Positions 1 to 64,000 of a stretch of DNA of 64,000 nt are shown piece by piece. Source of the DNA: Candidatus Albibeggiatoa sp. nov. NOAA (GTDB taxonomy: Bacteria > Pseudomonadota > Gammaproteobacteria > Beggiatoales > Beggiatoaceae); NCBI RefSeq assembly GCF_025800385.1, contig NZ_JAOXRS010000223.1; one strand, given 5' to 3'. The notes under the pieces were generated by a model. That model saw nothing but the letters and a program-made list of their open reading frames with translations, made no database searches and was not told the origin of the DNA. A program made the translations under genes and the position numbers. Each line of letters starts with the position of its first letter. The first letter of the stretch is position 1.

Positions 1-615
1 TTCCCAACAGGCAACTTAGTCGATGACTTAGAAGTTCCCGGAATTGGCACATTTAAAGCGACCATGATTAGCGCGGGTATTCCAACTGTATTTTTAAATG
101 CAGATGAAATCGGCTACACAGGCACAGAATTACAAGAAGCCATCAACGGCGATCCTGCGGCATTAGAACGCTTTGAAACCATTCGTGCATACGGTGCATT
201 ACGCATGGGCTTAATCAGCGATGTATCTGAGGCAGCCAACCGCCAACATACACCGAAAGTTGCATTTGTTGCCCCACCAACTGACTACACAGCTTCCAGC
301 GGTAAACAAATCACCAAAGACGACATCGATATTAACGTGCGGGCATTATCTATGGGCAAATTACACCATGCGATGATGGGTACGGCAGCAGTGGCGATCG
401 GTACAGCGGCGGCGATTCCTGGAACGTTGGTTAATCTTGCAGCAGGTGGTGGTGAGCGTAATGCCGTTCGTTTCGGACATCCATCAGGCACATTACGTGT
501 CGGCGCAGAAGCCAGCCAACAAGACGGTGAATGGGCAGTGGATAAAGCGATTATGAGCCGTAGCGCACGGGTATTAATGGAAGGTACTGTGCGAATTCCG
601 GGTGATAGTTTCTAA
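1..615 (+). CDS. prpF: 2-methylaconitate cis-trans isomerase PrpF family protein, 5'-truncated by window edge
   Basis: Frame 1 is open from base 1 (FPTGNLVDDLEVPGIGTFKAT-MISAGIPTVF...), so the listed ATG at 64 is internal. The C-terminal half shows PrpF-family blocks RQHTPKVAFVAPP, SMGKLHHAMMGTAAVAIGTAAAIPGT and RFGHPSGTLRVG. Confidence 0.8.
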   Translation, partial: FPTGNLVDDLEVPGIGTFKATMISAGIPTVFLNADEIGYTGTELQEAINGDPAALERFETIRAYGALRMGLISDVSEAANRQHTPKVAFVAPPTDYTASSGKQITKDDIDINVRALSMGKLHHAMMGTAAVAIGTAAAIPGTLVNLAAGGGERNAVRFGHPSGTLRVGAEASQQDGEWAVDKAIMSRSARVLMEGTVRIPGDSF

Positions 616-643
616 AGCTTAATTAAGAAATTACAAATATAAG

Positions 644-667
644 GCAGATCGAGAGGTCTGCTATTTA
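644..667 (+). terminator. Putative rho-independent terminator after prpF
   Basis: 7-bp stem gcagatc/ggtctgc (one G-U pair) with GAGA tetraloop, followed by tattta, 29 nt after the prpF stop. Confidence 0.45.
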
Positions 668-834
668 TAAGTGAAATCATTGAGTTTGCTGGGTCAAATC
701 ACACAGCATCTATTGCATAACTATCTTGTTGAGAAATAAATATATTAGCTAAATTAATAATTTATAAAATATTTTGATAAAGGTATATATTTTGCCATGA
801 CAGTCATTTTTTATTTTCTGACGGGGAGAAATAT

Positions 835-1572
835 ATGCAGATGTATCACAAAGCTTTGGTAGCAGCAGGCTTGCTGAGTTGTAGCTTAACCGTGTTTGGC
901 CATGCTGGATACAAACCCAAAGATATTAATGACAATTATGACGGACGACGTTATGCAGAAGGCAGTACGGCTTACTTGTCAATAACTGTGCCTCATGGTT
1001 GCAAAGGTGCAAATGGTGAGCGTTATACAACAAACCATGTTGGCGTTGTATTGCCTTCAATGGTGGCCTTACCTGCAGAACAAGCAATCACAAAGGATCG
1101 TAACGGCAATCAATATGGTGCAAATGCGATCATGGGTATCAAAGTCGCAATTGATAATAATTGGGCAGTAGTGCGTGGTTTACGCGGTGATGTCAGTGAA
1201 TTTTATAGCCATGGCATACGTACTAACGATATTTATGCAATTCATTGGCTAGGTGGTGAATTACCTGATAATATGTATGCAGAGCTTAAATTCCGTGCAA
1301 CATTACCTACATTAACAGGCTGTGTCACCAAAATGCGTGTCTATACTCCAGCTATCCAATATTGTGGTGAGCGACAAATGGTATGGAATGCGGAAGCAAC
1401 CGCTGAATTCCCTGAAGAAAGTATTTCCAGTGGTTATACCCCTTATTTTGATGTGATGCGCAATGTGGACAATAATCCTTTAGACGACAGTTGTATTGAA
1501 GAAATAGAACTCGAAGTAACACCGCCTGCAGATCAAATTGATTGGTATTTATCTCCTCGAGAAATTTATTAA
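835..1572 (+). CDS. Secreted YcnI/DUF1775-like protein (possible copper-binding), function uncertain
   Basis: Signal peptide (KALVAAGLLSCSLTVFG) followed directly by His (HAGY...). Layout resembles YcnI/DUF1775: early beta-strand block ending in VPHGC, and a late W-L-G-G-x-L-P...F block (IHWLGGELPDNMYAELKF). Family call is by eye only. Confidence 0.45.
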   Translation: MQMYHKALVAAGLLSCSLTVFGHAGYKPKDINDNYDGRRYAEGSTAYLSITVPHGCKGANGERYTTNHVGVVLPSMVALPAEQAITKDRNGNQYGANAIMGIKVAIDNNWAVVRGLRGDVSEFYSHGIRTNDIYAIHWLGGELPDNMYAELKFRATLPTLTGCVTKMRVYTPAIQYCGERQMVWNAEATAEFPEESISSGYTPYFDVMRNVDNNPLDDSCIEEIELEVTPPADQIDWYLSPREIY

Positions 1573-1610
1573 TATTCTGTATTTTGCAGTAGTTCAATGA
1601 TTAATAAGGT

Positions 1611-1654
1611 GATTAAGCAATATTTACAGCCTTAGCTTAATCGCCCCTCTTTTT
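1611..1654 (+). terminator. Possible terminator hairpin downstream of the YcnI-like gene
   Basis: Perfect 8-bp inverted repeat gattaagc...gcttaatc with a 16-nt loop, followed by gcccctcttttt. The long loop makes it weak. Confidence 0.35.
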
Positions 1655-1694
1655 AGAAATGCACTTCTCCATGCAACAATAATTAAAAAATGAA

Positions 1695-1729
1695 TTGGAC
1701 GTACGGTATACACTACGCTATGCTAAAAT
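1695..1729 (+). promoter_or_regulatory. Candidate sigma70 promoter for trpE
   Basis: TTGGAC (1695-1700), 18 nt, TATGCT (1719-1724), overlapping an extended -10-like TGcTAAAAT (1721-1729). About 40 nt upstream of the ATG at 1769. Pattern match only. Confidence 0.3.
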
Positions 1730-1768
1730 GCTGTATTGTTTATTCGTTGTTTATTGTTAGTTGCCAAC

Positions 1769-3250
1769 ATGACTCCAGAAAAATATTCCCAACTTGTGCA
1801 GCAAGGCTACAATCGCATCCCTGTTTTGCGAGAAGTACTTGCTGATTTAGATACGCCGCTCAGTGCCTACCTTAAACTGGCTAACGGTGCATATTCTTAT
1901 CTATTTGAGTCCGTACAAGGTGGTGAAAAGTGGGGACGCTATTCAATCATCGGCCTACCAGCAAAAACCATTGTTAAAATCTATGGGCACGAAATTCAAA
2001 TCGTTGAACAAGGTCAGATTGTGGAAACGATTCAAGCTGATGATCCTTTAGAATGGATTAAAAGCTTTCAACAACGTTATCAAGTGCCAGAAGAATATTT
2101 TGAAACCCCGCCATTTACAGGTGGTTTGGTTGGTTACTTTGGCTATGACACTGTGCGCTATGTCGAACCGCGTTTAGCTAAAACCCAGCCCAAAAACGAC
2201 CCATTGGGTAATCCTGATATTTTGTTGATGGTGTCAGATGAAGTGTTGGTTTTTGATAACTTGAAAGGTGAAATCTTTCTTGTTGTTCATGCTAATCCTG
2301 AACATGAAAATGCTTTACAACAGGCAGAATCTCGCTTAGATCAATTAGTCGAACAGCTGAAACAACCATTACCTCAACAAGAAAAAACGACCGCTTATAA
2401 TATTGACGAATCAGATTTCAAAACTGGTTTCGGATATGAAGCCTTTAAGCAAGCGGTAGATAAAACCAAGCATTACATCTTGGAAGGCGACATCATGCAA
2501 GCGGTATTATCACAGCGGATGTCATTACCTTGTGCGATTCCACCACTGAATATCTATCGTGCATTACGTTATCTCAATCCGTCACCTTATTTGTTTTATC
2601 TTGATTTAGATGATTTCCATATTGTTGGCTCATCTCCTGAAATTTTAGTTCGTTTCCAAGATAACGAAGTGACTGTGCGTCCAATTGCGGGCACTCGTCC
2701 ACGTGGCAAAACTAAAGCAGAAGATATTGAGTTAGAACAAGACTTACTGGCTGACCCAAAAGAGTTAGCAGAACACTTAATGTTAATCGATTTAGGTCGT
2801 AATGATGTGGGTCGCGTGGCTGAAATTGGTAGTGTGAAGCTGACAGATAAGATGATTATCGAACGCTATTCGCATGTAATGCACATTGTGTCTAATGTCA
2901 CGGGACAGCTAAAACCCGATTTAAATGCAATTGATGTATTAAAAGCCACATTCCCTGCAGGCACATTAAGCGGCGCGCCCAAGATTCGTGCAATGGAAAT
3001 TATTGATGAATTTGAACCTGTAAAGCGCGGTGTTTATGGTGGTGCTGTTGGCTATATCGCATGGCATGGTGAAATGGATACCGCAATTGCGATTCGAACC
3101 GCAGTGATTAAAGATCAAACCTTACATTTGCAGGTAGGTGCAGGTGTAGTGGCAGATTCAGTACCAGAAAACGAATGGCAAGAAACCATGAATAAAGGTC
3201 GTGCGGTATTTAGGGCGGTTGCAATGGCTGCCAATGATTTGCAGAAATAA
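1769..3250 (+). CDS. trpE: Anthranilate synthase component I
   Basis: Full-length TrpE-like translation ([19 protein letters not shown]..., [15 protein letters not shown], chorismate-binding blocks [42 protein letters not shown]). The ORF-track start at 1736 is a TTG. The ATG at 1769 gives the canonical N-terminus. Confidence 0.95.
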
Positions 3251-3252
3251 AG

Positions 3253-4821
3253 TTGAAACTTAATATGATGCGTATGGTTAATAGTCCAAGTAAAAATAAA
3301 ACCATTGTGCTTTTGTTTTTATTTGCTATTTTTACAGTAATCTTGATTAGAACCGCATGGTTGAGTGATGATGCATTAATTACATTTAAAACAGTAATTA
3401 ACTTTACAAGTGGATATGGCTTGGTTTTTAACTTGGGTGAGCGAGTGCAAGCTTATACACATACCTTGTGGTTTTTTGTATTGTCTTTTTTCTATTATTT
3501 TATTGGAAATATTTATTACACGACATTTCTCGTTTCGATTACAACGTCTATGTTAGCTGTTTACCTTCTAGCAAATCGTATTGCCATTCACTTTACTAGT
3601 ACTTTGTGGGTATTTGTTCTTTTATTATTTTCAAGCGCATTTATTGATTTTTCGACATCAGGGCTAGAGAATCCGATGTCATTTTTATTAATATCTGTTT
3701 ATTTTATGTGTTTTGTAAAATTGCAAAATGATGAATACCGCAAAGGCTTAACATTGCTTGTTTTTGTATTCTCTCTGCTATTTTTAAATAGACCAGATAT
3801 TATCTTAATCGGTTTACCTCTGTTAATATATGCAACTTTTAAAAGCTTCATTGTAAACCAATCTATTATAAAGCTGCTTTTTCAATATGCTTTAGGTTTG
3901 ATCTTGTTATTAGCATGGGAAATCTTTTCAATATTTTACTACGGTTTTCCATTGCCAAACACGGCATATGCCAAACTTGGAACAGGTATTCAACAATCAG
4001 AACTATATTATCAAGGTCTATCCTATTTTTTAGATTCTATACAATATGATCCTATTACACTTATTGTTATTTTTGCTGCATTGGCTTTAAGTTTTGCACG
4101 TAAACATACAGTACAAATATTACTTTCCCTTGGTATTATTTTATATTTATTATATATTTTGAAAATTGGTGGCGACTTCATGTCTGGTCGCTTTTTTGCC
4201 GTGCCGTTTTTTACAGCATTAATCATTTTATCCCTCATCAAATTTCAAAATAATCATATTTTTTTGGTTGTTCTTAGCATTTCTATAGTAGTTGGTTTTT
4301 CCTCTATTCAAATAAATGGTAGCAGCATATTAAGAGGTGAAATCTATCATAGTGAGGTTGACCCTAATTCATTCATTAGGAAAAATACAGGTATTGCAGA
4401 TGAAAGAAAATTTTATCACCTCAAAGGATATGGGTTCTTAACTGCAAAAGAAGGACATTTTGAGCAAAAAATAAATAACTATGAAGACACCTATGTACAC
4501 CTTAACAGCATTCTCCAAGTATGTGGAGGTTTGGGTGAATATAGTATGACTAACAAATTGGATGTCTATATCCTTGATACCTGTGCTTTATCAGACCCTC
4601 TATTGTCACGATTACCAATAAAAAATATACATCATTGGCGTGCTGGTCATTTTCAAAGAGCTGTGCCTGATGGTTATAGGGAATCCATTTTCACTAATGA
4701 AAACTTAATAGAAAAGCCTGAATTAAAGTTACTTTATGATGATATTCGCTTAATTACACGAGGTGACTTGTTTGATAGGCAGCGACTTATCACTATTGCC
4801 AAAATAAATTTAGGTCTATGA
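3253..4821 (+). CDS. Polytopic membrane protein, GT-C-type glycosyltransferase-like (ArnT/PMT/arabinofuranosyltransferase-like)
   Basis: At least 10 predicted TM helices. An N-terminal loop motif AWLSDDALITFKTVINFTSGYGLVFNLGERVQAYTHTLW resembles the acidic DD(A/x) first-loop motif of GT-C enzymes. Large C-terminal soluble part. Start is uncertain (TTG at 3253; ATGs at 3265/3268/3274). Confidence 0.5.
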   Translation: MKLNMMRMVNSPSKNKTIVLLFLFAIFTVILIRTAWLSDDALITFKTVINFTSGYGLVFNLGERVQAYTHTLWFFVLSFFYYFIGNIYYTTFLVSITTSMLAVYLLANRIAIHFTSTLWVFVLLLFSSAFIDFSTSGLENPMSFLLISVYFMCFVKLQNDEYRKGLTLLVFVFSLLFLNRPDIILIGLPLLIYATFKSFIVNQSIIKLLFQYALGLILLLAWEIFSIFYYGFPLPNTAYAKLGTGIQQSELYYQGLSYFLDSIQYDPITLIVIFAALALSFARKHTVQILLSLGIILYLLYILKIGGDFMSGRFFAVPFFTALIILSLIKFQNNHIFLVVLSISIVVGFSSIQINGSSILRGEIYHSEVDPNSFIRKNTGIADERKFYHLKGYGFLTAKEGHFEQKINNYEDTYVHLNSILQVCGGLGEYSMTNKLDVYILDTCALSDPLLSRLPIKNIHHWRAGHFQRAVPDGYRESIFTNENLIEKPELKLLYDDIRLITRGDLFDRQRLITIAKINLGL

Positions 4822-4976
4822 TTTTATGGCAATCGAATAAACCTTATTTTCCAGCATAAATACTATAAACTTGCTTGAATACCATGTTTAATAGTGAATT
4901 TACTTCTAATCCTAAAGGTTTTTTAACATGTATTTTTATGCTATATCTGACCCTAAAATGAGCTAAGGATAGCACT

Positions 4977-5558
4977 ATGTTGTTAATGATAGACAATTAC
5001 GATTCATTTACTTATAACCTAGTCCAATACTTTGGTGAGCTAGATGCTGAGGTTAAAGTAGTACGCAACGATCAAATTAATATTGATGAGATTCATGAGT
5101 TAGCACCTGATTTTATTGTTGTGTCCCCCGGCCCTTGCACACCTTCTCAAGCGGGTATTTCTATCGAGGCAATTCAACAGTTTGCGGGTAAAATTCCAAT
5201 TTTAGGGGTGTGTTTAGGCCACCAAAGTATTGGTCAGGCATTTGATGGGGATGTGGTTCATGCTAAGCAAATTATGCATGGCAAAACTTCACCTATTTAT
5301 CATAATAATCAGGGTATTTTTAAAGGCTTAGCTAATCCATTTATTGCGACACGCTATCACTCTTTGGTTGTTGCTCATGACAGCTTACCTGCTGACTTAG
5401 AGGTAACAGCATGGACACAAACAGAAGACGGGCAAATTGATGAAATTATGGGGATGCGTCATCAAAGCTTCGCAATACAAGGTGTACAATTCCACCCAGA
5501 GTCCATTTTAACCCAGCACGGACATGACTTATTGCAAAATTTTCTAAAACAAGTTTAA
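4977..5558 (+). CDS. trpG: Anthranilate synthase component II / aminodeoxychorismate synthase glutamine amidotransferase
   Basis: Class-I glutamine amidotransferase: [15 protein letters not shown], catalytic GVCLGHQ, and HPES near the C-terminus. 193 aa, typical TrpG/PabA size. Confidence 0.9.
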
Positions 5559-5747
5559 GTTAATGTGGTTATAGCATTTTTTTCGTCATTATAAATATGT
5601 TATAACCATAAAAACCATTCTGAAAACGGTAATGAATCTTGCATAAGAGTGACAATCATGCAGACATCACCTAAATCAATATGCAGTTTCACAAAAAATA
5701 CACTATAGTTAGGCCTAATTACTTTAAAGCATTCGGGTAGAGCGCGT

Positions 5748-7475
5748 ATGGCAGTTTCCAAATCAAAAATTATTTTAACAGGATTGGCGCGTAAATTAGT
5801 CAATGAGAAGTTACTCAATGAAGAAGATGCTGAGGCCGCATTCGAAAAGGCTCTAGCAGAACGTACGCCTTTTGTATCCTACGTTGTCAAAAATGACCTT
5901 GTATCGAGCCGTGAAGTTGCCCGAGCTGCAGCTGAAGAGTTTGGTGCACCTTTGGTCGACATTGACAGTATTGAATTGAATCCAGACATTATTAAAAGTA
6001 TCGATGAAAGATTACTTAAGCAACATGCAGCATTGCCTATTTTTAAACGGGGTAATCGTATGTTTGTGGCAATGTCAGATCCAACCAATTTAGGTGCATT
6101 AGATGACATTCGGTTTCACACTAAGATGAATACTGAAGCAGTGATCGTTGAAGATGATAAATTAACAAAAGTCATTGAACGGTCATTAGAATTATTCGAT
6201 GATACGATGAAGGATTTGGAAGAAGGCCTTGGCGATATTGAGTTAGAGGAAGAAGAAGACGATAAAAAAGAGGAAGATGATAAAGAGGCCGTTGAAGATG
6301 CACCAATTGTTAAATTCGTGAATAAAATGTTACTCGATGCGATTAAAATGGGTGCGTCAGATTTACATTTTGAACCATATGAAAAGTTTTATCGAGTGCG
6401 CTTTCGCGTGGATGGTATTTTACGAGTCGTTGCCAATCCGCCAATCAGTTTGCAACGCAAAATCTCAGCGCGTGTTAAGGTGATGTCACGCTTAGACGTA
6501 TCAGAACGTCGTGTTCCGCAAGATGGTCGTATTAAGTTAAAACTCTCTGCCAATAAATCCATCGACTTCCGTGTCAGTACCATGCCGACCTTATGGGGTG
6601 AAAAAGTCGTAATGCGGATTTTGGATTCTTCCGCGGCTAACTTAGATATTGATAAATTAGGTTATGAAGAAGATCAGAAGAGACTGTACTTAGAAGCGTT
6701 GGCTAATCCTTACGGTATGGTGCTGGTTACAGGGCCTACGGGTAGTGGTAAAACAGTTTCACTGTATACAGGAATTAACATTCTAAATAAAGAAGGCGTA
6801 AATATTTCAACCGCAGAAGACCCCGTGGAAATTAACTTACCGGGAGTAAATCAGGTGCAAGTCGATGAAAGAACAGGCATGAGCTTCGCCAAAGCTTTGA
6901 AGGCGTTCTTACGGCAGGATCCTGATATTATTCTGGTTGGTGAGATTCGTGATATTGAAACAGGTGGGATTGCAATTAAAGCCGCGAGTACGGGTCACAT
7001 GGTAATGTCAACCTTGCATACTAATGATGCGCCACAAACTTTAACTCGTATGATTGACATGGGGTTACCACCGTTTGCCATTGCGTCTTCAGTTAACCTG
7101 ATTATGGCACAACGTTTAGCACGTCGCTTATGTCCACATTGTAAAGAAGAACAAAAAATACCTGAAACAACATTAAAAAAAGAAGGCTTTACTACAGAAC
7201 AGATCAAAGACCCAGACTTTAAATTATACGCAGCACGCCCTGGAGGTTGTGAAAAGTGTAACGGTCTTGGTTATAAAGGTCGTGTGGGTATTTATCAGGT
7301 CATGCCTATTTCAGATGCAATGAAACGTTTAATCATGGAAGGCCGAAATGCCGTAGACTTGGCTGACCAAGCAGCAGAAGAAGGTATTCCAGATTTACGT
7401 CAATCAGGCTTAAAGAAAGCAGCTGAAGGTGTGACCTCACTTGAGGAAGTAAACCGTGTTGTAAGTAAGGACTAA
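5748..7475 (+). CDS. pilB: Type IV pilus assembly ATPase PilB
   Basis: GspE/PilB family: N-terminal MshEN-like region, Walker A GPTGSGKT, Asp/His boxes, tetracysteine CPHC...CEKC motif. Followed by pilC and pilD. Confidence 0.95.
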   Translation: MAVSKSKIILTGLARKLVNEKLLNEEDAEAAFEKALAERTPFVSYVVKNDLVSSREVARAAAEEFGAPLVDIDSIELNPDIIKSIDERLLKQHAALPIFKRGNRMFVAMSDPTNLGALDDIRFHTKMNTEAVIVEDDKLTKVIERSLELFDDTMKDLEEGLGDIELEEEEDDKKEEDDKEAVEDAPIVKFVNKMLLDAIKMGASDLHFEPYEKFYRVRFRVDGILRVVANPPISLQRKISARVKVMSRLDVSERRVPQDGRIKLKLSANKSIDFRVSTMPTLWGEKVVMRILDSSAANLDIDKLGYEEDQKRLYLEALANPYGMVLVTGPTGSGKTVSLYTGINILNKEGVNISTAEDPVEINLPGVNQVQVDERTGMSFAKALKAFLRQDPDIILVGEIRDIETGGIAIKAASTGHMVMSTLHTNDAPQTLTRMIDMGLPPFAIASSVNLIMAQRLARRLCPHCKEEQKIPETTLKKEGFTTEQIKDPDFKLYAARPGGCEKCNGLGYKGRVGIYQVMPISDAMKRLIMEGRNAVDLADQAAEEGIPDLRQSGLKKAAEGVTSLEEVNRVVSKD

Positions 7476-7481
7476 TCCATT

Positions 7482-8708
7482 ATGGCTGACAAAAAAGATA
7501 CATCCGTTATGTTTGTCTGGGAAGGCAAAGATAAAACAGGAAAGAAAGTAAAGGGCGAACGCTCAGGAAAAAGCGATACCATCGTCAAGGCAATGTTACG
7601 CCGTGAAGGGATTATTGTAACGAAGGTTAAAAAGAAACCAAAAGCCTTATTTGGCGGAGGTGGCGGTAAACCTATTACTGCTTCAGATATTGCTTTATTT
7701 GCCCGTCAGCTCACAACTATGATGGAGTCAGGTGTACCTTTGCTGCAATCATTTGATATTGTGGGTCAAGGTCATGAAAATCCCACCATGCAAAAATTGA
7801 TTATGGCTTTAAAGGCAGATATTGAAGCAGGCGGTACTTTAGCAGATGCGTTGCGTAAATACCCCGATCAATTTGATACCTTATTCTGTAATCTAGTCGA
7901 AGCAGGTGAGCAAGCAGGTATTTTAGAATCACTCTTAAACAAAGTGGCAACGTATAAAGAAAAATCAGAAGCGATTAAGAAAAAAATTAAAGGTGCATTG
8001 AGTTATCCTGTTTCTATTCTTGTGGTTGCATCTGGTGTAAGTGCGATTTTGTTAATTTTCGTTGTGCCTGTATTTGCTGATTTATTCTCTGGTTTTGGTG
8101 CTGATTTACCAGCATTAACCGCAATGGTTGTGTATTTATCTGATCAATTAAAACTATATTGGTTGCATGTCTTGGTTGTCATTTTTGCGATTAAAACAGC
8201 TTATCAGCAAGCGAATAAACGATCGAAAAAATTCAATGAAGCGATGCAACGCCTATCACTTAAATTACCTGTGTTTGGTGAATTAATTCGCTTATCTTCT
8301 ATTGCACGTTTTGCACGTACCATGTCCACCATGTTTGCAGCGGGTACACCAATGGTAGAAGCGATGGATTCGGTTGCAGGCGCAACAGGCAATATTGTGT
8401 ATTATGATGCAGTAATGAAAATGAAAGGCGACATTTCTACAGGTACAGCATTAGCAGATAGTATGCGTGATTGTGGCAATGTATGGCCAAACATGGTTGT
8501 ACAAATGGTGCAAATTGGTGAAGAATCTGGTGCTATTGATAAAATGCTCGCTAAAGTAGCTGATTACTATGAAGAAGAAGTTGACGAAATGGTGGAAAAA
8601 ATCAGTGCAATGATGGAACCTATGATTATGGCATTCTTAGGTGTTGTGATTGGTGGTTTAGTATTAGCGATGTATTTACCAATCTTCAAAATGGGTGAAG
8701 TTATTTAA
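7482..8708 (+). CDS. pilC: Type IV pilus inner-membrane platform protein PilC
   Basis: GspF/PilC family, two repeated T2SSF domains, 408 aa, starts 6 nt after pilB. Confidence 0.95.
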   Translation: MADKKDTSVMFVWEGKDKTGKKVKGERSGKSDTIVKAMLRREGIIVTKVKKKPKALFGGGGGKPITASDIALFARQLTTMMESGVPLLQSFDIVGQGHENPTMQKLIMALKADIEAGGTLADALRKYPDQFDTLFCNLVEAGEQAGILESLLNKVATYKEKSEAIKKKIKGALSYPVSILVVASGVSAILLIFVVPVFADLFSGFGADLPALTAMVVYLSDQLKLYWLHVLVVIFAIKTAYQQANKRSKKFNEAMQRLSLKLPVFGELIRLSSIARFARTMSTMFAAGTPMVEAMDSVAGATGNIVYYDAVMKMKGDISTGTALADSMRDCGNVWPNMVVQMVQIGEESGAIDKMLAKVADYYEEEVDEMVEKISAMMEPMIMAFLGVVIGGLVLAMYLPIFKMGEVI

Positions 8709-8750
8709 ACCTTTGCAACGTTTGATTTAGTATATTGTTAGGATAAATTT

Positions 8751-9665
8751 ATGGATTTTGTAGCTGAAATAGGTTCAACTGTTCGCCTGTTTTTCTTTAT
8801 TTTAGAACATGAGCCTATGATGCTGTATTTTACGGTAGGGTTGATTGGTCTGGTTGTGGGTAGTTTTCTTAATGTGGTGATTCACCGTCTGCCCATTATG
8901 ATGTTTAATGAGCTTAGACAACAGTGCCAAGAATACCTATCGTTGTCTGATGAAAAGTGTGCCGCTGAGTCTGGCAAAGTCTTTAATTTAAATACGCCTT
9001 CCTCACATTGTCCTCACTGTCAGCATAAAATTCGGTTTTGGGAAAATATCCCCATTATTAGCTATCTGTTTTTAGGCGGTCGTTGCTCTAATTGTAAAGC
9101 AGGTATTTCCATTCGTTACCCTCTGGTTGAGTTTTTTACTGCTCTGCTAGGTTTAATTGTCTGTTGGCAATTGGGTTATGGCATTGGGTTGGTATTTGCA
9201 CTGATTTTTACATGGGCATTGTTAGCAGCCAGTATGATTGACTTTGACCATCAGCTATTGCCTGACCAAATCACCTTACCTTTATTATGGCTAGGTATCG
9301 TATTTAATTTGTTTTTTCTCGGCTTTACCAGTTTAGAAAATAGTATCATCGGTGCAATTGCTGGCTATTTGTCTCTATGGTCAGTTTTTATGCTATTTAA
9401 ACTAGTCACTGGCAAAGAGGGCATGGGTTATGGTGATTTTAAACTGCTCGCTTTATTAGGTGCATGGCTTGGCTGGCAAGCTTTACCTATCATTATCTTG
9501 CTATCATCATTAGTCGGTTCAGTTGTTGGGATTGGTTTAATTTTAGTTGCTGGACGAGATAAAAATGTACCGATGCCATTTGGCCCTTTTCTCGCAGGTG
9601 CTGGCTGGTTAACCATGTTGTGGGGTGCTGAAATCCAACAATTTTACTTCAATATTAGCTTTTAG
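8751..9665 (+). CDS. pilD: Prepilin peptidase / N-methyltransferase PilD
   Basis: GSFLNVVIHRLP, Cys-rich methyltransferase loop CPHCQHKI...CSNCK, and catalytic-Asp blocks (MIDFDH; GMGYGDFKLLA). Confidence 0.95.
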   Translation: MDFVAEIGSTVRLFFFILEHEPMMLYFTVGLIGLVVGSFLNVVIHRLPIMMFNELRQQCQEYLSLSDEKCAAESGKVFNLNTPSSHCPHCQHKIRFWENIPIISYLFLGGRCSNCKAGISIRYPLVEFFTALLGLIVCWQLGYGIGLVFALIFTWALLAASMIDFDHQLLPDQITLPLLWLGIVFNLFFLGFTSLENSIIGAIAGYLSLWSVFMLFKLVTGKEGMGYGDFKLLALLGAWLGWQALPIIILLSSLVGSVVGIGLILVAGRDKNVPMPFGPFLAGAGWLTMLWGAEIQQFYFNISF

Positions 9666-9834
9666 CTATAGTCAATCCCGTTTTAGATATTAGGACTGAC
9701 CTCATTTTTGGAAAGTCTTGATATTTAGAACATAGTAGGATTACTAGTCCTAAAAATATAACATTTAAGAAAGAATTTACTATATTTATTCAATTAGCAC
9801 AAAAGTTTTGAATTTCAGCAGGAACTCAGTGCTT

Positions 9835-12800
9835 TTATGTTGAGCTCATATCTGTATCATTCATTAAACCCAGCTGGCAGCGTTCCAAATACACTTTAGC
9901 TACATGGTCATCACGATTTTGGGTTAATACTTCCTCAAAGTGATTGCAAGCCAGTGTGAGTTCTTGCTCATGGTAAAACTTCAAGCCCAACTCAAATGCA
10001 CTGAATGTTTTTTGCTTGAGATGCAACACATGATATTCATCTGCATCAAATATTTCATACACCGTAACCGCTTCAGATTTCCCTTTGACTCGCACTCGAT
10101 CAATCATACGAATTTTATATTGTGAAGGGTCACTGAGTTTTTGATAAGTATGTTCCGTAATCAGCAATGACGTGCCATAGATTTTGGTTAAACCTTCAAT
10201 CCGTGAGGCAAGATTCACCGCATCAGAAATCACCGTCCCATCCATGCGACTACGACCACCGACTGTACCCAGCATCAGTTTACCTGTATGAATCCCAACC
10301 CCAATCCGAATCACGGGACGACCGGGGCGACCTCGAGTTTTATTATATTCATTCAAAGTCATCAACATATCAATTGCCGCTTGCACCGCATCATCTGCAT
10401 TGGTTGGAAACAGTGCCATAATCGCATCACCAATATATTTATCGATAAAACCGTTGTAATCTAAAATATTCGGTTCCATTCGACTGAGAAAGGCATTGAT
10501 AAAATCAAAATTTTCTTGCGGCGGCATTTGCTCTGAAATGGTTGTAAAATCACGAATATCCGAAAACAAAATACTCATTTCTTTTTCAACTTGATCGCCT
10601 AAACCCACATCCATCACACTTTGTTTATCTAGCAAACTGAGGAATTCACGGGGCACAAATCGTTCATAAGCCTGATTAAGCAAGCTCATATTGGTATATA
10701 AATGGGCATTCTCAATTGAAATCGTAATTTGAGAGGACAGTAAATTTAACAACTCTAAACGTTGTGGGGTAAAGGTATGCGCCATCAATTGATTTTCTAA
10801 ATATAAAATACCGACCAACTTACCTTGGTGCAGTAGAGGAGTGCATAAAATCGATTGACTTTTGTGCTGCATAACATAAGCGTCTCGGGTGAATTGCCCT
10901 TCTTCCAATGCATTATGCAATACAATACTTTCTTTCATTCGCGCCACAAAATTAATTAAGGTCTTTGGTAATTTTGCCTGATTCAACGGTTGAGACTGTA
11001 AAACCTTGACTGCATTTTTATGGATTTCATTTTCTGCTTCAACAACCAGTTGCCCGTCTTGATTCAGCAATAATACGCCACGTTCTGCCCCCGCATTTTC
11101 AACCACGATTTTCATTAAATTTTCTAACAAACTATCCAGTACAATTTCACCTGCAATCGCTTGAGAGGCTTTTAACACACTGTCTAAATCTAAATTAATA
11201 GTAGAGCCTTCACCTGAATGCAAGGTTGCATGAACAGTCGTTGTGGTACTCACAGTGTCTGATTTATTGTGTTGTGGTGCTGTAGGTTGATGAATCAATG
11301 GTAAATACTGCGCTTCTAAATCCTGCACTTTTGCAGTCACACCCCATTTTTGATACATATAATGTGCTTCACGTAAGTAAACTTGGGCAATTTTCTGCTG
11401 ACTTTGGTCGAGAAAAAATAAACCAGCCAACTCATTGGCTAAAGCCACTTCATGCGGATAATTATTGTCTTGCGCTAAATGAATCGCTTCATTGTAATAC
11501 GTCATAGCCTTGGCAGCATGGCCTTTTAAACGGTGTCGTTCTGCTTCCACTAAGTAATATTTATGCAGATGGTTCATTGGTGCATGTTTTTTCCATTTAT
11601 TCAATTTTTGCTGGTTCTGCCAAACTTGCAATAATAAATGGGCTTTTTTTGATTTAGAAGCACGTTCTGCAATCGCTACTTTAATCAAAGAATCATAAAA
11701 ATAGAAAATTGGCTCATACAACATAGCACTGATGCCACCGAGGTAAGCTTTTGCTTCAGCTGCATTTTGTACTGCACCTGCTAAATCTCGAAATAAGTAG
11801 CACAACACCATTTTATGCAAATAAATCCAGCACACTGCACTTCTATCATTGGCGTTGATTAAGTTAGATAGCGACTCTTCTTCATTATAAGCTTTACCCA
11901 CTAATGTATAGAGTTTGTCGCTTTGCCCCATTAGGTTTAACACCATTTGACGGAAGATTTTAATTCTATGTAAAACAGTATGTTGGCCTAATTGTCGAAC
12001 CACATCTTCATATGAGCGCATTTCCTGCTCTAAATTATTCAGCTCTAAACCTAAAGCAAGAGAATGGCTGCAATGAATAAAAATAGAGCGACTAGCAAAC
12101 TCCAAGTCGGCAGTTTCCAAACCATTTTGATAAGCCTGAGATAAGGGCTTAAGAGTCTGTTTTAAATGCTTTTTACTGTGTGCGATAAATGTATGAAATG
12201 AAAATAAAGTTTGCGCTTTAAAATGCGGGTATTTATTCAACAAATCTAAAGCCAACTGTCCAAAACGATAGCCATCTTCAATATCCTGTATTGAACCACA
12301 TAAAAACTGGCCATAAGTGACATAAGCAATCGGGGCTTCTTGGGTCACACCATAACGTACTGATAACAACATCATACGCATAGCAAGTAGTGGCATCAGT
12401 TCAGGATTAGCAGAGTAAGAAGCAACGGTAATTCTGGCCATGATTCGCATTGCAGCCAATTTATTTTTATCCGTCATTGGCGGGCGATTGACCAAGCTTT
12501 CAATGGTTTTATCTCGCACTGCCCAACGTGTGGTTAAATAATCTTTAGTTAAATGCCATGATTTAGGCTTTTTAGGGAATTTTTCACCTAATTCAGCTAA
12601 AACGTCTAAACCAAGATTGATCGCAGCAAGTGAGTCATCACGGGCAGTATCCGCTAAAATTTTAATTTCATAAGTTTTAATTTTATCTAATAAATGATGG
12701 GCTTGCTCAAATACAACCTGTGACAACTCATCCACTTCATCCAAATGATTACTCAAATAAGCGGCATCAATGGCTTGCTCATAAATATTCAAAGCCAGCT

Positions 12801-15183
12801 CGTAATGTGAATGCCACCGCTCTTGGGTTAATAGTTGAATTGCAATATAAAAATAATCAAATGCTGATACATAAGCCGTTGCATCTTTAGCTTTTTTACC
12901 CGCTTTATAGTTTAATTCTGCTAAATACACTTGACTAGCAAAAATATCCATGTCAAACAAAGGTAACATGGGATAATAATCTTTAGGATCAATGCCAATA
13001 TTTAACTGGTCAACAATGGTAAATACATATTGTTCACGTTGTTCAGGACTGATATTCTCAAGTAATAACTGTCCCACTTGCCAATGGGTAATCTGTTTAA
13101 AATCAGGCTCAATCAATAAGTAAACTGCTTGTTGCACACGATCATGCACAAAGGCATATTCAGACAAGCTAACATCATCGCTATGCAAGGTTTGGATTAA
13201 AATCCCTTCTTGAATTGCCAAATTGATTTGCAATAATAAATGTTCAAATTCATCTTCACACACTAACGCCAATGTTTGAAGTTGGAATTGATTACCAATG
13301 CAAGCCGCTCGCTGTAAAATCTCTTGTAACTCACTGGGTAATTGCTTGAGTTTTTTGGTTAAAATCGCGACCACATTTTCAGTGATTTCGCACTCAGCAA
13401 TTTTATCGGTATCCCATCGCCATTCAAAATACTGCCAATCAAAATCAAGTAAATTCTCACTATACAAGGATTTTAAAAACTCATTCATAAAGAATGGATT
13501 ACCTTGGGTTTTTTGCATTACCAATGCGGCGAGAGAATAGGTTTTTTCCAATGCGGCATTCAGAGAATCAGATACAAAGTAATTCACATCTTGCAGGCTG
13601 AGCGTATCTAAATTGATATTTTTAACCACAGACCCTTGTTGTTCAATATCGTTGAGACAAAGCATCAGTGGGTGCGCGGGACTGACTTCATTTTCTCGAT
13701 ACGCACCAATCAGGAATAAATACTCACTGTCGTGCATAATCATGCTGACCCAGTCTAAACTGGCTGAATCTGCCCAATGTAAGTCATCTAAAAAAACCGC
13801 TAATGGGTGTTCGGGCTGGCAAAAGACATATACAAATTGCTTAAATAATTGGTGAAAGCGGGCTTGAGTTTCATTAACATTGAGACTTTCAACAGCAGGC
13901 TGTTCACCCATAATCAATTTTAATTCAGGAATGACATCAATAATCACTTGAGCTTGAAAGTCCAGCGCACCCCCTAATTTCATTCGCCATCTTGCTAAAC
14001 TGTCTTCTGATTCTGTGAGTAGTTGTTGAATCAAATTGCGGAAAGCAGCCACAATTGCTGAATAAGGTGTATTACGTTGAAATTGGTCGAATTTTCCTGA
14101 AACAAAATAGCCACGCTTGGCGGTAATAGGTTTGTATAACTCTTGTACTAAAGCTGATTTACCCACACCTGCATAGCCTGTCACTAACATAATTTGGCTT
14201 TCACCAAGTGACGCATTATCAAACGCTGTAAGCAATGACTGAATTTCTTGATCTCGACCGTATAATTTTTGCGGTAATTGCAAACGATAAGAAATGTCTT
14301 GCTGGGCAATTTTAAAGCTAGGGTCAATTTCGCTATGTCGTTCTAGCTCTTGTTTACAATATTCTAAATCGGTTTTAATTCCCCACGCGCTTTGGTAGCG
14401 ATTTTCTGCCATTTTTTCCATCATCTTCATCACAATGTCGGAAACAGCTTGTGGAATATTGGCGTTTAATTGATTGGGTGGCGTAGGATATTTGGCCAAA
14501 TGACTGTGAATCAGCTCAATCGCGTCCTCGGTGTCAAACGGTAGACGATGTGTTAGTAATTCGTAAAAAGTAACACCTAAAGCATAAAAATCGGTGCGAT
14601 AATCCAATGTGCGATTCATGCGCCCTGTTTGTTCAGGCGATAAATAAGCCAGCGTGCCTTCCAATTGATTTTGATTTTTTAAGCTGGGGTTTTCTCGGGG
14701 TAATAAACTCGAAATCCCAAAGTCAATAATACTTAATTTTTTCGTCTCAGGGTTGTATAAAATATTGTGTGGATTCAAATCTTTATGAATCACATTGGCT
14801 GCGTGAACTTCTGCTAAAATCTGACAAATCTTAATTGCTAAATCTAAAAAGCTAATAATGCCATCCACGCCTTTTTTATTTAAAGCAGGCGTAAGCATCA
14901 ATTTTTTCAGGGTTTGCCCTTCTGATACCTCAAATATGGTAATGATATTATTTTGCTGCACTTGTTGTTCATAAGCTTTGACCACACCTGCGATTTCTTG
15001 CAAATGACATAGAATTTTATATTCTTGCTTATAATGTGCAATTTTTTCAGCGGAGGGGTAATCCTCTTGCAGGGCTTTTAAGATAACAGCTTGATTATCA
15101 GAAATGCGCGTGGCTCGGTAAATAACAGAGCTTGCACTTTCATATATTTGTTCAGCAATGCGGTAATTAGGTAGGTTAATCAT
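9835..15183 (-). CDS. Multidomain signalling protein: Ser/Thr kinase - STAND/AAA_16 P-loop NTPase - TPR-like array - GAF - class III adenylate cyclase - C-terminal TPR-like
   Basis: Single 1782-aa ORF. The kinase, P-loop, GAF and cyclase motifs are listed in the sub-features below. Confidence 0.9.
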   Translation of the reverse strand: MINLPNYRIAEQIYESASSVIYRATRISDNQAVILKALQEDYPSAEKIAHYKQEYKILCHLQEIAGVVKAYEQQVQQNNIITIFEVSEGQTLKKLMLTPALNKKGVDGIISFLDLAIKICQILAEVHAANVIHKDLNPHNILYNPETKKLSIIDFGISSLLPRENPSLKNQNQLEGTLAYLSPEQTGRMNRTLDYRTDFYALGVTFYELLTHRLPFDTEDAIELIHSHLAKYPTPPNQLNANIPQAVSDIVMKMMEKMAENRYQSAWGIKTDLEYCKQELERHSEIDPSFKIAQQDISYRLQLPQKLYGRDQEIQSLLTAFDNASLGESQIMLVTGYAGVGKSALVQELYKPITAKRGYFVSGKFDQFQRNTPYSAIVAAFRNLIQQLLTESEDSLARWRMKLGGALDFQAQVIIDVIPELKLIMGEQPAVESLNVNETQARFHQLFKQFVYVFCQPEHPLAVFLDDLHWADSASLDWVSMIMHDSEYLFLIGAYRENEVSPAHPLMLCLNDIEQQGSVVKNINLDTLSLQDVNYFVSDSLNAALEKTYSLAALVMQKTQGNPFFMNEFLKSLYSENLLDFDWQYFEWRWDTDKIAECEITENVVAILTKKLKQLPSELQEILQRAACIGNQFQLQTLALVCEDEFEHLLLQINLAIQEGILIQTLHSDDVSLSEYAFVHDRVQQAVYLLIEPDFKQITHWQVGQLLLENISPEQREQYVFTIVDQLNIGIDPKDYYPMLPLFDMDIFASQVYLAELNYKAGKKAKDATAYVSAFDYFYIAIQLLTQERWHSHYELALNIYEQAIDAAYLSNHLDEVDELSQVVFEQAHHLLDKIKTYEIKILADTARDDSLAAINLGLDVLAELGEKFPKKPKSWHLTKDYLTTRWAVRDKTIESLVNRPPMTDKNKLAAMRIMARITVASYSANPELMPLLAMRMMLLSVRYGVTQEAPIAYVTYGQFLCGSIQDIEDGYRFGQLALDLLNKYPHFKAQTLFSFHTFIAHSKKHLKQTLKPLSQAYQNGLETADLEFASRSIFIHCSHSLALGLELNNLEQEMRSYEDVVRQLGQHTVLHRIKIFRQMVLNLMGQSDKLYTLVGKAYNEEESLSNLINANDRSAVCWIYLHKMVLCYLFRDLAGAVQNAAEAKAYLGGISAMLYEPIFYFYDSLIKVAIAERASKSKKAHLLLQVWQNQQKLNKWKKHAPMNHLHKYYLVEAERHRLKGHAAKAMTYYNEAIHLAQDNNYPHEVALANELAGLFFLDQSQQKIAQVYLREAHYMYQKWGVTAKVQDLEAQYLPLIHQPTAPQHNKSDTVSTTTTVHATLHSGEGSTINLDLDSVLKASQAIAGEIVLDSLLENLMKIVVENAGAERGVLLLNQDGQLVVEAENEIHKNAVKVLQSQPLNQAKLPKTLINFVARMKESIVLHNALEEGQFTRDAYVMQHKSQSILCTPLLHQGKLVGILYLENQLMAHTFTPQRLELLNLLSSQITISIENAHLYTNMSLLNQAYERFVPREFLSLLDKQSVMDVGLGDQVEKEMSILFSDIRDFTTISEQMPPQENFDFINAFLSRMEPNILDYNGFIDKYIGDAIMALFPTNADDAVQAAIDMLMTLNEYNKTRGRPGRPVIRIGVGIHTGKLMLGTVGGRSRMDGTVISDAVNLASRIEGLTKIYGTSLLITEHTYQKLSDPSQYKIRMIDRVRVKGKSEAVTVYEIFDADEYHVLHLKQKTFSAFELGLKFYHEQELTLACNHFEEVLTQNRDDHVAKVYLERCQLGLMNDTDMSST
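10020..10580 (-). other. Class III nucleotidyl cyclase catalytic domain (predicted ATP-specific)
   Basis: MSILFSDIRDFTTISE (first metal Asp), FIDKYIGDAIMALF (second metal Asp, with Lys 4 residues before the GD), GTVGGRSRMDGTVISDAVNLASRIE (Asp at the purine-specifying position). The Lys/Asp pair indicates adenylate rather than guanylate cyclase. Confidence 0.8.
10700..11190 (-). other. GAF domain
   Basis: LDSVLKASQAIAGEIVLDSLLENLMKIVVENAGAERGVLLL...GKLVGILYLENQ...FTPQRLELLNLLSSQITISIENAHLY, a typical GAF pattern. Confidence 0.75.
13684..14271 (-). other. STAND/AAA_16-type P-loop NTPase domain
   Basis: LYGRDQEIQSLL...VTGYAGVGKS Walker A, followed by hhhhDDLHWAD Walker B-like block (VFLDDLHWADSAS), as in MalT/LuxR-type and kinase-associated AAA_16 modules. 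Confidence 0.75.
14359..15165 (-). other. Ser/Thr protein kinase domain of the 1782-aa protein
   Basis: VILK (VAIK lysine), HKDLNPHN (catalytic loop), DFG, GTLAYLSPE (APE-like). All catalytic positions appear intact. Confidence 0.85.
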
Positions 15184-15570
15184 TGGGTTGTTGTAAGCTG
15201 TTTAGTGGGTTCTTACTTAGGAAGTTTGTATTAAACCGTCACACCCTATAAGCAAGAATTGACCATTTGTCACTATTATTATAAACGATTACAACAAAAG
15301 GGATTAAATTATTATGCCAAATTGTCCATTCTAAAGAGTTGCAAAATAACTGACTAAATTAGTATTTTTTAGATTTATTCATACTTATCTGTTAAAGCTT
15401 TCCCATTCGCCCTATGACTTGGCTATTCATTGCTGTTCTGACCTTCCAAATATTTTTTACAGTAACATCCCATTTCATAATAGCTTGAGTTCTTAACGAG
15501 TAATCTCAAATCATATTAGAATTGATAATTATATTTTGTTCATTGATAATTGGGCAAAGGGGGTGTTGCT

Positions 15571-16023
15571 ATGTTGGAAGAGTTAGGGGTAGTTGTTAAG
15601 GCTACAGAACAATATGCTTGGGTAAAAACGCAGCGTAAAGCCAGTTGTGGACATTGTGAATCAAAATCTAGTTGTGGCACTGCAAGCTTGGCTCAAGTCT
15701 TAGGACAGAAATATACTGAAGTCCGAGTTGAAAACAACCTAGCAGTCAAAGAAGGAGACACCGTCATTATTGGGTTAGCTGAACAAGCTTTAGTCACAAC
15801 TTCATTAACTGCCTACTTAATTCCACTCATCACCTTATTTCTAACTGCCGTTAGTTATGAGTCTATCGCTCCCTTTATTGGGTTACCTACAACAGAGATT
15901 TTTACCATATTGGCAGGATTTGCAGGCCTTGGGTTGGGTTTCATTGTCGTGAAATATTTATCAAATTACCTTTCGCTACATGCTCAATACCAGCCTGTAT
16001 TATTACGTATCCAAATGAGGTAA
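15571..16023 (+). CDS. rseC: RseC/MucC (SoxR-reducing system) family protein
   Basis: N-terminal CGHCESKSSCG cysteine motif, then two TM helices, about 150 aa. The ATG at 15571 is preceded by aaggggg. The ORF-track start at 15550 is a TTG extension. Confidence 0.75.
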   Translation: MLEELGVVVKATEQYAWVKTQRKASCGHCESKSSCGTASLAQVLGQKYTEVRVENNLAVKEGDTVIIGLAEQALVTTSLTAYLIPLITLFLTAVSYESIAPFIGLPTTEIFTILAGFAGLGLGFIVVKYLSNYLSLHAQYQPVLLRIQMR

Positions 16024-16028
16024 TAATT

Positions 16029-16589
16029 ATGTCTACACAATTCCTACAGCTTAAAATTAGTTTAAAAGGGGCAAAACCCCCTATTTGGCGACGGGTTGTT
16101 GTACCAGATGCATTAACATTATTTGAATTACATCAAGTGGTCATTGCTTCGATGGGCTGGGGTGGACATCACTTACACCAATTTGAAAGTGGTGGTGTAT
16201 TTTATGGTAACCCTGAAGACGATTTATTTGGGGATGGTGATATCAAAGAAGAGAAACAATATACCTTATCAGAACTACTTACTCAGGAAAAAGATAAAAT
16301 CAACTATCAATATGATTTTGGGGATAGTTGGGAACATCAAATTATATTAGAAAAAATTTTACCGACAGTTGAGCAGCATCCTGTCTGTATAAAAGGCAAG
16401 CGTGCTTGTCCACCTGATGATGTAGGAGGTATTTGGGGCTATGGTGAATTTTTAGATATTTTAGCCCACCCAGAACATGCCGATTATAATGATACATTAG
16501 ACTGGATAGGTGGTGACTTTAATTCAGAACTATTTGATTTGAATAAAGCCAACGAGGCACTAGCACAATTACAATTTTTCAAAGCTTGA
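16029..16589 (+). CDS. Plasmid pRiA4b ORF-3-like family protein
   Basis: LQLKISLKGAKPPIWRRVVVP, LHQVV..MGW..HHLHQF, YDFGDSWEH and ACPPDDVGGIWGY are the hallmark blocks of the pRiA4b ORF-3 family. Confidence 0.75.
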   Translation: MSTQFLQLKISLKGAKPPIWRRVVVPDALTLFELHQVVIASMGWGGHHLHQFESGGVFYGNPEDDLFGDGDIKEEKQYTLSELLTQEKDKINYQYDFGDSWEHQIILEKILPTVEQHPVCIKGKRACPPDDVGGIWGYGEFLDILAHPEHADYNDTLDWIGGDFNSELFDLNKANEALAQLQFFKA

Positions 16590-16648
16590 ATTTAAGTCAA
16601 ACTAAACGCATGTAGTAAGCCACTCATTACTTATTGTATGGAGATATT

Positions 16649-18049
16649 ATGCAACGATTAAAACAACTTTTATGGATTCCTTTGCTGTTTCTTGCTTTTT
16701 CATCTGTCCAAGCCCGCTCATTGCCTGAGTTTACTGGGCTTGTTGAGCAATATGGACCTGCCGTAGTCAATATTAGTACAACCGCTAAAAAATCAGATAG
16801 TTTAGGTAGTTTAGGCCGAGATATTCCCGATATTCCTGAAGATAGCCCGTTACATGACTTTTTCCGCCGCTTTTTTGATGAAGAAGAGATGCGCAGCCAG
16901 CCTTCAACCTCATTAGGTTCTGGTTTTATCATTAGTTCTGATGGTTATGTAGTAACAAATCATCATGTTATTGATAATGCGAAAGAAATTATTGTTAAAT
17001 TGACAGATAGACGTGAATTAGAAGCAGAAGTCATTGGTAGTGATAAACGTAGTGATTTAGCTTTATTAAAAATTGAGGCAGATGATTTACCTACTGTCCA
17101 ATTAGGCTCATCAGATAAGTTGAAAGTCGGTGAATGGGTGTTAGCAATTGGTTCTCCTTTTGGATTTGACCATTCTGCAACTGCGGGTATCGTGAGTGCG
17201 ACAGGCCGTAGCTTACCAAATGACAACTACATTCCATTTATCCAAACTGACGTAGCAATCAACCCCGGTAATTCAGGTGGCCCTTTATTCAATATGGATG
17301 GTGAAGTGGTTGGCGTAAATGCGCAAATCTATAGCCGCACAGGTGGTTTTATGGGTTTATCGTTTGCGATTCCTGTTGACGTAATGAATAACGTAGTCGA
17401 TCAATTGAAAAATGACGGCAAAGTGGTGCGTGGTTGGTTAGGCGTATTAATCCAAGATGTAACCCGTGATTTAGCCGAATCTTTCAACATGGATAAACCA
17501 CAAGGGGCTTTAGTAGCACAAGTTTTACCTGATAGCCCTGCTGAAGATGCGAAATTCAAATCAGGTGATATTATCACTAAATTTAACAATCAAATTGTTG
17601 AGCGCTCTTCTGATTTACCGCCATTAGTAGGCAGCACAAAAGTGAATCACACGGTGAGTGTTGAAATCATTCGTAAAGGTAAAAAGAAAATGTTACGAGT
17701 GAAAATTGGTGAATTGCCTAGCGAAGACGAATTAGAAAATACGTCTAACCGTGGTAGTAAATCATTTAATAGCGAAGAGATTGGCTTAAGTATTAAAGAT
17801 TTAGATGATGAGCAGAAAGAAGAAATGAGCATCACCAGTGGCGTTTTAGTGAAAAAAGTCCAAAGTGGTGTCGCTTATGATGCAGGTATTCGTACTAATG
17901 ATGTGATTTTAGAAATCAACCACACTAGTATTGATAATGTACGTCACTTTAAACAAGTGATTAACCAATTACCAAAAGGGCGTTCTATTCCTATTTTGGT
18001 ATTACGTCGTGGTTCTCCACGTTTCTTAGCGTTAAAGATTCCTGAATAA
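16649..18049 (+). CDS. degP: Periplasmic serine endoprotease, HtrA/DegP/DegQ/MucD family, two PDZ domains
   Basis: Signal peptide. Catalytic triad context (VTNHHV; DLALLKI; GNSGGPL). Two PDZ-like regions. The ATG at 16649 follows ggaga. The track start at 16634 is a TTG. Confidence 0.9.
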   Translation: MQRLKQLLWIPLLFLAFSSVQARSLPEFTGLVEQYGPAVVNISTTAKKSDSLGSLGRDIPDIPEDSPLHDFFRRFFDEEEMRSQPSTSLGSGFIISSDGYVVTNHHVIDNAKEIIVKLTDRRELEAEVIGSDKRSDLALLKIEADDLPTVQLGSSDKLKVGEWVLAIGSPFGFDHSATAGIVSATGRSLPNDNYIPFIQTDVAINPGNSGGPLFNMDGEVVGVNAQIYSRTGGFMGLSFAIPVDVMNNVVDQLKNDGKVVRGWLGVLIQDVTRDLAESFNMDKPQGALVAQVLPDSPAEDAKFKSGDIITKFNNQIVERSSDLPPLVGSTKVNHTVSVEIIRKGKKKMLRVKIGELPSEDELENTSNRGSKSFNSEEIGLSIKDLDDEQKEEMSITSGVLVKKVQSGVAYDAGIRTNDVILEINHTSIDNVRHFKQVINQLPKGRSIPILVLRRGSPRFLALKIPE

Positions 18050-18297
18050 TGGCTGATAATACGACTTTAACCTTGTACACTCGTCAAGGGTGTCATTTAT
18101 GTGAAGACATGTTAAAATCGCTAGAAAAAATGCAAAAAATCTACGGTTTTTCGTTAAACATTGTAGACATTGATACTGATGAATTCTTGCAGCGACGTTA
18201 CGGGGAATGGGTTCCCGTTTTAATGGCTGGTGAACAAGAGTTATTTCATTATCATCTTGACGAGCAGGTATTAAGGACGTATTTCAAATCAACTTAG
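18049..18297 (+). CDS. Glutaredoxin-like protein (DUF836 family)
   Basis: 82 aa, LTLYTRQGCHLCEDM CxxC motif, WVPVL. Its ATG overlaps the degP stop codon (TAATG), suggesting translational coupling. Confidence 0.7.
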   Translation: MADNTTLTLYTRQGCHLCEDMLKSLEKMQKIYGFSLNIVDIDTDEFLQRRYGEWVPVLMAGEQELFHYHLDEQVLRTYFKST

Positions 18298-18317
18298 CCA
18301 TCTTCAGGAGGTGGAGT

Positions 18318-18764
18318 ATGAAACGCTGGTGTTTGTTATTTGTTCTTGGCATGAGCTATGGCAACATTGCATTAGCAGACTCGCAAACGTATTACACATG
18401 GACAGATGCCGACGGCATTATTCATATTACAGCGACTCCACCACCAACCCCTGATGCGCAGTTAAATAATGTGATGGAGTATCAGCCTCCTGTGCCAACC
18501 AAATCGGCAGAACAACTTGCTTTTGAACGATGGCAACAAGAGCGAGAAAAACGTCTTCAGCTTTTACAAGAGCGCAACCAAGTTCCAAAAACACAGACTG
18601 TAAAAAAATATTATCGTCAAACCCCTAATAATCCATCTTCGCTACTGGAAATTGAAAAAGCGCAGTGTCGAAGTATGTTTTCAGATGCCAGCGATGCCAA
18701 TCAATGTATTCAAAGAATTTATAGCTCTCGTAGCATACGCTCTAATATCACTCGATGGTATTAA
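18318..18764 (+). CDS. DUF4124 domain-containing secreted protein
   Basis: Signal peptide, then YYTWTDADGIIHITATPPP (DUF4124 signature). Strong RBS caggagg. C-terminal CRSMFSD..D.NQCIQR Cys pair. Confidence 0.7.
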   Translation: MKRWCLLFVLGMSYGNIALADSQTYYTWTDADGIIHITATPPPTPDAQLNNVMEYQPPVPTKSAEQLAFERWQQEREKRLQLLQERNQVPKTQTVKKYYRQTPNNPSSLLEIEKAQCRSMFSDASDANQCIQRIYSSRSIRSNITRWY

Positions 18765-18794
18765 TAGCTAAATACAATGATTGAGGTATGCGAT

Positions 18795-19277
18795 ATGAAG
18801 TATTTTTTATTGGCACTTGGTATGGTGCTTAGTGGGCATGTATTGGCTGAACAAACTTATTATACGTGGACAGATGTTGATGGGATTATTCACATTACTA
18901 CGACACCTCCACCACAACAAGCTGAAACACAGCTCCATAATGTGACAGAATATCAAGCCCCCGCGACCAATCATTTCTACAACTACCCACCTGATGTAGG
19001 TATTGTAAGTAGAGGATATGATGAATCCCCCGTGTTATCAAAACCACCTGTTGCACATCAGCAAACGCCAGAGCCTCGTAATAAAACAAAAATAGACCAA
19101 TTGTTTGAGGCAGCAAAACGTGAGAAACAACAGTGTAGAGAAAATTTTAGTGATTCAAATGATGTGAAGCAATGTATTAGTCGAGTAAATTATAGCCTCA
19201 GATTGCGTTTTAGATTGCTGAAAAATAAACAGGATTATCCAATTCATCCAGATATATCAGCCCCATCTCAAGACTAG
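18795..19277 (+). CDS. DUF4124 domain-containing secreted protein (tandem paralogue)
   Basis: Signal peptide MKYFLLALGMVLSGHVLA, YYTWTDVDGIIHITTTPPP, C-terminal CRENFSDSNDVKQCISR. The ATG at 18795 follows gagg. The track start at 18777 is probably an extension. Confidence 0.7.
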   Translation: MKYFLLALGMVLSGHVLAEQTYYTWTDVDGIIHITTTPPPQQAETQLHNVTEYQAPATNHFYNYPPDVGIVSRGYDESPVLSKPPVAHQQTPEPRNKTKIDQLFEAAKREKQQCRENFSDSNDVKQCISRVNYSLRLRFRLLKNKQDYPIHPDISAPSQD

Positions 19278-19311
19278 CCTTTTAATCATATCTGCTTTTT
19301 TAAGTAGTAAT

Positions 19312-19351
19312 AAATACAGTGTGTTACAAATATTTGCAGCACACTGTATTT
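19312..19351. terminator. Bidirectional terminator-like hairpin between convergent genes
   Basis: Perfect 12-bp inverted repeat aaatacagtgtg...cacactgtattt with a 16-nt loop and A/T tracts on both sides. Lies between the DUF4124 (+) and DUF4340 (-) genes. Confidence 0.5.
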
Positions 19352-19358
19352 AAATAGA

Positions 19359-20567
19359 TTACTGAGCAGTATTACCTAAGATTTCTTGTAAACTAGGCAA
19401 TTCAGGTTGTGGTTGTGTATTGGTAGATAAATTACTTAGCGCATCCTCTAATGAAAATATAGGTTGCTCACTAGACCCTGTTGCTATGGGTGATTCTTCT
19501 TCCTCAATTTTGTATAAGTCAGTAGGTTGTTTAAATAAGTAGTTGGCTTTATAGCGTGGTAATTCATATACCCACGAAGCAAGCTTTTCATTCAACTCAG
19601 CCACTTCCTGTTGTACTTCTACAGGTGATTTTAAACTTGGTGCTTCTTGACCCTCTACCACTTCAACAGCTGTTGGCTCAACATAAGCAGCCGCAAATTT
19701 CGCATAATACACATCATTTTGCTTCACTAAATTCAAAGTGACTTGTAAACCATCATAAGCAGTGAATACAATCTCACGCCCAACAACTTCAGCCCCTAAT
19801 GAATCTGAAACACTTACATCTTCCATGTTTAAATTGGCTAAGAAGTGTGCAATTTGATTAATCGAATAGCTAGAACTAATCATGGCTTTTTCAGGTAAGT
19901 TGGCCATTTGATAATCATTATCTGAGGGCTGCTGTTTAAATATACGAACCAATTCCGCACCGTTTTCACTAATGACCGCTTCACGAATACGATTGCCTTC
20001 CACATTAATAATGATTTTTTCTAGCCAATCTTTAGACGTTTTTTCCAAGTTTAATAAGCCTTCAACCGCCCAAGATTGTGCTTCATCAGGTTTACGTACA
20101 TAAATTTCACGCAATGTATTATCGCTACGTGCAATACGATCATAGCCAACAATTAAGCTGCTAACCACCGTATCACCTTGCTTTAAGGTCAATAAAGTAG
20201 AATCACTGTTTTCTTCGGTCACATCTTGCACACCCAATTTTGCATAATTCTCTGGCTTTTGGGTTTTTGGCTCTAATATCGCTAAGCTGGCTACGCCAAG
20301 CAATACATTTCGCACATTTTCTTCTTTGACAGGATAGCCTTGTTTTTCTGCTAAACCCCATTGCTCAGAAGCAAACTGTACAGTAAATTTCTCACTATTA
20401 TTAGTCACTTCAATGTTATCCACATCGTTTAACTTATCCATTAAGTTTGGAAAAAGTTTGTCTGGCGTGCTTTGTTCAGGGCTGGTTGTTTGTGTATTTA
20501 GCTCAACCACAATGCCCACTGCGATCAGTGCAATCACTGCCAATAACATTAGCTTTTTCGGCTGCAT
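19359..20567 (-). CDS. DUF4340 domain-containing protein (N-terminally membrane-anchored)
   Basis: N-terminal TM anchor, then LFPNL...IEV....FTV......WGLAEKQGYPV.EENVRNVL, the pattern typical of DUF4340. Confidence 0.55.
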   Translation of the reverse strand: MQPKKLMLLAVIALIAVGIVVELNTQTTSPEQSTPDKLFPNLMDKLNDVDNIEVTNNSEKFTVQFASEQWGLAEKQGYPVKEENVRNVLLGVASLAILEPKTQKPENYAKLGVQDVTEENSDSTLLTLKQGDTVVSSLIVGYDRIARSDNTLREIYVRKPDEAQSWAVEGLLNLEKTSKDWLEKIIINVEGNRIREAVISENGAELVRIFKQQPSDNDYQMANLPEKAMISSSYSINQIAHFLANLNMEDVSVSDSLGAEVVGREIVFTAYDGLQVTLNLVKQNDVYYAKFAAAYVEPTAVEVVEGQEAPSLKSPVEVQQEVAELNEKLASWVYELPRYKANYLFKQPTDLYKIEEEESPIATGSSEQPIFSLEDALSNLSTNTQPQPELPSLQEILGNTAQ

Positions 20568-20842
20568 AAAATCTCCTTTATCATGCTGTAGATAAAAACC
20601 CCTTTTTAACTATGCTCTATCTATAATTTTTCAAGCCTTAAATCCCGATTTTTCAACATTAGCCGTTTTTTTTTGAATATCAACATAAACAATAAGTTTC
20701 ATCATTATGTTACCTAAATGTGTTAGATTAAATGATGCAAGCGCACAATTTTTTTAAAATGCACATGGTTTTTTATATCAAATGCCTTTAGAATATTGTG
20801 CGCTATTCCAAACAGTTTTTTAATCCGTTACTGGAAATTTAT

Positions 20843-21391
20843 ATGAATTTAGATAGAGTTGCACCGGGTAAAAATATACCTGAAGAAATCAATGTTATTA
20901 TTGAAATTCCTGCACATAGCGATCCTGTGAAGTATGAAGTAGACAAAGAAACAGGTGCGATGTTTGTAGACCGTTTCATGAATGTTGCAATGCACTATCC
21001 TTGTAACTATGGCTATGTTCCTCACACTTTGTCAGAAGATGGCGACCCTGTAGACGTATTAGTTATCACACCTATTCCTGTTATCAGTGGTGCGGTGATT
21101 AAATGTCGTCCATTAGCGTTATTACGCATGGAAGACGAATCAGGCCCTGACGCAAAAGTACTTGCAGTGCCAGTTGACAAATTGTCTACTTTATATCGTC
21201 AAACCAACGATATTAACGACATTCGCCCTGAATTATTACAACAAATCGCTCACTTCTTTGAACACTACAAAGATTTAGAAAACAACAAGTGGGTTAAAAT
21301 CAGTGGTTGGGCTGACGTTGCAGAAGCAAAACAAGAAATTATGGATTCTGTAGAACGCTTCAACGAAACAAAAGACAAACCACACTTCTAA
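20843..21391 (+). CDS. ppa: Inorganic pyrophosphatase (family I)
   Basis: [49 protein letters not shown]. The ATG at 20843 gives the canonical roughly 180-aa protein. The track start at 20798 is a non-ATG extension. Confidence 0.95.
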
Positions 21392-21409
21392 GTCGGTTTG
21401 ATTGAAAAG

Positions 21410-21446
21410 AGCCTGCTAAGTCATTGCGATTTAGCAGGCTTTTTTA
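21410..21446 (+). terminator. Rho-independent terminator of ppa (probably bidirectional with speE)
   Basis: 10-bp stem agcctgctaa/ttagcaggct, 11-nt loop, then TTTTTT. An A-rich tract lies upstream for the convergent speE. Confidence 0.8.
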
Positions 21447-21462
21447 TGCTTAAGAGAAAAGA

Positions 21463-22314
21463 CTATTCAGGTAAGGCTTGCTGTAAGAAATTAGGCAAAG
21501 CAAAACTAGCTTCATGTACCGCTGCATTATAATATAAGGCTTCAAAATTTAGATTTTCTGCATCTTCACGACGGAACTGGGTTAAATCACCTTGTCCTGC
21601 AATCGTGCCTGTCCACCAGCCTGAAGGATAAGACATTACATAAAATTGTAAGCTGCGTGTGGTTGCAAAGCCCGCTTCACGCTGTGCATTATGAATCGAT
21701 TGCAATAATTCTAAATGGATTAAAGGTGACTCACTTTGTTGAATCAATAAACCTTGCTCACCCAATACACGACGGCATTGTTGATAAAATGGAACATTAA
21801 ACAAGCCTTCTCCTGGACCTATTGGATCAGTACTATCAACAATTACAATATCAACACTATTATCTGCTGCATCTTGCATCCATTTAATCCCATCATCAAA
21901 TAATAAAGTCGCTCGCGGATCATCATTTGATTCACATAACTCTGGGAAGTATTTTTCAGAGGCTCGTGTCACTGCTTCATCAATATCCACTTGAATGACT
22001 TTTTCTACATTAGAGTGCTTTAATATCTCACGCAAAGTGCCACAATCGCCGCCGCCAATAATCACCACATTTTTAGGATTTGGATGCGCGAATAAAACAG
22101 GATGCGCCATCATTTCGTGATAAACAAAGTTATCGCGAGAGGTGAGCATAGTAAACCCATCAATCACCATTAAGTTGCCAAATTTCTCAGTTTCATAAAC
22201 TTCTACTTTTTGAAAAGGACTTTGTTCTTCATGCAGCTTACGTTTAATTTTAAGTGAAAATGCTGAATCCGCTTCATCATCAATTTCAGAAAACCAGCTT
22301 GTATCTAATGCCAT
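21463..22314 (-). CDS. speE: Spermidine synthase (polyamine aminopropyltransferase)
   Basis: QSPFQKVEVYETEKFGNLMVIDG, YHEMMAHP, VVIIGGGDCGTLRE, VDSTDPIGPGEGLF. Likely start is MALDTSWF at 22314. The track ORF extends to 22392. Confidence 0.9.
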   Translation of the reverse strand: MALDTSWFSEIDDEADSAFSLKIKRKLHEEQSPFQKVEVYETEKFGNLMVIDGFTMLTSRDNFVYHEMMAHPVLFAHPNPKNVVIIGGGDCGTLREILKHSNVEKVIQVDIDEAVTRASEKYFPELCESNDDPRATLLFDDGIKWMQDAADNSVDIVIVDSTDPIGPGEGLFNVPFYQQCRRVLGEQGLLIQQSESPLIHLELLQSIHNAQREAGFATTRSLQFYVMSYPSGWWTGTIAGQGDLTQFRREDAENLNFEALYYNAAVHEASFALPNFLQQALPE

Positions 22315-22455
22315 TACGAAATGCCTTTGCAGGAGAAAAGTGGCGCTTATTATAAAACTTGAATCAATATTGCTAAAGGTGTTGCTTGCCAATATTTTTA
22401 AATAAAAGTATGCTTGATATACATTTTAATGTTTTATGTCAAAAAGGAACATGCA

Positions 22456-24951
22456 ATGAAATACGAGTTGACCAACCCGTTTGCAGTGACCCTAAAGCAT
22501 TGGCTGGCTTGGCTGATGCTGTTTATATTAATGTTTGCTTTCAACGTCCGTGCTGACAACCATTCGATAGAATTATGCACAACATTAGATGGCTCAGAAA
22601 GTATTATTCCTAGTGATTTTCAGGTGCAATTAGATGGCTTATCTCAAGCGTTGCGCGATCCTGCTGTTGTTCCACAAGATGGCAGTGTGACCATTTCAAT
22701 TGTCCATTTTGCTACTGAAGCACGGGTTGAGGTTACACCGACGGTGATTACCAGTGCCGAAGTTGCAAACCAAGTGGCTGAGCAAGTGACTAATATTAAA
22801 CAAGAAGGCTTAGGCGAATTCACAGGTATTGCACAAGCGATTGATTTATGTGCACAACAATTTAGTTATACTGCTGAAAAACAAGTGATTGATATTGTAA
22901 CAGATGGCGAGCACAACCAAGATGGCGATCCAATTGTCAGTGCTGATAATGCTATTGCGAAAGGTGTAGATGCGATTAACTCGTTAGGGGTTGGTACACA
23001 AATCGATGCCACTAAATTACGTGCGATGGTACGTCCTCAACCTGCCAGTGCAAACTTATCTCAAGATGGTTTCTTTTTCCAAATCTCAAACCACAGTCTT
23101 TTCGTTGACGCGATTCGTGCCAAAATTTCTGCTGAAACAGGTCAAACTGTTGATTCTTACCCTTCTTCTATGGTGAGTTTAGGCGGTGGTTTATGCTTAG
23201 CTTCTAGTAATGATGCTGTACAAATTCAAACATGTAACGGTAATCCAAATCAACAATGGGTCTTGGTGGGTAATCGTTTTGTGAATCCAGCAGGTCAATG
23301 TTTAACCAGTGTAGAAGATGGTCGTTTAGTGGTAACTGCTTGTAATGGTGGTGCAAGTCAAACATGGTCTTTACAAGGTAACCAGTTGATTAATGGTGTA
23401 GGTCAATGTTTAGATGTACCTGAAGCAGAACAATTTACGCATGGCGGCAGAGTGCAAACTTCTGAATGTAACAGCAATACAAATCAAACTTGGCAATTAA
23501 GTGGTACAGCATTATTAAATGGCACAGGTCGTTGTTTAGATATTCCAAACTGGGATGAAAATGGCAAAATTACTTATACATGGGATTGTCACGCAGGCCA
23601 AAACCAACGCTGGATTTTAAATGGTTCTCGTTTGGTGAATGATTATGGTCGTTGTTTAGATATTCATGCGCCAGATGCCAATACCAATGGCGGTCAATCA
23701 CAAATTTGGGATTGTATCGATGATGCGGAAAACCAAAGCTGGGCATTGAATGACACCAATGAATTAGTAAATGGTACAGGTAAATGCTTAGATGTTGATT
23801 TAACTCAGGCCAATGCTAATGGCGCGAAAGTACAAAACTGGGATTGTAACGGCCAAACTAACCAAGAATGGCAGTTCTTATTTATCAATAATTACAATGG
23901 TAACTTAAATGGCTTTGTAAGAAATGCTGTGGACTTTTCTGGCTTAAGTGCTGTAAATATCGATGTTAAGGCAAATACCGTTCTCACTTCTAACAATATC
24001 ACAACAGGTGATGGTAGTTATAACGTTGGCAATGTACCGACTAAGCAAAGTGTGGTCGCTGAGTTTACAAGAGAAGGCTACATTCCTGCGACGTATAATG
24101 ATATTAATATCCAATTTGGTGATAGTTTAGCGTTAGACCAAGTGTTGTTAATTCCAGAGCAATACGCAGGTACAGGTACAATGACTGGCTTAGCAATCAA
24201 TGGTATCACAGGTGGTGGTTTAGCGGACGTGACTTTACGCTTACGTGAAGGGATGAATACACAAACAGGTGATATTGTCGTTGAAACGGTTAGTACCGAT
24301 GATGGTTCATATCAGTTACAAACCAATGGTGGTAACTATACACTAGAAGCATCTAAACTTGGCTTCGTGACCAGTTATACGAATGTGGTTGTATTAGGCG
24401 GCGAGACCCGTCCTGAGCAGAATGTAACGTTAGTGCCAATTTTAGGCAGTGGTGAAGTGCGTGCAGTGTTAACATGGGGTAGAACACCATTGGACTTAGA
24501 TGCGCATGTTACAGGCCCTCTAGCGAATGATGAGCGTTTCCATGTATTCTGGCCAACTATTTCACGTGGTAGCTTAGATACAACACCTTTTGCACAATTG
24601 GATGTTGATGATGTACTGAGTTATGGGCCTGAAACAATCACATTAGCACAAACTAATTTAGCAGGTGTATATCGCTACTCTGTGCATGATTATACTAATC
24701 GTGCTGCAAGTGGTAACAATGGCTTAGCGAAATCAGGTGCACAAGTGAATATCTATAATGAATTTGGTTTGATTGCAACTTTAAATGTGCCAAATCAAAG
24801 CGGAACGTTATGGACAGTATTCGAAATTCGTGAAGGTCAGTTACGTCTGATAAATAGCATGACAAATGAAAGCAATAGCCGTAGCATTAAGCGTGGTGCG
24901 GATACTGTGAGCACGGATTACGATGTAATTAGCCAACAGCCTAATAAATAG
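22456..24951 (+). CDS. Secreted multidomain protein: vWA (intact MIDAS) - two ricin-type beta-trefoil lectin domains - carboxypeptidase-regulatory-like Ig folds - YfaP/DUF2135-like C-terminal domain
   Basis: Signal/TM segment WLAWLMLFILMFAF. DGSES MIDAS motif plus VTDGEHN. Six QxW repeats (NQQW, SQTW, NQTW, NQRW, NQSW, NQEW). Two GxVxD....G blocks typical of CarboxypepD_reg. C-terminal LTWGRTPLDLDAHV...DVDDVLSYGPETITL. RBS aagga before the ATG at 22456. Confidence 0.8.
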   Translation: MKYELTNPFAVTLKHWLAWLMLFILMFAFNVRADNHSIELCTTLDGSESIIPSDFQVQLDGLSQALRDPAVVPQDGSVTISIVHFATEARVEVTPTVITSAEVANQVAEQVTNIKQEGLGEFTGIAQAIDLCAQQFSYTAEKQVIDIVTDGEHNQDGDPIVSADNAIAKGVDAINSLGVGTQIDATKLRAMVRPQPASANLSQDGFFFQISNHSLFVDAIRAKISAETGQTVDSYPSSMVSLGGGLCLASSNDAVQIQTCNGNPNQQWVLVGNRFVNPAGQCLTSVEDGRLVVTACNGGASQTWSLQGNQLINGVGQCLDVPEAEQFTHGGRVQTSECNSNTNQTWQLSGTALLNGTGRCLDIPNWDENGKITYTWDCHAGQNQRWILNGSRLVNDYGRCLDIHAPDANTNGGQSQIWDCIDDAENQSWALNDTNELVNGTGKCLDVDLTQANANGAKVQNWDCNGQTNQEWQFLFINNYNGNLNGFVRNAVDFSGLSAVNIDVKANTVLTSNNITTGDGSYNVGNVPTKQSVVAEFTREGYIPATYNDINIQFGDSLALDQVLLIPEQYAGTGTMTGLAINGITGGGLADVTLRLREGMNTQTGDIVVETVSTDDGSYQLQTNGGNYTLEASKLGFVTSYTNVVVLGGETRPEQNVTLVPILGSGEVRAVLTWGRTPLDLDAHVTGPLANDERFHVFWPTISRGSLDTTPFAQLDVDDVLSYGPETITLAQTNLAGVYRYSVHDYTNRAASGNNGLAKSGAQVNIYNEFGLIATLNVPNQSGTLWTVFEIREGQLRLINSMTNESNSRSIKRGADTVSTDYDVISQQPNK

Positions 24952-24975
24952 TCGTAATTTATTGATTGTGAAAAG

Positions 24976-25010
24976 GGTGTGTTTATATGGATTGTAGACA
25001 CACCTTTTTT
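24976..25010 (+). terminator. Rho-independent terminator after the vWA/ricin gene
   Basis: Stem ggtgtgt/acacacc (extendable with one bulge), 15-nt loop, followed by TTTTTT. Confidence 0.6.
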
Positions 25011-25097
25011 ATTTGTAAAATACGTCTTAAATATTTGTCATTGAAATAAATCCGCTCTTTCAGCATGATTGATTTAAAGTGAATATCAGGATTTTTT

Positions 25098-25646
25098 ATG
25101 AGTAAGCAACCGCTGGATGAAACTGATGTGCAAACGTTTCGTCAAGCTATGCAAAATCTAAAAGGTTTAAAACCCATTCAGTGCGATGTGATTAAACCTG
25201 AACCCAAAAAAGTTGCCGCTATCCCTCGTCAGCGTGAACAGGAAGTATTGAGTATTCGCGATGAAATGATGTCGGACAAATATGATCCTTATGATTTGGA
25301 AACGGGTGAAGAGCTGGTTTTTATGCGAAAGGGGGTGCAGCGTAGTGTATTACGAAAGTTACGACGTGGTCATTATAGTGTTAATGCGGAGCTAGATTTA
25401 CATGGCATGATTGTACCCGAGGCACGTGAAGCTGTGGCTTATTTTTTACATGAGTGTCAAATTAATCAATATCGCTGTGTAAGGATTGTACATGGCAAAG
25501 GTTATGGTTCTTGGAATAAATTACCCGTTTTAAAAGGCAAACTCAGTCGTTGGTTACAACAAAGAGATGAAGTGTTGGCTTTCTGTTCTGCTAGACAGTT
25601 TGATGGTGGGACGGGCGCAGTTTACGTATTGCTAAAACGCAATTAG
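25098..25646 (+). CDS. smrA: Smr/MutS2-type endonuclease domain protein (SmrA/YdaL-like)
   Basis: 182 aa. C-terminal Smr domain: ELDLHGMIVPEAREAV..FL......RCVRIVHGKG....LPVLKGKL..WL. Confidence 0.8.
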   Translation: MSKQPLDETDVQTFRQAMQNLKGLKPIQCDVIKPEPKKVAAIPRQREQEVLSIRDEMMSDKYDPYDLETGEELVFMRKGVQRSVLRKLRRGHYSVNAELDLHGMIVPEAREAVAYFLHECQINQYRCVRIVHGKGYGSWNKLPVLKGKLSRWLQQRDEVLAFCSARQFDGGTGAVYVLLKRN

Positions 25647-25708
25647 CCAAAGACAATTTTACAATCATCTCTGGCTAATGGTATCAACTTAGATTAGCTA
25701 AGCGGATA

Positions 25709-26104
25709 TTATTCAGCTTTTTCTTCAGCTTTAGGAGGTACTGGCGCACCATAAGGAGCTGGTGGGTAAGGGTAGCCATAAGCACCGTAACCTGGGTAGC
25801 CATAGTTGCCGCCATAAGGATAGCCGCCGTAACCTGGGTAGCCATAACCGTTGTAACCATAGCCGTTGCCATAACCGTTACCACGACCACTACCACGGAT
25901 ACCGAAGTTCATGTCGAAGTTACCGTCACCAAAACCAGAACCGTCGAAAGGACCCCAGTTGTTGTAACCGTTACCATAACCAGGACCGCCCCAAGGACCA
26001 CCCCAACCATTACCAGGACCCCAACCCCACCATGCTTGAGCTGGTGTAGCAACTGTAGCAGCACCGATAACTGCTGATAAAGCTAAAACTTTTGCAAATT
26101 TCAT
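25709..26104 (-). CDS. Secreted Gly/Tyr-rich protein, sulfur-globule envelope protein (Sgp)-like
   Basis: Signal peptide [24 protein letters not shown], then [28 protein letters not shown]...[37 protein letters not shown]... and a Pro/Ala/Glu tail. Composition and layout resemble SgpA/SgpB-type proteins. The RBS aaggag sits 6 nt before the ATG at 26104. The track start at 26110 abuts the RBS. Confidence 0.55.
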
Positions 26105-26207
26105 AATCATCTCCTTTGTCAGGATTTGTTTGGATTAAGACTAAATTTATTTTGTAGTCGTCTACTCAGAATCCCTTCTTGCTGTGTTTAGCAGCAAACT
26201 CAAATAT

Positions 26208-26236
26208 AGAATACTATGTTATTTGAATATTAGCAA
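26208..26236 (-). promoter_or_regulatory. Candidate sigma70 promoter for the Sgp-like gene
   Basis: On the minus strand, TTGCTA, 17 nt, TATTCT, about 100 nt upstream of the start codon. Pattern match only, in a very AT-rich region. Confidence 0.25.
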
Positions 26237-26807
26237 CTACTAATATGCCGATTTTTTATAAAAATTTTATATCATAGATAATAATAACTTAAGAAAATGG
26301 CATGATTAAGCTAAAGGGCAACCTTATACATAAATGGTCTAAACTGTATAAAGATTTAATTATTCAATGGCTTGTGTAAAATTTGCAATATCAAATTAGC
26401 ATAATATTCTAATAAACATCTTACTTCGAAATGGTTTTAATCTCAATTACTTCTTTTTAATTTTTTACAAAGTGATATGTTACCGTATAAATCAAATAGA
26501 TAATACGCGGCAGAATATTTAATTAAATGACAAAAATAAAAAACAGTATATTTATAATATTGGATAATGGTATGAAGTTGTATATTGAAACGATGTTTTT
26601 TGACAGGAGTATGACAAGTGCAATTGCTACGACACAATTTATCTATAAAGAAAAAACTATAGATATATTGTATTATTTTGATAATAAGAGACTTATAGCA
26701 ATATATTGGTCTCATTGTTCACTCCCTGCTAAAGCTTTAAACCTCGATGAACGGTAGGAATCAACGTATTAACAGGAAGTCTAACATAGTTTAAATGGTG
26801 TGGCTAT

Positions 26808-28106
26808 CTAAAATCGCATACTCCAGCCAATTTCGATTTCCCATTGATCCATCTCGATTGAGCCTGTTTGTGGACCTGTATTTGGGTTCTGGCCATACAT
26901 GGTTTCATTTGGTACGTAGCAAGCGGCTAAGCTGATTTCTTGATTTTCGCCTAGTTTACGCGTAAAACCACCTGTGATATGGCGTTTGACCACAGCAGGT
27001 GCGAGAACGTTAAATAAAGATTGTTCACTTGGGAATGTGGTGCTTGCATAGCTATAACCTGCTCTAAATGTCCAGTCATGGTTATATTCCCACTGTAAAC
27101 CAAACTTATAAACGTTAATACTATCCCAGCCAAACCCTAAACCATCTTCTGTGCCTAATAATGTTTGTCCTGGCACAAAAGGAATCGCAGAGTTGTTTGA
27201 TACGGCATTCACTTTATCAAATTCGATACGTTGATAATTAAATGCAAACGTAAATTTTGGCGTGATCTTATAAGAGAAGCCTATGTCATAGTTTGGCGGC
27301 ACATCAAAATCACCATCTTCCGCAAATAAGCCTTTGTAGTCGTCAAATTCACTCATCCATAAGCGAGTTTGATAAGAAGCACCAAAGTTTAATCGATCAT
27401 TAACTTGCCAAAACCAACCAAAACGCAAGCCACCACCATAAGACATATCATAGCCATTGTTGGTTACATGTTCAGGATGTTTTGAGAAAGGAGTGAAAGG
27501 TTGTAACCCTTCTGCTTTAAAGCGTTGCATCGCAATTAATGGTGCAATACCTACTGAATGTTGTTCATTGATTTTATAAGAAATGGGTAAACCAATAAAC
27601 GCTTGCATTAAATCCACACCTGTTGGACTGGTTGCCAGCGTACTTGGTGCTGCGGGATTACCAAAATTTTGAAAGACAGGAGCGGGATACTCTGTATTCA
27701 TGCCACCATTTGCACCAAATGTTACACCAATTGATAAATCAGGCCTCACAAGATAATTGAATGCAAAATGTGGAATTAAGAAATAGTCATTTTCACTTTC
27801 ATAAGTGCCAACTGGAATTGATGCAGGGCCATTTGGTGGGCCAATAGGAGATGCATCATTATTTGCGGTAATACTACGAGAAGGTGCAAATAAGCCCAAA
27901 CCTACTTCCACTCTATTACCAACCAAGACTAGCGATCCTGGATTACTTGCGGTACACATTGCGCCCAATGCCATTGCCACACAAGCACCACCCATCGCCT
28001 TAGATTTTGGCCCATAGCCAAGAGACCAATAACCATTCGTTGCATAACTAAATTGCGAAAAACACAAACAGCTTGCCACAACAGCAATTAACAATTGTTT
28101 TCTCAC
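26808..28106 (-). CDS. FadL/OMPP1/TodX-family outer-membrane hydrophobic-compound transporter
   Basis: Signal peptide. N-terminal hatch motif NGYWSLGYGPKSKAMGGA. Alternating beta-strand pattern. C-terminal ...EIGWSMRF with terminal Phe. Confidence 0.85.
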   Translation of the reverse strand: MRKQLLIAVVASCLCFSQFSYATNGYWSLGYGPKSKAMGGACVAMALGAMCTASNPGSLVLVGNRVEVGLGLFAPSRSITANNDASPIGPPNGPASIPVGTYESENDYFLIPHFAFNYLVRPDLSIGVTFGANGGMNTEYPAPVFQNFGNPAAPSTLATSPTGVDLMQAFIGLPISYKINEQHSVGIAPLIAMQRFKAEGLQPFTPFSKHPEHVTNNGYDMSYGGGLRFGWFWQVNDRLNFGASYQTRLWMSEFDDYKGLFAEDGDFDVPPNYDIGFSYKITPKFTFAFNYQRIEFDKVNAVSNNSAIPFVPGQTLLGTEDGLGFGWDSINVYKFGLQWEYNHDWTFRAGYSYASTTFPSEQSLFNVLAPAVVKRHITGGFTRKLGENQEISLAACYVPNETMYGQNPNTGPQTGSIEMDQWEIEIGWSMRF

Positions 28107-28435
28107 TACTTTTCCTCCATTTCCTTTGGAATAGTAAGGTTTGTTATTATTGTAAAAAAACGATTATCTCGTTTAGTAACCCTACTATACTTAGTTTTAA
28201 CTTAATTTTTTATAAGGTGTCAAGCTATTTCTATATTTAAGCGGAAAAAAGAGGTGTTTTTTAGTAAAAAAGAATGGTATAGAAAATATTTAAGTGGTTA
28301 TTATATTGATTTATAAACAATAAATTTACAGAATGGATATGATAGCAAAAAATAGAGGATTTAGAAAAATTAACTTATGTTATTTTGCACTGCAATACAA
28401 GATAGGGATAGTTTGGCTTTTTTGATAATAGAGCG

Positions 28436-29851
28436 TTAGTTTAAAATTTTAGGCATATAATCTTCAGCTTGAATGCAAATATCTGTATGCGTTGCAATAA
28501 ATGTCGCAATATCTGCCTGCCAACCACCTGTTTCATTACTGTGATGGCTAATACCTGCATAATTGTATTCAACTTTGATTTTCTCAGAATGCTGTGTCAC
28601 TGCTTCACGCGAATATTCTGATGCATAAAATTTAGGTGCATCAGGATTATTACTGAGCCAAATATGACAACGGCCTTGATGACTCCACTCTGCAATAATG
28701 AGATTTTTGATTCGAAATAACAGCACACAATGATTTGCCCGCACGTTTGAACCGACTAAATTTGCATAGGTTTCTTGTACAGTTTCATGTAATTCTGGAT
28801 TATTGTGTAAAAAGCTTTGTGCTGCACTGCCTAGTACCAGCCATGCTTCATCAATATACTCACGCTCATGATATGCCCACCAAAATGCGCGTCGATATTG
28901 CCAATGTTTATCTAAAATACACTGATCTAAAATCTCGATAAAAGTATCTAAAGTTGTTCCAATTAACCAGCGATACATGATCTTCATCAATGATTTATTA
29001 ATTCCATGCCATGATTGATGGTGAATACGTGGGTCTTGTAAATGCTTAATCAGAAAAGCTTGAACAGGTTGCTTTATTTCAGTGGGTGGATCAATATTTT
29101 GCCAAGGTGTGAGCAGAGCTTGAACCAGTTTGCGCTTTGTATCTGGGTAACGTAATTGTTGATTTTCTTCGCTCCAGTCTAATAAGTTGGCTAGAGTTCC
29201 AATATCATATTTTTTCTTTCTGATCGTTTGTTGCAGTGCATTTTGATATAAGGTTTTAACATAGTTGCTATTGATTAACTCACCTTTAAAACCTAATTGT
29301 ATCAAAGCCATAAGTGGTTTATTTTTTAAACAATATTCTGTCAGTAATTGTACACCCAATTCAGGCTCAAATAATCGGTATTTTTTATGTTGTTTTTTCC
29401 AATTTTGTAATTGCTTATTTTTTAAATTTTCTTTTAAAGCCTGTTCAATAAAATAACCGACTTTATCGATATTCGTTTTTTTAAAGCTAAACTCATAGAA
29501 ATAGACCCGAATCATACGTTTCAACAAAATCGGACTGTCTAATACATGTGGCCAAAATTCATTGAATAACTCGTCATATTGGGCTAAATGATCGGCTTTT
29601 TTTCCATACCATAATAACCACACAACTTGCCGCCATTCTTGCGTTGTGATTGTTGCCCAGTCATTTTGTTGCGCTGCCTGTAAAAATTTTTGTTGTAATT
29701 GTTTTAAATCTCGGGCTTGAGGTTGACCTGTGGTTTTGGCTTGTTTGGCGAGGCGATTAGCGGTTGTAACCAATTTAGGTTTGGTTGCTGAGAATGTGAA
29801 AGGGGTTTGATTCAGCTTCTTCAGTGTTTGGCGGATGGAATAAACAGGCAT
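28436..29851 (-). CDS. EH-signature domain protein (ZorC-like), no canonical Zorya partners
   Basis: 471-aa soluble protein. The C-terminal third reads WQYRRAFWWAYHEREYIDEAWLVLG...HCVLLFRIKNLIIAEWSHQGRCHIWLS...PKFYASEY...GISHHSNETGGWQADIATFI. By my recollection this matches the RxxFW...AW / hhhhEfSHxG / H...W layout of the EH_Signature family. RBS aaggcgg. The gene starts 11 nt after the upstream ORF. Confidence 0.55.
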   Translation of the reverse strand: MPVYSIRQTLKKLNQTPFTFSATKPKLVTTANRLAKQAKTTGQPQARDLKQLQQKFLQAAQQNDWATITTQEWRQVVWLLWYGKKADHLAQYDELFNEFWPHVLDSPILLKRMIRVYFYEFSFKKTNIDKVGYFIEQALKENLKNKQLQNWKKQHKKYRLFEPELGVQLLTEYCLKNKPLMALIQLGFKGELINSNYVKTLYQNALQQTIRKKKYDIGTLANLLDWSEENQQLRYPDTKRKLVQALLTPWQNIDPPTEIKQPVQAFLIKHLQDPRIHHQSWHGINKSLMKIMYRWLIGTTLDTFIEILDQCILDKHWQYRRAFWWAYHEREYIDEAWLVLGSAAQSFLHNNPELHETVQETYANLVGSNVRANHCVLLFRIKNLIIAEWSHQGRCHIWLSNNPDAPKFYASEYSREAVTQHSEKIKVEYNYAGISHHSNETGGWQADIATFIATHTDICIQAEDYMPKILN

Positions 29852-29862
29852 GATGACCGCCT

Positions 29863-30366
29863 TTAAATCATAATTGAGCTGAGATAAGGGTGCGGTTCAG
29901 CTTCTTCCCACATTTGGGTAAATGTATTGCCCAGTGATTTGGCCAGCTGCGCATCACTAAAATGAAAATTGGTTTTTAGGCTATCAGGATAAGGCTTATG
30001 GATAACACCGATATTATCCGCAATCAAAAAAGTATCAGCATAGGATTTAAACCGTTCTGGCAGGCAGCGAAAACTAAAAAAGCTACTGAGTTTTTTACCC
30101 AAATCAATCAAGCAATGCCCTCGACTCGCTGCTAACTGGGGATCATGCAGAATCACGCGCACATGACAACGGTGATTTTGCAGCACAAAGCTCTCAAATG
30201 CCTCAAACATCTCATCATTATCATATGTCAAAGGGTCAAAGTCACGGGTTAAAATATCAATTTTTCTATCAGCTTGACACACAATTGTTGTTGTTAATTG
30301 TTGGATTTGTTCTACATCTGTTTCGGTTAAAGTGTGTTCTGTTTCACCTAAAATTAATTCATCCAT
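29863..30366 (-). CDS. Conserved hypothetical cytoplasmic protein (167 aa)
   Basis: Intact ORF with no TM segment or signal peptide. Pattern DILTRDFDP..YD...F.EAF..FVL.N..C.VRVILHDP..A...GH.LIDLGKKL.S...FR......K...DTFLIAD..G resembles a widespread gammaproteobacterial hypothetical family with a PLD-like repeat feel but no HKD motif. Almost contiguous with the EH-signature gene. Confidence 0.5.
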   Translation of the reverse strand: MDELILGETEHTLTETDVEQIQQLTTTIVCQADRKIDILTRDFDPLTYDNDEMFEAFESFVLQNHRCHVRVILHDPQLAASRGHCLIDLGKKLSSFFSFRCLPERFKSYADTFLIADNIGVIHKPYPDSLKTNFHFSDAQLAKSLGNTFTQMWEEAEPHPYLSSIMI

Positions 30367-30427
30367 TTTACGTACTCTAATCTTCGTCTTCTGCTAGTCA
30401 AAATTGGATAAAGTATACCCTTTATAA

Positions 30428-30691
30428 TCAGGTCAGTTGTTTGTTAATTTGATTACTACCAAAATGCTCGATAAATAACTTTTTAGATTGCCTAAACAAA
30501 TGATTTTGTATCTCTGGGTTCAAGCCCTCAGCAATAAAAACATCTCTCAGAAAATCATCAGCTTCGCAAGCATCACTCAACTTGGAAAAAATTGTGGCAA
30601 TATCTTGCGGAAATAAACAAATACCAAGCTTAGAGCATAGTTTATCAAGAAATCGTCTCAACTCAGTTTCTATAGGCAATTGCTCTGTCAT
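30428..30691 (-). CDS. Hypothetical small acidic protein (87 aa)
   Basis: ORF sits between the membrane protein and the 167-aa ORF on the same strand, with a 26-nt gap upstream. I recognise no family. Confidence 0.45.
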   Translation of the reverse strand: MTEQLPIETELRRFLDKLCSKLGICLFPQDIATIFSKLSDACEADDFLRDVFIAEGLNPEIQNHLFRQSKKLFIEHFGSNQINKQLT

Positions 30692-30717
30692 GCGTATGGC
30701 TAACTCATTGGTACAGA

Positions 30718-32277
30718 CTAATCATCGATTAACTTTTCAGTTTCGGCAATCTTCTTTTTAATTTCATCCAGTTCTTGTTGCTTTTCTTCTAGTTGTTCAT
30801 GTAGTTTTTGTAAATATTTTTTTGGATTACGGCTTTGCTGCCAACGTTTTATCACATCAATCAAAATGAAAATACGAATCAAGCGATTCATTGTCGAACG
30901 AGCACGATACACATTCAGTAATTTTTGCCATTTGACTGAATAATTCACCACCATTTTCTGAATGAAGCCATATTTTGCTAAAAAGCCAAATTGGGTTAAA
31001 CGTAAGAAACGTGCAAAAGCTAACATAGGCAATAAGATAATTAACAATTCGACCCAATGTTGAATAATATATTTTTGCCATTTTTTAGTCAGCGAAATTT
31101 CAATCACAAACTCCGCCACAAATACAGCCCATACAACAGCATTACCAATATTCATGGCATGATGAAATAAAATATAATCTTTGAGATAATGGGCAAAAAA
31201 TAGCTCTGCTAGCCAAATCGGTGTCATAATAACTAAAACTAACATAATCCAAAATAAGAACTGTCTCTCAATTTTGTCAAACAATTCTTCTCGGACTAAC
31301 TCCCAATGACTGAAATACCAAATATACTGCTTTTTATGACAACGGCGAGCGGCTAAATGCAGTGGTGGAAATAAGGTAATAAAAAATGCGGCTACAAAAC
31401 TACGCCATGTTTTATTCGGACAGAGACTTAAGTATAAAAAACGTTCTATGGCAAACACAATCCACAAACCAAACAACACCCATTGCATTTCCTCCAGATA
31501 ATGAAGGCTGCGCATACCCTCGTCTGTTTGATAATATTGGATTAAAACTGCTGAAAGCCCTAAAAAAATGATTTTGAGCAAAAACATAAACCGAACAATA
31601 TAATTATCAATCCAGTTGTAATAAGCTTGTAGCCCAAATACATGAATTAAGCGATTAAGTGCGGCAAGAGGATATACAAAAATAAATAAGTCCAACCAAT
31701 GATTGACTAAATATCGTGATGATTTGGGCGATGTACCCAACATGATTGCCAGCTCTATTATCCATAACGTCATGACCAAACTCATGCTCAGCAATTGAAT
31801 GTGCATCAGCCATGATTGCTGCGCCACAGATGGCATCCAAATAGATAAAAGCTGAAGAGGTAATAAAACAATGAGCGCAATTAATAAAATCGGATATAAA
31901 AAACGCTGTTCTAATTGATCTAAATGATTGGCATCAGCAGGCTTCCAACCAAACACCCAAACCTGTTGTTGTTTCAGGTGGCCAAAACGAAGCGGGGGAA
32001 TAAGACTCGCCAGTGCATATTGATAGGTTTGCTGTCGCCATGAAAAGGATTCGGTTGAAAACACATAATCAAACCAACGCTCAAAAAATATCAAAAACCA
32101 GCACAATGGAAGCAACGTAAATAAAATCATGCTTAAATAGGGCAGCTGATCCGTATAATCATGAGCATCATAAACAGCATAGGTAAAGCTTAGAAAAGTA
32201 AAACTAAGCGTTACTAAAAACCAAAAGCTGGGAATAATTTGACGGTGGAATTGTTGAAGTTGCCCTATCCAATTCAT
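30718..32277 (-). CDS. Polytopic membrane protein: tandem duplication of a voltage-sensor-like (S1-S4-like) module plus C-terminal coiled coil
   Basis: The two halves align with a constant offset of about 210-214 aa (FFERWF/AIERFL; IPPLRF/FPPLHL; EQRFLYP/ERQFLFW; WIIELAIML/VAEFVIEI; NHWLDLFIF/QHWVELLII; YPLAALNRLIHVF/LPMLAFARFLRLT). The E...HWxDL...R..R pattern resembles S2-S3-S4 of Ion_trans voltage sensors. No pore loop is seen. The tail KKYLQKLHEQLEEKQQELDEIKKKIAETEKLIDD is coiled-coil. The ATG at 32277 is preferred. The track start at 32340 is a GTG. Confidence 0.6.
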   Translation of the reverse strand: MNWIGQLQQFHRQIIPSFWFLVTLSFTFLSFTYAVYDAHDYTDQLPYLSMILFTLLPLCWFLIFFERWFDYVFSTESFSWRQQTYQYALASLIPPLRFGHLKQQQVWVFGWKPADANHLDQLEQRFLYPILLIALIVLLPLQLLSIWMPSVAQQSWLMHIQLLSMSLVMTLWIIELAIMLGTSPKSSRYLVNHWLDLFIFVYPLAALNRLIHVFGLQAYYNWIDNYIVRFMFLLKIIFLGLSAVLIQYYQTDEGMRSLHYLEEMQWVLFGLWIVFAIERFLYLSLCPNKTWRSFVAAFFITLFPPLHLAARRCHKKQYIWYFSHWELVREELFDKIERQFLFWIMLVLVIMTPIWLAELFFAHYLKDYILFHHAMNIGNAVVWAVFVAEFVIEISLTKKWQKYIIQHWVELLIILLPMLAFARFLRLTQFGFLAKYGFIQKMVVNYSVKWQKLLNVYRARSTMNRLIRIFILIDVIKRWQQSRNPKKYLQKLHEQLEEKQQELDEIKKKIAETEKLIDD

Positions 32278-32389
32278 TAAGCTAACCTTTTGGATTCGTG
32301 CTGCGAGCGTTATGCTTATGATACATGTCACTTGCAACACATTAAACTAAAAATAAGACTAAATCATAAAAAATGTGGTTAGCTATGGG

Positions 32390-33514
32390 TTATATGTCGC
32401 CAAAACTTTCTGTTTCTAACGTAATACCCCATTTATTTGATAAACTTTCAATTAAACTAATATCTAGGCCTTGTGCTTTATTATACTTTGCTAAAAGGTC
32501 AACGATAGCTTCTTTATATGCATTGTTTGGGTCTATAATAATGCCATATTGTTGATAATTAATCACTTTAGGTAACAAACGAATATTTGCTTGACCATTG
32601 CCGTAATGATCGTCAAAGAAATTTTTCAACTGAACACTATTATGTACTAATGCGTCAATTTTAAACGTTTCTAACAATTCAAAACCCTGTTTTAAATTAT
32701 CCACTTCAATAAATTCTGTGTTAGGATCACGTTGTTTTAAATAGTGTTTTATGTGATTGGAATCTTTTATGACAGCAACGGTTTTGCCATCAACATCTTC
32801 TTGTTTATGAATTTGGTTGCCGCTCGCTGCTAAACTGAATGAAACGGTTAAAATACTCAACATTGCACCAAATAAAACCATACCTAAAATATGCCAAACA
32901 AGATCAAAAAATAAGGCTAGGCCCCGACTAGTGTCTACACCTTCCCATCCGATAATCAAGTTTACATTCCACCACGTAACTCCCGGTAAATCTCTGATAA
33001 AACTGCGGGTAAAACGCCGAAAATCCTGAGGCTGAAAGCGGTCAACAACCCAGCGAATGAAAGAGGATACAAGCAGAGCCAGTATGACAATCCATAGTAT
33101 TTTCCATGAAAGGCTAGATGTTAAATCGGATAAGACTTTTTTTACAATATGAGACGTTGTGTAATCTTTAACGGTTGCTGTTTGCAAACCAAGCTGTAAC
33201 ACATTAGAAGCAGGGAAATTAACCAGCCCGACATCAGCTTTATTGGTATTCACTGATAAGATAACTTGCTTCATATCTTGATTATACTGCCACTGAGAAC
33301 ATAAACGTAAGTCTTCTGCCATGTTCTGCCATAAATCAATATTAAACCCAGAAGGCTGGCGCGTATCTATCGTTTGCTTTTCATCATATTGGCTCCAAGG
33401 TACGCTATTTGTGATAGCAACTGTCATGCAGTTTTCATCCTGAGCTTGCACAGCAACAGGTAAAAAATAGGCACTGATAAAAATAAGAAATATGTAATAT
33501 TTGAGCTTTTCCAT
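32390..33514 (-). CDS. Prokaryotic ionotropic glutamate-receptor-like ligand-gated channel (SBP lobe S1 - M1 - pore loop - M3 - SBP lobe S2)
   Basis: Signal peptide, then SBP_bac_3-like lobe (TVAITNSVPWSQYD...GFNIDLWQNMAEDL...NKADVGL). Membrane core follows: WKILWIVILALLVSSFIRWVV, re-entrant-like VTWWNVNLIIGWEGVDTSRG, ALFFDLVWHILGMVLFGAMLSILTVSFSLAA. Then a second SBP lobe (GKTVAVIKDSN...IDALVHNS...YGIIIDPNN). There is no TVGYG potassium filter. Confidence 0.65.
   Translation of the reverse strand: MEKLKYYIFLIFISAYFLPVAVQAQDENCMTVAITNSVPWSQYDEKQTIDTRQPSGFNIDLWQNMAEDLRLCSQWQYNQDMKQVILSVNTNKADVGLVNFPASNVLQLGLQTATVKDYTTSHIVKKVLSDLTSSLSWKILWIVILALLVSSFIRWVVDRFQPQDFRRFTRSFIRDLPGVTWWNVNLIIGWEGVDTSRGLALFFDLVWHILGMVLFGAMLSILTVSFSLAASGNQIHKQEDVDGKTVAVIKDSNHIKHYLKQRDPNTEFIEVDNLKQGFELLETFKIDALVHNSVQLKNFFDDHYGNGQANIRLLPKVINYQQYGIIIDPNNAYKEAIVDLLAKYNKAQGLDISLIESLSNKWGITLETESFGDI
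32825..33109 (-). other. Membrane (channel) core inserted in the SBP fold of the 374-aa protein
   Basis: aa 136-230: two TM helices flanking a short hydrophobic W-rich loop. The end of the second helix (LSILTVSFSLAA) is positionally analogous to the iGluR SYTANLAAF gate region. Confidence 0.5.
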
Positions 33515-33913
33515 TCAGGGTTTAGCTATATTGTTTTTGGTAAATGTGGAAAGTGAGTCATCAACTGAACTGGCAGATTGTAGCTTAATTGTTAATCATT
33601 TATCAATATAACTTAGAATGAAAAGCCTGTATCAACAATAGATATAACATTAAGAATCTAACCCTATGAAAATAAAAAAAGTTACAAACTATTAATTTCC
33701 TACTTTTTGTTTAAATAATTAATGGCTGAAAAATTGCTTGAAATCACCATCAACACAACTAAATTACACTATAACAGCTTATAAAAACAAGTAAAAATAA
33801 TACCATATAAAACAATTTAAGTATTTTTAATAGTATTTAAATAAAGTCTTATTTCTCCTAACTACAAATACGTATATTTTGCTAACTTTCCTCTAATTAA
33901 GAAGGCTTCTGTT

Positions 33914-36184
33914 ATGAATTTGCGCTGGAAGTTACTAATCCCAACATTGTTGACCAGTATATTGTTGGTTGGGGGTATGATTTATATTAGCTTATTACAA
34001 TATAACTTATACCATAGACAAATTGAACAAAATCAAGTCGTACATAAAGCCACATTACAAGTTTATTTGCAGCAAATGGCGCAAGATACAAAACGGGTTA
34101 CTCATTTTTTAGTAGAAGATTGGCGTATGGCTGATGGCTTATTAACTGAAAACAGAGATAGTTTACTAGAACTCATTCAACCTTTTTATGGCGGTTTGTC
34201 ATTCGATTGGGTGACAGTGTATGACATAGAAGCAAAAGTGGTGGCCAGAGCTGACCAACCAACTTGGTATGAGTTTACAGATGCATTACAGGCTGAAGTT
34301 GTAGAGACCTTGGCATCATCAAAACCCCAAACCTTGCTTACTTTAGTGGATAATCAGCTATTACTGGTATCTTTAGAACGTTTGCATTTAGATATTCATG
34401 GGGCAGAAGCAGTGGTTGCTGTGGGTTATCTACTCGATCAAGCATGGCTACAACATTTTATAGATTCACAGTTACATATGTTCAACGTCAAGCTTGCATA
34501 CTCAACATGGCAGCTGTCTAACTTAGAAGATGTCACACAAGAAACATGGAGTGAGTCTTCTATTGCCCTAAATAATATTCACAGTGATTTTGAGCTAATA
34601 GGTAAAATCAATGAAGTCACCCAATATCCTATCGCGTTGTGGATACAAATTGGTTTAACCGTGTTGTTATTGGCCGCGATTAGCAGCATTGCGTTATATA
34701 TTTCACATCGTTTAATACGCAAAACGGTCTATAACCTTCAATGTGCACAGAAAGAAGCCGACCAAGCCAAACAAGCTGCTGAAGTGGCCAATCAAGCAAA
34801 AAGTACATTTCTTGCAAGCATGAGCCATGAATTACGCACCCCCCTCAATGGAATATTGGGCTATGCTCAAATTTTAAGTTTTGATTCGAGCTTAAATGAA
34901 GAACAATGTGAGGGCTTAGATATTATTCAAACCAGTGGTGAACATTTATTAACACTAATCAATGAGATACTGGACTTATCTAAAATTGAAGCAGGTAAAA
35001 TCGAACTTTTTTCAGCAGATGTACATTTAGAATATTTTATTAAAACAATTTCTGATATTTTTATATTACGAGCTAAAAATAAAGGCATACAGTTTAACTG
35101 TAAACTCGCTTCATCTCTTCCTGAGTTTATTCATGTTGATGAGCAACGTCTACGTCAAGTATTGATCAACTTATTGGGTAATGCAATTAAATTTACAGAT
35201 CAAGGTAGTGTGACATTAAAGATTAGCTATGAATATGGATATTTAAAATTCGATATTATCGATACAGGTCAGGGCATTTCAGAACAAGATCAAACAAAAG
35301 TATTCAGCCCTTTTCAACAAGTTGGTAACCAAACTAAAAAATCAGAAGGTACAGGCCTTGGCTTGGCAATTAGTCAAAAGATAGTTGCTATGATGAATGG
35401 TACATTAAGCTTATATAGTGAGCTAGGTAAAGGTAGTATATTTAGTGTTCAACTTCACTTACCGCCTGTGATTAATCCTGATAACGCAACGTTGGCTGAT
35501 GGCACAGATGCCATTCCAACTGGTTATAAAGTACTTAAACAGCTAGAAGCACAAGATAAATATCATATTCTCATAGTAGATGATACACCAGCTAATCGTA
35601 CTTTATTAAAAGGTTTTCTTGAGCCGCTAGGATTTATTGTTAAAGAAGCTGCCCATGGTCAAGAAGGTTTAGAGTTAATACAATCTTGGAAGCCTGATCT
35701 AATTTGCACTGATATTATTATGCCTGTCTTAGATGGGTTAGAATTAGCCTATCAAATAAAAAGCCTGTACCCTGGTTTGCCTATTATTGCGTTCTCTGCG
35801 AGTGCATTTAAAGTAGACCGTGACCGTGCTTTGGCTGCTGGGTGTGATGATTTTTTACCTAAGCCATTTTATTTTAAAGACTTACAACATATTTTAAGTA
35901 AACATTTAAACTTAGAATGGGAATTTAAACCCAACACACTAACAACAAAAAATGAAACAATTGAAACTGAGGGTTCAACTGTATTAACTGCGAGTCAGGC
36001 AAAACAGTTTTTCGATTTAGCACAACAGGGTGACACACTTAAAATACAGGAGTACGCTAATGAAATACTTATACAAAATCCTCAACTTAAAGCATTTATG
36101 CAACAAATTAAACAGCTTGCAGATTTATTTGAGCAAGACGAGATTATCGAATTGGTTGAACCGTACTTGGAGCAAACCGTTTAG
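33914..36184 (+). CDS. Hybrid sensor histidine kinase (periplasmic sensor - HisKA - HATPase_c - REC - conserved C-terminal extension)
   Basis: Two TM helices bracket a roughly 210-aa periplasmic region. H-box [16 protein letters not shown] boxes ([25 protein letters not shown]). Receiver domain [11 protein letters not shown]...[10 protein letters not shown]...KP. Confidence 0.9.
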
Positions 36185-36191
36185 TTTATTT

Positions 36192-37376
36192 ATGGGTTTG
36201 TTACTCTTTGGTCATTGGGTTACTGCTGCCGAACCGTATAAACTTTATTTAGACGCAGATCAAACAAGTACGATTGAATCAACTATTTCCATTGAACAAG
36301 GTATTCTAACGGCGTTAAGTGAAGTTAATCATGAGCTAGCAGGTCGCCCCGTTGAATTAATCAAGTTAGACCATCAAGGTAATTCAGCCCGTAGCCGCCA
36401 ACATCTTGAGCAGTATTTACAAGATGAACATGCACTGGCAATTTTTTCTGGCTTACATTCTCCGCCTTTACTCGCCAATTTGACATTTATCAACCAACAT
36501 AAAATCTTGACCCTTGTACCATGGGCTGCCGCCAGTCCTATTACGCGTTATGCAGAAGGTGATAACTGGGTATTTCGTTTATCGATTGATGATAGTAAAG
36601 CAGGATATGTCATTACAAATTATGCAATCAAGCAACGAGCATTTAAGATACCGCATTTGTTATTAGAGCGTACAGGCTGGGGCAAAGCAAACCATAAAGT
36701 CATGACTAAAGCCCTTAAAGAATTGGGTTATACGAAAAATCCGCGAGTCACTTGGTTTAATTGGGGAACGCCTGAAGGCAAGGCGCGCGCAATTTTACGC
36801 ACAATTGGGCATAGTAATGCCGATGTGATCTTTTTTGTAGGCAATGCACCAGAAGGAAAAACTTTTGCCAAAGCAATGCTGAAATTACCCGAAACACAAC
36901 GTTTACCAATCGCTAGCCACTGGGGTATTACAGGTGGCGATTTTCCTAAAGTAATTGATGCTTCTATGCGAGAGCAATTGGACTTAGCCTTTATTCAAAC
37001 CCGATTTTCATTTTTAGATATTGATGCCAATCCATTTGCGCAGAACGTATTAAGCCAAGCAAGCCAAGTATTTCCAGAGCTACAAACAGCTTATGATGTG
37101 CAAGCTCCAACAGGATTTATTCATGCCTATGACTTAACAAGAATATTGATTGCAGCTGTCAATCAAGCGCAATTAACAGGTAACATCATGCAAGATCGAG
37201 CCGCTATTCGTTTGGCATTGGAACACTTAAAACAGCCTGTTAAAGGATTGTTAAAAACTTATGAGCAGCCATTTAGACCTTTTTCTGCCAAGCATAATGA
37301 TGCACATGAGGCCTTAAATATCAAAGATTTTACAATGGGACGCTATGGTAAACAGGGAGAAATTGATTTATATTAA
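36192..37376 (+). CDS. Periplasmic substrate-binding protein, LivK/Peripla_BP_6 (branched-chain amino acid-type) family
   Basis: YKLYLDADQTS....GI..AL.EVN..LAGRPVELIKLDHQGN, AIFSGLHSPP, and the rest of a type-I SBP fold. Start is uncertain. The ATG at 36192 gives a short signal peptide MGLLLFGHWVTA. The TTG at 36156 ([12 protein letters not shown]...) gives a better n-region and overlaps the kinase stop. The track start at 36030 overlaps the kinase by 155 nt and is unlikely. Confidence 0.7.
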   Translation: MGLLLFGHWVTAAEPYKLYLDADQTSTIESTISIEQGILTALSEVNHELAGRPVELIKLDHQGNSARSRQHLEQYLQDEHALAIFSGLHSPPLLANLTFINQHKILTLVPWAAASPITRYAEGDNWVFRLSIDDSKAGYVITNYAIKQRAFKIPHLLLERTGWGKANHKVMTKALKELGYTKNPRVTWFNWGTPEGKARAILRTIGHSNADVIFFVGNAPEGKTFAKAMLKLPETQRLPIASHWGITGGDFPKVIDASMREQLDLAFIQTRFSFLDIDANPFAQNVLSQASQVFPELQTAYDVQAPTGFIHAYDLTRILIAAVNQAQLTGNIMQDRAAIRLALEHLKQPVKGLLKTYEQPFRPFSAKHNDAHEALNIKDFTMGRYGKQGEIDLY

Positions 37377-37464
37377 CCTATGTTATGTTTGAGTATGTTA
37401 TCATTATTTATGCAACAAGATACATACTCATAAAGATTTGATGTAAAAGGAATGTGTTAAGCTC

Positions 37465-38040
37465 ATGGTCATGATATTAACCGCCATCGCTGTTATTAGT
37501 GTGTTGGCTTTATTTTTTGGCTTACTGCTCGGTTATGCCGCAATTCAATTCAAAGTAGAAAGTAATCCCATTGTAGATCAAATTGATGCATTATTACCTC
37601 AGCAACAATGTGGTAAATGTACTTTTCCTGGATGTCGCCCTTACGCTGAAGCCATGGCCAATGACGAGGCTGAAATCAACCAGTGCCCTCCCGGTGGTGA
37701 AACTACCATGTTGGCTCTTGCGGAATTGTTAGATAAAGAGCCTAAGCCATTGGATGGTGATGATGATTTAGAAGAGAATATTAATTTAGTCGCTGTTATT
37801 GATGAAAAAACCTGCATCGGTTGTACGCTGTGTATTCAAGCTTGCCCCGTTGATGCAATTTTAGGTTCAGCGAAACATATGCATACCGTGATTGCAAAAG
37901 AATGTACGGGTTGTGAGCTATGCTTGCCACCTTGCCCAGTTGATTGTATTACTATGGAACCTATTCCTGAAACCACAGTGACATGGAAGTGGCCTTACCC
38001 TATCCATACAATGGATGTGGAACAAAAAAAAGCGGCTTAA
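37465..38040 (+). CDS. rnfB: RnfB/RsxB-type electron-transport ferredoxin subunit (no other rnf genes in window)
   Basis: N-terminal membrane anchor. [15 protein letters not shown]...NQCPPGG 4Fe-4S-binding N-domain. Two CxxCxxCxxxCP ferredoxin motifs ([24 protein letters not shown]). Confidence 0.8.
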
Positions 38041-38289
38041 ATCCGTGAAGCCAACTGATCTAAAATAGTGGTGGCTCGTTCAAATGACGCTTAAAAGCAG
38101 CCAAAAAAAACAGGTGAAATTATTTTCATTTGAAACAAGACCCTATTCTCTCTTTAGTCTGTATATAGATTTCATTTTCGGTATTTCTGGTGTATGTGCG
38201 CTGAAATACCGATCACAAATAAATTGATAAATCTCCATGGTTGATTGATAATTGCTGATTGATAACTGATTTTGGAGTTGCGGTGAACC

Positions 38290-39882
38290 ATGACCCAACA
38301 GGTCTATGATGTCTTAATTATCGGTACGGGTGCAGCTGGCTTAAGTTTAGCGTTAGAACTCGCACCACATGCCAATATTGCTATTCTATCCAAAGATTCC
38401 GTTGATGCTGGAAATACCTCATATGCCCAAGGCGGGATTTCTGCTGTGCTCAGCGAAGATGATTCTATCGAATCTCATGTTAAAGATACTCTAATTGCAG
38501 GCGCAGGCTTATGCCACCGTGATGTGGTTGAGTTCACAGTGTCTGAAGGCCCTGACAGAATTGCATGGCTGATTGAACAGGGAATGCCATTTACACAAAT
38601 TCCTAATACAGAACAATATCACCTGACACGTGAGGGTGGTCACAGCCATCGTCGTGTGATTCATGCCGAAGATGCTACAGGGCAAGCCATTGTTGCCACA
38701 TTGAGTAAGCAAGTACATGAACAACAAAATATTACTATTTTAGAAAATCATATCACGATTGATTTAATCACAGGTAAAAAATTAGGCCTACGCAACGCTC
38801 GTTGTCTGGGTGCTTATATTTTTAACCGTGAAACAATGGAAACCAGTGTTGTACGAGCGAGATATGTGATTTTGGCCACAGGTGGTGCGGGTAAAGCTTA
38901 TTTATATACCAGCAACCCTGATGGCGCGACAGGTGACGGCATTGCGATGGCATGGCGAGCAGGTTGTCGTGTTGCAGATATGGAGTTTATCCAGTTCCAT
39001 CCTACTTGTTTTTATCATCCTGATGCAAAATCCTTCCTAATTAGTGAAGCAGTACGTGGTGAAGGTGGACAATTATTGCTACCTGATGGTCAACGCTTTA
39101 TGTCCAAATTTGACGAGCGTTTAGAACTTGCTCCACGTGATATTGTGGCGCGTGCTATTGACCATGAAATGAAACGCCTAGGTTGTGATTATGTATTCTT
39201 AGATATTAGTCATAAATCGGCTGACTTTATCGTTGCACATTTCCCGAACATTTATCAGCGTTGTTTAGATTTTGGTTATGACATGACGTGTGAGCCAATC
39301 CCTGTTGTGCCTGCTGCACATTATACGTGTGGTGGTGTGTTAACCAATCAATTTGGGCAAACCGATATTGAAGGCTTATATGCTGTAGGCGAAGTGGCGA
39401 GCACAGGTTTACATGGCGCGAACCGTATGGCGAGTAATTCATTGTTAGAGTGTTTAGTATTTGCACATAGTGCTGCCGAGCATATTTTGCAACATCTAAC
39501 TGATGTACCGAAGCCACCGCACTTACCTGAATGGGATGAAAGTTTAGTCATTGATTCTGATGAAGAAGTGGTTGTTTCTCATAACTGGGATGAGCTACGT
39601 CATTTTATGTGGGATTACGTGGGTATTGTACGTACCACTAAACGTTTGCAGCGGGCTAAACATCGAGTGGAATTATTACAAAAAGAAATCGATGAATATT
39701 ATAGCCATTTCCGTGTGAGTAATGATTTGATTGAGTTAAGAAATTTAACCCAAGTGTCTGAGTTAATTATTCGCTCAGCATTATTGCGTAAAGAAAGTCG
39801 TGGCCTGCATTACACATTGGATTATTTAAAAACCAGCCCAATCGCAACCAATACGATTTTAACACCTGAAAACTACGGGTAG
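38290..39882 (+). CDS. nadB: L-aspartate oxidase
   Basis: [15 protein letters not shown] fold, [62 protein letters not shown]. 530 aa. Confidence 0.95.
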
Positions 39883-39898
39883 CATACGGATTTAAATA

Positions 39899-39938
39899 AT
39901 AATGGCGTGTTCAAACTGATATTGATACACGCCATTAT
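39899..39938. terminator. Hairpin between convergent nadB and the Ig-like protein gene
   Basis: 12-bp perfect inverted repeat ataatggcgtgt...acacgccattat with a 16-nt loop. Flanking T/A runs are weak. Confidence 0.45.
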
Positions 39939-39943
39939 ACAAG

Positions 39944-42373
39944 TTATTGCACTAAATCCACTTCGATCATTCCAATGCCGCTATGAGATAAACTATTCAA
40001 CACGGCAGCATATGCACCTGAATTAATTTCAACCGTTGTTGTTTTTGAAGTGGTATCAGCAAGAACCTGCCCTGTTGTAAGGTTAATCACCGTCATTTGA
40101 GTTTCAACTTGTCCTTGTAATATATGGTTTCTGATGGTGACATGTTGGCTTTGCTGACCTTCAACAATGAAATTTAAAATCAACTGTCTATCTAACACGC
40201 CTCTGACACTAATATTAGATAAATCCAACTGGTTATTTTGTAAACTAATTCCTGTCATGCCACGCCCTTGAATGCCACTAGAAGATAACTGCATCGTGTA
40301 TGCGCCTGCTGCCAATGCCCGATTTAGCATAAAACCCTCAGTATTTTGTTCTTGGATAAGGACGTTGCCATAAAAACCTAGTGTTGTATCGTGTAACACT
40401 TCATTCAAGGTCATCTGAGGTAAAACACCTTGATCTAATAGCTCAGCATGTAACGTCACATCATTTAAACCATCGCCATCTAAAATAAAACCAAGTATCA
40501 CATCTTCCGCGCCACCATTTAATAATGCGCTACCGCTAAAATTTAATAAATTCAATGGCTGCAATGTTGCTTCAGACGTATTGACATCGGGTGTTGTCTC
40601 CACTGTGCCTGCATTCAATTCAGCTGTATCAACTTTAGCAACTGGTTCTGGTTCAAGCGTATCAGGTTCTGGTGCATTCGAAATATTTTCTGAGACTTGT
40701 TTTTTTCCATAAAAGCGTACAACACAATTAATATGGTTCTGCATGTCAATGCGTTGGTCTGCACAATCAGGGTTGCCTTCCCAAGCAATATTGTAATCTG
40801 CTGTGGTCAAACCATTAGCATCTCTAAAATCCACTAATTCAAGTTTCAATTTTGTACCACGATAAAACATTGCACGACAATGACCTTCTCCATATTCACA
40901 ATCAATTCCACTGGGAACACTTCGAATATGGGCTTGAGAACTAGAAATTCTAAATTGGTAATAATCTTGTTGAAACGCATTTTGTACTACTGGGGCTTTG
41001 ATAATGACGCTTAAGAGTTTTGAACGCTCACTCTGATTGCCTGATGCATCTATTGAAATTGCAGTAATATCGTGATTACCCTGAGGTATGTTTCTTGAAA
41101 CGATTTGCCATTTGCCATCAGTTGCCGTCGTTCTGCCAATAAAGTGAGTCACATCATAGAATAATTCAACGGTTGAACCTGTTTCAGCTATACCTGTAAA
41201 TGTGGGGGTTGGATCAGTTGTGATGTTGTCACTATTAGATGAACCCCTATCACTTTCATTCGTCATATCGGGTTTTGAAGGTGTTTCAGGTGCAGAAAGG
41301 TCTAAGGTTAAACTATTTGAAATAAGATAAGTACTTGCATTACCCGCACGGTCAACGCCAGACACCTCAATATCATAAGTACCTTCATCAATGGAATCTA
41401 ATCTGTTATCCGCTAATACCCAAGTGCCACTCACATTATTACTCACTGCATTGGATAAATATTGAGCAGGTTGAGTCAAGACGCGTACATCTATTTCGGC
41501 CTTCCAATCATCAGTAGACCCTGTTAATTGTGGAGTTTGGTCATTGGTGGTGAGCATATCTACAGAATATGCGGCTGGGATCGTGTCTATGGTAATGATT
41601 AAAGGTTTCGATAGATCACTGACATTGCCCGCTGCATCAATGGCTTTGGCTGTATAACTGTATTTTCCATCAGTCAGGGCGGCATTATCAGGTATAGAAA
41701 TTGACCAATGACCACCAATAGCGATTGCCGTATCAACTATACTGTTCTGCTCATCATAAATAATAATCGTGGTGTTTTCTTCTGCCGTACCGTTTAATAT
41801 TGGAGTGGTGTTATTAGTAATTTTATCGCTGTTAGATAAACCCGAGTCGGTGCTTGCGTCCAATTTTATTGTCGGTGCATCTGGTGCAATATTATCTAAT
41901 TCAACAGGGATATAAGGTGCAGCGCGTAATGGATAACCGAATACAGCAAGACAATAGAAATGGTCTGTACCTGCATTATTTTTGATATAAATCAGGTTAC
42001 CATCTGAAATATTGTTAATGCTTGCATTACATGATTCATCTGAAATATCAGTACATTGGCCAATCGGGCTGGATACACGATCAGAGCCATCACTCGGGTC
42101 ATCATATATTGACCAAGCTTTCTTAAATACCTCATATTCATCATAATTTATATCAGTATGACATCCACAATAATTAATTCTTGATGTGTCTACAGCATAA
42201 TCTACGCAATTGGTTGCCATAACAGGTGATGCGGACAGCATGAGCCAACCGAACAATAACAAAATGTAGTTGATGAGTTGTGGATAAGCAACATAGTGCC
42301 TACTAGCATCATAATTTTGAGAACAATAAGTCGCACGAGACCCTGTCCAAGAGTAGAAGAGATTCATACCCAC
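39944..42373 (-). CDS. Secreted protein with Cys-rich N-domain, three bacterial Ig-like (Big) domains, an InlB-B-repeat-like module and a C-terminal beta-rich domain
   Basis: Signal peptide ...LLLFGWLMLSASPVMA. Three copies of the pattern D...SN(S)D.ITN(D)..P...GTAE.....V.......G......G.W.......L..G.....A...D.AGN.S. Module SVPSGIDCEYGEGHCRAMFYRGTKLKLEL...IAWEGNPDC. The N-terminal extension of the ORF is uncertain. Confidence 0.8.
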   Translation of the reverse strand: MGMNLFYSWTGSRATYCSQNYDASRHYVAYPQLINYILLLFGWLMLSASPVMATNCVDYAVDTSRINYCGCHTDINYDEYEVFKKAWSIYDDPSDGSDRVSSPIGQCTDISDESCNASINNISDGNLIYIKNNAGTDHFYCLAVFGYPLRAAPYIPVELDNIAPDAPTIKLDASTDSGLSNSDKITNNTTPILNGTAEENTTIIIYDEQNSIVDTAIAIGGHWSISIPDNAALTDGKYSYTAKAIDAAGNVSDLSKPLIITIDTIPAAYSVDMLTTNDQTPQLTGSTDDWKAEIDVRVLTQPAQYLSNAVSNNVSGTWVLADNRLDSIDEGTYDIEVSGVDRAGNASTYLISNSLTLDLSAPETPSKPDMTNESDRGSSNSDNITTDPTPTFTGIAETGSTVELFYDVTHFIGRTTATDGKWQIVSRNIPQGNHDITAISIDASGNQSERSKLLSVIIKAPVVQNAFQQDYYQFRISSSQAHIRSVPSGIDCEYGEGHCRAMFYRGTKLKLELVDFRDANGLTTADYNIAWEGNPDCADQRIDMQNHINCVVRFYGKKQVSENISNAPEPDTLEPEPVAKVDTAELNAGTVETTPDVNTSEATLQPLNLLNFSGSALLNGGAEDVILGFILDGDGLNDVTLHAELLDQGVLPQMTLNEVLHDTTLGFYGNVLIQEQNTEGFMLNRALAAGAYTMQLSSSGIQGRGMTGISLQNNQLDLSNISVRGVLDRQLILNFIVEGQQSQHVTIRNHILQGQVETQMTVINLTTGQVLADTTSKTTTVEINSGAYAAVLNSLSHSGIGMIEVDLVQ

Positions 42374-43090
42374 CTCTTTTTACTGGAATTTAAATTGTAT
42401 TCTCCTAAACTTGATGTGTTTTTTAGCTTTATAGCATCAATGATTTAAATGATTACTTTTAGCTAAAACACGGTAATTTTTTGATTTTAAAATAATTTAA
42501 ATAACATCAAGAGGAGTTTATCTCTGGTTTTAAAAAGGAGACTTTTTAGTTTAGAGCAATTATCAAACCACTTACTTGTGGGTATGGGTTAATAAATAGA
42601 ATTTATACAAATTTAAAATAGTGGGATATTTTTATAACTCATTATTATATATGTGGTTATATAATGGAAAGCATTTGATATTTTTGAGTTTATAATAAAT
42701 AAGCCTCAGGTAGAGTATGTATTTTAAACTTTATAAATCAGTCTATTAAAAATAACCTAGTTTTTAAATAAGAATAGAAAATATTGTGTTATATAAGGAA
42801 ATATAAATACACAGAAAAAAGTATATTATTTTTACTTATTTTATACAAAGGTAGTGTCAGAAATATGTCATATGGGAAGTGCAGTTTTTTATATTTTTTA
42901 GCGTTTCTATTAAATCAGCTTAAATACTGGATTTATCTAATTTATATACCAGTGGCTGTTATTAAGGTGATTCCCGATTTTGATAAAGATTAAGTGTCAC
43001 AACATGTGCACCTGTGGTAATTTCGACAGTTGTTTTTTGAAGAAATATCCTCATTACATATTTCTCTTGTATTTTTAGAAGATTTTGATT

Positions 43091-46000
43091 TTATTGAATT
43101 TGTTTTGTTACTAGCAAGTTAAATACTAACCATAAGTCCTCATATTGCACTTGATAGGTTAAGAACAGTTCATCATTGATTGTTTGTAATTGAATACGAG
43201 GTTGTCGTTTTTCGCCCAATTTCAATCGAATCATATCTACGTCAAAGTCAGGCTCTAATTTGTATATTTCAGCAGGCTGTTTGACACTCACCGTAAAACT
43301 ACCATCCGCGTTGTATAACACTTTATCTACATTCTCGAATTGCTGTAATAAATCTACTAAGTGATTAGGATAAGCTACAGTTGGATAAATTTTTTGTTTT
43401 GAACCGTCTGCATAAGTGATTTGGGCTTCAGAACGCGCACGGAAACTAGGAAACCCTAATTCACTAGGAAATTCCATCCCAAATCCACATTCACAAAATG
43501 AATCAGGCGCAGGTTCAACAAAAGCATCAAACACACCGATCATCATCACTTCTGTTTCAAAGCGGGTTCGACGGGTTTGTGGTGGATTTAGCCCCATCAT
43601 CACGTCACCATTTGGACTCATTAACATTTCACCGTCTCGACCTAAAGCACGTTGTAAATCTCGTGGATTATTTGGCGCGGGAATCAGTTCAAATTGTTGA
43701 AAATCAGGGGTTGTCATGCGAAAACGGCCATTTTCTAGCAATGCCACACCGACAGCCACATCGAGCGGTGCTTGTTCAATGTTGTTGGCATCAGGCATAA
43801 ACGCGAAAACCGTACCCTCATATTCACCTGTTCCCACAATGTTAAAAATCCCAAATTGGTTCTGAGTAAAAATAAACTGGCTTAAGTCAACTTCATCTAA
43901 ACGTGTTGCTTTGAGAGTTTGATTTAAACTGGTTTGAACGGTGTTGCCCGTGCCTAAGCCTGCAAAGCCTAAACGCGAGCTTGTATCTGGTATAAATGGT
44001 AATTGAATATCACCCAAGACTTGCTGATTTGAAAATGCTGGAAAGCTTAACAATCCATCGACTGGGGCAGTCAACGCACCTGTTTGTATATCGATTTGCC
44101 ACGATGTTGGCAGGATAGTTTGAATGGTTTCAATGCTTACAAGTTCAGGATTTAGATTTGCGAGAATTTTACTAACTAAAAGTGCATTTTCCCATTCTGT
44201 TGGATTTAAAGTGGTCAAATGGGCTTCTGTCCATAAATGCATTATCTGTGGGTCAAAAGCCGTCATATTATCTCGAGTCAAACCTGTAAATGCGGCTATG
44301 GGAATATAAGAGAATTGCGCAAGCGATAACTGATTAATAATACGGACTGACATAAATTGCATGGCTTCAGCATTGATACCTGCAAACGCTTCGGCAGGAA
44401 TTAGAGCCAGCTCATGACTATCCAAAATTGACCAGATTGTGGGTTCAAATTGTATGGTTTCTGCGGTTAATTGACTCAATTGGTTTGGATCAAGGTTAAA
44501 GTCTTGTAAATCGGGTGAAGTTGTATCATTGGGCAAAATGACGTTAATGAGTGTGACATTGTCTGGAAGTATCGCTGTTGGACTAAGGCGGACATTTTTT
44601 AAAATTGAACCTTCATTAATGTGTGCCATACCAATAAAAGGCGGATTTTTTACATCACCAATGATTTCGCCATCAATAATGCCCCCAAATAACGAACTGC
44701 CTGCTTGCAATCTCATCAAGCCTTGGATTGTACCAAAGTTACGTAATCGCCCTGTTAATGCACCTGAGCTTAAACTACTTGCCAATATTGCATTTTCAGC
44801 AATCGTAATATTTTGCATCAGTCCGTTATTATCAATTTGACCTGCAACCACACCACCTATTAACTCAGAATATTGGGTGAGATGAATATCTTGCACTATA
44901 CCTTGGTTTTGGTTTGAGCCACTCATTTTGCCGCCAGCCAATACTGAATCAGGCAACAAAGTTATATCCGCCACAAGACCAATACTTTGATTTGTATTTT
45001 CCAATGATCCGCCCGTTACTACACCTGCTTTTAAAATACTGAGATTACCCGAGATTTGATTATGATTACTGGTTGGCACAGGGACGATGCCCAGCTTTGA
45101 CGTTTTTGGTAAACCGCTATTACTTGTACTCGTTATTGGAGAATTTGAACTTATTTCAGAGGGAAGGATAGGCTGCTCATTGGGTTCAGCAGGTAGAGGA
45201 ATGACGGGATCAGTTGGTAATGGCACAGTTAGTTCAGGCTCTAAAGGTTCAATAATGGGTAGTTCTGGTGTCACAGGTTCAACTGGAATTTCAGACTTAT
45301 CACTTGGTGCGGATGTAATGATGGGGATTGGCTCAGTTATTTCTGGATCAACAGGTTCATCAACAACATCACAATCTAGGCTTGATACATTTAACTCTGC
45401 TGAGGGTGATTGAGTAGCATCTTGTAAAGCTGAAAGTATATAAATATAGCTTGTAGAACACGTAACGGTATTATCTGTGTAGCTAGTAGAATTGGCTGCT
45501 AAATTACTGAGTAACTGTCCATTTCGCGATAATACAAAACCTGTTTCAGTATCATAATCATCCGACCAAGTTAAGCTAATCGAAGTTTGTGTAATATTAT
45601 TCGCACTGAAATTACTGGGTGCATTGGTTAATTCAGGACAATTCGTTGTAGTAAGGGTTTGAGAAATAGCTGAAGATGTTGAACCATCACTGGCAATCGC
45701 GACTAAGTTGTAAATATAGGTTATGCCACATTCAAATTCTGTATCGATAAAACTTTCTGTATTACGACTTAATTCAAACTCAACCAGATTATCCTCATCG
45801 CCTTCAATATGTCTGGTTACAATAAAGCCTGTTTCTAAATTGGTATTATCAACCCATGCCAAATTAATTTCTGTATCGGTTTTGTTTATTTCTAAATTGC
45901 TTGGCGCACAAAGTGCTGTTGTTAGATTGAAACTGATGCTACTAGAATTGTTGGCACTGCCTCTGGCTACAATCGAATAAGTGTAATTGGTTTCACAAAT

Positions 46001-47776
46001 CACACCTGCATCTTGATAAGTTTCTATATCCCGATCTAAATCAAAAGAAATTTCAATGTTATTGGTATCACGGTTAAAACGCTGCAAAATAAAACCAAGC
46101 TCTTTACTGCTGGTATCAATCCAAGTGAGTAACACATTGTCACTTGTAATATTTGATGCTTGAAAATTATCAGGAGAATTTGGTGGTACAGGTGGACAAA
46201 TGCCTGTGGTGATCGTAATTGAACTGCTATCAGAATCACCACCACTATCTGTTGCAACAATCTCAAAGGTGTAACTGGTATTACATTTAGCGGTTTGAGA
46301 GTAATTTCTGGTCGTGCTGCCAACGGTTTTAACTGGGCTGCCTGAACGGTAAATTGTAAAAGAATCAGCAATATTATCGGGATATGTCCAACTAAAGCCA
46401 ACTTCAGAGGAACTAGAGATTGTTTCAGCTAATCCTAAAACAGCATATAACGGTTGTTCATCTCCAAAAGTAAAAACCGCATTATCTGGGAATGTCACAC
46501 TACTAAAAATCGCAGTGCTGCCATCATGACTATCTGCACTGATAACGATGTCGTATTTTGAGGCATCATCTCTATTATTGCCTTTGCCATCACTGTCAAT
46601 CATCAATACCATGTTTTCACTTAAACTAAAGCTACTGACATCCACTGTCACATCAACTACAACACCACTGGTATTGCGTACTTTCCATTCGCGTTGAATT
46701 CGTTTGCTGGCAGTAAAATTATAATAACTATTGACAATCTGATTGGTGACAAATTCACCTGTCGTACTGATTAAAGCAAAGCCATCATGTCCCCATAATA
46801 CTGTTTGTCCATCGCCTAAATTGGCTTGCTCCATGGTAATAACACTATTGTTGTTCACGCTTTTAGATTTAGCTTGATTCAAATCATTAGCATCATCACG
46901 CGCAATACCTGCAATATTATTGTTATAGTCTCCCGTACTGTCACCATTGTCATAACTAAATGTGTCGCTCATATTCCATAAAATTGTACCGTCAGCTGCG
47001 ATATAGTTGACGCTGTTTTGTAAGGTAATCCCATATTTCAATGCCAGATAGGTATGTACTTTTTGCAGTTCATCATTCGTTAGAGCACGGTCATAAATGA
47101 TAAATTCGGCTAATAAACCTGAATAATCGGCAATTGCCCCGTCATTTTTACCTAAATAAGCATCATCATCGGCCAAAGATGCACCAATCGTAGAGCTTGA
47201 ATCATAGCTCGAATATACTAAACCGTTATAAAAACCATCTTTTTGCGTGTCCCCTAAAATATCGTCACGTACTCCAACCAGCATAGAAATATTGGAAGGC
47301 ACACTACCTGCACTGAATGAAGCCTTGCCACTACCATCTAACGTTCCATTTTGCATGGCAATCCAAGTCACCACATTATCCGTATCCTCAAATTGAAACA
47401 ACACTTGGTTATCCAAATATTTGTGCATCGCCAAAATGATGGTAATTGTGCCTGAGTTATTGATATTTGGTGTATTGGATACTTTGAGAAAGCGAGCAGC
47501 GTTGGTAAAACTGATATAGGGATTGAAATTAAACACTTCATCCGTTGCATCTTGAACAAATAAAGGATAATTACCTGTATTAGCGAATGAATAGCCATTG
47601 CCTGCACTATCATCCCATTGAGTAATTTCATCAGATTCATTAATAGTTACAGCCGTTGAATCATCTGCTTTTAGCCATAAATTCAGCCCACTCTCAATAC
47701 CTGCTGGGGCAGCAATCGCACTAACAGAGAACAGGAATAATATTGTGCAATGGAAAAAAGTATTTTTGAAAGACAT
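43091..47776 (-). CDS. Giant secreted protein: LamG/concanavalin-like domain - four FN3-like domains - Pro-rich linker - Gly/Asn beta-helix-like repeats - large C-terminal region
   Basis: Signal peptide MSFKNTFFHCTILFLFSVSAIAAP. LNLWLKADD...ITQWDDSAGNG...LAEFIIYDRALT..E..KV..YLALKYGI (LamG plus associated region). Four roughly 90-aa repeats with W.D....E.GF...R...Y.D....C.T.Y.Y (aa about 445-800). PEPxP-type linker. About 25-aa repeats GG..G...N.G.....L. Confidence 0.85.
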   Translation of the reverse strand: MSFKNTFFHCTILFLFSVSAIAAPAGIESGLNLWLKADDSTAVTINESDEITQWDDSAGNGYSFANTGNYPLFVQDATDEVFNFNPYISFTNAARFLKVSNTPNINNSGTITIILAMHKYLDNQVLFQFEDTDNVVTWIAMQNGTLDGSGKASFSAGSVPSNISMLVGVRDDILGDTQKDGFYNGLVYSSYDSSSTIGASLADDDAYLGKNDGAIADYSGLLAEFIIYDRALTNDELQKVHTYLALKYGITLQNSVNYIAADGTILWNMSDTFSYDNGDSTGDYNNNIAGIARDDANDLNQAKSKSVNNNSVITMEQANLGDGQTVLWGHDGFALISTTGEFVTNQIVNSYYNFTASKRIQREWKVRNTSGVVVDVTVDVSSFSLSENMVLMIDSDGKGNNRDDASKYDIVISADSHDGSTAIFSSVTFPDNAVFTFGDEQPLYAVLGLAETISSSSEVGFSWTYPDNIADSFTIYRSGSPVKTVGSTTRNYSQTAKCNTSYTFEIVATDSGGDSDSSSITITTGICPPVPPNSPDNFQASNITSDNVLLTWIDTSSKELGFILQRFNRDTNNIEISFDLDRDIETYQDAGVICETNYTYSIVARGSANNSSSISFNLTTALCAPSNLEINKTDTEINLAWVDNTNLETGFIVTRHIEGDEDNLVEFELSRNTESFIDTEFECGITYIYNLVAIASDGSTSSAISQTLTTTNCPELTNAPSNFSANNITQTSISLTWSDDYDTETGFVLSRNGQLLSNLAANSTSYTDNTVTCSTSYIYILSALQDATQSPSAELNVSSLDCDVVDEPVDPEITEPIPIITSAPSDKSEIPVEPVTPELPIIEPLEPELTVPLPTDPVIPLPAEPNEQPILPSEISSNSPITSTSNSGLPKTSKLGIVPVPTSNHNQISGNLSILKAGVVTGGSLENTNQSIGLVADITLLPDSVLAGGKMSGSNQNQGIVQDIHLTQYSELIGGVVAGQIDNNGLMQNITIAENAILASSLSSGALTGRLRNFGTIQGLMRLQAGSSLFGGIIDGEIIGDVKNPPFIGMAHINEGSILKNVRLSPTAILPDNVTLINVILPNDTTSPDLQDFNLDPNQLSQLTAETIQFEPTIWSILDSHELALIPAEAFAGINAEAMQFMSVRIINQLSLAQFSYIPIAAFTGLTRDNMTAFDPQIMHLWTEAHLTTLNPTEWENALLVSKILANLNPELVSIETIQTILPTSWQIDIQTGALTAPVDGLLSFPAFSNQQVLGDIQLPFIPDTSSRLGFAGLGTGNTVQTSLNQTLKATRLDEVDLSQFIFTQNQFGIFNIVGTGEYEGTVFAFMPDANNIEQAPLDVAVGVALLENGRFRMTTPDFQQFELIPAPNNPRDLQRALGRDGEMLMSPNGDVMMGLNPPQTRRTRFETEVMMIGVFDAFVEPAPDSFCECGFGMEFPSELGFPSFRARSEAQITYADGSKQKIYPTVAYPNHLVDLLQQFENVDKVLYNADGSFTVSVKQPAEIYKLEPDFDVDMIRLKLGEKRQPRIQLQTINDELFLTYQVQYEDLWLVFNLLVTKQIQ
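45376..46441 (-). repeat. Four tandem FN3-like coding repeats inside the 1561-aa protein
   Basis: Protein-level repeats. Examples: NITSDNVLLTWIDTSSKELGFILQR, KTDTEINLAWVDNTNLETGFIVTR, NITQTSISLTWSDDYDTETGFVLSR. Each ends with a Cys just before the next repeat. Confidence 0.7.
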
Positions 47777-48001
47777 ACTTAAAGCCTATTGAAAGGACAG
47801 TGGTCTTATTTGAAATAATAGATATTTTGAGCTTGAAAACAAGTTTTAAATAATAATGATGCTAAGCTTTCGTAAGATGAGATTTGGTAAAAAAGATGGT
47901 TTGGAGGGATAGATAATTGCAATTATAAAAATTGTGAAAGCCCCAGAGAATCATTCTTTGAGGCGATTTAATTATTGATGAGTCACACTTTTCACAGGTG
48001 C

Positions 48002-48730
48002 TTAAAACACTGACCAACCATTGGGAACATCACGAGATGGTGGTAATTGAGATTTAGGTATATCAATTGAGACCGCGACTGTTGCAGGGTGGTTGCTGGT
48101 ATGACGAGGAACAGAGAGTGCGCTTGTAGTTGTATTGATTTTATACTCGGCCATTGCACTGATTAAGCCCTCAGCTTCTATAGCAAACAAACCATCAGGG
48201 TACTGCTCTCCCCGTTGCGGCACTAAGCTATACATCCATTGCGCTGCATCTGTATTTTGTTGAGCAATAGTATTTAATAACTGCTCGTTAATATCAAATG
48301 CGACATGTTCACTGTAAACACATTTTCCATACAAACCCAATGCACTACAGTCCTCAACTTGTCTCAATGTTTGCGTATTTGCAACTTGTTGACCATTGGG
48401 CACAGTATAATTCGCTTGCTTATAATGTCGCCAATCACCACGACCATTACCGCTGTAATACACGACATTGTAAATCTGGAAGCTCTTTTGCCCTGTGCGC
48501 TTATCAATAAAGCCACGGAAAAAGTTATCATCCCACACAACCGAACCATGACGTTTTTGATGTGCATACACAGTTGAAAATGAAATGATATGACCTTCAT
48601 CATTCGCAATCACAGACTGCTTAAAGTGCTCAATATCATTGGACTGTGAGCCAGTATTTATATAAGGGTCTAAAGTACAACTTGTAACTAAAAATAAAAC
48701 AAATAAAAGGCTCAAACGGCTAACTAACAT
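48002..48730 (-). CDS. Hypothetical lipoprotein
   Basis: Lipobox LVTSC after a hydrophobic N-terminus. Start codon lies 2 nt after the upstream sulfotransferase stop, with the RBS aaggag inside that gene. I recognise no family. Confidence 0.65.
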   Translation of the reverse strand: MLVSRLSLLFVLFLVTSCTLDPYINTGSQSNDIEHFKQSVIANDEGHIISFSTVYAHQKRHGSVVWDDNFFRGFIDKRTGQKSFQIYNVVYYSGNGRGDWRHYKQANYTVPNGQQVANTQTLRQVEDCSALGLYGKCVYSEHVAFDINEQLLNTIAQQNTDAAQWMYSLVPQRGEQYPDGLFAIEAEGLISAMAEYKINTTTSALSVPRHTSNHPATVAVSIDIPKSQLPPSRDVPNGWSVF

Positions 48731-48732
48731 AA

Positions 48733-49575
48733 TTACTCCTTACTGTTAAGCGATGCAAACTGCTTAATCCATCTTTTTAACTTTGAATAAGTACCAATAT
48801 TGGGTTTTATGGGACTTATCAAATGATGACTCGGGTAAGGAATATCAGGAATCGACAGTGTTGGCAATGTTGCTGATACACGGCTTTCATCTTGCCAATA
48901 GAGCTTCCGTTTTCTACTTTCCTCAACCACAAATTCTTGAATACGTTCACGCTTTTCAGCATCAAACTCAACTTGTACAAATTCTGCCAACTTTTCTGCA
49001 ATTTGCATGGGGTGAGCACGAATTTCTTCAAAATTTAAAAAAACCGTAGGATAATCATTGCGCATATAAAAATCTGCGATACGAAAATTATAATAATTTA
49101 CCACTTTATAAGTATAATCAAATGGCAAACGGAAAATCTTATGACATGCAATTGCATTAGTTAACGGATTTCGTTGTGTAATAATAAAATGCGGATTTTC
49201 TAAATGTGGTAAAAATAAATCAATGGTTAAACTGGTTTTTGGGTTTTTAAACCCCCAGAGTGTATGATTAGTTGAGTATTTATCAACAAAATCAATAATA
49301 TCTTGTTCAATAAATGGTTTTTGGGCTAAAATGTCTTGGTGTTCAGGCGGCGACCAGTGTGCATCGATACCCTCGATCACAGCTTCTCTGGCTGCAAGCT
49401 GGAATATTTTAGTATTGATTAAGTGAGCATCTAAACTTTCATAAAAGCCTTTGGGTGCATGAATACCTGGTTTTCCATAATCGGCATCCATAGCCACACC
49501 TAACGCTTTTAAAATGCCAGTGGCTAAGGTAGTGCCACTACGGGCATTCCCTAACACTACAAATGTTTTAGCCAT
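48733..49575 (-). CDS. Sulfotransferase family protein
   Basis: N-terminal PAPS 5'-phosphosulfate-binding loop VVLGNARSGTT and a later ITQRNPL..AIAC block (3'-phosphate-binding-like). Confidence 0.7.
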   Translation of the reverse strand: MAKTFVVLGNARSGTTLATGILKALGVAMDADYGKPGIHAPKGFYESLDAHLINTKIFQLAAREAVIEGIDAHWSPPEHQDILAQKPFIEQDIIDFVDKYSTNHTLWGFKNPKTSLTIDLFLPHLENPHFIITQRNPLTNAIACHKIFRLPFDYTYKVVNYYNFRIADFYMRNDYPTVFLNFEEIRAHPMQIAEKLAEFVQVEFDAEKRERIQEFVVEESRKRKLYWQDESRVSATLPTLSIPDIPYPSHHLISPIKPNIGTYSKLKRWIKQFASLNSKE

Positions 49576-49687
49576 GTGTGTTCATTATTTTGAAATATGA
49601 GAATTTTTTAAGCGACCTAACACTTTACAGCTAGGCAAGCTTCATTATACCCTAATTAATTAATCAGTGATATTTTTAGATACGACC

Positions 49688-50626
49688 ATGCAAATCAAAC
49701 AGCCTATCTTTCTTGTTGGTGCAGAACGCTCTGGAACGACTTTATTGCGTTTAATGCTTGACCATCATCCTAACATTGCATTTTTGTATGAATTTGAATT
49801 TGCTGTAGATCAAATCGATGCAAATGGTAATTATCCAAATATCCAGCAATATCATGAATATTTGGCTTATCACCGTATTTTTCTAGGGGCTAACTTAGAA
49901 ATTGATCCTAATCTTAACTATGCTGAGCTGGTGAATAGCTTTCTACAACAAAAACAGTCTCGAGATAATAAGCCGTTGATCGGCGCAACAGTACATCATC
50001 AATTCCAACATTTATTAAAAATTTGGCCTGAAGCAAAGTTTATCCATTTAATTCGGGATGGGCGTGATGTGGCACGTTCTACGATACAAATGGGTTGGGC
50101 TGGCAATATGTATATGGGGGTTGAACGCTGGATTGAAGCGGAACTGATTTGGAAGCAAATGGCGAAACAATTAGCACCTGAGCAACAAATTTCTGTACAT
50201 TATGAGGATTTAATTCGTGATGCTGATGGCGTATTACAACGTATTTGTGATTTTACAGGGGTTGAATTTGATAACGCCATGTATAGCTATGCAGACAAAA
50301 CCACGTATAGCGTGCCTGATCCTAAAATTTTAGAGCGTTGGCGTAAATTGCCGCAAAAAGACTTACAACTGGTTGAATGTCGAATTGCTGAAATGTTAAC
50401 AGAGCGAGATTATCCATTAAGTGGTCATCCAATTTTACCAGATAGTGCAAATTTGAAATTTAGAATGAAAATGGACAATCGCGTACGCAATATTTTGTTC
50501 AGAATTAAGCGTTATTCGTTTAGATTGTGGTTAGCTGACTTAATATCACGACGCTTTGGATTCAGTAAATGGCAACAACAAGTGCGTTTGAAAATGAATG
50601 AAAAAGATAAAGCCTACTTAAGATAG
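49688..50626 (+). CDS. Sulfotransferase family protein
   Basis: FLVGAERSGTTLLRLMLDHHP (5'-PSB loop) and HLIRDGRDVARS (3'-PB motif). The ATG at 49688 is preferred over the GTG at 49667. Confidence 0.8.
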   Translation: MQIKQPIFLVGAERSGTTLLRLMLDHHPNIAFLYEFEFAVDQIDANGNYPNIQQYHEYLAYHRIFLGANLEIDPNLNYAELVNSFLQQKQSRDNKPLIGATVHHQFQHLLKIWPEAKFIHLIRDGRDVARSTIQMGWAGNMYMGVERWIEAELIWKQMAKQLAPEQQISVHYEDLIRDADGVLQRICDFTGVEFDNAMYSYADKTTYSVPDPKILERWRKLPQKDLQLVECRIAEMLTERDYPLSGHPILPDSANLKFRMKMDNRVRNILFRIKRYSFRLWLADLISRRFGFSKWQQQVRLKMNEKDKAYLR

Positions 50627-50747
50627 AAGGTGGGTATTTTGCCAGTTTTAAACAATCCGAGTTGCCAAGAAGTTTCAGTTTAAATACTGGATATTCTTAG
50701 CAAACGGGTTGAATTAAGCTATTTAAAAAAAGCGATCAATATTCTTT

Positions 50748-51530
50748 TCAAGGCTTATAAATATCGTAGCGGGTGTTTTTACTTTCCACTTGGGTATGCG
50801 GTTTGATCTCTGGTACATCTTCACCATTCGCAGACAAGAGCGGTGCACCTTTTGGCCTTTTCACCACCACACGTTGTTTGACGCGTTGTAATGCAATTGC
50901 TAACACATCATAACTATCATGATCTTCACCCACCACTTGCCGAATAAAACGCATCTCTTTTTTAACCAAAGCTGACTTCTGGCGGTGTGGATACATCGGG
51001 TCTAAATACACCACGTCGGGATAACTTTCACTATCCAAGTTTTGCAAATAATCCTGTGTAGGCTGATGGATTAACCGCATATTATCCCAGATAACCTTTA
51101 ATTCAGCTTGCTGTTCTAAACGTTGTAAACCATCTGTAAGCAAAGCCGCCAAAACAGGTGAACGTTCCATCATAGTAACCTGACAACCCAAAACAGCCAA
51201 CACAAACGCATCCCGACCTAATCCTGCAGTCGCATCCAATACTTTTAAATGCTTGTGCTTTTTTAAGCCAATTGCTCGCGGTAAGGGTTGATTACGGCCA
51301 CAATTATGCTCACGCCGATAGCCCAACTTACCTTGGACAAAATCAACGTATACACCTTGGGTTTTCTCTGTATTAGAGTGCAAGGCTAAATGCTGTTGAT
51401 TTAGTTCAAGATATAGCTGGTTTGACGCTGTGGATATTGTTTCAACAAGGGGAAAATTGAATTGTGCAGCCAAACGTTGTGCTTGTGGTTGCAAATCCGT
51501 CTGACTGCAATAAATGGGAATATTATTCAC
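50748..51530 (-). CDS. rsmJ: 16S rRNA (guanine1516-N2)-methyltransferase RsmJ
   Basis: VLDATAGLGRDAFVLAVLGCQVTMMERSPVLAALL.DGL, VVYLDPMYP and VVVKRP blocks. The likely GTG start at 51530 overlaps the upstream slyB-like stop (GTGAATAA). The track ORF (to 51581) would overlap that gene by 59 nt. Confidence 0.8.
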   Translation of the reverse strand: MNNIPIYCSQTDLQPQAQRLAAQFNFPLVETISTASNQLYLELNQQHLALHSNTEKTQGVYVDFVQGKLGYRREHNCGRNQPLPRAIGLKKHKHLKVLDATAGLGRDAFVLAVLGCQVTMMERSPVLAALLTDGLQRLEQQAELKVIWDNMRLIHQPTQDYLQNLDSESYPDVVYLDPMYPHRQKSALVKKEMRFIRQVVGEDHDSYDVLAIALQRVKQRVVVKRPKGAPLLSANGEDVPEIKPHTQVESKNTRYDIYKP

Positions 51531-52002
51531 TACCCGCCCGATACACGCGACTTTCACGAGAGCTATGTAACACACGTACACGGTCGTTAATTAAAAATTC
51601 ATCAGGATGTTCAAAGGCTTGAACTAAAGCAATAATTTTACCGCTATCTAATTCAATGGTTAATTCCACACCATCTTGTCGGGTTGTACCTTCTTCAAGT
51701 GCAGAACCTGCAATACCACCGATAATCGCACCAACCGTTGCCGCAATCACACTGCCACGGCCGCCACCAATCGTGCTACCTGCTACACCACCGACAACAC
51801 CACCACCGATTGTACCGACACCACTTTTTGTGCCTTCAATTTTTACCTTGCGAATATCGATCACTTTGCCCATTTCAACCGTCTGTATACGTTGTGATTG
51901 ATCGCGACTGTATACATCACCTTCTTTACTGGTCGCACAGCCAATCAAAGACAATAACATGATTCCAATTAAGGTTAATTTACTGATACTCATAAATTTC
52001 AT
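51523..52002 (-). CDS. slyB: Outer-membrane lipoprotein SlyB/PCP family (glycine-zipper)
   Basis: Lipobox LIGC. Glycine-zipper stretch GVGTIGGGVVGGVAGSTIGGGRGSVIAATVGAIIGGIAGS. Confidence 0.8.
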   Translation of the reverse strand: MKFMSISKLTLIGIMLLSLIGCATSKEGDVYSRDQSQRIQTVEMGKVIDIRKVKIEGTKSGVGTIGGGVVGGVAGSTIGGGRGSVIAATVGAIIGGIAGSALEEGTTRQDGVELTIELDSGKIIALVQAFEHPDEFLINDRVRVLHSSRESRVYRAGSE

Positions 52003-52167
52003 CTCAACATAAATGAATTACAAAGGATTATAGAAGTTCTATTAAATTTTATCTATAGCAGCTTATATGCCGATTTTATCCATTTTTGCATTTCATGCTT
52101 GAGAATTAGTGAATTGCCTGCTATTAAATTGGATAAGTTAAAAAATATTGACTTAGGAGTCATTAAC

Positions 52168-53829
52168 ATGAGACGCACAGTTTTTTTGATGTTGCTCAGT
52201 GTCTGGGCATTTAATTTACAAGCTGCAACCATTCGTGTCACCACCACTGAAGATGCTAGGATTCAAGATGGCAAATGTAGTTTACGTGAGGCAGTACAAG
52301 CCGCCAATCAAAATAAAGCGGTTGATTCATGTCGGGCGGGCAGCCGTAATTATACCGATGTGATTCAATTAGGTGCGAAAGAATACCTGTTAAGCATTGA
52401 TTTACTTGACATTACGGAAAATGTCATTGTATCAGGTAAAGGTATGAGCCAAACAACGGTAAATGGTCAAAACCGTACTCGTTTGTTTTTTGTACGATCA
52501 GGTGTTGATCTGCAATTACAAGATTTAACTTTAACCCAAGGCCGAACAACTAATTTTGGTGGCGCGATTACCAATGCAGGCGGGTTGGTTACGTTGTATC
52601 ACTGTTTATTCAAACAAAATCTTGCTACAGGTTCATCTAGTGCAGGCGGGGCAATTTTCAATTATAGCGGTACAGTCAACGTACACTATAGCCAATTTGT
52701 TGAAAATACTGCTGAACGTGGTTATGGCGGTGGTGCAATTTTTAATTATCAAGGTCGCCTAAATATAGAAAATAGCCAATTCCTAGATAACCAAGCTAAT
52801 ACAGGTTTTGGTGGTGCGGGAATTTATAATAGTGAAGGCATTGCTAATATCATGAATAGCAGTTTTTCTGGTAACCAAGCCAATTTCGGTGGTGGATTGT
52901 TTAACAGAGATGGTGTAGTGAATTTAGCCAACGTCACATTATCAGGTAACCATGCTACTTTTGGCGGTGCATTGAATACCTTTAAAGGGGCAACTTATTT
53001 ATCGCATACAACAATTGTAAATAATACAGCCAATTACGGTGCGGGCGTTGATAATGATGGCCAACTATTTTTAGCAGCTTCTATTGTGTTAAACAACCAA
53101 TCTAAAGTCGGGGCGGCAGGTTGTAACAATGGTAGTAACAGCCAAATTACAACAGGTGGTTACAATGTATTTGCTATCGATAATGGATGTGAAAAACAAG
53201 CCACTGATTTAGTATTGGCTGATGCGGCGACTCAGTTAGATTTAACCTTGAAGCAAAATGACGCTGCTAACGGAATGCCTTTAACCCATGCTTTACTTGA
53301 AAATAGTGTGTTAATCGATGCGATTCCTGCACAAGATTGTCGCTACCTTAGTCAAGTGCATGGCTACAACCCATTGTTTTCTCATCGTGACCGCGTCTTA
53401 GTCGACCAACGTAATGCTGTACGTGATTATCAACAAGCGTGTGATATTGGCGCGTATGAGTTTGCCGCTGTGCCACCAAGCAAAACCACGGATGCACCTA
53501 ATTTACCAACCACACATTATCTAACTGTGAAAATCCAAGGCGAAGGCCATGTCAGCAGTTATCCAGCAGGCTTAAATTGCGGTGCGAACCAAACATGTCA
53601 GGTTGAGTTTTATACAGGTACAGATTTAACCTTAACCGCAGAAGCAACTGAAAATACCAAATTGGTTGCATGGGAAGGTGATTGTGCGACAAAAACCAAT
53701 ACGCGTAGACGTTTAACCCGTGCTTTGATTGTGCCTGAACCAGAACCTGTTGACCCACCTGTGAATCAAACCGTACGTGTTAATTTAAATACACATAAAC
53801 AATGTACAGCGGTATTCGCAGCCAATTAA
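52168..53829 (+). CDS. Secreted right-handed beta-helix protein with Pmp-like GGAI/FxxN repeats (choice-of-anchor-Q-like N-terminus) and C-terminal InlB-B-repeat-like module
   Basis: RBS aggag before the ATG at 52168. Signal peptide MRRTVFLMLLSVWAFNLQA. ATIRVTTTED...DGKCSLREAVQAAN. At least six repeats such as GGAITNAGGLVTLYHCLFKQNLA and GGAIFNYSGTVNVHYSQFVENTA. C-terminal YLTVKIQGEGHVSSYPAGLNCGANQTCQVEFYTGTDLTLTAEA...WEGDC. Confidence 0.75.
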   Translation: MRRTVFLMLLSVWAFNLQAATIRVTTTEDARIQDGKCSLREAVQAANQNKAVDSCRAGSRNYTDVIQLGAKEYLLSIDLLDITENVIVSGKGMSQTTVNGQNRTRLFFVRSGVDLQLQDLTLTQGRTTNFGGAITNAGGLVTLYHCLFKQNLATGSSSAGGAIFNYSGTVNVHYSQFVENTAERGYGGGAIFNYQGRLNIENSQFLDNQANTGFGGAGIYNSEGIANIMNSSFSGNQANFGGGLFNRDGVVNLANVTLSGNHATFGGALNTFKGATYLSHTTIVNNTANYGAGVDNDGQLFLAASIVLNNQSKVGAAGCNNGSNSQITTGGYNVFAIDNGCEKQATDLVLADAATQLDLTLKQNDAANGMPLTHALLENSVLIDAIPAQDCRYLSQVHGYNPLFSHRDRVLVDQRNAVRDYQQACDIGAYEFAAVPPSKTTDAPNLPTTHYLTVKIQGEGHVSSYPAGLNCGANQTCQVEFYTGTDLTLTAEATENTKLVAWEGDCATKTNTRRRLTRALIVPEPEPVDPPVNQTVRVNLNTHKQCTAVFAAN

Positions 53830-53835
53830 TTTTTT

Positions 53836-53870
53836 AAGGACTGCTCACTCTTGATGGGTTGGCAGTCCTT
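53836..53870. terminator. Hairpin between convergent beta-helix gene and ugd
   Basis: 9-bp inverted repeat aaggactgc...gcagtcctt with a 17-nt loop. No proper T-run on either strand. Confidence 0.3.
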
Positions 53871-53878
53871 CAACAATA

Positions 53879-55219
53879 TTATTTCCGTTTCAAACTATCC
53901 CCGCGCCCAATTGCATAATAAGTAAAACCTCTATCCTGCATTTTCTGCGGCTCGTATAAATTACGTCCGTCAAAAATGACTGCTTGGTTCAGTTTCTGTT
54001 TAATCAAATCAAAATCAGGGCTGCGGAACATCCGCCATTCCGTCACAATAATTAAGGCTTCAGCATTGTCTAAAGTGGCTTCTGGTGTATCGCATAATTG
54101 CAAATCATCACGCTCACCATAAATACGTATGGCTTCTTGCATCGCTTCAGGATCATACGCTTGCACAGTCGCACCTTGCTCCCATAATGCTTGCATTAAA
54201 TTACGGCTAGGAGCTTCACGCATATCATCGGTATTTGGTTTAAAGGCTAAACCCCATAGCGCAAACCGTTTGCCTTTTAGTTCGCCGTTGAAATGTTTGT
54301 GTACTTTGGTAAATAAATTTTGACGTTGTAAATCATTCACCTGCTGCACTGCATTTAACACTTTCGGTTCAACGTTTACATCTTCAGCAATCTTGGTTAA
54401 CGCTTTCACATCTTTCGGGAAACATGAACCACCAAAACCCGCACCAGGGTAAATAAAGTGAAATCCGATCCGTGGATCAGAACCAATACCAATCCGTACA
54501 TTTTCAATATCAGCCCCGACTTGTTCCGCAATATTGGCCATTTCATTCATAAAACTGATCTTGGTGGCGAGCATGGCATTGGCAGCATATTTGGTCAATT
54601 CCGCCGAACGTACATCCATGATAATCAAACGATCATGATTACGGTTAAACGGTGCATATAATTCACGCATCACCTCCGCAGGACGTTCACTATTTGTACC
54701 TACCACAATCCGATCAGGCTTCATAAAGTCTTCAATCGCCGCACCTTCTTTTAAGAACTCAGGGTTTGAAATCACATCAAATTCTAATTGTGCACCGCGT
54801 GTTGCCAAGGTTTCTGCTACTTTTGCATGAACTTTGTCCGCTGTTCCTACAGGTACAGTCGACTTGTCCATAATCACTTTGTAATCATCCATATACTGGC
54901 CAATGGATTCAGCAACTTGTAACACATATTGCAAATCAGCCGACCCATCTTCATCAGGCGGTGTACCTACAGCAATGCATTGTACCTCACCATGTTTCAC
55001 CGCCATTTCGGTATCACAAGTGAATTGAATTCGGCCACTGGCTAAGTTAGATTTAAGTAAATTTTCTAACCCCGGCTCATAAATCGGTGATTCACCCCCG
55101 CGCAACATTTCAGTCTTACGTTCATCTACATCTACACAAACTACATGATTCCCCACTTCTGCCAAACATACGCCCGTTACTAGCCCAACATAGCCAGAAC
55201 CAAAAACAGTAATACGCAT
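53879..55219 (-). CDS. ugd: UDP-glucose 6-dehydrogenase
   Basis: [16 protein letters not shown] Rossmann start, catalytic [10 protein letters not shown], and C-terminal UDP-binding domain. The ATG at 55219 gives the canonical N-terminus. The track start at 55258 adds 13 aa. Confidence 0.95.
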
Positions 55220-55534
55220 TAATGAAATGCCCCCGTTATTATTTTGAATATCAATCAATTTTTAGAATAGTGATAGGCAATAGTACGGTATGTACAGGAA
55301 AATGTTGTGCATCATACAGTTGCTCTATCCATTACTCACTACTGTAGCCCAGTTGCATGAAATAAACATGAAAACCAACAATTTTTTTACTTTACGACGT
55401 TTTATTTATATGAAAAGTGTGATGATTAGTGCAGTTTACAAGTTTTTGGTTTAGTGTCAGAATAAAAAATACATAATAACAATAACTTGATTTATTCGCT
55501 CTTGAAACATGATTTATACCAAAGGAGATTATTC

Positions 55535-56455
55535 ATGTTAAATCGGTTTTATATTTACCTGCTTTTACTTTGTGCGCCGCTTAGTGCACATAGCTTACAA
55601 ATCACCCAGCCACTGGTTGATACAGATTGGCTTGAGGAACATCAAAATGATGTTGTTATTTTGGATATTCGCGCCAAAGTGAAAAATTACACAAAGATTG
55701 GCCATATTCCAAATGCTGTATTGATTGAATGGAAAAAGCTTAGAGCAAACAAGCAAGTCGGTGATGTATTGTTAGAGAGACTTGTGCCGAATAAAGCCGA
55801 TTTCGCTACGTTTATGGAGTCTAAAGGCGTGAGTAATGACAGTGCTGTGGTGATTACCAGCCAAGGTAAAAATTCCAGTGATGTGACCATGGCAACCCGT
55901 TTATATTGGACAATGAAGTATTTCGGATTTGACAACATGGCCATTCTAAATGGTGGCACAGATAAATGGGTCGCTGATGGTTTTCCGATTACTAAGGAGG
56001 TGACTATTCCAAAACAAGGTTCTTTCACAATAAAAACTGAACGAATGGAATTACTGGCAACCACTTCTGATATTGAACAGGCAATTGTCGATCAAAATGT
56101 GCAGCTGATTGATACCCGCTCACTTAATTTTTATTTAGGTCTGACGATTAAACCTTATGTGTATAAAAAAGGTCATATCCCGACTGCCAAAAATTTCCCA
56201 CATGACATGATTACTTATTGGAAAGCTCCCGCTGTGATGATGGACATCAATGAAATTCAAACGTCACTGGATGCTTTAGGGATTGATGCACAGAAAACCA
56301 GTATTGCTTATTGTAATAGTGGTCATCTTGCGACAGGTGCGTGGTTTATTTTAAGTGAATTACTCAATAACAAAAATGCACGTTTATACGATGGCTCTAT
56401 GCACGAATGGACGAAAGACCCTAGCCGTCAAACTGTGATGATGAGAATGGAATAA
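55535..56455 (+). CDS. Periplasmic tandem-rhodanese sulfurtransferase (thiosulfate/3-mercaptopyruvate sulfurtransferase-like)
   Basis: RBS aaaggag. Signal peptide MLNRFYIYLLLLCAPLSAHS. Two rhodanese domains. Active-site loop YCNSGHLATG in the second domain. Confidence 0.8.
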   Translation: MLNRFYIYLLLLCAPLSAHSLQITQPLVDTDWLEEHQNDVVILDIRAKVKNYTKIGHIPNAVLIEWKKLRANKQVGDVLLERLVPNKADFATFMESKGVSNDSAVVITSQGKNSSDVTMATRLYWTMKYFGFDNMAILNGGTDKWVADGFPITKEVTIPKQGSFTIKTERMELLATTSDIEQAIVDQNVQLIDTRSLNFYLGLTIKPYVYKKGHIPTAKNFPHDMITYWKAPAVMMDINEIQTSLDALGIDAQKTSIAYCNSGHLATGAWFILSELLNNKNARLYDGSMHEWTKDPSRQTVMMRME

Positions 56456-56460
56456 AGCAT

Positions 56461-56533
56461 TAACAGACGATTGAGCAAAGTTTATGAAGTTAATCCGATA
56501 CATAAACAGTCTGCTTGATCGTCTGTTATTTTT
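56461..56533 (+). terminator. Long hairpin plus T-run after the rhodanese gene
   Basis: 11-bp inverted repeat taacagacgat...atcgtctgtta enclosing an inner gtttatg...cataaac pair, followed by TTTTT. Confidence 0.45.
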
Positions 56534-56553
56534 AAGTAAATGAGAGCAAATAT

Positions 56554-57099
56554 TTATTCATGGAACGGGGCAAGTTTTGAATTGACTTGTGCATCTAATT
56601 CAATCCAACGTGCAACCAACCACAATAAATCTGAAAGGCGGTTTAAGTAAACTAAAACCAATGGTTCAGTTAACAAACCTTGGTCTTTTAAATACACTGC
56701 TTGCCTTTCTGCTCGACGACATGTTGTTCGTGCCACATCATAGGCTGCAGCTGTTAGTTCATCACCAGAAACCGCCCAACCCGAAAATAAATCCTCACGT
56801 TGTTCTAAACGCTGCGCTGTTTCATTTAATCGATCAATCATCTCGGGAGTCATTTTGCGCTTAGTTTCTTTCTCAGGCACAGTTGCAATGATATTACCCA
56901 ATGTATACAGCTCAACTTGAATATCTTTAGTCAGTTGATTAAATTCTTCTGATTTACAAAGTGCTCTCGCATAGCCTAAATGTGCACCTAACTCATCGAT
57001 TGCCCCACATGCCTCAATACGAGCATCTGATTTCGGCACACGTAACCCAATCAATGAAGTAACACCCTCATCACCACGCTTTGTTGTAATACTACTCAT
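56554..57099 (-). CDS. ATP:cob(I)alamin adenosyltransferase, PduO/MMAB type
   Basis: TTKRGDEGVTSL N-terminus, ACGAIDELGAHLG, and the helical-bundle remainder with YLNRLSDLLW. Confidence 0.85.
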   Translation of the reverse strand: MSSITTKRGDEGVTSLIGLRVPKSDARIEACGAIDELGAHLGYARALCKSEEFNQLTKDIQVELYTLGNIIATVPEKETKRKMTPEMIDRLNETAQRLEQREDLFSGWAVSGDELTAAAYDVARTTCRRAERQAVYLKDQGLLTEPLVLVYLNRLSDLLWLVARWIELDAQVNSKLAPFHE

Positions 57100-57108
57100 G
57101 ATTTGACC

Positions 57109-58197
57109 TTATTTGATTAATACAGGTTCTACAATATCACCCTCACGCACAAATCCTTGTCCAACAGCAATAAAGCGCAAAGTCTCAGGTAAATTACGTA
57201 ACCACACTCCATCACTCGTTGATTGAGCTAATGTGGCAGGATAAAAGGCAACTTGGTTTTGCGCATCTACGGCTTTAATGCCTAATACCCCATTATCATT
57301 TAAAGATAACAATGAGGCTGACACTTTATGTGCCATAATATTTTCAACAGGAATTTCAATACTGGTGGTAATACCTGCAGCTAAAGTGCGTTGAGGGTTA
57401 GATACTTCAATCTCAATATTAAATGTGCGGGTGGCTTCGTTCGCTTGGCGACTAATTAAACTGATTTTACCTTGCACTTTTTGTCCCGTTACCAGTTTTG
57501 CCGTAACAGGTTGGCCTAGCTTCAAGTAAGGACGTTGTAATTCATTGATGTCTGCAATAATTAAGAAGGGGTCTTCATCCATCACTTCGGCAATCGCTGT
57601 GCCCGCAGTCACATAATCTCCAAGCTCCACATGACGCTCAACAAGTACGCCTGCAAAAGGGGCATACACTTTAGTATTTTGTAAATCAAGCTTAGCGCGC
57701 TTCAGTGCAGTACGTGCATTTTCAAGCGAAGCAAAGGCTTCTGCAATTTGAACCTCAGACTGATAGCCTTTTTTAGACAGGTTTTTCATTGCTTTATAGT
57801 TAAGTTCATGTTGCTTTAGGTTGGCTTGCGCTTCTTTAACCAGTAGTTGTCTTTCATCCGTAGCCAATTGCAATAATAAAGTGTCTTTTTTGACCCGTCC
57901 ACCACGCTCAACTTTAATTGCTACAACTTTCGCATCGATCTCCGCACGCAAGGTTGCAATACGATCAGGGGCTGTACGCCCAGTCAAAGTAATTTTACGT
58001 TGCAAAGGTTCAGCTTGTAGCACTTTCACCTGTACTTTTAAAGGTGGTTTGACCGTTGGTTCAATCACAGGTGTTGCTTGAATCGGTGTTGTTGACTCTT
58101 TTGTTTGGCCAGATAACAACCACAAAGCCAATGCGCTCGCAATCAACATTGCAATTAAGTAGGGTGGAGGCGTTAATGTTTTTAGTTTCATCATCAA
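57109..58197 (-). CDS. Efflux RND-type periplasmic adaptor (membrane fusion protein, HlyD_D23 family)
   Basis: N-terminal anchor, GRTAPDRIATLRAEIDAKV, a coiled-coil hairpin region, VYAPFAGVL lipoyl-like motif, and C-terminal beta-barrel/MP domains. Confidence 0.85.
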   Translation of the reverse strand: MMMKLKTLTPPPYLIAMLIASALALWLLSGQTKESTTPIQATPVIEPTVKPPLKVQVKVLQAEPLQRKITLTGRTAPDRIATLRAEIDAKVVAIKVERGGRVKKDTLLLQLATDERQLLVKEAQANLKQHELNYKAMKNLSKKGYQSEVQIAEAFASLENARTALKRAKLDLQNTKVYAPFAGVLVERHVELGDYVTAGTAIAEVMDEDPFLIIADINELQRPYLKLGQPVTAKLVTGQKVQGKISLISRQANEATRTFNIEIEVSNPQRTLAAGITTSIEIPVENIMAHKVSASLLSLNDNGVLGIKAVDAQNQVAFYPATLAQSTSDGVWLRNLPETLRFIAVGQGFVREGDIVEPVLIK

Positions 58198-58347
58198 AAT
58201 TCTAATGTAAATACGTTACCTTATAGTATATCTTAACTATTTATACTATTGAGTTTATTTGGAAAAATTTTAGGTACTTGACCATTTTACTGGTTACAGC
58301 TAAAGATACCCACTTTCTCAAATTTTCTATAGTATAACAATCTCGTA

Positions 58348-59124
58348 CTATCTTTCTCCTCGTGAATCATGCCCTGAGCCACTAGAGCTATTTGACGATG
58401 GGCGCGAAGAGCTGCTTGAGGGATTATGTGTCGGAGGAGGTGTATAGCTACGGTGACCACTATCATTACTCGTGTTGCGTGGTGGCGGTGGTTGTCTCAC
58501 AGGCTGGGTGTTCCGTGGGGCAGGCTGATAGCTTGGTTGTGTATTTCTTGGCTTGTGTACTTCATGGCGATCATAGCGAGTATCATTAGAGCTTGAGGAA
58601 CTTCGACTAGATGAACTTGTGCCATAACGATGACTCGGCGGAGAACGGTGTACAGGCTTTGCTACTTCCGAACGCTCATAACGACTATCATGGCTGGAGT
58701 GACGAGAGCTAGACGAAGAAGTTGAATGACGACTCGGTGAATGGCTATAAGGGCGGTTACGATTTGACGTGCGTGACTCGTAACGGTCTTTTTCATAAGT
58801 ATCACGGTATGGTTTATTACTTCTTGGTGGTGGTGCTGGTGGTCTGGGCTTATGTACTTCGCTACGTTCTCTACGGCTATCATATGTGCCTGAACGATTA
58901 CGATAATAGCGGTCATCATACCGTCTATCATAGTCATCATCATAGTGTCGATAATTACGATTTTCACGAGGATAATGACGGGGATAATCATTACGCGGGT
59001 AACTACGTGGATGACCGTGACGGTAATCTGGATCATCACGGCGATCATCGTGAATGGTAGCGCAAGACGACAAAAACAGCGTCACCACAATTAAGCTAAA
59101 ATAGGTAAATATACGACGTAACAT
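58348..59124 (-). CDS. Low-complexity Arg/Tyr/Asp/Ser/Pro/His-rich lipoprotein
   Basis: Clean signal peptide with lipobox LFLSSC. The mature part is almost entirely R, Y, D, S, P, H and N, with no hydrophobic core. Alternative frames here give only artefactual ORFs. Confidence 0.6.
   Translation of the reverse strand: MLRRIFTYFSLIVVTLFLSSCATIHDDRRDDPDYRHGHPRSYPRNDYPRHYPRENRNYRHYDDDYDRRYDDRYYRNRSGTYDSRRERSEVHKPRPPAPPPRSNKPYRDTYEKDRYESRTSNRNRPYSHSPSRHSTSSSSSRHSSHDSRYERSEVAKPVHRSPPSHRYGTSSSSRSSSSSNDTRYDRHEVHKPRNTQPSYQPAPRNTQPVRQPPPPRNTSNDSGHRSYTPPPTHNPSSSSSRPSSNSSSGSGHDSRGER
58543..58884 (-). repeat. Three dispersed copies of a 15-aa motif D(S/T)R(R/Y)(E/D)R(S/H)EV(H/A)KP within the low-complexity lipoprotein
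   Basis: YDSRRERSEVHKPRP (58840-58884), HDSRYERSEVAKPVH (58648-58692), NDTRYDRHEVHKPRN (58543-58587). Poly-Ser tracts separate the copies. Confidence 0.7.
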
Positions 59125-59568
59125 AACCTTTCCTTTGTAAACATCTTAGAACAAAGTATATAACTGATGTATGAAAAGGGAAATACTGCTTTTTTCTATG
59201 AATTATTTTTTGCTCTTTTTACCAGCCACTAGCCATTTTGTCTTTTTTCTACTTAACCCTAAGCATATTCTCTCCTAATTATATTTGCTTTTATAAAACC
59301 TGTTTGAAATCCAAAAATAACTATTTTCAAATTATCTTTACGCCTTATATTTTTACAAATTCAGATGGTTATAAAGTATGGCTCTTTTAAAATTAAAATG
59401 CGACTTTGTATAGAATTATCCAGTATAAAAATAGACCAAAGGAGGCAATATTCTTAACTATCTCGGCATAGAGTTTGAATCAGACAAGTTATTGACAGGT
59501 TTTTAGCTAAATGATAACTATCACAAGTTATTATATATTTGTTAACTAGTGACTAGGTAAGGGCTGCT

Positions 59569-61797
59569 ATGTTTGAACTAAAAAATATATCTATAAAGAA
59601 TAAATTACGGGCGGTTATTGTACTCACAACGACGCTTATTGCGCTCATTGCGACTAGCATTTTCATCGTGACAGATACTTTAAACCTACGTAAAACAGAA
59701 GTGGCTGATGGTTTTATTCTGGCTGAAATCATTGCAACACAAAATATCTCAAGCTTACTTTTTAATGAAAATGATAAAGCAAATAAAAATTTAACTGCAT
59801 TGCAGGCCAATCAACAAATTCTTAAAAGTTACATTTTTGACTATCAAGGCCATCCTTTTGCTAGTTACACAAAATCAGATAAAGACCTAACAATTGTAAC
59901 GGATTCATTAAAGCTAACAGATATTTATCCAGACGCTAAAAAAGTAGAAGATGACCAGTATTTTTTTAACGGTTATCAATTACATGTTTTCAAAGAAATC
60001 ACCTTAGAAGACGAACATATTGGTACGGTATATGTGCAAACTGATTTAGAACAAATGCGTCATTATTTATACCAAGCCACAGCCATTGTGCTATTTGTAA
60101 TGATTGCCTCATTTCTCATGTCTTTCGTGCTGGCTTCTTATTTTGAAAAATTAATCACACAGCCGATTCACAATTTACTCAGCGCAACCCGTGAAGTGTC
60201 TAAATATAAAGTCTACTCCGTTCGTGCCAAAGCAACAGGTAATGATGAACTAGGTCTTTTGACTAAAGAATTTAATACTATGCTAGAACAAGTAGAACAG
60301 CGCAGTATCCAACTGAATTTATATCGCGATCATTTGGCTGAAATGGTACAAGAACGAACCAAAGCCTTAACCGAACGTACGCAAGAATTGGTTGAAGCCC
60401 GCGATCAAGCGATGGCAGCCAACAAAGCTAAAGACACATTTTTAGCTAATATGAGTCATGAACTGCGTACACCATTGAATGCGATTTTAGGTTATACCCA
60501 AATACTAAATCGTAATAAAGCATTATCTTCTGAACAAGCCGAAGGCCTTAAAATTATTCAACAAAGTGGTGAATATTTATTAACGTTGATTTGCGATATT
60601 TTAGACTTATCCAAAATTCAAGCGGGTACAGTTGATTTTCATCCAAATGATTTTTATTTAAGACATTTTTTAGACAATATGGCGGATTTATTTAAAGTTC
60701 GAGCGCATCAAAAAGGCTTAGAATTTAAATATGAATTTGCTGAGGAATTGCCCAATGTAGTACGAACAGATGAGAAACGTTTGCGCCAAGTATTGATTAA
60801 CCTGATTGGCAATGCAATGAAATTTACCAATACAGGCGAAGTGCGATTCTTCGTAGCTTGTGATAATGGTCAAGTTAAATTTACTATTGAAGATACTGGC
60901 ATTGGAATTGACCCAGTTGATTTGCAGGATATTTTTGAGCCATTTCAACGAATTGGAGAGCAGGAATATCAATATGAAGGCACAGGCTTAGGTTTAGCAA
61001 TTACGAAAACATTGGTTAATATTATGGGAGGTGAATTACAAGCAACCAGTCAACTGAATCAAGGTAGTCAATTTTGGTTTAGCTTAGAGTTGCCTGAAAT
61101 TGCAACATCGATGAAACCACAAAAACCAATTGAGCACTATGCAGGTGAGGACAAACAATATTCCGTACTGATTGTTGATGATAAACCTGAAAACCGCTCA
61201 ATGTTGGTCAAACTGCTTGAGCCTTTGCATTTTGATATTGTGCAAGCAGGTGATGGTTACGAAGGCTTGGATAAAGTGGATGAGTTGCACCCTGATTTAG
61301 TAATTACTGACTTAATGATGCCTGTGATGGATGGGTTTGATATGGCTAAGGAAATCCGTAAACGTGATGAAATCAAACATACACCGATTATCGCGACTTC
61401 TGCCAGTGTATTTGAACATCACCAGCAAGCCAGCTTAGAGGCAGGTTGTAACTCATTTTTACCGAAACCGATTCGAGAGCAAGAGTTAGTTCAAGCGATT
61501 TCACAATATTTAGAATTAGCATGGTTAGACACGGTTAATTTAGCACCTGATGAAATCCAGCAGCAACAACCAACCATAGAAGCTGAATTAACAGAACAGC
61601 AGGCGCACACCATTTATGATTTGGCAGCAGTGGGTGATATTGATGCCATTATCGATTATGTGCAAGAACTCGAACAAATCACCCCAAACAACCATGAGTT
61701 TTACAATCAAATTATACACTTAGCAAATGACTTTGATTTGGATGAGATTCGAAACTTGGTCAAACCTTTTGTTGATGAGGCATGTTGTGTCGATTAA
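59569..61797 (+). CDS. Hybrid sensor histidine kinase (CHASE8-like periplasmic sensor - HAMP - HisKA - HATPase_c - REC - conserved C-terminal extension)
   Basis: Two TM helices around a roughly 140-aa periplasmic domain. HAMP (ITQPIHNLLSATREV...DELGLLTKEFNTMLEQV). H-box [53 protein letters not shown]...TDLMMPVMDG...KP. Confidence 0.9.
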   Translation: MFELKNISIKNKLRAVIVLTTTLIALIATSIFIVTDTLNLRKTEVADGFILAEIIATQNISSLLFNENDKANKNLTALQANQQILKSYIFDYQGHPFASYTKSDKDLTIVTDSLKLTDIYPDAKKVEDDQYFFNGYQLHVFKEITLEDEHIGTVYVQTDLEQMRHYLYQATAIVLFVMIASFLMSFVLASYFEKLITQPIHNLLSATREVSKYKVYSVRAKATGNDELGLLTKEFNTMLEQVEQRSIQLNLYRDHLAEMVQERTKALTERTQELVEARDQAMAANKAKDTFLANMSHELRTPLNAILGYTQILNRNKALSSEQAEGLKIIQQSGEYLLTLICDILDLSKIQAGTVDFHPNDFYLRHFLDNMADLFKVRAHQKGLEFKYEFAEELPNVVRTDEKRLRQVLINLIGNAMKFTNTGEVRFFVACDNGQVKFTIEDTGIGIDPVDLQDIFEPFQRIGEQEYQYEGTGLGLAITKTLVNIMGGELQATSQLNQGSQFWFSLELPEIATSMKPQKPIEHYAGEDKQYSVLIVDDKPENRSMLVKLLEPLHFDIVQAGDGYEGLDKVDELHPDLVITDLMMPVMDGFDMAKEIRKRDEIKHTPIIATSASVFEHHQQASLEAGCNSFLPKPIREQELVQAISQYLELAWLDTVNLAPDEIQQQQPTIEAELTEQQAHTIYDLAAVGDIDAIIDYVQELEQITPNNHEFYNQIIHLANDFDLDEIRNLVKPFVDEACCVD

Positions 61798-61886
61798 ATT
61801 TAATGATGCTGCTGTTGAAGAATCCCAACTCATGCCACACCTTTTAAAGTACATCTTGTATAGCAAATGCTTGGAAGGAGTGAGAA

Positions 61887-62261
61887 ATGAGTGATCTAAC
61901 AGCAAAAACATGTAAACCTTGTGAAGGCGGTGTAAAACCATTAACCATAGAAGAAGCACAAACAATGCTTGCTCAAGTCTCAGGTTGGGAGTTGGTTGAA
62001 AATAACACGGTAATCGTGCGCCAATTTAAATTTAAAAACTTTCATGAGACCATGGCATTTGTAAACGCAGTGGCTTGGGTTGCCCATCAAGAAGATCATC
62101 ATCCCGATGTATCATTCGGCTACAAAACATGTGAAGTGCGCTATAGCACCCATGCCATCGGTGGTTTATCTGAAAATGACTTTATTTGTGCAGCAAAAAT
62201 TGATAACTTACTGGGAAAACCTGTTGAACCCTTAGCTTATAAGACTCACACCGCGATTTAA
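61887..62261 (+). CDS. phhB: 4a-hydroxytetrahydrobiopterin (pterin-4a-carbinolamine) dehydratase
   Basis: RBS ggaaggag. F.F.NF..T..F.N.VA..A...DHHPD...GY..C.V..STH..GGLSEND pattern. Confidence 0.9.
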   Translation: MSDLTAKTCKPCEGGVKPLTIEEAQTMLAQVSGWELVENNTVIVRQFKFKNFHETMAFVNAVAWVAHQEDHHPDVSFGYKTCEVRYSTHAIGGLSENDFICAAKIDNLLGKPVEPLAYKTHTAI

Positions 62262-62262
62262 T

Positions 62263-62751
62263 ATGACCACACATTCACAACTTGCCCACAGCTTAGGCCA
62301 AGAGCTGCAAACACGCCAATGGAAATTAGCCACTGCCGAATCCTGCACAGGTGGTTGGGTTTCACAAGTGATTACCGAAATTGCTGGTAGCTCCACATGG
62401 TTTGATCGAGGTTTTGTCACTTATTCTAACCAAGCCAAACAAGAGATGCTCAATGTGTCTGAAATAACTTTGCAGCAACACGGTGCGGTCAGTGAGGCGA
62501 CGGTATTAGCGATGGCCAACGGTGCAATTCAAAATAGCCAAGCACAAGCCAGTATTGCAATCAGCGGCATTGCAGGCCCTAGCGGTGGCACACCTGATAA
62601 ACCTGTGGGCACGGTGTGGATTGCATGGGCAGTCAAGGATAAAGTACAAGCACAATGCTTTCATTTCCAAGGCAACCGACAACAAGTCAGACACCACGCC
62701 GTCACCGCCGCTTTACAAAACTTAACTCAATTCATTATTCATAACTCATAA
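62263..62751 (+). CDS. pncC: CinA C-terminal domain protein / nicotinamide-nucleotide amidase PncC
   Basis: LATAESCTGGW, VTYSN..K, GAVSE, AISGIAGPSGGT..KPVGTVWIA. Starts 1 nt after phhB. Confidence 0.85.
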   Translation: MTTHSQLAHSLGQELQTRQWKLATAESCTGGWVSQVITEIAGSSTWFDRGFVTYSNQAKQEMLNVSEITLQQHGAVSEATVLAMANGAIQNSQAQASIAISGIAGPSGGTPDKPVGTVWIAWAVKDKVQAQCFHFQGNRQQVRHHAVTAALQNLTQFIIHNS

Positions 62752-62753
62752 AC

Positions 62754-63515
62754 ATGCTTCATATTTCCAAACAAGGTCAAGGTCAGCCTGTAGTATTACT
62801 GCACGGCTGGGGTTTCAATCACAGTATTTGGTATCAAGTCGCACCATATTTAGCGCAACATTATCAAGTCTGGCAAGTGGACTTACCGGGGCATGGTCAA
62901 AGTGATTTATGCGATTATGAGCTTGATGTGTTGTTAGCACAGTTTGCAGAAACATTACCAAAAAATGCCATTTGGATAGGCTGGTCATTGGGTGGTTTGT
63001 TATCGATGGCGATGGCTCGCTGGCAGCCTGACTATGTAAATAAGTTATTTTTAATCGGCAGTTCGCCTTGTTTTGAGCAAAAAGCGGATTGGCCACATGC
63101 CATGCAAACCGAGGTGTTGCAACAATTTGGGCGTAATTTGCAAGCTGACAGCATTGGTACGTTAAAACGCTTTTTAGCTTTACAAGTTAAAAACAGTCCT
63201 GAAGCCAGACAGAATTTACGGGCTTTGCATCAATTAATGGAAACAGCAGGTTATCCCACATTGGAAGCATTACAAAGCAGTTTAGACTTTTTATTTAAAA
63301 CTGATTTACGTGCAGAACTCAATCAAATTCAAGTCCCAAGCTTGTTGTGTTTAGGGACACATGATGCACTTGTACCAATAAAGATGGCTGAATCTTGCCA
63401 AGTATTGTGGCCAGATTTAGAAATTGTCAAAATGCGTTCAGCGGCTCATATTCCGTTTTTATCTCATTTTGATGAATTTTGTACTGTTATGGATGATTTT
63501 TTACAGATTAAATAA
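62754..63515 (+). CDS. bioH: Pimeloyl-[ACP] methyl ester esterase BioH (alpha/beta hydrolase)
   Basis: VVLLHGWGFNHSIW, nucleophile elbow GWSLGG, and C-terminal AAHIPFLSH catalytic His region. About 250 aa. Confidence 0.8.
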   Translation: MLHISKQGQGQPVVLLHGWGFNHSIWYQVAPYLAQHYQVWQVDLPGHGQSDLCDYELDVLLAQFAETLPKNAIWIGWSLGGLLSMAMARWQPDYVNKLFLIGSSPCFEQKADWPHAMQTEVLQQFGRNLQADSIGTLKRFLALQVKNSPEARQNLRALHQLMETAGYPTLEALQSSLDFLFKTDLRAELNQIQVPSLLCLGTHDALVPIKMAESCQVLWPDLEIVKMRSAAHIPFLSHFDEFCTVMDDFLQIK

Positions 63516-63550
63516 TAAGACTTATATCAAAAAAGGTCACATAACCAGCC

Positions 63551-64000
63551 ATGCTTTCATTTATCCAAAAATTGTTTATCCATGATTTATTAGTTGAACT
63601 TAGCAAAGAAAAAATGACTGTTCAGTCACTTTCAGATGCAAATAATTCAATATACGAAGATGCACCTTGGATTGCAATTAAGGCTCAAAATAATAAAGAA
63701 ACGATAGTTGGGGTAGGTATAAAAGCAAAGTCTATGGCTGGGGCAAATATTAAAGTGGTGAATCCTTTTGACCATTCAAGAAGTTTTGTTGCTAGTTTCA
63801 ACTATGCAGAAAAAATCCTTCAGTATTCGATACATACATTTTGCAAATCAAGATTTCTGCGCCCATCCCCAAAAATAGTGATGCATCAATTAGAAAAAAC
63901 AGAGGGGGGATTAACCGATATAGAAGAGCGTGTTTTAATAGAATTAGCTAAAGCGTCTGGTGCTGTTGAGGTTCTAGTTTATACAGGCAGTCGCATAAAC
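63551..64000 (+). CDS. Conserved hypothetical protein, 3'-truncated by window edge
   Basis: ATG at 63551, and the frame stays open to base 64000 (not in the ORF track because no stop is reached). Translation: MLSFIQKLFIHDLLVELSKEKMTVQSL...VVNPFDHSRSFVASFNYAEKILQYSIHTF...PKIVMHQLEKTEGGLTDIEERVLIELAKASGA. It resembles a gammaproteobacterial family of small proteins with an actin/Hsp70-fold flavour. Assignment is tentative. Confidence 0.5.
   Translation, partial: MLSFIQKLFIHDLLVELSKEKMTVQSLSDANNSIYEDAPWIAIKAQNNKETIVGVGIKAKSMAGANIKVVNPFDHSRSFVASFNYAEKILQYSIHTFCKSRFLRPSPKIVMHQLEKTEGGLTDIEERVLIELAKASGAVEVLVYTGSRIN

Follow-up and report, generated by a model that had tools for sequence, protein, structure and literature searches.

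The gene at 28436..29851 on the minus strand of the stretch of DNA analysed here (64,000 nucleotides from Candidatus Albibeggiatoa sp. nov. NOAA, hereafter the window) raises the question of whether it encodes a genuine ZorC and, if so, what a ZorC does where no other Zorya gene stands beside it. In Zorya, ZorC binds DNA and is required together with ZorD, and its role there is partly understood. To our knowledge, Zorya genes are otherwise found only as operons. Besides ZorC, this anti-phage system comprises ZorA (MotA/ExbB-like, with a long tail), ZorB (MotB/OmpA-like) and ZorD (an SNF2-like helicase/nuclease). Zorya I defence in E. coli requires all four genes (PMC11946911, PMC11890865), and a search of the literature found no paper joining Zorya and Beggiatoa, and none on an orphan ZorC or on DUF7931, the family of the protein encoded next to this one.

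The open reading frame begins with ATG and encodes 471 aa; its coordinates and all the motifs quoted for it in the first-pass annotation (RRAFWWAY, EAWLVLG, AEWSHQGRCHIW and GISHH...GGWQADIATFI) are present. That annotation had called the protein EH-signature and ZorC-like from the letters, and the profile searches bear it out. PF15611 (EH_Signature) matches with an E-value of 1.9e-40 and 139.9 bits (cut-off 27.5), spanning residues 30–448 and profile positions 7–420 of 423, and the PADLOC ZorC1 model PDLC00622 matches with E 1.2e-94 over profile positions 3–459 of 462. The strength of these two matches places the EH_Signature assignment far beyond chance. The AF2 model of the protein (pLDDT 91.1, pTM 0.85) has the fold of ZorC: its sole Foldseek match in the PDB at E <=0.001 is E. 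coli ZorC (EcZorC, 8R68; E 1.2e-6, probability 1.00, TM 0.53/0.62, 403 aligned columns). Sequence searches of the PDB gave no match with single-sequence phmmer or with a 10-sequence clade profile, and a 49-sequence family profile reaches EcZorC (8r68_A) with E 1.6e-12.

In EcZorC, Glu400 and His443 are essential, and Arg335 and Trp339 belong to the electrostatic network that surrounds the EH motif (PMC11946911). The profile alignment to 8r68_A lays IAEWS of the window protein on FVEFS of EcZorC, so that Glu388, which lies in AEWSH at the end of a beta-strand and had been proposed as the name-giving Glu (codon 28688..28690, minus strand, as given before), corresponds to the essential Glu400. 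In the same alignment Arg320 and Trp324, both within WQYRRAFW (codons 317–324; 28880..28903, minus strand), fall on Arg335 and Trp339. Position 388 is acidic in 49/49 relatives (E 30, D 19), and W317, R320 and W324 are invariant in the same 49. For the name-giving His the first-pass annotation had left a choice between two neighbours, of which His436 (28544..28546, minus strand) is invariant in 49/49 sequences and conserved at >=90% among orphan and canonical sequences alike, and His437 is variable, so that only the former stands as a candidate. As the HMM alignment ended at EcZorC residue 406, we infer the equivalence of His436 to His443 from this invariance and from the spacing, Glu388 to His436 being 48 residues compared with 43 between Glu400 and His443. 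The outcomes that the first-pass annotation had listed as refuting it (a non-significant HMM E-value, unconserved Glu/His positions, an unrelated predicted fold) were all checked for, and none was observed.

The protein was earlier described as an orphan, with no MotAB-like, SNF2 or HNH gene within 10 kb, and this holds across the whole 64 kb for open reading frames of at least 150 aa. Pfam found no MotA_ExbB domain (ZorA) in any of these and no SNF2 or helicase domain (ZorD) in the window, and an HNH domain was absent from every Pfam scan of window ORFs. We also built ZorA, ZorB and ZorD profiles from 19 canonical operons and ran hmmsearch on the six-frame translation of the window, with filters also off; the best E-values were 0.36 for ZorA, 2.6 for ZorB and 1 for ZorD, and no ZorB is present in the 64 kb. 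ZorC is thus solitary in the window, without ZorA, ZorB or ZorD. The protein encoded at 30718-32340, which has 540 aa, several membrane passes and a coiled-coil tail, was considered as a divergent ZorA and rejected, since it gives E 3.6 with the ZorA profile, has no Pfam match and is missing upstream of the DUF7931-ZorC pair in the sister species. By Pfam, the surroundings consist of housekeeping and signalling genes, with no defence island.

Throughout a whole Beggiatoaceae clade, the orphan state is conserved and under selection. Outside this family, ZorC lies beside Zorya genes (ZorA/ZorB and/or ZorD) in 59/59 loci, 29 from genomes and 30 from metagenomes, in a search of related loci that used the clade alignment, the 49-sequence alignment being too diverse; PADLOC, for example, finds ZorA1, B1, C1 and D1 in L016 and ZorA1, B1 and D1 in L012. 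The Beggiatoaceae ZorC proteins, the window protein included, are monophyletic in 198/200 neighbour-joining bootstraps, and in the tree they are nested among the ZorC proteins of canonical zorABCD operons. No Zor neighbour was found in the window, in B. alba (L001), in B. leptomitoformis (L082) or at loci L002/L009, L003, L004/L007, L008 and L011, and neither ZorA nor ZorD was found in the Beggiatoaceae sequences covered, which were the 64-kb window and regions of about 10 kb surrounding the individual genes. At least 10 organisms from several genera have a full-length, intact ZorC ORF (37–86% identity); the copy in clade member L047 is interrupted in frame by a stop codon (TAA). The dN/dS of the window gene against its orthologues is 0.05–0.11, with synonymous sites saturated, and similar to that of the neighbouring FadL gene. 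Comparing 8 orphans with 57 canonical ZorC proteins, the majority residue differs at four highly conserved (about 85% or more) positions, all of them mild changes (L/M113, R/Q318, V/L338 and G/K382). Judged by these sequence comparisons, orphan ZorC is under strong purifying selection and is not decaying. We regard it as very probable that the window ORF is a genuine, intact and functional short-form ZorC, now an orphan, that came from a type I Zorya operon.

The N-terminal part had been described as helical and basic, and the model is indeed all-helical to about residue 330, the positive charge being concentrated in residues 1–60 (+10 net) and 151–250 (+8); the alpha/beta part at the C-terminus carries a net negative charge. 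The pI is 9.2 and the net charge +13 for the whole protein, and orphan ZorC proteins range from pI 8.5 to 9.6 against a canonical mean of 9.4. These values and the basic N-terminal and central helices give indirect support for the sequence-independent dsDNA binding, dependent on the EH motif, that would be expected of a ZorC. The EH face of ZorC binds DNA, and DNA binding by EcZorC requires the C-terminal globular domain (PMC11946911). In the window protein the chain stops after the core domain, at residue 471, and that globular domain is absent, which makes the case for DNA binding weaker than the first-pass annotation had implied. The domain is likewise absent from canonical operon-encoded short ZorCs (458–480 aa; e.g. 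L016, 458 aa), and it is not a family-wide feature of ZorC.

Directly upstream of zorC lies a gene for a 167-aa DUF7931 protein (29863..30366, minus strand), which matches PF25559 with E 3.6e-34 and 118 bits (cut-off 27) over profile positions 3–146 of 149. The spacer between the DUF7931 stop and the ZorC start (29852..29862, minus strand; ...ATT TAA AGGCGGTCATC ATG CCT...) is 11 nt long and carries the Shine-Dalgarno-like AGGCGG, and at four further Albibeggiatoa loci the two genes are 8–13 nt apart. DUF7931 is directly upstream of ZorC in all five Albibeggiatoa loci that include this sequence, despite differing flanks, and the two genes stay together where the upstream flank differs, as it does even between strains of about 98% identity. 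The homology to the sister strains L079, L004 and L007 begins at window position 30395 in all three (blastn breakpoints), within a short leader (30367..30401, minus strand) that marks where the conserved DUF7931-ZorC block ends upstream and has a weak promoter-like match by consensus scan (TTGACT-16-TAGAGT), in a promoter and terminator scan whose site counts were not above those of shuffled controls. At the other end, the unit is closed by an AT-rich intergenic region of 329 bp (28107..28435; GC 0.33 in that kilobase), beyond which lies a FadL-like outer-membrane gene (26808-28106, Pfam Toluene_X); in the sister species ZorC is syntenic with FadL, Smr, VWA-lectin and spermidine synthase genes. 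The dN/dS of DUF7931 is 0.08–0.13. From this arrangement, DUF7931 and ZorC are probably co-transcribed and partners in Ca. Albibeggiatoa.

The partnership does not extend to the rest of the clade, DUF7931 not being beside ZorC in B. alba, B. leptomitoformis, L003, L010 or L011, and a word-index homologue search returned Albibeggiatoa copies only. The structure model of DUF7931, made with 5 close homologues, is unusable (pLDDT 41), the secondary structure has an alternating alpha/beta pattern, the DUF7931 profile has no match in the PDB, and the HKD motif is absent. A permissive Pfam scan gave DUF7436 (E 0.005 to 2e-5) and, in one orthologue, a non-significant PLDc_2 match (E 0.12). We also considered a pairing of ZorC with nucleotide-cyclase and signalling genes, as a PAS-GGDEF gene is upstream in B. 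alba, a cyclase gene in L003 and a sigma-54 activator gene in L011. We judged this incidental, since the gene at that place in B. leptomitoformis is a divergently transcribed DAGK gene and signalling genes abound in these genomes.

One other Zorya gene is retained in the family. In three genomes an intact solitary ZorB1 is unlinked to the solitary ZorC, namely in B. alba (ZorB1 at 3.44 Mb and ZorC at 2.25 Mb of one chromosome), in Albibeggiatoa BB20 (scaffold_248 and scaffold_242) and in GCA_964388965.1 (contig 29 and contig 16), and the transmembrane Asp of SLSDLM and the OmpA-like motifs of these ZorB1 proteins are intact. In Beggiatoa sp. SZUA-411 (L010) the two genes are closer: ZorB1 (E 1.8e-84 with the profile from this analysis, 1.1e-85 with PADLOC) is about 1 kb upstream of ZorC, the order being ZorB1, an oppositely oriented ADH gene and then ZorC, and a 199-aa PD-(D/E)xK protein (PADLOC PDLC01472, E 2.5e-51) is encoded 42 nt after ZorC. 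No B. leptomitoformis ZorB was among the top ZorB matches, so the presence of ZorC may not always go with that of ZorB. As sister genomes keep a solitary ZorB elsewhere, "orphan" may for ZorC mean unlinked rather than alone.

The best overall explanation, to which we give about an even chance, is that the gene encodes a functional ZorC from a type I Zorya operon that was broken up. An ancestral operon would have come apart in the Beggiatoaceae lineage, with the L010 locus and its zorB about 1 kb from zorC as an intermediate. On the basic face that carries the EH motif, ZorC would bind double-stranded DNA, as the ZorC core does in Zorya, and would bring a partner encoded elsewhere to that DNA; DUF7931 would then be a lineage-specific accessory. 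Because an intact solitary ZorB1 is kept unlinked in at least three of these genomes, a Zorya I of scattered genes is the most economical reading, and it is quite possible, if somewhat short of an even chance, that ZorC still works with unlinked Zorya partners. Against a scattered Zorya stand the requirement for all four genes in E. coli, the lack of ZorA and ZorD in the sequences examined and the lack of a defence island. The missing C-terminal globular domain, the stop codon in L047 and the lack of a B. leptomitoformis ZorB among the top matches also count against this explanation.

Alternatively, Zorya could have been lost and ZorC kept for a host role unrelated to ZorAB, for example in DNA binding or regulation, with ZorC and DUF7931 as a two-protein unit in Albibeggiatoa and the solitary ZorB as an independent retention. 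Such repurposing would accord with the vertical inheritance of ZorC amid housekeeping genes and its synteny in sister species, with the purifying selection on both ZorC and DUF7931, and with the persistence of the 8–13-nt coupling as the upstream flank changes; the failure to see ZorA and ZorD in the examined sequences, or a B. leptomitoformis ZorB among the top matches, is also in its favor. However, DUF7931 adjoins ZorC only in Albibeggiatoa, and nearly all positions constrained in ZorABD-linked ZorC are still constrained, which one would not obviously expect had the protein taken on another role with other partners. At least four of the genomes moreover also retain an intact ZorB that has its ion-relay Asp, and we consider repurposing rather unlikely.

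We find it improbable that the locus is a minimal defence module, in which DNA binding would fall to ZorC and a small protein encoded beside it would take the place of ZorD as the effector, namely DUF7931 in Albibeggiatoa and, in Beggiatoa sp. SZUA-411, the PD-(D/E)xK nuclease. Nucleases are known among PLD-fold proteins. The idea draws on the position of the PD-(D/E)xK protein 42 nt after ZorC, and on the alpha/beta pattern of DUF7931 together with the faint PLDc_2 match (E 0.12) in one orthologue, but that match is non-significant, DUF7931 has no HKD motif and a model with pLDDT of 41, and it is unrelated to the L010 protein. Four other orphan loci are without a small nuclease-like neighbour, and the locus is outside any defence island and looks stably inherited rather than patchy. 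That the gene is a non-functional remnant, not yet lost, of a Zorya system in decay is strongly disfavored and very improbable, for although the locus has only one of the four Zorya I genes, all of which are needed in E. coli, and L047 carries its TAA, the ORFs are intact in at least 10 organisms, dN/dS is 0.05–0.11, all family-invariant residues are kept and the AlphaFold model is confident.

We tentatively suggest that Beggiatoaceae made stable chromosomal genes out of components of an anti-phage system, with ZorC and ZorB surviving separate, solitary and strongly selected, either as a scattered Zorya or, for ZorC, as an autonomous protein with DUF7931. If ZorA and ZorD are scattered in these genomes, then Zorya needs no operon, defence finders based on co-localisation miss such systems, and this would be the first case of a scattered-gene machine for an otherwise operon-only system. 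If they are truly absent from the genomes, ZorC would have an activity of its own, directed to DNA and independent of both the ZorAB motor and ZorD, and DUF7931 would be a candidate for a new partner. In either case, a ZorC long kept without adjacent zorA or zorD would be a natural separation-of-function experiment.

Compared with EcZorC (PDB 8R68; Hu et al., Nature 2024, PMC11946911), the window protein has the same fold, and both are basic with poorly ordered N-terminal helices, but it has 471 aa instead of 560 aa, is about 15% identical, is without the C-terminal globular domain and is not beside zorA, zorB or zorD. Zorya type I is defined in PADLOC and DefenseFinder by co-localised ZorA, ZorB, ZorC and ZorD, of which the window holds a bona fide ZorC only and the sister genomes a bona fide ZorB1; as the co-localised four-gene set is absent, these programs would call no Zorya here. 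The authors of PADLOC describe orphan matches as usually weaker and more divergent (PMC8565338), whereas the match of the window ZorC is strong and full-length. Among its closest known counterparts are also the short-form ZorC1 proteins of zorABCD operons (PDLC00621, PDLC00622 and PDLC00626; e.g. Methylocaldum sp. L012 and Defluviicoccus vanus L016), with which it shares the length class of 455–480 aa, identical best PADLOC models from end to end, 29–31% identity and the conserved positions. The canonical short ZorC1 has Zorya neighbours, its gene being placed between zorB and zorD, whereas the Beggiatoaceae clade stands without zorA or zorD and the ZorC of Albibeggiatoa is coupled instead to DUF7931.

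The minus-strand ORF at 28436-29851 that the first-pass annotation had proposed as an orphan ZorC-like gene is present as described, with an ATG start and a 471-aa product, and all of the motifs quoted for it are found in the protein, including Glu388 with its codon at 28688-28690. Its proposed membership of the EH_Signature family was borne out by a match to PF15611 over nearly its full length (E 1.9e-40; score 139.9 bits, cut-off 27.5), and the PADLOC ZorC1 model PDLC00622 covers it end to end (E 1.2e-94); no NCBIfam model was found for it. Searching 1.84 billion representative proteins exhaustively with HMMER returned 1,596 relatives, mostly of 455-480 aa. Single-sequence and shallow-profile searches matched nothing among PDB sequences, and a profile of 49 sequences drawn from these relatives matches E. 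coli type I ZorC (EcZorC, 8r68_A; E 1.6e-12). In this profile alignment Glu388 falls on Glu400 of EcZorC, the essential Glu for which it had been the candidate counterpart, and Arg320 and Trp324 align with Arg335 and Trp339; position 388 is acidic in 49 of 49 sequences (E in 30, D in 19). Two candidates had been offered for the signature His, and the same 49 sequences separate them, His436 being invariant and His437 variable. In EcZorC, Glu400 and His443 form an electrostatic network with Asp332, Arg335, Trp339 and Trp458, and defence is abolished by E400A or H443A (Hu et al., PMC11946911). The AlphaFold2 model of the window protein is confident (pLDDT 91.1, pTM 0.85), with helices extending to about residue 330 and then an alpha/beta domain bearing the EH residues, and Foldseek gives one significant PDB match for it, ZorC itself (8R68, E 1.2e-6, probability 1.00, TM 0.53/0.62; second-best match E 0.29). 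From the profile match, the signature residues and the fold we therefore conclude that the protein is a true member of the ZorC family; every defining feature of the EH_Signature/ZorC family that we tested is present.

The locus is not a defence island. A Pfam scan that took in every ORF of 150 aa or more across the 64 kb revealed housekeeping, envelope and signalling functions: anthranilate synthase, pyrophosphatase, spermidine synthase, UDP-glucose dehydrogenase, sulfotransferases and a DegP-like protease, together with type IV pilus assembly, hybrid histidine kinases, an Rnf-like Fe-S protein, an L-aspartate oxidase-like flavoprotein and a sulfur-globule protein. The last of these (25709-26110, minus strand; PF17228, E 1.1e-8) fits a sulfur-oxidising Beggiatoaceae source. 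The scan also picked up a 1,782-aa minus-strand protein (9835-15183) combining Ser/Thr kinase, AAA_16/STAND-like NTPase, GAF and adenylate/guanylate cyclase domains, and a plus-strand plasmid pRiA4b ORF-3-like protein (16029-16589; PF07929, E 5.5e-64) between an RseC/MucC gene and a DegP-like protease gene. The reported lack of nearby MotAB-like, SNF2/helicase or HNH genes extends to the whole window, where Pfam detected no MotA/ExbB, MotB/OmpA, SNF2 or other helicase, or HNH domain. Profiles of ZorA, ZorB and ZorD built from 19 canonical operons and run with filters off on every six-frame ORF of the window found none of the three (best E 0.36, 2.6 and 1, respectively). A minus-strand gene at 30718-32340 encodes a 540-aa protein with numerous predicted membrane helices and a coiled coil at its C terminus; neither Pfam nor NCBIfam places it in a family, and PADLOC gives no significant one. 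It was rejected as a ZorA relative (ZorA profile E 3.6; missing from the matching position in sister species). Because zorA, zorB and zorD are not co-localised with it, the locus does not satisfy the definition of type I Zorya.

Scans of genome and metagenome collections yielded 65 loci with relatives. Outside Beggiatoaceae, ZorA/ZorB and/or ZorD flank ZorC wherever the contig reaches far enough (29/29 genome and 30/30 metagenome loci), and PADLOC confirmed ZorA1, B1, C1 and D1 in Defluviicoccus vanus and ZorA1, B1 and D1 in Methylocaldum. One locus, L073, carries ZorA-ZorB-ZorC (from about 9255 onward) and no ZorD downstream by the ZorD profile despite about 10 kb of remaining contig, and possibly represents a form of Zorya I in which another gene takes the fourth place. 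Neither ZorA nor ZorD was seen at the window and four other Albibeggiatoa loci (77-86% identity), beside ZorC of Beggiatoa alba B18LD and B. leptomitoformis (about 42%), or at three further Beggiatoaceae/Thiotrichaceae metagenome loci (38-42%). In the two named Beggiatoa species synteny is kept downstream of ZorC, where a convergent ORF without a Pfam family (138 aa, 11422-11838 in B. alba; 142 aa, 11415-11843 in B. leptomitoformis; both minus strand) overlaps the ZorC 3′ end over a few bases, with a UPF0114 gene next in line, and the upstream gene differs (PAS-GGDEF and DAGK, respectively). The solitary ZorCs are monophyletic in 198 of 200 neighbour-joining bootstraps, as a group nested among operon-encoded ZorCs. 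One member of the group, Beggiatoa sp. SZUA-411 (L010/L005, 4947-9544), has the order PilZ (122 aa), ZorB1 (312 aa), an ADH gene in reverse orientation, ZorC (516 aa, including a 43-residue insertion) and PD-(D/E)xK, the full-length ZorB1 lying about 1 kb upstream of ZorC (PADLOC E 1.1e-85); it looks like an intermediate, a half-dismantled Zorya with new small neighbours. This pattern points to an ancestral type I operon that came apart within the Beggiatoaceae lineage.

The solitary gene has remained constrained. Compared pairwise, four Albibeggiatoa orthologues give dN/dS values of 0.05-0.11 (synonymous sites are saturated), close to those of the neighbouring FadL-like gene (0.04-0.08). Where 57 canonical ZorCs are highly conserved (about 85% or more), the majority residue of the eight orphans differs at only four positions, all mildly (L/M113, R/Q318, V/L338, G/K382), and the orphans are basic (pI 8.5-9.6; mean of canonical short ZorCs, 9.4). 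A search seeded with the SZUA-411 ZorB found close homologues in B. alba and Albibeggiatoa. These solitary ZorB1 genes (L041-L046, L080/L081) are each surrounded by different housekeeping genes, and neither gene context nor the ZorA profile shows a ZorA within 10 kb of them; in three genomes they are unlinked to the solitary ZorC: B. alba JH600070.1 (ZorB, L041, at about 3.44 Mb; ZorC at 2.25 Mb), Albibeggiatoa BB20 (L042/L043, scaffold_248; ZorC on scaffold_242) and GCA_964388965.1 (L080/L081, contig 29; ZorC on contig 16). They match PADLOC ZorB1 PDLC00610 at E ~1e-85, equal to operon-encoded ZorBs, and retain the transmembrane SLSDLM Asp and OmpA-like motifs. Stator complexes being 5:2 assemblies (PMC11890865), a MotB-like protein is not expected to function without a MotA-like partner, which hints that these genomes may encode a ZorA somewhere as well. 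As ZorB has been kept intact alongside ZorC and every canonical constraint on ZorC persists, we tentatively favour the reading that ZorC still cooperates with unlinked Zorya components, a 'scattered Zorya'.

The main rival, which we hold to be rather unlikely, is that ZorC has been repurposed for a host function together with DUF7931. A 167-aa DUF7931 gene (29863-30366; PF25559, E 3.6e-34) lies on the same minus strand 11 nt upstream of ZorC, the spacer holding an SD-like AGGCGG, and the pair, 8-13 nt apart, is found in each of the five Albibeggiatoa loci with upstream sequence available. A database protein identical to this DUF7931 product is labelled Candidatus Albibeggiatoa sp. nov. NOAA. 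The sequence upstream of the pair varies: one MAG has recA there, BB20 a 293-aa gene, and the window an 87-aa ORF and the gene for the 540-aa membrane protein. For L079, L004 and L007 (sister strains and species) similarity to the window sets in at one shared position, 30395, which is 29 nt ahead of the DUF7931 start codon. All three have at that place a 293-aa gene with no assigned family that the window lacks, although L079 shares about 98% identity with the window across the DUF7931-ZorC block. The 87-aa ORF (30428-30691, minus strand) between the membrane protein gene and DUF7931 has no family match, and 26 nt of it match the start of L079, where the 293-aa gene sits between that stretch and DUF7931. 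DUF7931 is under purifying selection (dN/dS 0.08-0.13). Its structure prediction is poor (pLDDT 41), with no PDB match and only a non-significant PLD-like hint, and we found no paper on it. It is not beside ZorC in other genera, and is at most a genus-level partner.

A minimal ZorC-plus-nuclease module, suggested by the 199-aa PD-(D/E)xK protein after ZorC in SZUA-411 (PADLOC PDLC01472, E 2.5e-51), seems to us improbable. That ZorC is a dead relic is hardly credible given its low dN/dS. The sole sign of decay observed is in L047, a metagenomic orphan (77% identical to the window protein, no DUF7931 gene upstream): at 1657-1659 it carries an in-frame TAA at the position of the window's Gln immediately ahead of the invariant DPR motif, which may reflect a pseudogene or a sequencing error.

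Our analysis shows that the window encodes a ZorC core that is intact and under selection, with a basic surface and the EH network in place; it derives from type I Zorya, is not linked to zorA, zorB or zorD, and within Albibeggiatoa is coupled to DUF7931. We suggest that it would still bind dsDNA via the EH face, as EcZorC does, and that the DNA-bound protein could bring a partner to DNA. The ZorC family is already known; what is noteworthy is that a ZorC lineage has long persisted in solitary form under selection, in genomes that also carry a solitary ZorB, and we found no paper describing a conserved solitary ZorC or ZorB. The lineage offers a natural test of autonomous ZorC function or of a Zorya running from scattered genes. 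PADLOC's authors note that orphan hits tend to be weaker and more divergent (PMC8565338), whereas the match here is strong and full-length. A caveat attaches to the DNA binding suggested above: the C-terminal domain of the 560-aa EcZorC is required for its DNA binding (PMC11946911), and the window protein is a short form without this globular domain, as are the canonical short ZorCs.
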